DNA of 27,708 nucleotides, taken from the NCBI GenBank assembly GCA_048938005.1, contig JBHLMQ010000039.1:1-27708 (forward strand), read 5' to 3'. The notes below the pieces were generated by a model. That model was not told where the DNA came from and ran no database searches. It saw only the letters and a program-made list of their open reading frames with translations. The translations under genes and the position numbers were made by a program. Source of the stretch: Promethearchaeota archaeon. GTDB taxonomy: Archaea; Asgardarchaeota; Lokiarchaeia; Sigyniarchaeales; SOKP01. Shown piece by piece: positions 1-27,708 of the stretch. Each line of letters opens with the position of its first letter. Within the stretch, counting starts at the first letter, position 1.

Positions 1-621
1 GTAGATCAATTCTTAGAAAAAGAAACATTTAATATAAAGAATAAAAGACTATATAATTCACTTGCTTTAGGTATATTAGTGAGAAAACCAATATATAAAG
101 ATTTAGCTATTAAATGCATAAGAGAGAGTGAGGGTACTGTCATAACAATTCCAGAAGATAAAATTTTGAACTCAATAGATAAACTCATAAGATTTGAGGG
201 TATTTTTGCTGAACCAGCTTCAGCTTTAACAGTAGCGGCATTAGAATCATTAAATCGAAAAGATATGTTTGGAATGAATGAAAAGATTGTATGCATAATT
301 ACAGGAAGTGGATTAAAAGCACCATATGTGTTAGAAGCAATTTCATCTCAAACTAAAACAACTGGTAAGGGGTCTATCATTATTACAAAATTGAAAATAT
401 TATCACAAATTTCTTTATCAAGTATAAAGGGAATAAGCGGTACAAAAATTCAAGAAACTATGGGGACCATAAGTCTAGCAGCCATTTATCAACACCTAAA
501 AGAATTAGAAACAAAAGGCTTGATATCTAGAAAAAAAGAAGGAAAAAATGTGTTATATTTTATAACTGATGATGGAAAAAAAGTTTTAGATGCTTTAGAC
601 GTCCTAATTACATTACTTTAA
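1..621 (+). CDS. Threonine synthase-like PLP enzyme (fold type II), C-terminal part, fused to a C-terminal ArsR/PadR-like winged-helix domain; 5' truncated by the window edge
   Basis: Frame is open from base 1 (VDQFLEKETF...). Contains EGIFAEPASALTVAAL and VCIITGSGLK, typical of the ThrC C-terminus, followed by ISLAAIYQHLKELETKGLISRKKEGKNVLYFITDDG (wHTH). Confidence 0.85.
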   Translation, partial: VDQFLEKETFNIKNKRLYNSLALGILVRKPIYKDLAIKCIRESEGTVITIPEDKILNSIDKLIRFEGIFAEPASALTVAALESLNRKDMFGMNEKIVCIITGSGLKAPYVLEAISSQTKTTGKGSIIITKLKILSQISLSSIKGISGTKIQETMGTISLAAIYQHLKELETKGLISRKKEGKNVLYFITDDGKKVLDALDVLITLL

Positions 622-1259
622 TTTTTTTCACTCCTGCTTTCTTCTGTTTCTATAGGAATAAATATTTTGTCAAGAACTTGAGGAAAACTTTGAATAATAT
701 TCTTTCGAACAGCAAATATTATCAATAAGGAAATTAAACTGGTAATACCAAATTGTATTATTCCATTTAAAATTACTTCATATAAAGCACTAGCAAATCC
801 CCAAAGTATAATTTCATAAATAAAATAACCAAATACCATTATTAATCCCCCCACTACAACAGCTAATATATCACGATAATTGAATTTAATGTAATTCTGC
901 TTAGGATTTGAAATTAATCCAATGACAAATCCTTCTAATCCTTTAATAACCAAAGTTGCTGGGGCATATATCGTATAACCTAAGAAAATGTCTGCTAAAG
1001 CAGAACCAATTCCTCCTGAGAGACCACCTATAAAAGGACCAAATACTAAACCTGTAAACATAACTCCAGCATCTCCAATATTAATAAATCCTTGGGTTGC
1101 CGGAATCGGTATTGAAATTACCATAGTCAATATACAAATTAATGCTGAAAATATGCCTATAATTGAAATAGATAATACATTACTAGGTATGAGATAACCC
1201 ATTAGATTTTTAGCTTTAAATTTCTTTTTTTCTTTTATTATTTCACTTTCTTCTTTCAT
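618..1259 (-). CDS. ECF transporter S component (substrate unknown)
   Basis: Hydrophobic ~6-TM protein with IPIPATQGFINIGDAGV, FGPFIGGLSGGIGSALADIFLGY and APATLVIKGLEG motifs characteristic of ECF S components. Confidence 0.9.
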   Translation of the reverse strand: MKEESEIIKEKKKFKAKNLMGYLIPSNVLSISIIGIFSALICILTMVISIPIPATQGFINIGDAGVMFTGLVFGPFIGGLSGGIGSALADIFLGYTIYAPATLVIKGLEGFVIGLISNPKQNYIKFNYRDILAVVVGGLIMVFGYFIYEIILWGFASALYEVILNGIIQFGITSLISLLIIFAVRKNIIQSFPQVLDKIFIPIETEESRSEKN

Positions 1260-1274
1260 ATTTTCTCACTTCTA

Positions 1275-1312
1275 ATATATAAGTTTATACTTATATATAA
1301 GTTTCAACTTAT
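1275..1312. promoter_or_regulatory. Tandem palindromic operator, 2 x ATAAGT-N4-ACTTAT, upstream of the ECF S-component gene
   Basis: ATATATAAGT-ttat-ACTTATATAT (1275-1298, perfect 10-bp arms) overlaps ATAAGTT-tc-AACTTAT (1297-1312); the cores have an 18-bp period and lie 16-53 bp upstream of the start at 1259. Confidence 0.6.
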
Positions 1313-1417
1313 GTTTATCTCTTCTTATATTTAAATGTTTAGATTTGGAGCTTAATTATGAGATAAGATAATGGTTAAAAAAAAAATTAGAATTTTCTTT
1401 TTAGGGAAAAATAAAAT

Positions 1418-2374
1418 TTAAAAGTTTGAATATGTCATAAATTTGTTTCCAGAACCTAAGCTATATAATTCAAATTTACTTCCTCGTTTTGTCTCACAGA
1501 ACATTTGAATCATAGGGAATAGGTAAATTTGTGTAGTTATTTGGGCATCTTTGTCTTTTTCATATCTTTTATAATCACTTCTTGCAGCTCCTATAGTCTT
1601 ACTGATATTCTTATTCATATATCCTAATGAAGCCTCCGCTTTGGACTCTAATTCTTTAAAATCGCTAAATCTAATTCCTTCTACATCTTCAATCATATTA
1701 TGAAGATCTTCTCCAATTTCTTTTTCGTATTTTGTTTGAGCACTACTATGTAGAACAGGAGCGCCAGTTACTACGGTTTTAAAAGGGACTGGAAGAATCT
1801 CATATTTGTACATATTCTTATGGCCACCACATTCTTTGCATGGTTCTGTTCTATTTCCAGTTCCATAACACGCGCCACAAGGGTAAGAAAATGGCTTCTT
1901 CTCTTTTTTCTGTTCTTCACCTACTAAAACCGTAAAAGTTTCTTCAATTTTTCCAGTTCCTTTACATGTTTTACATTTATCTTCGATATATCCTTTACCT
2001 CTACAATTTTTACAAAGAACTGCTTGAATTGACTCAAATTGCGCAACTTTTTCATTCCCTTTCCATTGTTCTTTATCAATCTTTCCTGCACCTTTAAAAG
2101 AATAGAACTGTTCTCTACCTACTCTGGGTGCGGTAACCAAATTCTCATCTTTCCCTGTTGGTGCTGGACCAAGAGATTTTTTAATAGCAAAATAAATAGC
2201 CGCTTCCTTCATAGTATCCTTAACATATTCTGCAGCACTAATTGCATCTAACGAGAAAACTGCTCCTTTCGTTCCAAATTGTTTTTCCATCTTTTTTCGA
2301 TCTGTTCTTGCTGCCTTTTGCTTCCATTTTTCAAAGATTTCATCAAGATTAGGTGTTTTAATGCGAACTGACAT
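1418..2374 (-). CDS. DnaJ-type CxxCxGxG zinc-finger protein without a J domain; SSUH2-like architecture
   Basis: Four repeats: CKNCRGKG, CKTCKGTG, CGACYGTG, CKECGGHK. No HPD/J domain. The C-terminal beta-rich tail (QIYLFPMIQMFCE..KFELYSLGSGNKFM) resembles, from memory, the SSUH2 family C-terminus. Confidence 0.65.
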   Translation of the reverse strand: MSVRIKTPNLDEIFEKWKQKAARTDRKKMEKQFGTKGAVFSLDAISAAEYVKDTMKEAAIYFAIKKSLGPAPTGKDENLVTAPRVGREQFYSFKGAGKIDKEQWKGNEKVAQFESIQAVLCKNCRGKGYIEDKCKTCKGTGKIEETFTVLVGEEQKKEKKPFSYPCGACYGTGNRTEPCKECGGHKNMYKYEILPVPFKTVVTGAPVLHSSAQTKYEKEIGEDLHNMIEDVEGIRFSDFKELESKAEASLGYMNKNISKTIGAARSDYKRYEKDKDAQITTQIYLFPMIQMFCETKRGSKFELYSLGSGNKFMTYSNF

Positions 2375-2524
2375 TTTTACATCACATTTAATGGTTTTTT
2401 TAAAATTTCATTAACTTTATTTAATTGATTTGGAATTATAAAAATATAAAATAGAATGATTTATAATTTTTATATAGAAGAAAATAAAAAATAAAAACAA
2501 ATACACGAAAAAAGTAGAAAAAAA

Positions 2525-2689
2525 ATGTCTGCTGAAGATGAACGTCAAGCAGTTGAATACTTCCTTGAATGGATTAATAATCAAGGTCTTTCGCAATGGT
2601 TGGAACATTTCTTAAATCAGGGAGATGAAACAAAACTTAGACAAATTAAAGAGATTTATGATAAAATTAAACAAGTTTTTGGGTTTTAA
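2525..2689 (+). CDS. Small hypothetical protein, 54 aa (MSAEDERQAVEYFLEWINNQGLSQWLEHFLNQGDETKLRQIKEIYDKIKQVFGF), not in the ORF track
   Basis: ATG at 2525 and TAA at 2687-2689. Higher-GC island inside an otherwise extremely AT-rich intergenic region, with protein-like amphipathic composition. TATA-like elements upstream (e.g. TTTTATATA ~2467-2475) and T-rich tracts downstream. Confidence 0.75.
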   Translation: MSAEDERQAVEYFLEWINNQGLSQWLEHFLNQGDETKLRQIKEIYDKIKQVFGF

Positions 2690-2756
2690 TTTTTAATTTC
2701 TTTCTTATTATCTTAATTCTTAGTTTTTATTCAAACATTTTTTGTTTGTTTTTTTA
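2690..2756 (+). terminator. Oligo-T tracts, candidate archaeal terminator of the 54-aa ORF
   Basis: Several T5-T7 runs directly after the stop at 2689. Confidence 0.35.
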
Positions 2757-2828
2757 GAAATTAGAAAAATTGAATTGTTTATTTTCATTATGTTTTATTA
2801 ATATCTAACCCGATAAATGGTTCCTTAA

Positions 2829-5495
2829 TTGAGTATTCCTTCAAGAAATTTTTTCATTGTTTTGGATAGAAACCGTAAGCATAAGAAGGATTTACTTTTT
2901 AATGTAAATTTTTTTTATCTTAAATCATTTAAGAAAAAGAGATTTACTTTTTCTTATGTAAGTGAACCATTTTTTAGAGGAACGGCAGTTTTTGGATTAG
3001 ATTTCAAGAATAAAATACGTCCTTTGATTTTCGATAAAATTGAGAAAGATGGAAGCTTACAGCCAGTTAATCCACAATTACTAAAAAAATTCATACTTTC
3101 GGATAAAAATAAATTTATTGCTTTTTCAAGCCAAAGCCCATCTCAAGATGTTTCACCAGTTAGAGAAATGTTAAATAATTTTCAGTTTGATGAAGATAAG
3201 ATAATTACTTTAACTTTATGCAATTCTTGTATGGATAAAAATAAATTCACTTTAATAAATGAAAATCTTCGAATTAAATCGTATAAAGATCAAATCATTT
3301 GTTCTGAATGTGCTTTTGATGTAATAATAAATAGAATTAAGCTTACTGGGTTAATTTCTCAAGAAAAAATCACTCCAAAATTAAAAAATTTTTTTATGCA
3401 TATGATACTTAAATTTAGAGATGTCAAAAAGGTATTAAGTGCTTTTAAAGCAGATTTTGATCCAGTAAATAATAAAGAGATAACTCTTTATGATATTGCA
3501 AAAGAACCTATAATAAGTAAGAAATACCTCAGTAAAAAAATAGAAAATTTAGAAATTCCTCCAGCATTTAAAAACATACTGAAAGGATTAAATCTTTCAA
3601 CTTTATTACCAATCCAAGCAATATCAGTTGAAAAAGGTTTATTAACTGAATATAATAATCAATTAATAATGGCTCCTACTTCCGGAGGGAAAACTTTAGT
3701 AGGAGAATTAGCTGGAATCTCAAGAGTATTAAATGATAGAAATGCTAAAATGTTATATTTAGTTCCCATTGTGGCTTTAGCTAATATAAGAACAGAAGAA
3801 TTTAAAGAAAAATATAAATCTATTAAATTAAAAATCATCAAAAAAGTAGGAGAATCACTATTTGGAAAAAAAGAGGAAAATAATATAGAGGATTTAGCCA
3901 ATGCTAATGTTATTATTGCCACTTATGAGGCAATTGACTATATTCTAAGAAGTGGGAATAAAGCTCTCTTAGGAAATATTGGTACAATAGTTATTGATGA
4001 GATTCAAACATTAATCGACCCAGAACGAGGCTTTATATTAGATGGTTTAATAGCCAGGTTAAAAACCCAATATAATTCTCAATTCCTATATCTAAGTGCA
4101 ACTCTAGGAGAGCCAGAGCTTTTAGCAGAAAAATTAAATTGTAAATTAATAAAATATAATAATCGCCCGGTTCCTATCGAGCGTCATTTATTATTATCCA
4201 TGAATGAAGCTCAAAAACAAAAATTTATTTCAAAATTAGTAAAAGCTGCTTATAATAAGAGTTCTATATATGGTTTTAAAGGTCAATCAATTATATTTTC
4301 AAATACTCGAAAAAAGTGTGAATCAATTACATTGTATTTACAAAAAAAAGGTATTAACGTATCAGCCTATCATTCAGGGTTAACAAACGAAGAAAGGAAG
4401 ATTGTTGAAGAGGATTTTCAATCTCAGAGAATAGCGGGAGTAGTTGCAACAGCAGCTCTAGCGGCAGGTGTCGATCTTCCAGCTCGTCAGGTAATTTTTG
4501 AGTCTTTAGCAATGGGGATAAATTGGTTATCAGTTGCAGAATTTGAACAAATGCTCGGAAGAGCAGGGAGATTAAAAAAACATGAAAAAGGTTTAGCATA
4601 TATACTTGTTGAGCCTGGAAAGATATATTCCCCTAAAATGAAAAATACTGAAGAAAATATTGCGATAAAATTATTGAATGGCAAGATTAAAGATTATGAG
4701 CTCATCCCTGATGAAGACAAATCAAAAACGGAAATTCTTGCATTTATTTCTATGTTTAATCATTGGATTTCACAAGAATTTATTTATGATTTTTATAACC
4801 ATTTAATTAATAATAATTTTAATTTAGAAGATGTTTTAAAAAAATTATCTTCTTTTAATACAATACGAATAAAGCAAAATTTAACTTTTAAGGCAACCCG
4901 TTTAGGAAAAGCAATTGCTAATTCTTTTTTAAGTGTTAATGAAAGCCTTGAAATAATTGAAAAAATAAAGAATAATGTAAAAAGCCCTCTAGATATTGCC
5001 TTAGACTTAGAAGTTCTCAGAAATGTATATTTGTCAAAAAATATTGTTGCCGATTTATCAAAGAATGTTAATATGAAGTATTTTTCTAATAATCTATTCA
5101 GTGCAAGTGTGTTATCGTTAATGAATGCTGAGTATGTAAAAAAGAGAAAAACATTCTCACGCAATTTCATTGATTTTATAATGAAATTAACTAATGATAT
5201 ATTTAATTGTAATTGCAAGGATAACCCTTATTGTGATTGTGCTCGTTTAAATCTAGAAAAGCTAATACTAGATTTAAGAATTAACAATAATATGACAATT
5301 GAGGAAATTTCTCGATATCTGATGGAAGAATATAAAATAATGGTTTTTAAAGGAGATCTTATTGATTATTTAGAAAATCTAATTTACAGTTTAGAAAGTG
5401 TTAAAAATATTGTAGAAGGTATACCCAAGGTAGATGAAATTTACCAAAAAGAAGTAAAAGAAATACCTAATTTAATAGAAAGCATCAAATATTAA
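2829..5495 (+). CDS. Archaea-specific Ski2-like SF2 helicase (ASH-Ski2/COG1202 type, with a DUF5814-like C-terminus)
   Basis: Q motif LLPIQ, Walker A APTSGGKT, DEIQ, SAT, YHSGL, ATAALAAGVDLPA and QMLGRAGR. N-terminal CxxC..CxxC (CNSC, CSEC) and C-terminal CNCKDNPYCDC. TTG start is uncertain. Confidence 0.9.
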   Translation: MSIPSRNFFIVLDRNRKHKKDLLFNVNFFYLKSFKKKRFTFSYVSEPFFRGTAVFGLDFKNKIRPLIFDKIEKDGSLQPVNPQLLKKFILSDKNKFIAFSSQSPSQDVSPVREMLNNFQFDEDKIITLTLCNSCMDKNKFTLINENLRIKSYKDQIICSECAFDVIINRIKLTGLISQEKITPKLKNFFMHMILKFRDVKKVLSAFKADFDPVNNKEITLYDIAKEPIISKKYLSKKIENLEIPPAFKNILKGLNLSTLLPIQAISVEKGLLTEYNNQLIMAPTSGGKTLVGELAGISRVLNDRNAKMLYLVPIVALANIRTEEFKEKYKSIKLKIIKKVGESLFGKKEENNIEDLANANVIIATYEAIDYILRSGNKALLGNIGTIVIDEIQTLIDPERGFILDGLIARLKTQYNSQFLYLSATLGEPELLAEKLNCKLIKYNNRPVPIERHLLLSMNEAQKQKFISKLVKAAYNKSSIYGFKGQSIIFSNTRKKCESITLYLQKKGINVSAYHSGLTNEERKIVEEDFQSQRIAGVVATAALAAGVDLPARQVIFESLAMGINWLSVAEFEQMLGRAGRLKKHEKGLAYILVEPGKIYSPKMKNTEENIAIKLLNGKIKDYELIPDEDKSKTEILAFISMFNHWISQEFIYDFYNHLINNNFNLEDVLKKLSSFNTIRIKQNLTFKATRLGKAIANSFLSVNESLEIIEKIKNNVKSPLDIALDLEVLRNVYLSKNIVADLSKNVNMKYFSNNLFSASVLSLMNAEYVKKRKTFSRNFIDFIMKLTNDIFNCNCKDNPYCDCARLNLEKLILDLRINNNMTIEEISRYLMEEYKIMVFKGDLIDYLENLIYSLESVKNIVEGIPKVDEIYQKEVKEIPNLIESIKY

Positions 5496-6688
5496 GTTGT
5501 GTGTATTTCTACTATATCATAATCTTTTACAATATAATCTAATCCAACCTTTTTACGCTTCTGGCGTGCTCCTTCACGTATAACAATAGCATGGTCAAAA
5601 TTATCATAAAAACTCCTATGAATCTTCTCAGCGACCTCCTTTATAGTTGCTTCTTCTTCCATAAGAAGAGGTTGAGCGGCTACTTCTCCACCACTCATAG
5701 TAAAAATCCTTATTTTTCTTAAGAACCTTAAAATTAATTCACCAAAATCTTTCGGGAAATTCTCTTTCTTAAGACTTATGCCTAAAATTAAAGGAAATTT
5801 TTCAGAATACTTCTTCTGTAATTGTTCAAAAGTTTCCTGAGTGTGTGAAAGATCACCTTTAGTACCCAATATTATTGCTTTTTTATAAACTACAGAGGAA
5901 CTTAAAGCATCAATAACATTATCAATAGTAATATCACCATAAATTTTTACAATTCCATTACGTATTCCGTTTTCATTTACAACTTCTTTTATCCTTTCCG
6001 TTAATTCTGCTATTTTATCAATATCCTTTGCTTCTTTAGTCAAATATAGGACTTGTATTTTATTAGAACCTGTTTTTTCGATTGTAATGGGTGGTGGAGG
6101 TATGTTTATACGAATATCGGCTTTAGAAAGTTCATCCAATAATAGATCCATCTGTTCTTTTATATTTCTAGATAAATCAACGCAGAAACATAATAAATCT
6201 GCTGCTCTCAGTTGCGAAAGTATTTCTTTTCCATTTCCAACTCCATCAGAGGCACCCTTCATAATAGAAGGCATATCAACTATTTGAAATCTAATATTTT
6301 TGTATTTATAAATCCCAATTTCAGGAATAGGTGTGAATCTCCCAATTTTCTCTTCTCCTGCTCCAGACAAATAATTCAAAAGAGATGTTTTTCCAACTCC
6401 TGGTGTGTAGTAACTACTTATTAAAATTACTTGAATTCCTTCTTTTTTTATTGAAAAAGGACTGATAAGCCCTTTTTGCGTAATTTTTTGTTTTAGTTTT
6501 CGCTCCTCTTGTTCACGCTTTAACTTTGCTAAACGAGATTTATTGAGTGCCACAATTCTTTCTGTAGCCTTATGTTTAGGAACTAACGATAAAAATTCCT
6601 CCAATTTTTTTATTCTTTCTTCTAAGGAGCCAGCATCAAGATATTCTTGATATTTTGCTTTAGCTTGAGGTGGTAAGTTGGAGCTCAA
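5492..6688 (-). CDS. DRG/OBG-family GTP-binding protein with TGS domain; G-motifs atypical
   Basis: N-terminal helical hairpin with PKHKATE..K.RLAKLK. G1 PGVGKTS, G3 DMPS, GASDGVGNGKEILSQLRAAD, G4 TKGD. C-terminal TGS domain (VAEKIHRSF..KKVGLDYIVKDYDIVEI). Confidence 0.9.
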   Translation of the reverse strand: MSSNLPPQAKAKYQEYLDAGSLEERIKKLEEFLSLVPKHKATERIVALNKSRLAKLKREQEERKLKQKITQKGLISPFSIKKEGIQVILISSYYTPGVGKTSLLNYLSGAGEEKIGRFTPIPEIGIYKYKNIRFQIVDMPSIMKGASDGVGNGKEILSQLRAADLLCFCVDLSRNIKEQMDLLLDELSKADIRINIPPPPITIEKTGSNKIQVLYLTKEAKDIDKIAELTERIKEVVNENGIRNGIVKIYGDITIDNVIDALSSSVVYKKAIILGTKGDLSHTQETFEQLQKKYSEKFPLILGISLKKENFPKDFGELILRFLRKIRIFTMSGGEVAAQPLLMEEEATIKEVAEKIHRSFYDNFDHAIVIREGARQKRKKVGLDYIVKDYDIVEIHTT

Positions 6689-6709
6689 ATAAAACCCTTC
6701 TATATTAAT

Positions 6710-7165
6710 TTAAAATAAAGAACGAAATCTATCTTCTGTTTTTAATCTTAAATCTCCTAAAATTTCGTTAATCCGTATCTCAAAGTTTTTGAAATACTTA
6801 GATTTTTTTGAAAAAATATCATTTAAGGGGTAACGATTGAGAAAGTAAGAGAGAATTTGATTAAGCTGTTCTTTTACTACTGATGCATCTGTACCTTTTT
6901 CAATAATTGCATATGATAATAAAGGTTGTTTATTATTAACATTATCATCCGGTAAACTAATCATTTCGCAATAACAAACCAATTTAAAACTCGCAAGGGA
7001 TATTACATTGATGTCATCACCAAATACTTCACTAGTAAAGCTTTCAAGTGCAGTTAAAAATCCAGCACGCAAGTTTGGATCTAAAATATTATCCGAAGAT
7101 GAATAATATTTAATCTCAACTAAGTTTCTCATGCCTATATTAATTCCAACTTCTAAAATTGCCAT
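6710..7165 (-). CDS. Stand-alone longin-like (sedlin/SNARE-like fold) domain protein
   Basis: 151 aa with a beta-beta-alpha-beta-beta-beta-alpha-alpha pattern. Helix DPNLRAGFLTALESFTSEVFGDDINVI matches the pattern of Asgard longin-type domains, and the C-terminal helices L.QI..YF...Y and FK.FE..I.EIL fit the fold. Confidence 0.7.
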   Translation of the reverse strand: MAILEVGINIGMRNLVEIKYYSSSDNILDPNLRAGFLTALESFTSEVFGDDINVISLASFKLVCYCEMISLPDDNVNNKQPLLSYAIIEKGTDASVVKEQLNQILSYFLNRYPLNDIFSKKSKYFKNFEIRINEILGDLRLKTEDRFRSLF

Positions 7166-7377
7166 ATGTAAAAAGGATATTTATACTCTATTTAAAATAT
7201 TATTATAGTTTGAATATTTGTTTTCTAGTAATAATTAATGTTTTTATTTCTAATTTTTTTTAAGTTTTAATTAATATTATTTTTATTGTTTTTTAGGATA
7301 AAAACTGTTATTACTAGGACTATTTTTTAATTAGTTATTTCTATAATTGATTAAAATTCTTTAAAAAAGAAGTAAAA

Positions 7378-8250
7378 TTATTCAATTTCGGTTAAATTCA
7401 ATTGGTTTTTATATGCAACAAAGGTATTATGGAGTAGAAAATGAACTGTGAGCGGCCCTACACCTCCTGGAGAAGGGGAGATCGCATAACATTTATCTAA
7501 TACATCATCAAAATCGACATCACCACATAATTTACCCTCAACTCTGTTTATTCCAACATCGATGATTACTACACCTTCTTTTATTCTCTCTTTTGTTATA
7601 AAATTTGGTTTCCTTACTGCGACTATTAACAAATCTGCATTTTTAATATATTTATCAATATCTCTTGTCGATGTATGACACACTGAGACTGTAGCATTCC
7701 GCTTTAATAGCATAAAAATAAGAGGTTTGCCTACTAAATTTGACCTATTTATAATAACTGCATCTTTACTCTTAAGTCCTATATTATAATGCTCTAAAAG
7801 CGCAATAATACCTTTAGGAGTACAGGGAGCTAATTCCTCATTGTAATCAAAAAGTTTTCCTCTATTAACTGGATTTAAGCCATCTACATCTTTTAATGGT
7901 GATATTTTTCCTAAAAAATCTGGAGTGACATCTCGTAAATATTCTGGCAGGGGTATTTGTAGTAAAATTCCATGAATTGTAGGATCTCTATTAAGTTTTT
8001 GAATTTCATCTAAAAGCATTTCCTTTGAGATATCCTCTTTTAACTCAATAAGTATAGATTCGATGCCTACTTCATGGCATGTTCTATGTTTAATATTTAC
8101 ATAAACTTTCGAAGCAGGGTCTTTTCCAACTAGAATTGTAGCTAATTTTGGCTTAATTCCTGTTTTTTCTATTACTTCTTTAATTTTTTCTTTCAATTCT
8201 GAATTTAATTTATCTGCTAGTTTTTTTCCATCTAAAATTTTATTGTTCAT
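7378..8250 (-). CDS. folD: Bifunctional methylenetetrahydrofolate dehydrogenase/cyclohydrolase
   Basis: ILDGKKLA, LATILVGKDPASKVYV.IK, HGILLQIPLP, KDVDGL, PCTPKGI, NRSNLVGKP, IIDVGINR, GDVDF and PGGVGPLT. Confidence 0.97.
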   Translation of the reverse strand: MNNKILDGKKLADKLNSELKEKIKEVIEKTGIKPKLATILVGKDPASKVYVNIKHRTCHEVGIESILIELKEDISKEMLLDEIQKLNRDPTIHGILLQIPLPEYLRDVTPDFLGKISPLKDVDGLNPVNRGKLFDYNEELAPCTPKGIIALLEHYNIGLKSKDAVIINRSNLVGKPLIFMLLKRNATVSVCHTSTRDIDKYIKNADLLIVAVRKPNFITKERIKEGVVIIDVGINRVEGKLCGDVDFDDVLDKCYAISPSPGGVGPLTVHFLLHNTFVAYKNQLNLTEIE

Positions 8251-8344
8251 CGCTTTTAGATTAATATATGTAATTAAATAATTTAGACATACTTGAAAAA
8301 ATAAAAATAGTCATTATATAAATATATATAATTAAAGAAATACT

Positions 8345-9436
8345 TTATATCCTTCTTTTACGGTATATGTAGACTGCAATTCCAAAAATTAACCCAATAG
8401 AACCTAGTATAATTATTAAGATCCAGTAATTAAATTCAACCATCCAAATTTCTTCGTATAATCTGGATAATCCACCTAATATATTTAATGTTTCAAAGGC
8501 ATAATAAGTAGAAACAATTGAAGATGATTTTTGATCAATCCTTTCAGTAATTTCTATAAATCCTCCATCTTGAAAGTTTTGACGAGCTAATACCCAATTT
8601 ATAGTGGCTCCTCTTTCTAATTCACTATTAGATATTAAAGAAATCGCTTTTACACAGAAATATGTACTACTTAATTGTGCATATTCTGCGATTTGATGAG
8701 GTAAATATCCACCAAAATTATTGGTATCTGCTGTAGTATTGATATAGAGAGATGCAAAGTAAGTTAAAGTCATGTTAATATCAACAAGATCGCTTACATT
8801 ACCTACAAGTTCATATAATATGAGTGTTGTGAAATATGTATCAATTAATGTAGATGTTAGACTTTGATTTCCTCCATATCCACCATCACTATTATTACAA
8901 GATAGAACCCAATTCTTATGAAGTGTAATATTATCTATTGTTTTGTTAATTAAAAAATAAATTTGAATAACATAGTAAGTTGAGCTTATACTTGCTGATG
9001 CTGAACTATTTGAATAAGAAAATCCACCACTTACTTGTTCAGTATCATTAATATATTTATAAATTCTGTTAGTATATTCTGTATCAATCTCATGATCTAA
9101 AATTTTTAGAGATTTCAAAAGATAATATAAATTATACAAGTCTACATTGTCAGTATCAAACATATCTTTTATATTATCTTCTAAATTAGTTCGAAGCGTC
9201 TCAATATCATTTGGATTTTTTCCGTAAGCATCCAAGATATCCAATGCGTAGGCTGTTGCTTCAATAGAAACACTATTATTGTTAGCATTTGCAAAGCCTT
9301 CACTCCCAAATTCATTACTATAAATAAAACTAGTTAAATATGACTGTCGTGTCTTTGCTAATACAGAGGGAATAAATACACTCGGAATAAGCAATATAAA
9401 TATGATGCTAATAAAATTCCGAATTTTGTGTTTCAA
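8345..9436 (-). CDS. Secreted, membrane-anchored prenyltransferase/squalene-oxidase-repeat (alpha/alpha barrel) glycoprotein
   Basis: N-terminal signal peptide. Repeats of W/Y-x-Q/N-x-DGG-F/Y ... ST(Y)(Y/F) (SGGFS, NSDGGYGG, NFGGY, QDGGF). C-terminal TM helix plus RKRRI, and about 10 N-x-S/T sequons. Confidence 0.8.
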   Translation of the reverse strand: MKHKIRNFISIIFILLIPSVFIPSVLAKTRQSYLTSFIYSNEFGSEGFANANNNSVSIEATAYALDILDAYGKNPNDIETLRTNLEDNIKDMFDTDNVDLYNLYYLLKSLKILDHEIDTEYTNRIYKYINDTEQVSGGFSYSNSSASASISSTYYVIQIYFLINKTIDNITLHKNWVLSCNNSDGGYGGNQSLTSTLIDTYFTTLILYELVGNVSDLVDINMTLTYFASLYINTTADTNNFGGYLPHQIAEYAQLSSTYFCVKAISLISNSELERGATINWVLARQNFQDGGFIEITERIDQKSSSIVSTYYAFETLNILGGLSRLYEEIWMVEFNYWILIIILGSIGLIFGIAVYIYRKRRI

Positions 9437-9592
9437 TTAAAAATACCTATCTGATAATTTCAAAATTTAATTTTTTAAATCTATCTTGAAATTAAAAATT
9501 AACTATATCTTTTAAGACCTTGAAGTAAAATTTTAACATTTTAAAATTGAGTTGAAAAATTAATTTAAAAGGTAAAAAATCTTTTCATTTAC

Positions 9593-11110
9593 TTAAAGAA
9601 TTTCGCTAATATCCCGATATAATAGTTCTCTATTTGTTTGGAACTGTTCATAAGTAATAAAAAGCTGTTGGAATGAAGGCAAGCTTCCAAGAATAGCTGC
9701 GCCAGTAAATATAGCAAATTGAAGATTATCAGGTACAAAAAATTTGAGAACTTTACTTGCTGATTCCATAAATTCAGAAAATTCTTGAGCAGGTGTTTTT
9801 TTTGTTAATTCTTCTGGTAGATCTGCTGTTTCTAAAGATTCTATAGGCTTGCCACAATAAGGACAAAAAAGTGAATCCATATCAATAATTTCTTTGTTAC
9901 AATGTGGACATTTTTCTTGTTTTTTTTGTTTGATTTCCCCTGGTGCTCCAATTTTAATTTCAGGTAAAAATAATACACCTCCACAGGATGGACATAATTC
10001 TAATCCATTAGTAAGGCGAACAAAAGTTCCACAATGTGGACAAGTATCTTCCTTCTTCTTTGAAATTTCGACGGCCTGGAGTTTTAATAATTCACTTTTA
10101 ACTGCTGAAAGAGGTGCAACTGGTTTAGGAATTGAACCTAATTGTGGAAGAAGTAAATCTAACTCCGACTCAAATCGTTCTTGAAAGCCACTATAAGAAA
10201 GATTTCCTCCAGAAAAAACTACATGAGATAAAAGATTATGCCAATAATGATTATCAATGCTCCTCAAACATGCAATTATTGCTTGTGGTATATTCATGAT
10301 ATTTCCATAACCTAATATCCCAGGATTAAATAGTACCTCTGGAGCTTGATAGAGAATATAAGTTGGAACTTTTATGGTTGAACCATCTGGCATGGGAACC
10401 TTAAACATCTCTCCTGTTTTTGGTGGCTTATTTGGATCTAACACGAAATAACAATTTTTTTCTTTTATGTCTTGAATAATTTCATCTGCAGCACTAGAGG
10501 CAATACTTACACCTTCTCTCATCAAAAGCCCCTTTAAGTTTTGGTTAACGTCAATTCCAGCTAAAGGAAGCTTCTGAATCGCATGTTCGACCATTTTTCC
10601 GTTAATGATTGGTACTATCCAAGTGAGTCCTTCTCCTGACTCGATGACTAATCCTGTTGTCAATCCAACACTAAATAATGAAAGTAAAGGTGTTGGCATC
10701 ATTATTAGACTTCTTACGCGATGTGTCTCAAAAAAAACTCTCGCAATAAACTCCTTAGTCTCTCTATGCATGAATGGAGTTTCACAATAAAATACAGGAT
10801 AATTAGAAAGATTTTCAATTCTAAGTAGTGAATAAAAAATGTAATTTAGGATTTCGTAGTAGCTGTCCCAGTCCATAATTTCTCCTCGGGCTATAGGATG
10901 TTTAATCTTGAGAACGCCACGCATTCGAGATACATCGTTTCCAACATATATAGATCTAGCACTAACATCTACCATTACAGATTTATATTTTTCAGTTCCG
11001 GTAATACAGGGAAATACAAATCTAGGTCCAGGTTCTCCTGCAAAACCGATTTTAACGTATGCCGAGCCGATATCAATTATAATTGGTGTTCCAGGTAAAG
11101 GTAGTGCCAT
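9593..11110 (-). CDS. Actin-related protein (Asgard ARP) with an internal double zinc-ribbon insertion
   Basis: Colinear with actin: IIDIGSAYVKIGFAGEPGPRFVFP (P1 loop), HPIARGEIMDWD, TTGLVIESGEGLTWIVPI (P2 loop), DIKEKNCY, MPDGSTI, APEVLFNP, VVFSGGN and IFTGAAILGSLPSFQQLFIT. Insert carries CPHC, CPSC, CPHC and CPYC. Confidence 0.95.
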   Translation of the reverse strand: MALPLPGTPIIIDIGSAYVKIGFAGEPGPRFVFPCITGTEKYKSVMVDVSARSIYVGNDVSRMRGVLKIKHPIARGEIMDWDSYYEILNYIFYSLLRIENLSNYPVFYCETPFMHRETKEFIARVFFETHRVRSLIMMPTPLLSLFSVGLTTGLVIESGEGLTWIVPIINGKMVEHAIQKLPLAGIDVNQNLKGLLMREGVSIASSAADEIIQDIKEKNCYFVLDPNKPPKTGEMFKVPMPDGSTIKVPTYILYQAPEVLFNPGILGYGNIMNIPQAIIACLRSIDNHYWHNLLSHVVFSGGNLSYSGFQERFESELDLLLPQLGSIPKPVAPLSAVKSELLKLQAVEISKKKEDTCPHCGTFVRLTNGLELCPSCGGVLFLPEIKIGAPGEIKQKKQEKCPHCNKEIIDMDSLFCPYCGKPIESLETADLPEELTKKTPAQEFSEFMESASKVLKFFVPDNLQFAIFTGAAILGSLPSFQQLFITYEQFQTNRELLYRDISEIL

Positions 11111-11212
11111 TTTCTATCAATACTGTATTTTTTTTGGTTTTTCTTATTAATAATCTAAAATTAATGATTTTTATAATTATTTTATAAAATTTATAAATAA
11201 GAATTCTTTTAA

Positions 11213-11638
11213 TTATTTTTTCATTAGGTCATAAAGTGTTTGTAAAATCTGGTTACGTAAGACTAAACCAATTAGTTCATTATGTTCATTCACTACAGGT
11301 AATCTTTGAACTTTTTTATCAAACATTATCTCCAATACACTCATTAATGTGTCATCCTTTTTTACAACAAAAGGCTCCGAAGTCATTAAATCCTTAACAG
11401 TTGTATTTGGTGATTCTAAGCTCATTGCAAATCTAGCAAGACGTATATCTCTTTGTGTAATAATGCCAATGAGTTGCCTATTATTACGATCTTTCACAAC
11501 AGGAAGTCCGCCAATATTCTTTCTTACCATTAAAAGTTCTGCGGCACTTATTTTTTCATTAGGAAAGGTAAAAAGTGGATTTTTCATCATGATATTTGAT
11601 ACTTTTATTTCACCAAATTTTTTTAAGCGGTTTTCCAT
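11213..11638 (-). CDS. CBS-pair (Bateman) domain protein
   Basis: Two CBS repeats: KVSNIM..NIGGLPVV..LIGIITQRDI and TVKDLMT..KVQRLPVVN..LIGLV. Confidence 0.93.
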   Translation of the reverse strand: MENRLKKFGEIKVSNIMMKNPLFTFPNEKISAAELLMVRKNIGGLPVVKDRNNRQLIGIITQRDIRLARFAMSLESPNTTVKDLMTSEPFVVKKDDTLMSVLEIMFDKKVQRLPVVNEHNELIGLVLRNQILQTLYDLMKK

Positions 11639-11729
11639 AATGAAATACCATATTTAGAGAATTTTTAATAAGTGTACATATCTAATTTCCTTATTGAAAA
11701 TAATCAATATTGAAATTAAAATATATTTA

Positions 11730-12110
11730 TTAGCTAATATTCATTGTTTCTCCAAGCTTCTTTTCAATTTTTTTTATTTCTTTTAAATAATTCTTATAGA
11801 CCTCTAGTAAATGTTGCCCCCATTCATTTAGTTTTACCCATCCACCTCCACCACGACCTCCTTTACCTGTTAATACTACAGGTTTACCAGTTCTTTTCTC
11901 TATTCTCTTTAAAATATTCCAGGCGTATTTATATGAATAATTGCATTCTTTTGCTGCTTGCGTTAATGACCCCGTTTCATTTTTTTCAATATGATAGAGC
12001 AAATTTGCCCAACCAGAACCCAATATACTTTTATTCTCGAATTCTAACCAAAATTTAATACCAAACCTTATTTTAGATTTTAAATCTTCAATTTTGGGTT
12101 CTTTAGACAT
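11730..12110 (-). CDS. ModE N-terminal-type winged-helix transcriptional regulator (no molybdate-binding TOBE domains)
   Basis: ILGSG...LL..I...GSLTQAAKECNYSYKYAWNILKRIE...GKPVV..GKGGRGGGGWVKLNEWG, the ModE/LysR-type HTH signature. Confidence 0.88.
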   Translation of the reverse strand: MSKEPKIEDLKSKIRFGIKFWLEFENKSILGSGWANLLYHIEKNETGSLTQAAKECNYSYKYAWNILKRIEKRTGKPVVLTGKGGRGGGGWVKLNEWGQHLLEVYKNYLKEIKKIEKKLGETMNIS

Positions 12111-12221
12111 AATTATTATTTATTTTTAGATTATTTAATAATTTGTTATAAATTTCAACAGAAAAACATTAAAATTAAGCTATTTTTATTTGTTTAAAAT
12201 TAAGTTAAGGTTCGAAATTAT

Positions 12222-12971
12222 ATGTTTTTTTCAAGTGGAGAGGCAGAAAAAAGAGGCACAGAAGTTATAAAAAACCTATACTTTTTTTCAGAAAATCAGA
12301 TGCTCGATTGTAATCAATACATCATTGAAGATCAAGATTCAAAAGAGTTAATGTTATTTGATGCTGGAAATGGGATGTCACTAAAAGGATTATTTAAAGG
12401 AATGGAGAAATATAATCTCAAATATTATAACATTACTAAGGTATTTTTAACTCACGAGCATGTGGATCATGTCTTGGGTTTATATCCATTATTGAAAGCC
12501 TTAAAGGATGACCCTCCTGAAGTTTTTGCTTATGGTCAAACTGCTACAATCTTAGAATCTGGAAATAAATCTCAAATTTGCCCAGATATACTAGGAATCG
12601 ATCTTGAATTGTTTGGAATTGAGATTCTGCCGTTGAAAATTAACAACCTAAACAATTTAAAAGAAATTAAGGTATCTTTTGATTTTACTTTTCAAATCTA
12701 TTATACACCTGGTCATTCCTTAGGATCAATTTGCTATTATGAACCTAACAAAAAAGTGTTAATCGCGGGAGATTTAGTTTTTATTGGAGGGAGTTTTGGA
12801 AGGTATGATTTTCCAGGAGGATCATTAAAAGCATTGATTAATTCGATCAAATATGTGAATAATTTAGATGTAAAATATCTCCTTCCTGGTCATATGGGAA
12901 TTAGTAATAATGGTAATCAACAAATTAGTTTATCATATAGAATGATACAATCAATTGGACGTTTTTACTAG
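12222..12971 (+). CDS. MBL-fold metallo-hydrolase (glyoxalase II-like)
   Basis: LFDAG, THEHVDH (HxHxDH), TPGHSLGS, IAGDLVF..GSFGRYDFPGG and LLPGHMG. Confidence 0.93.
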   Translation: MFFSSGEAEKRGTEVIKNLYFFSENQMLDCNQYIIEDQDSKELMLFDAGNGMSLKGLFKGMEKYNLKYYNITKVFLTHEHVDHVLGLYPLLKALKDDPPEVFAYGQTATILESGNKSQICPDILGIDLELFGIEILPLKINNLNNLKEIKVSFDFTFQIYYTPGHSLGSICYYEPNKKVLIAGDLVFIGGSFGRYDFPGGSLKALINSIKYVNNLDVKYLLPGHMGISNNGNQQISLSYRMIQSIGRFY

Positions 12972-13157
12972 TTAATCCTTATTAGCTTAGAATTTTATTA
13001 TAAAAATTTGTTTATCGTATAATAACGGATGTTAAGAAACGATATCTGCTTTTAAATCAACTCTAAAAGATACTAATATTTAAATAACACATCTATCTAT
13101 TATTTTAATAATCCTCTATAAATTTAAAAAAAAATTAAGATAGAGTGAAAATATATT

Positions 13158-13832
13158 ATGCCCGAAGAAAAAAAAAAGCCTAAGTACCCGGATGAAATAT
13201 ATGTCCGTTCTTATCCGAAGGTGATTTTCTACTGGCCTCTACTAATTACAAGTTTAATTTTATGGTTAATTCAATGGATTATGGGCGACCCTCCTATTTC
13301 AGTATTAGGTTATATCTGGTTTATAGTTTTCTTTGTAAATATCTTCGTAACTGCTTTTGATTTCTCTTCAACTAAATTCTTTGTTTTAATTTTAGCAATT
13401 GTGATCGTTATTTTGGTAGTAGTCTTCTTAGTTTTGCCAAATTTCGCATTGCCACCTTCGATAGTGGATATCTTTTTGGGATTACCATACCAGTTCTATA
13501 TGGTGATGTCACTAATATTACTTTTCATTTTAGGGATTGTGGTAATTAGTACTAGATTTGAATATTATAAAATCGAAAGAAATGAAATCCATCATAAAAA
13601 GGGTATTTTCAGTTCAGCTGAACGATTCCCAGTAAAAAGCTTACGATTCAAGAAAGAGATTCCTGATGTTTTTGAGTTCTTCATGTTAAGAGCTGGCAAG
13701 TTAACAATTATGCCAGGTAAGGCTGACGAAGTCCGGATACTTCCCACCGTCTTGAACATTAATAAAAAGGAAGAGCAGCTTGATTGGTTGCTTTCTCATG
13801 TATCAGTTGAACCAGATGAAATAGACCAGTGA
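13158..13832 (+). CDS. Hypothetical membrane protein (about 4 TM) with a soluble C-terminal domain resembling bacterial PH (bPH_2/DUF304)
   Basis: Hydrophobic segments at aa ~23-132, then YYKIERNEIHHKKGIFSSAERFPV....K..PDVFEFFMLRAGKLTI, which resembles the bPH_2 pattern. Confidence 0.6.
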   Translation: MPEEKKKPKYPDEIYVRSYPKVIFYWPLLITSLILWLIQWIMGDPPISVLGYIWFIVFFVNIFVTAFDFSSTKFFVLILAIVIVILVVVFLVLPNFALPPSIVDIFLGLPYQFYMVMSLILLFILGIVVISTRFEYYKIERNEIHHKKGIFSSAERFPVKSLRFKKEIPDVFEFFMLRAGKLTIMPGKADEVRILPTVLNINKKEEQLDWLLSHVSVEPDEIDQ

Positions 13833-13943
13833 TTAAATAAACAGAAATTTCATAAATTATTCATTTTTTTTTTAATATTTTACCTTTTTAAAATGCACAT
13901 TTTGATTAAATTTAAGTGTTAAATCATACTTTTTAACACACTC

Positions 13944-14669
13944 ATGTCTCATCAATCAATAATACTGTTTGATTTTGATGGTGTAATTATTACTCAAAAA
14001 TCTCTTGAATATTCAGCATCTAAATTTATAAAAAAAGAATTTTATAGATGGCAAAATATAGAAAATATGAGGCTTATAGATTTTGCAAGACTTTTTGAGG
14101 AATCAGACTCAAAAAACAGATTGTTGGCTTTAATAAGAATTAATAAGGTCTACAAACCGTTTATTCCAAGTATATGGCGCAGAAATCTATTTTTCATAAA
14201 ATTTAGACGTATGTATCCGAAATTTGAAAAATTTGAAGTTTTAAAACCGAATCTAAGGGAAGTTTTAATACAGCTTAAAAAGAACCATATTCTTTTAGGA
14301 ATTGTTTCTAACACTAGTAAAAAGAGATTAAATTATTTTATAAAAAAATTGAAACTAGATAAATATTTTTCTGTCTTTATTTCTCGCGATGATTCTCCTT
14401 ATAGAAAACCAAATCCTTATCCAATTATAGCAGCATTATTGAAAATTAAGAAAAACTTCAGTTACTCTATAAATAAAGATAACGTATACTATATTGGTGA
14501 TCTTCCCGCAGATGTTGAATGTGCTAAGAATGCAAAAATCAAAAGCATTGCTTTACTTTCAGGTCATGGTACGAGAGAAGATTTAGAAAAATCTAATCCA
14601 ACTTTTTTGCTTCAAGATATTAAGAATATTTTGGAAATTGAAGAATTCAAAAAATTCTTATTAGATTAA
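13944..14669 (+). CDS. HAD-superfamily hydrolase (phosphoglycolate phosphatase-like)
   Basis: Motif I ILFDFDGVI, motif II GIVSNT, motif III KPNPYPI, motif IV YIGDLPADVECAKNA. Confidence 0.92.
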   Translation: MSHQSIILFDFDGVIITQKSLEYSASKFIKKEFYRWQNIENMRLIDFARLFEESDSKNRLLALIRINKVYKPFIPSIWRRNLFFIKFRRMYPKFEKFEVLKPNLREVLIQLKKNHILLGIVSNTSKKRLNYFIKKLKLDKYFSVFISRDDSPYRKPNPYPIIAALLKIKKNFSYSINKDNVYYIGDLPADVECAKNAKIKSIALLSGHGTREDLEKSNPTFLLQDIKNILEIEEFKKFLLD

Positions 14670-14688
14670 ACACTCAAATACATTAGGT

Positions 14689-17415
14689 ATGTTTAATCTT
14701 GATGAATTTGAAAATAGTTTAATTATTGAAAAAGTTGACAAACTTAACAAATATTTTAGTAAAAATAAAACGGATAAAATAAAAAAAATAGTAAATGAAT
14801 TAGAAAATCTATTAGATAAACAAAACTATATTGTAACTTTAACATATATATTTTCAGTCTTATCGGAAAATAGAATAGAACTCATTTCTGAAGATTTAAT
14901 ACAAAAGATTGAAGTTTTGCTTCACTCTGAAAATGTGAAATTAAAAATTAATTCACTAATAATAATCGGATTTTCGATGTTAGCAAATTCAGAATATATC
15001 GATAGATATTTTCAAGAATATGTAAAATTTCTGATAGATGACTCTGAAGATGTTAGAAATAATATATATTATATCTTACAAAAATTAGTCGAAAAAAATC
15101 CAAATTTAGTAAATTCATTTATAGATGTGTTATTAGAAAGTCTTTCGATAGAAAAAAATAAACATAATATCATTTCTTTATTAAATTTTCTAGATTATTC
15201 CGAGAATTTAGAATTTGATCAACTATATCGCTTTAGAAGTATTTCAAAATCATTAATTACCTCACTTGAAGATAAAAAAGCAAATCAAGTTTTAATTAAA
15301 TTAATAAAACTTATCAAAAAGTTTTTTCCGTTACTTAAACAGTTGGATTTGGAGAATCAAAATACTAAGAACGTATTAAAAATATTAGATAATCAATTTT
15401 TAATGAAAAAACATAATTTCACTTCATTAAGTAAGAATTCAAACCTAACTTTAAAAGAATATTTAAAAAAATTTGCAAAATCAAATCTTAAGGATAAAAA
15501 AGTCTATTTCTATATAAAAACAAAAGAAAATTTGATTTATATCTATGAGTTAGAAAAAATGAAATTAACGAATTTCTTTGAAGAAGAAATGAGAATATCT
15601 GATGAGAAGATTAGTAGTAGCTTTTCTCAAATCATAGATAATGATTCCGAATTACATATTTTTATCAGAACTTTAATTAAGTTAAAAATAATTGATGGTT
15701 ATTATTCTAATATTGGATATTTTTATCCCTATATCTTTCTAAAAGCGAAATTCTTAGATGAGTGTCAATTAACTGGTTCGATAGATTTAAAGCATTATAA
15801 TTTCCTTCCACAAAAATTTATTTATAGGATTATCAATGATATTTCTAAATCTACTAATCAAAAATTTTTAAAAAGCAAAGATCTCGAAAGATATTACTCA
15901 TTAAAAAAATTTCAGGATGAAATTAATTTAGAAGCTGCGAAAAATAGTGTTATAGACCTTAAATCATTTCGCGAAATTTTATTAGAGGAAGATTTCATTA
16001 AGTTAATAAAAAGTTTACCAAGGGAATATTTATCGGATTTTCATAAAGGAACTCAGTGGTTAACTAATTTAGGTACACAAAAAATTACAAATGAAGTTCA
16101 AAATTCTAAAATAGTAGGTTATTTCGATATTTTGAGAATTTCATATAAATTAAAAATAGCAGAACTTTTGCTATTAGATGTATTTGATCAATTTGTGGAT
16201 TATAGAAGTGGAATTTGGAATAGGAAAAAAAATATTTTTTATTATTCAAAATATCTAAAAGATAAAATCAATAAAATTAGTTTAATTCCTGATAATAAAG
16301 AAAAATTAAAACAAATTGATAACGTTTCCACGGACCTTGATATCGATAAAAACCATATTCTATCTAAGATTGATGAAAATTTACAATCATTTGCTGAAGA
16401 GATAAAATTGAAAAAAGAAATAAAAATCAGTGAATACCTTGAAAAAACTGGAATGAATATCGATGTATTTATGAAATTTGTGGATGATCTAGGAATCTCT
16501 TATTTTAAGAAAGCAGATCTATTAATATTTAATCCACAAAAGATAGAAGAGGCTAAGAATGATATTAAATACATGTTAATTGATAAATCAAAATCTGATT
16601 ATTATATTTCTTTAGGAACTTATGATATTACTTCTAGTTTAATTAAAGATTTGATTAATGATTTATTAATAGATGGAAAATTAAAGGGAATTTTTCATGA
16701 AAATGAAGGAGAGGTTCTTTTTTATACAGAACGAGGAATTCGGAATTTAATGTTGGAAAATAGTTTACTCTTTTCCTTTTATGATTTATTTTATGGCAAG
16801 GATTTAAATCGAACTGAGATTGATTTGTTGAAAGAAATTTTTGATGATTTATTGAAAAATAAGAAGATTAAAGGGACGTTCGATGAAGAATCTTTAACTT
16901 TTTCCAGTGATGAGGTAATATTTGCTAAAGATTATAATACAGTTCTCTTTGATTATGAAAAAATGGTCAACACTTACACTAAGAGGTTTGAAACTGAATT
17001 TCAAAAAATAAAGAATATACTAACTAAAAAGGAAGAAACTATTTATCCACAAGAGATAAAAATCATTCAAGAAATTATTGATAAAATAAATGAAAAATAT
17101 GTTAGTTGGAGAAGCAGTTTGGATATTTTTATCCATAGAGCTAATAAGAAATTATTAAGAGATCAAGGTATTACTGTAAAAAAATACAAGAATTTTTTTC
17201 CAAAAGAAAAGAAAGAAGAAATAAAATCTTTACAAGAAGACCCTGAAGTATATGATCTATTAAATAATTTTAAGACCTGGGTAAAAATATTTAATAAACT
17301 CGAACTAAAATATCCAAATGTAATATTTTACCAGAAAAGGTTAATAAATAACCCAAATGATAAGGAATCTAAAAATAAATTAAAAAATTTGTTAGAGGAA
17401 CTAGATTTAAATTAA
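14689..17415 (+). CDS. Large hypothetical scaffold protein: N-terminal HEAT/ARM-like repeats, central tandem winged-helix (UFL1/DDRGK/PCI-like) repeats, helical C-terminus
   Basis: HEAT-like segments LLHSENVKLKINSLIIIG and FLIDDSEDVRNNIYYILQKL. WH-like units ending LIKLKIIDGYY, LLIDGKLKGIF and LLKNKKIKGTFDEE, plus repeated Y/F-Y-x-x-x-L...E....G.I.L motifs. Confidence 0.6.
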   Translation: MFNLDEFENSLIIEKVDKLNKYFSKNKTDKIKKIVNELENLLDKQNYIVTLTYIFSVLSENRIELISEDLIQKIEVLLHSENVKLKINSLIIIGFSMLANSEYIDRYFQEYVKFLIDDSEDVRNNIYYILQKLVEKNPNLVNSFIDVLLESLSIEKNKHNIISLLNFLDYSENLEFDQLYRFRSISKSLITSLEDKKANQVLIKLIKLIKKFFPLLKQLDLENQNTKNVLKILDNQFLMKKHNFTSLSKNSNLTLKEYLKKFAKSNLKDKKVYFYIKTKENLIYIYELEKMKLTNFFEEEMRISDEKISSSFSQIIDNDSELHIFIRTLIKLKIIDGYYSNIGYFYPYIFLKAKFLDECQLTGSIDLKHYNFLPQKFIYRIINDISKSTNQKFLKSKDLERYYSLKKFQDEINLEAAKNSVIDLKSFREILLEEDFIKLIKSLPREYLSDFHKGTQWLTNLGTQKITNEVQNSKIVGYFDILRISYKLKIAELLLLDVFDQFVDYRSGIWNRKKNIFYYSKYLKDKINKISLIPDNKEKLKQIDNVSTDLDIDKNHILSKIDENLQSFAEEIKLKKEIKISEYLEKTGMNIDVFMKFVDDLGISYFKKADLLIFNPQKIEEAKNDIKYMLIDKSKSDYYISLGTYDITSSLIKDLINDLLIDGKLKGIFHENEGEVLFYTERGIRNLMLENSLLFSFYDLFYGKDLNRTEIDLLKEIFDDLLKNKKIKGTFDEESLTFSSDEVIFAKDYNTVLFDYEKMVNTYTKRFETEFQKIKNILTKKEETIYPQEIKIIQEIIDKINEKYVSWRSSLDIFIHRANKKLLRDQGITVKKYKNFFPKEKKEEIKSLQEDPEVYDLLNNFKTWVKIFNKLELKYPNVIFYQKRLINNPNDKESKNKLKNLLEELDLN

Positions 17416-17705
17416 GGTTTTTTTTTTTTGTTTTTCTCGATTTGGGAAAGTAGATTATTAACATTAATTTTTTCCTTTGTAATAATTTTGTAAGTTTTTG
17501 GATTTGATACTCCATTTAAGGTTAAAATTCCTTCTTCTTCAAGACATTTTAGAGCTCTCCAAATAAAATTGATTTTAGAGCGATCTGAAGATTTAATGTT
17601 ATAACACCGTCTAATCCTCTTAGTATTTACAATGGTAACATTATTATCAATTAATTTATTTATTGCTTCAAGTGTATCTTTCAAATTCTTATGAAAAAAA
17701 TCCAT
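17412..17705 (-). CDS. Small basic winged-helix DNA-binding protein
   Basis: INFIWRALKCLEEEGILTLNGVSNPKTYKI (recognition helix plus wing). SD-like AAGGGGAA upstream on the minus strand. Confidence 0.7.
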   Translation of the reverse strand: MDFFHKNLKDTLEAINKLIDNNVTIVNTKRIRRCYNIKSSDRSKINFIWRALKCLEEEGILTLNGVSNPKTYKIITKEKINVNNLLSQIEKNKKKKP

Positions 17706-17909
17706 GTTTAAAAGATTTCCCCCTTATTAAGATATAATTAGATATACTCTCCTCATTTAAAATATTAATTTAAAAAGTTTAATTGATTTTTTTAAGTATT
17801 ATAAAATTATCTTTTGAGATTTATAAACCTTTCTTACTGTAATTTATTTCTTTCAAGAAGATTAATTTATAAAAATCTAAAACCAAATTAAAATATAATT
17901 GGACCTTTT

Positions 17910-19514
17910 TTAATGTCTAAAGACCCTCTTACCACAGAATACTAAAGAACAGCTTAATTCATCTGCTCGTTTAATTATCTCATCATCTCTAAGTGATCCG
18001 CCAGGATTAATGATAGCTCTCGCGCCAAACTCAACAGCAGCCTCCAAACCATCAGGAAATGGAAAAAAGGAATCTGTACCCATTACAGAATTTTTTAATT
18101 CAGCTTCATGGCCAAATTTAATCGCTTTTTGAGCTGCCAGTTTAACTACATGAACTCTACTTTGTTGCCCAGCTCCAATTCCTATAGTATAGATTCCATC
18201 ATCATAAATTTGAGCAAAACATGCCGAATTCGATTTAGCCCATTTTGAAACTTTATAAGCAAAGATTAATGCTTCCTTTTCAGAATTATTTATCTTTCTT
18301 TTACTTACTACATTCCATTCTTTGATTATCGGTTTACTATCATATTCTTGGACAAGGATACCACCCAATACTCCTCTAATTTCGAGATTTTTATATATAT
18401 TATCTCTTTTATCAAGGAAATCTTTATATTCTATAATAATTAAATTTTCTTTTTGCTTTAATATTTCTAAAGCCTCTAGTTCAAATGATGGTGCCATTAA
18501 AACCTCTAAAAAGATTTTCTCTTTATTAATAATAAATTCAGCGACCTCCGTTGTCAACTCTTTATTGAATCCCCAGATCCCTCCAAATGCGGATAAAGGA
18601 TCTGTACTGAAGGCTTTTTTTACTGATGTTAACTGATCTTTTTTATCAATTGCTATACCATTAGGATTGGTATGCTTTAAAATTGCTGTTATATGATACT
18701 TAGTACCGAAATCTAAAAGAATTTGTATACAAGAATCAATATCTAAATAATTATTGAAAGAAATTTCTTTCCCACCAAGTTTTCTTAGATTATGGAGACC
18801 ATACTTAGCGGAACTGTCTTTATAATAAGCTGCTATTTGATCCCAATTTTCTCCATATCTGCAATCTTGTACCTTTTCATATGTTTTTAAGATTGCATTA
18901 GGCAATATAGATTCTGGATTATAATATTTTTGGAGAAAATTGGCAATCGCAGCATTATAATCTGCCATGTTTGAAAAGACATCTTGTGCAAGAATAATTC
19001 GAGTTCTTTCAGTAATAGCTCCTTTATTTTCTCTTAGTTCTTCTATAATTTCGTCATAATATTCTGGGCTTGGGACCACAATAACATCTGGAAAATTTTT
19101 TGCCGCAGCGCGAATCATAGTTGGTCCTCCGATATCGATCATTTCTAATGCATCACTAAGCACTATACCTGGTTTTTCAATTGCTTCTTTGAATTGGTAT
19201 AAGTTACAAACAACCATATCAATTGGTTTAATATTATATTTATTAGCATCATCAATATCTTTCTGTAAACTTCTACGATATAAAATACCACCTCCAATTT
19301 TTGGATGTAATGTTTTAATTCTGCCATCAAACATCTCTGGTGTGTTAGTAAAATCAGAAATTTTTGTATAATCTATTCCATTTTTTTCTAATAGGCTGCC
19401 AGTACCACCTGTAGATAAAATTTCAATTCCAAATTCATCATTTAATACTTTTACAAACTCAATAATGCCGCTCTTATCAAAGACACTAACTATTGCTCTT
19501 TTTATTTTTTTCAT
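17910..19514 (-). CDS. purH: Bifunctional AICAR transformylase/IMP cyclohydrolase
   Basis: RAIVSVFDKSGI, STGGT, DGRIKTLHP, IDIGGPTMIRAAAKN, RYGEN, KHTNP, DPLSAFGG, KSN, GAGQQSRV, DSFFPFPDG, PGGSLRD and RVFRH. Confidence 0.97.
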   Translation of the reverse strand: MKKIKRAIVSVFDKSGIIEFVKVLNDEFGIEILSTGGTGSLLEKNGIDYTKISDFTNTPEMFDGRIKTLHPKIGGGILYRRSLQKDIDDANKYNIKPIDMVVCNLYQFKEAIEKPGIVLSDALEMIDIGGPTMIRAAAKNFPDVIVVPSPEYYDEIIEELRENKGAITERTRIILAQDVFSNMADYNAAIANFLQKYYNPESILPNAILKTYEKVQDCRYGENWDQIAAYYKDSSAKYGLHNLRKLGGKEISFNNYLDIDSCIQILLDFGTKYHITAILKHTNPNGIAIDKKDQLTSVKKAFSTDPLSAFGGIWGFNKELTTEVAEFIINKEKIFLEVLMAPSFELEALEILKQKENLIIIEYKDFLDKRDNIYKNLEIRGVLGGILVQEYDSKPIIKEWNVVSKRKINNSEKEALIFAYKVSKWAKSNSACFAQIYDDGIYTIGIGAGQQSRVHVVKLAAQKAIKFGHEAELKNSVMGTDSFFPFPDGLEAAVEFGARAIINPGGSLRDDEIIKRADELSCSLVFCGKRVFRH

Positions 19515-19713
19515 GAAAATTCAATTTTAACTAATTTATTTATATTATAAAATTATTAATTACAAAGAAAAGTTTACTGTTGTTAAAACCTAATTAATAT
19601 AATTTTAATAAGGGAAATTAGAGATAAGATTTTAAAATTAAAAAGCATACCAAAAATTATTGTAGATCTGATTTTTTTTCTAAGCGTTTTAATAATAGTC
19701 GGGGAAAAAATAG

Positions 19714-21189
19714 TTAAAATTTACCAATAAGATCATGGGGTTGGGTTTCACGTGAGCCAACAATAGATATTATTCCTAATGAGACCTTTTTCATATCTTG
19801 AACAGATTTTGCTCCCGCATAGATCATCCCATTCGCTAAGCCTTCTTTTAAAGTTGCTAAAACTCCAGAAACATCTCCCACATAAGGAACATAATTAGAT
19901 ACTCCCTCTGTTAGCATTTTTGAACCCTCTATATAACGATCTGAAATATAACCAAAAGTTCTTGCTTCTTTACTTCCCATACCACGGTATACTTTTACTT
20001 TTCTTCCTGCAATAGTATCAATAAAGCCAGGAGATTCTTCAGTACCAGCAAAAAAATGTCCTGACATTATAAGATCAGCACCGGCAGCAAATGCCTTTGG
20101 TAGATCTCCAGGATTCTTAAATCCTCCATCCGCTATTAATCTTATTTTTGAGTTATAATCTGTAATCGCATCTGCAACTTGAGCAGTTGCAAAGAGAGTG
20201 GGTGCGCCTACTCCTGTCTGTATTGAAGTAGTACATATTGAACCAGATCCCATACCAACCTTTAGACCAATAAATTTTTCTTCTGAAAAATCACATTTAG
20301 TTATTAAATATTCTGCTGCTTCATATGTTCCTACGTTCCCTAATACAAAATTTGAATCCAAAAGTTTCATTAACTTTTTTGTGCCCTCAATATCAGCCTT
20401 TTTATAAAAATCAGCTACGTCAATGAAGAAAATGTCAACATACTTATCAATCTCTTTCAATAACTCTTGATTCTGAGAAGATTCTGGAAATTTAGGAGAT
20501 AAAGCTAGTGCACATAGTAGATGTCCTTCTTCATCTTTAGAAGCAAAGGGAAATTCTGGCGCCAAATCCTTCTTTGTAATCAAACCTTTCAAATATCCTT
20601 CATCATCGATAATTGGCAACTTTTCCTTACGTGACTCATATAAAATCTTTAGAGCTTCTTCTCTAGAAGTACCAGGTTTAATAGATATAACATTTTTAGT
20701 CATATAATCTTTTACAGTACCATTTTGTATATCCTGTTTAAAAAATGGAATATCTCTTTTAGTAAAAATCCCACAAACTTTCTTATATTCATTAGTTACG
20801 ACAATACCACTTATATTATAATTTTCCATCATAAATTTGGCTTTAGCAACTGCAGCATTAGGGCTAATTGTTGCTACATGCGTATCATCAATTACAAAAG
20901 ACCTAGCTCGCTTTACAATTCTACACATTTCTAATTGTCTCTCGTAAGAACAATTACGATGTAAAACTCCAAGACCACCATGTAAAGCCATATTAATAGC
21001 CATTAATTCCTCTGTGACCGTATCCATAGCAGAAGACATTATAGGTAAATTAAAATGGTATTTTCCTAAATCCGAAGATATGTCAACCTCATCTGGAGCG
21101 AAATTTGTAAAACCAGGGAGGATCAGAACGTCATCAAACGTGGCTATAAGTTCCTTTGAATGAATTTTTTTGCGATAATAATCTGACAC
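19714..21189 (-). CDS. guaB: Inosine-5'-monophosphate dehydrogenase (with CBS subdomain)
   Basis: [28 protein letters not shown], catalytic loop [23 protein letters not shown], flap SDRY and EGV. GTG start preceded by GGTGATT. Confidence 0.95.
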
Positions 21190-21436
21190 TAATAATCACC
21201 GATTTTAATTGATTTAATTATGAGTTTTCGAATTAATAAATAAATTTTGAATTTTAATAATAAAGAAAATTTTCCTTATAAAATTTTGTTATGAATTAAT
21301 AATTACTACTAAAATTAACATTATAAAGATTGTCGTAATAACAATTCAATAGACTTATTGAATAATAGAAAATATGAATCTTTATATTTACTATTAAATA
21401 ATAAAAATCATATTAAATTAAATTTAAACCAGAAAA

Positions 21437-22480
21437 TTGCAAGTTGAGAATCATATGAAGTTTAGATTCAATCTACAATCATTAAAATCCCCATACATTA
21501 AAATAATTTTATTATTAGCAATTTCTTTTCTATTATCAATGATTAGACCTGTATTACTTTACTTTGGGTATTCTATGGCAGATATGCCCGATGCTGTACA
21601 TTATGCTACAATGGTAGAATCTTTTCGGGGAAATGCAAATCTATTTGATGTCCCACCTGCTTGGAGAATTAGGATTTTAGTACCCCTTCTTGCATCAATA
21701 ATCCCGGTGAATGCTTATATATCCTTAAATATAGTAAGTATTATTTTTAACCTACTCGCTGTCTTTTTCTTCCATCAATTCTTGTCATATTTTGAAATCA
21801 GTCCTAAACAACAATTTTTAGGAACCCTAATCTATATCTTTACTGCACCAGTAATAGTTTTAGGATTTACACCTCTAACCGATTCAGCTGGAATATTTTT
21901 CATCATTATTTCTCTTTATCTATATACCATATTGATTAAAGAATCATCAAGAAATAACCTCAAAAATTACATAATAATTGGAGTTACCATAGGATTAGGT
22001 GTTCTTGCTAGAGAAACAGTAATATTTGTTATTCCTGTTTTGGTTTTATGGAAAATTATCGATGAAAAAATTCAATGGAAGTCTTTAGTTCAATTTATTA
22101 TTGGGATTGGGCTAATTCCTATACTAATATATTTGATATTAGTATTAATTATTGGAGATATATCTTTAGGTCCAATTAGTCTTTCAAGAATAATTGAAAA
22201 TTTTAAAGATTTATTTGATGAGAGAACTTTAGCAACAATTGCCCAACTAACATTTCTATTGTTGATTGGTATTTATGGAAATTACTTTCCTATTGTGAAA
22301 AAATCTAAAATTATTTGGAAATTGATATTAGGGATGGCGTGTTTTTTAATACCATTTATTTATGCGTTTTTATACTTAGATATGTCATTTCGATTCTTTT
22401 GGGCATTTTTTATTTTTGCTATACCATTTTTCATTCTTAGTATTGATAAATTAAGCTCTAAGATTTATCAGGAAAAATAA
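21437..22480 (+). CDS. GT-C fold membrane glycosyltransferase (GT39/GT83/PMT-like)
   Basis: First TM followed by luminal-loop D-x-x-x-Y (PDAVHY), then PPAWRIRILVP, PLTD and LGVLARET; about 9-10 TMs. True start may be the ATG at 21455. Confidence 0.7.
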   Translation: MQVENHMKFRFNLQSLKSPYIKIILLLAISFLLSMIRPVLLYFGYSMADMPDAVHYATMVESFRGNANLFDVPPAWRIRILVPLLASIIPVNAYISLNIVSIIFNLLAVFFFHQFLSYFEISPKQQFLGTLIYIFTAPVIVLGFTPLTDSAGIFFIIISLYLYTILIKESSRNNLKNYIIIGVTIGLGVLARETVIFVIPVLVLWKIIDEKIQWKSLVQFIIGIGLIPILIYLILVLIIGDISLGPISLSRIIENFKDLFDERTLATIAQLTFLLLIGIYGNYFPIVKKSKIIWKLILGMACFLIPFIYAFLYLDMSFRFFWAFFIFAIPFFILSIDKLSSKIYQEK

Positions 22481-22552
22481 TTTTTTTTTTTATTTTTTAA
22501 ATTTTAAAACTTCAAATGTATTTTAATTAAAAAAATAAAAAAAAGTAATAGA
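22481..22552. terminator. Bidirectional oligo-T/oligo-A terminator region between convergent genes
   Basis: T12 run immediately after the + strand stop at 22480, and A-runs (T-runs on the minus strand) at ~22529-22544 after the permease stop. Confidence 0.5.
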
Positions 22553-22553
22553 T

Positions 22554-23369
22554 TTAAACCGGGATATCTCGTTTATTGAAGATTATTACCGATCCTACTG
22601 TTAAAGCAATAGAATAAATTGAAAGAAACGAAATTTTTAATGGAACCAATTCCCAATTACTATTTACAAGCAAATTTGACATATCAGAATAATAGAAAAT
22701 GCTAATATATTTTATATTTTGTATACTTTCATCAAAAGATTTCCAAAATTGACCTACTACATAGAGAAATATTATTACTCCCATCGATAACACGAGTGCC
22801 ATTTTAGGATTCTTAAATGTCGAAAAGAAAAATGCCGTACTTATCAAAGCTAAATTGAATAATAAAACTACAAGAAACGCAACCCCAATTTCAGTAAAAT
22901 TAACTTCACTAAGATTGACATTGGGAAAAATAAAAGCTGCTATTATCGTTGCTATGTATACTCCTCCAAGAACAATGCAAGCACCGAAGATATGAAATAA
23001 GAATTTTCCTAATGATAACTCCCATCTATTAATCGGTTTGGATAACATTAAATCAATTGTTTTATTGTCGATTTCTTTTGGGATATCTTGTGAAGCTTTC
23101 AAAATGAAGTAAATTCCAAAGAAAAACCACGACATTGAAAGTAGATATATATTTAAAAAACCACCAAATTTGGTTAATGAGTAATATTCCCCAACCATTT
23201 GCCGTATGATTTCTGGATAGTTCTTTAGCAAATCTGCCATTTGTTGAAAAAATACAGGATCCCAGAATGATGTAAACCAGATGTAAAATATTGCCATAAT
23301 ACTCGTGTATATAATAATTCCTTTACGGCTTGCTTTTAGTTCCTTCCATGTTATCTTAAATACTTTTAT
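22554..23369 (-). CDS. ABC-2 type exporter permease; probable real start is ATA at 23369 (track start 23297 is 24 codons downstream)
   Basis: IPKEIDNKTIDLMLSKPINRWELSLGKF and terminal FNKRDI motifs. The in-frame extension (I/M)KVFKITWKELKASRKGIIIYTSI is a typical ABC-2 N-terminus, with GGAGGTG 7 nt upstream of the ATA. Confidence 0.88.
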   Translation of the reverse strand: MKVFKITWKELKASRKGIIIYTSIMAIFYIWFTSFWDPVFFQQMADLLKNYPEIIRQMVGEYYSLTKFGGFLNIYLLSMSWFFFGIYFILKASQDIPKEIDNKTIDLMLSKPINRWELSLGKFLFHIFGACIVLGGVYIATIIAAFIFPNVNLSEVNFTEIGVAFLVVLLFNLALISTAFFFSTFKNPKMALVLSMGVIIFLYVVGQFWKSFDESIQNIKYISIFYYSDMSNLLVNSNWELVPLKISFLSIYSIALTVGSVIIFNKRDIPV

Positions 23370-24322
23370 GAAATTTCACCTCCTTCTGAATTCTCATTTT
23401 TATAATATTGCATGAAAATATTTTCTAATGTAGAATGAGTAACTGTTATATCTTTTATAGGAGATCCATCCCAATTTTTCTCACTAATTTCATGTAAGAC
23501 AGTTCGAGTCTGTTCAGGTGAAACTAAAAATTGTAATTCTACCTGATAAGATTGTTTTATAATAGCTTCAGGAACCTCAGATACCAGATATGATTGAAAG
23601 GCTTCCAAACTCGCAGGAGTTTCGAAAATTAATTCAATATTTTTTAGATTTTTTGCTTTAAGATCATTCACATCGGAAATTTCTGCGATTTTTCCCTTCT
23701 TTATAATAGCTACCCGATCGCAGAATTTCTCTACCTCTGCGAGTACGTGACTACAAAGAAATATTGTACATTTCGATTCTTTTTGACGCTCAGATACAAT
23801 TCGATAAAATTCAGATTGCATTAAAGGATCAAGTCCAGAAGTCGGTTCATCCATAATTAGAAGATCAAATTTACCCATCAAAGCTGTTAAGACGCCAACT
23901 TTTTGTTTATTTCCTTTACTTAATACTCCCATTTTTCTTTCTAAATCTAATTTAAGACGCTCTCTAACTTCATCAACGAATCTCCAATCAATTTCAATAT
24001 CATAAAGCTTAGCAAAATACTTTATCAATTGATTAGCTGTCATATTTTTATATATTCCCAATTCCCCTGGTAAGTATCCTATTCGATTACGTATATTAAC
24101 ATCTTTTTTTGGATTGATTTTTTCACCTAAAATAGTAATATCTCCTGCATCAGCATTAAGAAAACCAAGTATACAGCGAATTGTAGTTGTTTTTCCAGCA
24201 CCATTTGGCCCTAAATAGCCAAATCGGGAACCTTGAGGCACATCAAAGGAAATATCATCTACAGCCTTAACCTTGCCATGATCATAATATTTTTTTAAGT
24301 TTTTAACCTCTATTGCATTCAT
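23366..24322 (-). CDS. ABC transporter ATP-binding protein (DrrA/CcmA-like exporter)
   Basis: Walker A GPNGAGKTT, Q-loop-region GYLPGE, signature LSKGNKQK, Walker B LLIMDEPTSGLDP, H-loop CSH. SD AGGTGA upstream. Confidence 0.96.
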   Translation of the reverse strand: MNAIEVKNLKKYYDHGKVKAVDDISFDVPQGSRFGYLGPNGAGKTTTIRCILGFLNADAGDITILGEKINPKKDVNIRNRIGYLPGELGIYKNMTANQLIKYFAKLYDIEIDWRFVDEVRERLKLDLERKMGVLSKGNKQKVGVLTALMGKFDLLIMDEPTSGLDPLMQSEFYRIVSERQKESKCTIFLCSHVLAEVEKFCDRVAIIKKGKIAEISDVNDLKAKNLKNIELIFETPASLEAFQSYLVSEVPEAIIKQSYQVELQFLVSPEQTRTVLHEISEKNWDGSPIKDITVTHSTLENIFMQYYKNENSEGGEIS

Positions 24323-24337
24323 TTAATCACCTTTCTC

Positions 24338-24429
24338 ATTCTTCATGAATAATGAAGAATCCAATATTATATTATGAAACTGCATATATAAATCTTTCAT
24401 TTTTCATGAAAGATGAAAAATTATAAATA
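24338..24429. promoter_or_regulatory. Divergent promoter with two copies of a 23-bp palindromic operator ATTYTTCAT-N5-ATGAARAAT
   Basis: ATTCTTCAT-gaata-ATGAAGAAT (24338-24360) and ATTTTTCAT-gaaag-ATGAAAAAT (24399-24421), each with perfect 9-bp arms. Minus-strand BRE/TATA GAAAGA-TTTATATA (TATA 24385-24392) and plus-strand GAAAAA-TTATAAATA (TATA 24421-24429). Confidence 0.8.
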
Positions 24430-24457
24430 ATTATTTCCACTTTAATAATATTAAGGA

Positions 24458-24976
24458 ATGATAGACGAGAAACTTTTGCCTGAAAATCATATATTTGAAG
24501 GAAAGATAAAAGAATATGAACAAATTCTAATTGATTTTGTATTGGATTCAGGACGAGCGAAAAGTGTTGATCCTAATCTTCAATTAATTCTTGGTTATAT
24601 TGGAATACACAAACAACTAACTCAGAAACAGTTAAAAGATTTAACAGGACTCTCAACAGGAACCATCTCTAAAAAATTGAGAGATATATTAGCCTTATGT
24701 ATTGTAGAAAAAAAAAGAATTCCAAAAACTAATGAATATCTCTATGTTAATACACCTGAATCCTATGGAAATATCGCGGATACAACCTTGGAGGATTTCA
24801 CAAAAATTAATGAATTTCTTAAAAAAAAAATAATTGAGCTTGAGAAACTGAGTGATAAAAACGGAGCAAAGTTTCTTGCTAAGCGATTAAAAGGCTTAAT
24901 TAAAACTTTTGAAACCGTTCAAAATATCTGGTCTGATATTGAGTTTATTTTTACACAGCAGAAGAAAGAAAATTAA
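24458..24976 (+). CDS. GbsR/MarR-family winged-helix transcriptional regulator
   Basis: LILGYIGIHKQLTQKQLKDLTGLSTGTISKKLRDIL...VEKKRIP....YLY followed by long helices. Confidence 0.85.
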   Translation: MIDEKLLPENHIFEGKIKEYEQILIDFVLDSGRAKSVDPNLQLILGYIGIHKQLTQKQLKDLTGLSTGTISKKLRDILALCIVEKKRIPKTNEYLYVNTPESYGNIADTTLEDFTKINEFLKKKIIELEKLSDKNGAKFLAKRLKGLIKTFETVQNIWSDIEFIFTQQKKEN

Positions 24977-24978
24977 TC

Positions 24979-25509
24979 ATGAAAATAGAAGAGAAATTTG
25001 ATCCTGAAATTAAAAAAATAGAAAGTGAGATAATTGAAAATTTATTAAATTATACTATTTTCTCTGTGCGGGGTAAAATAACTTCAACCATTCTTTTCTA
25101 CTTCATCACTCGGAAACATTTAACTCAGTCTAAACTCCAGAACTTAACAAGATTTTCTGCAGGAAAGATATCGCAAGAACTAAATGATTTTTTAGAGTTT
25201 AATTTAATAAAGATATTCAAAAAATCAAAACCATGGGTATATTCTATGGAATCCGTTTTAGTAGAAACATTTAGTAGGGCGATTAACCTCCTTAGGTCAA
25301 ATCTCAAATGGGAGGTAAAATTTCTTGAAATGAAAAAAGAGATGGAAGTAAATGAGGAAGAACTTAAAAAATTTAACGGATATGATAAGGTAAAGGATTT
25401 TCTTGAAGAAAATTTAAGGAGATTTGTAGGATTCAAGAGGATATTAAAACTTTGGGAAGAGCTAAAAAAAAAATATGAAAGTGAACCCCTACCAAATCAG
25501 CGGAATTAA
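24979..25509 (+). CDS. GbsR/MarR-family winged-helix transcriptional regulator (paralogue of the upstream gene)
   Basis: ILFYFITRKHLTQSKLQNLTRFSAGKISQELNDFLEFNLI....KPWVYSM; 2-nt gap to the upstream paralogue. Confidence 0.82.
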   Translation: MKIEEKFDPEIKKIESEIIENLLNYTIFSVRGKITSTILFYFITRKHLTQSKLQNLTRFSAGKISQELNDFLEFNLIKIFKKSKPWVYSMESVLVETFSRAINLLRSNLKWEVKFLEMKKEMEVNEEELKKFNGYDKVKDFLEENLRRFVGFKRILKLWEELKKKYESEPLPNQRN

Positions 25510-26169
25510 TTTTTTCTTAGTTTGTTGAGCATATTCCTTGTATCCCTCAAGTTCCTCATGCAGTTTTCTATCTTCTAATAAAGTACGGATTACTAATCCT
25601 ACAACTCCAAGTGCTGTTGGAATAAGTGAGAAAAGAGAACCAAGAGCTAAACAATAAAATACTATGAATAGAATAAATCCCAAATACATTGGATGACGTA
25701 CGATTCTATAAGGTCCAGTAGTGATAACTATATGTCCTCTTTCTTCCTGAATCTCTACTGCTTTTGATAAGAAGGTGTTTTCTTTCATAACTAAAAAGAT
25801 AATTACTAAACCTAGAGATAGTACTGCAAACCCTATAATTTCAACCCAGAATGGAACATATGACCACCCATACTTTCTTTCAAATCCAGGAATTATAAAT
25901 GTTGGAAAAAATCCAAACCCCATTAACACCATAACAATCTTATCCCATTTTTCTACGAATTTGGGTTTAGCTCTCTGCTGAAGCATTTCAGGGTCATGTT
26001 TACCAAAATATAAAACTACTACGGTGAAAAAAAGTGAAAATATTACAAGATAAATCCAAGCTTCAAGCCAAAGAAAAGTCCAAGCTGGAAGAAATAAGCC
26101 TAACCCAAGGAATATGGTAACCATATACACAGCTACTAATAATAATGGTTTACTTATTTGTTTAGGCAT
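25489..26169 (-). CDS. Isoprenylcysteine carboxyl methyltransferase (ICMT/PEMT) family membrane protein
   Basis: Multi-TM protein with ENTFLS..VEIQ..RGHIVITTGPYRIVRHPMYLG and RTLLEDRKL..ELEGYKEY.....KLIPLIW. Confidence 0.92.
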   Translation of the reverse strand: MPKQISKPLLLVAVYMVTIFLGLGLFLPAWTFLWLEAWIYLVIFSLFFTVVVLYFGKHDPEMLQQRAKPKFVEKWDKIVMVLMGFGFFPTFIIPGFERKYGWSYVPFWVEIIGFAVLSLGLVIIFLVMKENTFLSKAVEIQEERGHIVITTGPYRIVRHPMYLGFILFIVFYCLALGSLFSLIPTALGVVGLVIRTLLEDRKLHEELEGYKEYAQQTKKKLIPLIW

Positions 26170-26301
26170 AGATAGAAATAACCTTCATCACTTTTAATTA
26201 TATTAGTCTTTTTTCTTGATAACTATTAGTCATTGATATTTAGGTTTTAATATTAATTCATAATAAAAAAAAAAAAGAATAAAAAAATTTGATTAGTCTA
26301 A

Positions 26302-27699
26302 TTATTTACTTTCTATTGCTTCCATTAATATTTGATTCGCTCTATCTCTAATTTTTAGAATTTTTTCCGATGAAATTGATTCTTCCATATGATTCAAAGT
26401 TATACTCAGATTTCCTCCATGTGTGACCACACCTAAGACTAATTCAGTGTAGGGTGAACAAGACGGCATCAAAATGAGATTTTTCAGGATTAAATTTCCA
26501 TATTTTTCTGGAAAATTCGTTTTACCAAGATTAGTTATTATTTGGGCCATTGCGAATCCTTTTGAAAGTTTTTTCTTGACTATTTTATTTACTATATTTT
26601 TTTTATCAGAGAGAAATGTTTGAATTTTATCATAGCTTTTTGAAGTTGATGGGATGAGTGCACCAAAAGCAGCGAAGATTTGAGCTTCATATAAAGTTGA
26701 ACTTAGAGCAAAGACATTTAAAGTGCCTATTAACGCTTGTTTTCTTGCTCTATTGGGTGTTGCTTTAAGGTGAATCTTTTTAGTTACCTCCCAAAAATCA
26801 TTTTGATCAGTATATTTAAAATTCAGTTGCATTCCACCCGCGAAAAAGCCAAATTGTTCGCCAGCAGGATTATTTAAGAGATCTCTTAAATTCACAGCAA
26901 ATGAAATATTCTGTAAATATTTTGGAGATTTAGGATTTAATTGATTTTGAGCAATAGCAAAAGCAATCATCAGTGCTGTGTTCACAGTAACCCCATTTTT
27001 ACGGCAAGCCATAACTAATGCTTTTGTATCTTCTTTGGAAAGCTCATATAAGTGGGCTTTATAAGTATAGTTATTCCAATAGACATCGTGTAGAGCATAA
27101 AAATCATCATAATTAAAGAGCAATTCACATTTTTCCCATTTTTTATTGATTGTCTTGCTAAAAATTCGCATCATTGAACTAGGTTTAATATCAGAAGGTA
27201 TATTTTCTTCGTTAACCAATGGAGCGGGGGGTAGTAATTCAACCTCTTTCTGCGGATCTCCTAAAGATACCATAATATCTCTTGCTAAATATGCCAAGGA
27301 CATGCCATCACTGATAGTGTGTTGACAAAAGATAATTAGATCTGAGATATTAGGGGAATGGAGTAATATGAACCTAATTAAGGGTCCCTGCTCCATTTTA
27401 AATGGAATTTTATGTTGCTGAATAATTTCATCTCTCCATTGGTCATCAGAAGTACGCTTGATTACTTTTAATGGAATTTCTAAACTACTATTTGCTAAAA
27501 AAAAAAGGTCTTTACCTTCATGTTTCAAGTATGCATTAAGTATAGGATGCCTTTGTTGCATTTTTTTAATTACTTTCTTCAACTCATCAATAGAAACGTT
27601 CCCTAGAATAGTTGCTATCATGGATATATTCGAATTTGGTGCTTTTGAGTGGGCTCGTTCTCTCTGATTTAATTTTCTTTTAAAATATTGATTATTCAA
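26302..27699 (-). CDS. Stand-alone condensation-domain / alcohol acetyltransferase (PapA5/ATF-like) acyltransferase; start may lie beyond the window
   Basis: RKLNQRE, QRHPILN, GPLIRFILL, catalytic HxxxDG (QHTISDGMS), CRKNGVTVNTAL, AVNLR and ITNLGK. The frame stays open to the window edge. Confidence 0.85.
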   Translation of the reverse strand: MNNQYFKRKLNQRERAHSKAPNSNISMIATILGNVSIDELKKVIKKMQQRHPILNAYLKHEGKDLFFLANSSLEIPLKVIKRTSDDQWRDEIIQQHKIPFKMEQGPLIRFILLHSPNISDLIIFCQHTISDGMSLAYLARDIMVSLGDPQKEVELLPPAPLVNEENIPSDIKPSSMMRIFSKTINKKWEKCELLFNYDDFYALHDVYWNNYTYKAHLYELSKEDTKALVMACRKNGVTVNTALMIAFAIAQNQLNPKSPKYLQNISFAVNLRDLLNNPAGEQFGFFAGGMQLNFKYTDQNDFWEVTKKIHLKATPNRARKQALIGTLNVFALSSTLYEAQIFAAFGALIPSTSKSYDKIQTFLSDKKNIVNKIVKKKLSKGFAMAQIITNLGKTNFPEKYGNLILKNLILMPSCSPYTELVLGVVTHGGNLSITLNHMEESISSEKILKIRDRANQILMEAIESK

Positions 27700-27708
27700 T
27701 TCAATCTG

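What the first reader, a model, noticed from the sequence alone, without database searches (positions are those of the whole stretch)
9755..10141. Actin-related protein carrying a ~130-aa double zinc-ribbon insertion in the subdomain-3 loop
Seen: the protein aligns colinearly with actin up to ERFESELDLLLPQ (actin DRMQKEITALAPS, ~311-323). It resumes at VLKFFVPDNLQFAIFTGAAILGSLPSFQ (actin [28 protein letters not shown]). Between them, aa ~324-452 hold four CPxC motifs (aa 357, 373, 401, 416), i.e. two zinc ribbons joined by Lys/Pro-rich linkers, plus an acidic tail. Known: Asgard genomes encode divergent ARPs alongside lokiactin, and Arp3 has a short insertion in this same loop, but canonical actins and Arps lack zinc ribbons. 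Inference: an actin fold fitted with an interaction module for nucleic acid, protein or membrane partners. It could act as a nucleator/capper or a nuclear-ARP-like complex subunit rather than a filament subunit. This is the best candidate in the window for an undescribed system.
Basis: partly seen in the sequence, partly recalled or inferred. Interest (0 to 1): 0.85.

Follow-up and report, generated by a model that had tools for sequence, protein, structure and literature searches.

The report
Actin-related protein with zinc-ribbon insert
This gene encodes an actin-like protein of Lokiarchaeia-type Asgard archaea that carries two small zinc-binding modules on flexible tethers in a loop which ordinary actin uses to contact the next subunit of a filament; the family is conserved across one archaeal order, including cultured species, and appears not to have been described.

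Summary
Window 9593-11110 (-) encodes a 505-aa protein. It aligns with actin to residue 323 and again from residue 452/453. The 129 residues between (window 9755-10141) hold two four-cysteine CPxC zinc ribbons on low-confidence linkers, then an acidic tail.

It is not a chimera. Among 400 Asgard genomes, 143 hold the inserted form, all in one order. Named relatives occur in Ca. Lokiarchaeum ossiferum and Promethearchaeum syntrophicum. Ribbon 1 is present in 18 of 18 order-wide sequences and ribbon 2 in 14 of 18. The inserted proteins form one clade, apart from lokiactin and two other ARP-like paralogues.

Nucleotide-binding residues are kept. The catalytic Gln137 equivalent is absent in 18 of 18. 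The Tyr169 equivalent is never aromatic. The insert splits the 322-325 loop, a longitudinal filament contact. The pointed-face marks Met44 and Pro-Asp-Gly 243-245 are kept.

My best reading, inferred and not shown, is a slow- or non-hydrolysing ARP that acts at lokiactin filament ends or as a cytoskeleton adaptor. A gene for a surface-anchored prenyltransferase-like toroid protein lies directly downstream in 133 of 143 genomes.

Ten literature searches found no description. I call it a new variant of a known kind; interest 0.6.

The parts
9593..11110 (-). Whole gene of the zinc-ribbon actin-related protein (505 aa plus stop)
   Evidence: ORF list and translation. Pfam Actin at E 1.3e-63 plus zinc-ribbon families. 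Full-length matches in 143 of 400 genomes, open in 142 of them (one, G195, is partial and holds a TAA).
10142..11110 (-). N-terminal actin part, aa 1-323 (subdomains 1, 2, 4 and most of 3)
   Evidence: phmmer against PDB aligns query 10-323 to actin chain residues 3-318. AF2 pLDDT is mostly above 90. D11, K18, G156, G158, E214, G301 and G302 equivalents are kept in 18 of 18 sequences; the Q137 equivalent is T, S or A in 18 of 18.
9755..10141 (-). 129-aa insert, aa 324-452, placed inside the actin 322-325 loop of subdomain 3
   Evidence: Translation. Alignment with canonical actin and lokiactin. Mean identity to relatives is 0.58 in the insert against 0.79 in the core.
9983..10042 (-). Zinc ribbon 1 (CPHC-x12-CPSC, aa 357-376)
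   Evidence: Translation. The Cys are invariant in 22 of 22 relatives. The ribbon is present in 18 of 18 order-wide sequences. DZR PF12773 covers aa 357-420.
9854..9910 (-). Zinc ribbon 2 (CPHC-x11-CPYC, aa 401-419)
   Evidence: Translation. Zn_ribbon_3 matches at E 6.2e-10 over aa 400-423. The ribbon is present in 14 of 18 order-wide sequences.
9755..9853 (-). Acidic tail of the insert (aa 420-452), with a conserved acidic-aromatic E-F motif on a predicted helix (aa 440-451)
   Evidence: Net charge -5. E443 and F444 are invariant in 22 of 22 relatives. A [DE][FY] motif is in the tail of 18 of 18 order-wide sequences. The helix at 440-451 comes from the AF2 model.
9596..9754 (-). C-terminal actin part, aa 453-505 (last strand of subdomain 3 and the return to subdomain 1)
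   Evidence: phmmer against PDB aligns query 452-492 to actin chain residues 319-359. pLDDT is 80-94.
8345..9436 (-). Adjacent downstream gene: 363-aa surface-anchored prenyltransferase-beta-like alpha/alpha toroid protein (signal peptide or N-terminal helix, C-terminal TM helix, short basic tail). Possibly a functional partner.
   Evidence: Pfam Prenyltrans at E 1.6e-21. AF2 pLDDT 87.5 with helices 2-25 and 337-362. Best Foldseek matches are prenyltransferase beta subunits. It lies directly downstream on the same strand in 133 of 143 genomes.
11730..12110 (-). Upstream co-directional ModE-like HTH gene (126 aa), a conserved neighbour
   Evidence: TIGR00637 ModE_repress at E 1.1e-17. It is present next to the ARP gene in 8 of 12 loci across the order.

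Best explanation
What it is (well supported). This is a member of an order-wide family of Asgard (Lokiarchaeia-type) actin-related proteins. In this family a module of one or two CPxC zinc ribbons, on flexible linkers and followed by an acidic tail, has been inserted into the subdomain-3 loop that corresponds to actin residues 322-325.

How it most likely works (inferred, not shown). The actin core still binds a nucleotide, but it has lost the catalytic Gln137, and in most members His161. It should therefore hydrolyse ATP slowly or not at all, as a structural ARP rather than a treadmilling subunit.

Its pointed-end face keeps the marks of a filament subunit: the D-loop Met44 equivalent, the Pro-Asp-Gly 243-245 loop, and subdomains 2 and 4 being the parts most like lokiactin. 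Its barbed-end face is remodelled: the 322-325 contact loop is split by 129 residues, and both W-loop aromatic residues are lost.

I therefore read it as a protein that docks with its pointed face onto lokiactin, at a barbed end or on a monomer. From its altered barbed face it would present tethered zinc ribbons and an acidic-aromatic tail as adaptors. It would thus cap, anchor or seed filaments rather than elongate them. The partner of the ribbons is unknown. The conserved neighbouring gene for a membrane-anchored surface protein, and the fact that other double zinc ribbons of this genome sit at cytoplasmic ends of membrane proteins, point to the cytoplasmic face of the membrane.
For: Architecture and conservation.

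One clade: 22 inserted sequences plus one fragment form a clade with SH-aLRT 99, on a tree built from 377 columns filled in at least half of the 92 rows (22 of which carry the insert). It is separate from lokiactin (100) and from two other ARP-like clades.

Residues in 18 order-wide sequences: D11, K18, G156, G158, E214, G301 and G302 in 18 of 18; Q137 in 0 of 18; H161 in 1 of 18; Met44 in 18 of 18; P243-D244-G245 in 18 of 18; position 166 aromatic in 1 of 18; position 169 aromatic in 0 of 18.

Contact loop: residues 322-325 of subdomain 3 contact 243-245 of subdomain 4 of the adjacent subunit in F-actin (PMC7247010, figure-legend passage).

Identity to the genome's own lokiactin is 0.33 for SD1, 0.38 for SD2, 0.32 for SD3 and 0.42 for SD4. 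SD2 is the best conserved subdomain within the family, at 0.67.

AF2: core pLDDT is mostly above 90, ribbons about 67-74, linkers below 50. Foldseek TM-score to actins, normalised by target, is 0.88-0.92.

Same genome: it also encodes lokiactin and gelsolin-domain proteins.

Membrane hint: the toroid surface-protein gene lies directly downstream in 133 of 143 genomes. Weak own-genome matches of the insert fall in double zinc ribbons at the cytoplasmic termini of two membrane proteins.

Precedent: in Haloferax volcanii CdpC, one zinc ribbon domain helps bind the membrane and the other binds FtsZ1 (bioRxiv 10.64898/2026.07.16.738847, passages).
Against: No result here shows binding to lokiactin, to membrane or to zinc.

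The differences in subdomain identity are small (0.32-0.42).

Much of the barbed-face cleft is kept: the Y143 equivalent is F or Y in 15 of 18, L346 is kept in 17 of 18, and F352 in 14 of 18. Subunit addition at the barbed face, or self-polymerisation, is therefore not excluded.

The D-loop differs between subfamilies although lokiactin is nearly constant. This fits a variable partner better than lokiactin.

In the main text of the L. ossiferum motility paper, the Lokiactin co-immunoprecipitation names a profilin, five gelsolins and an ARF GTPase as enriched, and no ARP (PMC13716822, passages).

The conserved block also holds FolD in 7 of 12 loci, so gene order may reflect plain synteny. Most of the 133 genomes are close kin. 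The independent support comes from the families other than f1: 13 of 15 listed genomes of f2-f4.

The toroid domain is extracellular and its cytoplasmic tail is only about 5-8 residues long.
Confidence: 0.4

Rival explanations
1. It forms a second cytoskeletal polymer of its own. In this reading the zinc-ribbon ARP self-assembles, and the ribbons decorate the filament surface and tie it to the membrane. It would organise the co-encoded surface toroid protein, in the way MreB filaments guide envelope proteins.
For: The D-loop is the best conserved region within the family, and it varies between subfamilies, as expected for co-evolution with the protein's own cleft. Cleft residues are largely kept: F146, T151, L474, L477 and F480 are invariant or nearly so within the close family, and across the order the Y143 equivalent is F or Y in 15 of 18 and L346 is kept in 17 of 18. 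The core is about as conserved as housekeeping neighbours: 66% identity against 63-67% for FolD and a GTPase in locus L025. Adjacency to the surface-protein gene holds in 133 of 143 genomes.
Against: The 322-325 longitudinal contact loop is interrupted, and the position-169 aromatic residue is absent in 18 of 18. Gln137 is absent in 18 of 18, whereas filament-forming actins use hydrolysis for turnover. The only filaments assigned so far in L. ossiferum are Lokiactin, whose transcript level was severalfold higher than those of the other actin homologues (PMC9834061, passages).
Confidence: 0.2
2. It is a built-in nucleator. In this reading the tail after the ribbons works like the V-C-A region of WASP-family proteins. 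It would recruit a lokiactin monomer to the ARP's own barbed face, so that one chain seeds a filament from its pointed end.
For: In the subfamily that includes the named L. ossiferum and P. syntrophicum proteins, 32 of 38 tails carry an L-[LIM]-K-K-[TA]-like motif at a fixed offset. The strict form occurs in 25 of 38, and shuffled tails give 0.9 and 0.1. It is followed by a predicted amphipathic stretch and an acidic-aromatic E-S-E-Y stretch. The LKKT/V signature of WH2 and beta-thymosin motifs and the V-C-A order are recalled, not tested. A conserved Phe on a helix that enters a barbed-end groove has a precedent in ARPC1 (PMC9295785, passages).
Against: No tail segment matched the Pfam WH2 or Thymosin models at E up to 10 (4 segments). 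In the window's own subfamily only 10 of 121 tails keep the motif, 2 in the strict form. The spacing of hydrophobic residues before the motif does not match what I recall of the usual WH2 helix (recalled). The motif counts come from related sequences, so they show conservation, not independent recurrence. The loss of the W-loop aromatic residues argues against a normal barbed-face contact.
Confidence: 0.1
3. It is not cytoskeletal at all. In this reading it is a nucleotide-dependent scaffold whose zinc ribbons bind DNA, RNA or a transcription or chromatin factor, in the manner of nuclear ARPs.
For: A ModE-like HTH gene lies directly upstream on the same strand in 8 of 12 loci. Zinc ribbons are common in archaeal nucleic-acid-binding proteins (general knowledge). 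The linkers are basic, at net +2 each.
Against: No helicase or HSA-type partner is in the neighbourhood. The ribbons match generic DZR and Zn_ribbon families, and their own-genome look-alikes are on membrane proteins. The D-loop and the PDG loop, which matter only for actin-actin contacts, are strongly conserved.
Confidence: 0.08
4. It is an artefact: an assembly chimera, or a mis-called fusion of an actin gene with a zinc-ribbon gene.
For: None found.
Against: The same architecture, with the insert at the same site, occurs in 143 of 400 genomes. One genome (G195) holds a partial match with one TAA inside, and G130's copy reads X at masked bases; the other copies are open and read through. Several of these genomes are held as single contigs. 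In the protein collection, 120 of 120 listed relatives share the architecture.
Confidence: 0.01

Closest known systems
Lokiactin and eukaryotic actin (PF00022)
   Same: Same fold: Foldseek TM-score normalised by target is 0.88-0.92, and Pfam gives E 1.3e-63. The nucleotide-binding residues are kept, as are the D-loop Met and the PDG 243-245 loop. A lokiactin gene sits in the same genome.
   Different: It lies in a separate clade and is only 32-42% identical to the genome's own lokiactin per subdomain. Gln137 is absent in 18 of 18 sequences, His161 is present in only 1 of 18, and the W-loop aromatic residues are lost. A 129-aa zinc-ribbon insert sits in the 322-325 loop.
Eukaryotic actin-related proteins with insertions (Arp3; Arp5 and Arp8 of INO80; Arp11, which caps the pointed end of the dynactin Arp1 filament)
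   Same: An actin fold is used as a specialised, substoichiometric subunit, with surface insertions that create new contacts. The Arp details are recalled from general knowledge and were not checked here.
   Different: No specific affinity to any Arp was seen: PDB scores are about equal for Arp1 (207 bits) and for actins (206-214 bits). No relative among the 150 best representatives falls beside the clade except its own members. I know of no eukaryotic Arp with a zinc ribbon (recalled). Orthology could not be tested with named Arp sequences.
CdpC (HVO_0399) of Haloferax volcanii, a dual zinc-ribbon membrane anchor of FtsZ1
   Same: Both have archaeal CPxCG-type zinc ribbons joined by disordered linkers. 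In CdpC one ribbon domain helps bind the membrane and the other binds a cytoskeletal polymer (bioRxiv 10.64898/2026.07.16.738847, passages). This is a working precedent for what tethered ribbons can do.
   Different: CdpC is a stand-alone DUF7093 protein with no actin fold. DUF7093 is not among the 25 listed of 26 Pfam families that matched this protein at E up to 1. Homology is not shown, and its partner is FtsZ1, not actin.
FtsA and MreB (bacterial actin-fold proteins that work at the membrane)
   Same: These are actin-fold proteins with an added element that ties them to the membrane and to envelope proteins (general knowledge; FtsA is named as an actin-like FtsZ anchor in the passages).
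   Different: They are different branches of the actin superfamily. Their membrane element is an amphipathic helix or loop, not zinc ribbons. The MreB_Mbl Pfam model matches some relatives only weakly (E 7.8e-06 and 0.00033, below its cut-off).

Membership tests
Actin family (PF00022; actin/ARP fold) | Profile match over the whole fold, on both sides of the insert | tested here: met
   PF00022 matches at E 1.3e-63, 215.5 bits against a cut-off of 27, in two stretches. phmmer against PDB actins covers query 10-323 and 452-492.
Actin family (PF00022; actin/ARP fold) | Four-subdomain actin fold | tested here: met
   The AF2 model has mean pLDDT 81.5, with the core mostly above 90. Foldseek against actins gives E about 1e-34 and a TM-score normalised by target of 0.88-0.92.
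Actin family (PF00022; actin/ARP fold) | Nucleotide-binding residues (phosphate-1, phosphate-2 and adenosine motifs) | tested here: met
   D11, K18, G156, G158, E214, G301 and G302 equivalents are kept in 18 of 18 sequences. K213 is kept in 17 of 18. D154 is E in 16 and D in 2 of 18. Actual nucleotide binding was not tested.
Filament-forming actin in the strict sense (lokiactin, eukaryotic actin) | Catalytic Gln137 and His161 | tested here: not met
   The Gln137 position is T, S or A in 18 of 18 sequences. His161 is kept in 1 of 18.
Filament-forming actin in the strict sense (lokiactin, eukaryotic actin) | Intact barbed-face contacts: the short 322-325 loop and the W-loop aromatic residues 166 and 169 | tested here: not met
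   The loop carries the 129-aa insert. Position 166 is aromatic in 1 of 18 sequences and position 169 in 0 of 18. The role of this contact is taken from a PMC7247010 passage.
Filament-forming actin in the strict sense (lokiactin, eukaryotic actin) | Placement in the lokiactin/actin clade | tested here: not met
   The protein falls in a separate clade with SH-aLRT 99. The six lokiactin rows (one each from the window's genome and five others of the order) form their own clade at 100.
A specific eukaryotic Arp subfamily (Arp1, Arp2, Arp3 and so on) | Orthology shown by a tree with named Arp sequences | tested here: inconclusive
PDB scores for Arp1 and for actins are about equal. JGI's label 'centractin' on a few relatives is an automatic name.
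Zinc ribbon / double zinc ribbon (PF12773 DZR, PF13248 Zn_ribbon_3) | Two CxxC knuckles per ribbon and a profile match above the cut-off | tested here: met
   Zn_ribbon_3 scores 38.6 against 27, DZR 30.2 against 27.3, and Zn_Ribbon_1 28.6 against 25. All eight Cys are invariant in 22 of 22 relatives.
Zinc ribbon / double zinc ribbon (PF12773 DZR, PF13248 Zn_ribbon_3) | Bound zinc | not testable with these tools
   This needs metal analysis of purified protein.
WH2 / beta-thymosin actin-binding motif | Profile match, or an amphipathic helix followed by LKKT/V | tested here: not met
   None of 4 tail segments matched a WH2 or Thymosin Pfam model at E up to 10. The K-K-T-like motif is kept in 32 of 38 tails in one subfamily but in only 10 of 121 in the window's own subfamily.
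CdpC-like zinc-finger proteins (DUF7093) | Profile match to DUF7093 | tested here: not met
   DUF7093 is not among the 25 listed of 26 Pfam families that matched at E up to 1. The likeness is functional only.
Protein prenyltransferase beta subunit (for the neighbouring gene at 8345-9436) | Alpha/alpha toroid fold | tested here: met
   PF00432 matches at E 1.6e-21. Foldseek against RabGGTase, GGTase-III and FTase beta subunits gives E down to 2e-09 and a TM-score normalised by target of up to 0.75.
Protein prenyltransferase beta subunit (for the neighbouring gene at 8345-9436) | Conserved zinc ligands (Asp/Cys/His; recalled) and a cytosolic location | tested here: not met
   No Cys or His is among the invariant or nearly invariant columns of the 18-sequence alignment A4. 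An N-terminal signal-like helix at 2-25 and a C-terminal TM helix at 337-362 place the toroid outside the cell.

The most novel reading that the evidence does not exclude
The zinc-ribbon ARP is a single-chain device that works at filament ends on the membrane. Its pointed or barbed face would engage lokiactin. Its tethered ribbons would hold it at the cytoplasmic face of the membrane, next to a co-encoded surface glycoprotein. Its tail (a K-K-T motif, an amphipathic helix and an acidic-aromatic stretch in the subfamily of the cultured species) would handle a lokiactin monomer in the way a WASP V-C-A region does for the Arp2/3 complex. That would make it an archaeal forerunner or analogue of Arp-based nucleation and of the coupling between adhesion and the cytoskeleton, within the machinery that drives Asgard protrusions and crawling.
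Probability: 0.12. Interest if true: 0.9.

Novelty: new variant of a known kind. Interest (0 to 1): 0.6.

Why it matters
Lokiactin, profilins and gelsolins are the only parts of the Asgard actin system studied so far in the papers I read (PMC9834061, PMC13716822). There the ARP-like paralogues are noted only as tree branches and low-level transcripts. This family is a conserved ARP with a clear, mutable add-on: eight cysteines and a defined tail. It is present in both cultured Lokiarchaeia named. Its role in nucleation, capping, anchoring or a separate polymer can therefore be tested directly with existing cultures, antibodies and lokiactin assays. If it acts at filament ends or ties filaments to the membrane, it bears on how regulated actin networks, and perhaps Arp-type regulation, arose before eukaryotes. 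The conserved pairing with a surface-anchored toroid protein offers a second, independent handle.

Tried and rejected
Assembly chimera: rejected.

The tool does not pair a eukaryote-like chain with a microbial chain. The job was counted. I did not alter or resend it, so there is no result on binding.

RNA evidence: the look-up of sequencing runs with kind 'rna' listed no RNA holder.

ESM Atlas search on the insert: no usable hit.

NCBIfam on the ARP gave only sub-threshold hits: a rubrerythrin-like domain, crenactin at 21.7 bits against a cut-off of 630, and others. NCBIfam gave nothing for the toroid protein.

WH2 and Thymosin Pfam models: no match in 4 tail segments at E up to 10.

Arp3 insert in the same loop: the passages of PMC9295785 that mention 'insert' concern ARPC1, not Arp3. 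PMC2199984 holds no searchable main text for these terms. The claim stays recalled.

Literature: ten searches found no paper that describes an actin or ARP with a zinc ribbon. Supplementary tables were closed and may list the protein; examples are the asCOG and ESP tables of the Asgard genomics papers, and Supplementary Table 2 of PMC13716822 with the co-IP and proteome data.

Co-absence of the ARP and the toroid gene in 6 genomes of family f1 is not used as evidence. The genes are adjacent, so one assembly gap would remove both.

The intergenic regions are too A+T-rich to call promoters or terminators. I make no claim about co-transcription.

ARPC4 (PF05856) was not found in the window's genome. 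The control genomes were also silent, so this says nothing.

Full report
THE OBSERVATION. The minus-strand ORF at window 9593-11110 encodes 505 residues. Pfam finds Actin (PF00022) at E 1.3e-63 in two stretches. It also finds several zinc-ribbon families above their curated cut-offs: Zn_ribbon_3 at 38.6 bits against 27, DUF7575 at 33.2 against 28.5, DZR at 30.2 against 27.3, and Zn_Ribbon_1 at 28.6 against 25. Against solved structures, residues 10-323 align with chain residues 3-318 of an actin, and residues 452-492 align with residues 319-359 of the same chain. The extra piece therefore lies between neighbouring actin residues. Window 9755-10141 translates to exactly this 129-residue piece. 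Its two ribbons are CPHC-x12-CPSC and CPHC-x11-CPYC. The linkers are mildly basic, at net +2 each, and the tail is acidic, at net -5. The finding's description and coordinates are correct.

THE INSERT IS REAL AND CONSERVED. A search of the large protein collection gave 315 hits. All 120 listed carry Actin plus at least one zinc-ribbon family, at 63-99% identity, and nearly all are about 505 aa long. In 22 aligned members all eight cysteines are invariant. A search of 50%-identity representatives found further clusters with the same architecture, down to 39% identity. Of 10 proteins scanned, 8 had Actin plus zinc ribbons.

In 400 Asgard genomes, matches that run through the insert occur in 143:
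- 128 of 135 genomes in the window's family f1
- 1 of 1 in f2
- 10 of 14 in f3
- 4 of 4 in f4

All of these families are in one order. None of the 7 genomes in the other families of the class has such a match, nor do any of the 239 genomes of other classes. There the best hits stop at about residue 324-333 and are ordinary actins. The genomes of f1 and f3 without a match are mostly incomplete (61-85% complete), except G147 (100%) and G232 (92%). One copy (G195) is partial and holds a TAA, and G130's copy reads X at masked bases; the others read through.

Named relatives exist. A protein identical to the ORF I read from locus L017 is on record as 'hypothetical protein [Candidatus Lokiarchaeum ossiferum]'. 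A 557-aa relative is on record as 'zinc ribbon domain-containing protein [Promethearchaeum syntrophicum]'.

VARIATION OF THE INSERT. In 18 sequences spread over the order, the insert sits at the same site in every one. Ribbon 1 is present in 18 of 18. Ribbon 2 is present in 14 of 18; it is absent in the three f4-type sequences and in the L017 protein. Mean identity to the window's protein is 0.79 in the core and 0.58 in the insert. One genome (G196) also holds a 385-aa copy without the insert. It nests inside the f1 clade on a long branch, which indicates a secondary loss.

PLACE IN THE ACTIN FAMILY. The window's genome has four actin-family genes: a lokiactin-like gene (442 bits to PF00022), a 373-aa paralogue, this gene, and a 398-aa paralogue. 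Four of the five other genomes of the order that I searched hold lokiactin, the 373-aa type and the zinc-ribbon type, and two of these also a fourth; in the fifth, G279 (63% complete), only lokiactin and the zinc-ribbon type were found. This agrees with the 'four actin homologues' reported for L. ossiferum, three of which that paper calls ARP-like (PMC9834061, passages).

I built a tree of 92 rows on 377 columns, keeping only columns filled in at least half of the rows; 22 rows carry the insert. It puts all 22 inserted sequences, plus one fragment cluster, in one clade with SH-aLRT 99. That clade is separate from lokiactin (100) and from the two other paralogue clades (100 each). The order of these clades is unresolved. 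No other representative among the best 150 falls beside the clade. I could not name the representatives, so orthology to a particular eukaryotic Arp is untested. PDB scores are about the same for Arp1 (207 bits) and for actins (206-214 bits). The best hit is an entry called 'HC1 actin' at 235 bits.

STRUCTURE. AlphaFold2 with an 84-sequence alignment gives mean pLDDT 81.5 and pTM 0.72. The actin core is mostly above 90, the two ribbons are at about 67-74, and the linkers at 333-351, 382-398, 425-438 and 446-450 are below 50. The model has short helices at 335-345 and 440-451. Foldseek finds actins first, with a TM-score normalised by target of 0.88-0.92, and dynactin Arp1 chains further down the list. 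The picture is an intact actin fold with two small ribbons on flexible tethers. I could not inspect the coordinates.

WHAT THE SEQUENCE SAYS ABOUT MECHANISM. I aligned the 18 order-wide sequences with a canonical actin from the representative search (P0157) and with lokiactin.
- Nucleotide-binding positions are kept. D11, K18, G156, G158, E214, G301 and G302 are present in 18 of 18. D154 is Glu in 16 and Asp in 2.
- The catalytic Gln137 is never present: it is Ser in 13, Thr in 3 and Ala in 2. His161 is kept in 1 of 18.
- On the pointed-end side, the D-loop Met44 equivalent and Pro-Asp-Gly 243-245 are present in 18 of 18. Subdomain 2 is the best conserved part within the family, at 0.67. Subdomains 2 and 4 are slightly more like lokiactin (0.38 and 0.42) than subdomains 1 and 3 (0.33 and 0.32).
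- On the barbed-end side, position 166 is aromatic in 1 of 18 and position 169 in 0 of 18.
- The insert splits the 322-325 loop. In F-actin that loop contacts residues 243-245 of the adjacent subunit (PMC7247010, figure-legend passage).
- Other cleft residues are largely kept: the Y143 equivalent is F or Y in 15 of 18, L346 is kept in 17 of 18, and F352 in 14 of 18.

From this I infer a nucleotide-binding but slowly or non-hydrolysing ARP. Its pointed face can still make actin-type contacts, and its barbed face has been rebuilt to carry adaptors. That fits a role at filament ends (capping, anchoring or seeding) better than a role as an ordinary subunit. None of this is shown, and the differences in identity are small.

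CONTEXT. The gene directly downstream on the same strand (8345-9436) encodes a 363-aa protein. It has a signal-like N-terminal helix, a prenyltransferase-type alpha/alpha toroid (PF00432, E 1.6e-21), a C-terminal transmembrane helix, a short basic tail and many N-x-S/T sites. Its best structural matches are the beta subunits of protein prenyltransferases. No Cys or His is conserved in 18 homologues, so it is probably a non-catalytic surface protein.

I compared the coordinates. A homologue of this gene lies directly downstream on the same strand in 133 of 143 genomes, with a median gap of 161 bases. The exceptions are:
- one genome with a gap of 2254 bases
- three genomes where the genes lie on different contigs; in two of them both matches lie at contig ends
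- six genomes with no listed place

Most of the 133 are close kin. The weight lies in families f2-f4, where 13 of 15 genomes show the pairing and the ARP is only 37-48% identical. Weaker toroid homologues also exist outside the order, where there is no zinc-ribbon ARP. A ModE-like HTH gene lies upstream in 8 of 12 loci, and FolD lies beyond the toroid gene in 7 of 12. Plain conserved synteny therefore cannot be excluded.

Within the window's genome, the insert's weak look-alikes are double zinc ribbons at the cytoplasmic ends of two membrane proteins. A recent preprint shows that in Haloferax volcanii the dual zinc-ribbon protein CdpC binds the membrane through its N-terminal ribbon domain and FtsZ1 through its C-terminal ribbon (10.64898/2026.07.16.738847, passages). 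This is a precedent for archaeal CPxCG ribbons as links between the cytoskeleton and the membrane. It is not evidence of homology.

A LEAD IN THE SISTER SUBFAMILY. In the subfamily that holds the two named cultured species, the tail after the last ribbon carries a fixed L-[LIM]-K-K-[TA]-like motif in 32 of 38 proteins. The strict form occurs in 25 of 38, and shuffled tails give 0.9 and 0.1. It is followed by an amphipathic stretch and an acidic-aromatic stretch. This recalls the LKKT/V signature of WH2 and beta-thymosin motifs and the V-C-A order of WASP-family proteins; both are recalled, not tested. Pfam's WH2 and Thymosin models did not match at E up to 10. The window's own subfamily keeps the motif in only 10 of 121 proteins. 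I keep it as the boldest reading, at low probability.

EVIDENCE AGAINST, AND GAPS. No binding, metal or expression data were obtained: the complex job was not folded, and no RNA run was listed. In the L. ossiferum motility paper the Lokiactin co-IP names a profilin, five gelsolins and an ARF GTPase as enriched, and no ARP in the main text (PMC13716822, passages). The supplementary table was closed. The D-loop differs between subfamilies while lokiactin is nearly constant across the order at 88-96% identity. This would suit a self-interaction or another partner.

NOVELTY. Automatic annotation already labels relatives 'zinc ribbon domain-containing protein' or 'actin-related protein'. Ten full-text searches found no paper that describes an actin or ARP with a zinc ribbon. 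The papers I read on Asgard actin mention the ARP paralogues only in passing. I rate it a new variant of a known kind: an ARP family with a new inserted module and a conserved partner gene. Interest is 0.6. It is present in cultured organisms and directly testable, but its function is still open.

Noticed in passing
window 8345-9436 (-): This gene encodes a 363-aa surface-anchored toroid protein that resembles a prenyltransferase beta subunit. It has a signal-like helix, a C-terminal TM helix, many N-x-S/T sites and no conserved Cys or His. It lies directly downstream of the ARP gene in 133 of 143 genomes.
   Followed up: yes
window 11730-12110 (-): A 126-aa ModE-like winged-helix protein (TIGR00637, E 1.1e-17) lies upstream on the same strand. 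It is next to the ARP gene in 8 of 12 loci across the order.
   Followed up: partly
L053:2815-3972 (-) (G196:C37): A 385-aa copy of the ARP without the zinc-ribbon insert occurs in a genome that also holds the normal copy. It nests inside the f1 clade on a long branch, which indicates a secondary loss. It lies beside a 379-aa ORF that looks like a small GTPase.
   Followed up: partly
tails of P0272-P0306, P0312, P0127, P0128 (e.g. L018:5761-7419 -, L019:5950-7623 +): The sister subfamily, which includes the named L. ossiferum and P. syntrophicum proteins, has a fixed L-[LIM]-K-K-[TA]-like motif in 32 of 38 tails. An amphipathic stretch and an acidic-aromatic stretch follow it. This resembles WH2 or V-C-A from memory, but no Pfam WH2 or Thymosin match was found.
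   Followed up: partly
L017:5962-7461 (-), L021:5938-7446 (+), L027:5752-7242 (-), P0126: Ribbon 2 is missing in 4 of 18 order-wide sequences, so one ribbon seems to be the minimal form of the insert.
   Followed up: partly
L048:736-1776 (-) and L052:283-1749 (+) (own genome, contigs C3 and C18): Other double zinc ribbons of the same genome sit at the cytoplasmic N- or C-terminus of membrane proteins. One has a multipass region with a CPBP-protease look (by eye). The other has a Gly/Arg-rich N-terminus.
   Followed up: partly
L002:1489-2610 (+) and L004:1438-2634 (-) (own genome): Two further ARP-like paralogues (373 and 398 aa) form their own clades. Both lack Gln137. The 373-aa type keeps both W-loop aromatic residues.
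   Followed up: partly
window 14689-17415 (+): A 908-aa ORF has no Pfam match at E up to 1e-05, yet it is conserved at 43-45% identity in three f1 loci.
   Followed up: no
window 11213-11638 (-): A stand-alone CBS-pair protein (141 aa) lies between the HTH gene and the ARP gene. A homologue is present in that position only in f1 loci (L023, L025); L027 of f4 holds one elsewhere in the locus.
   Followed up: no
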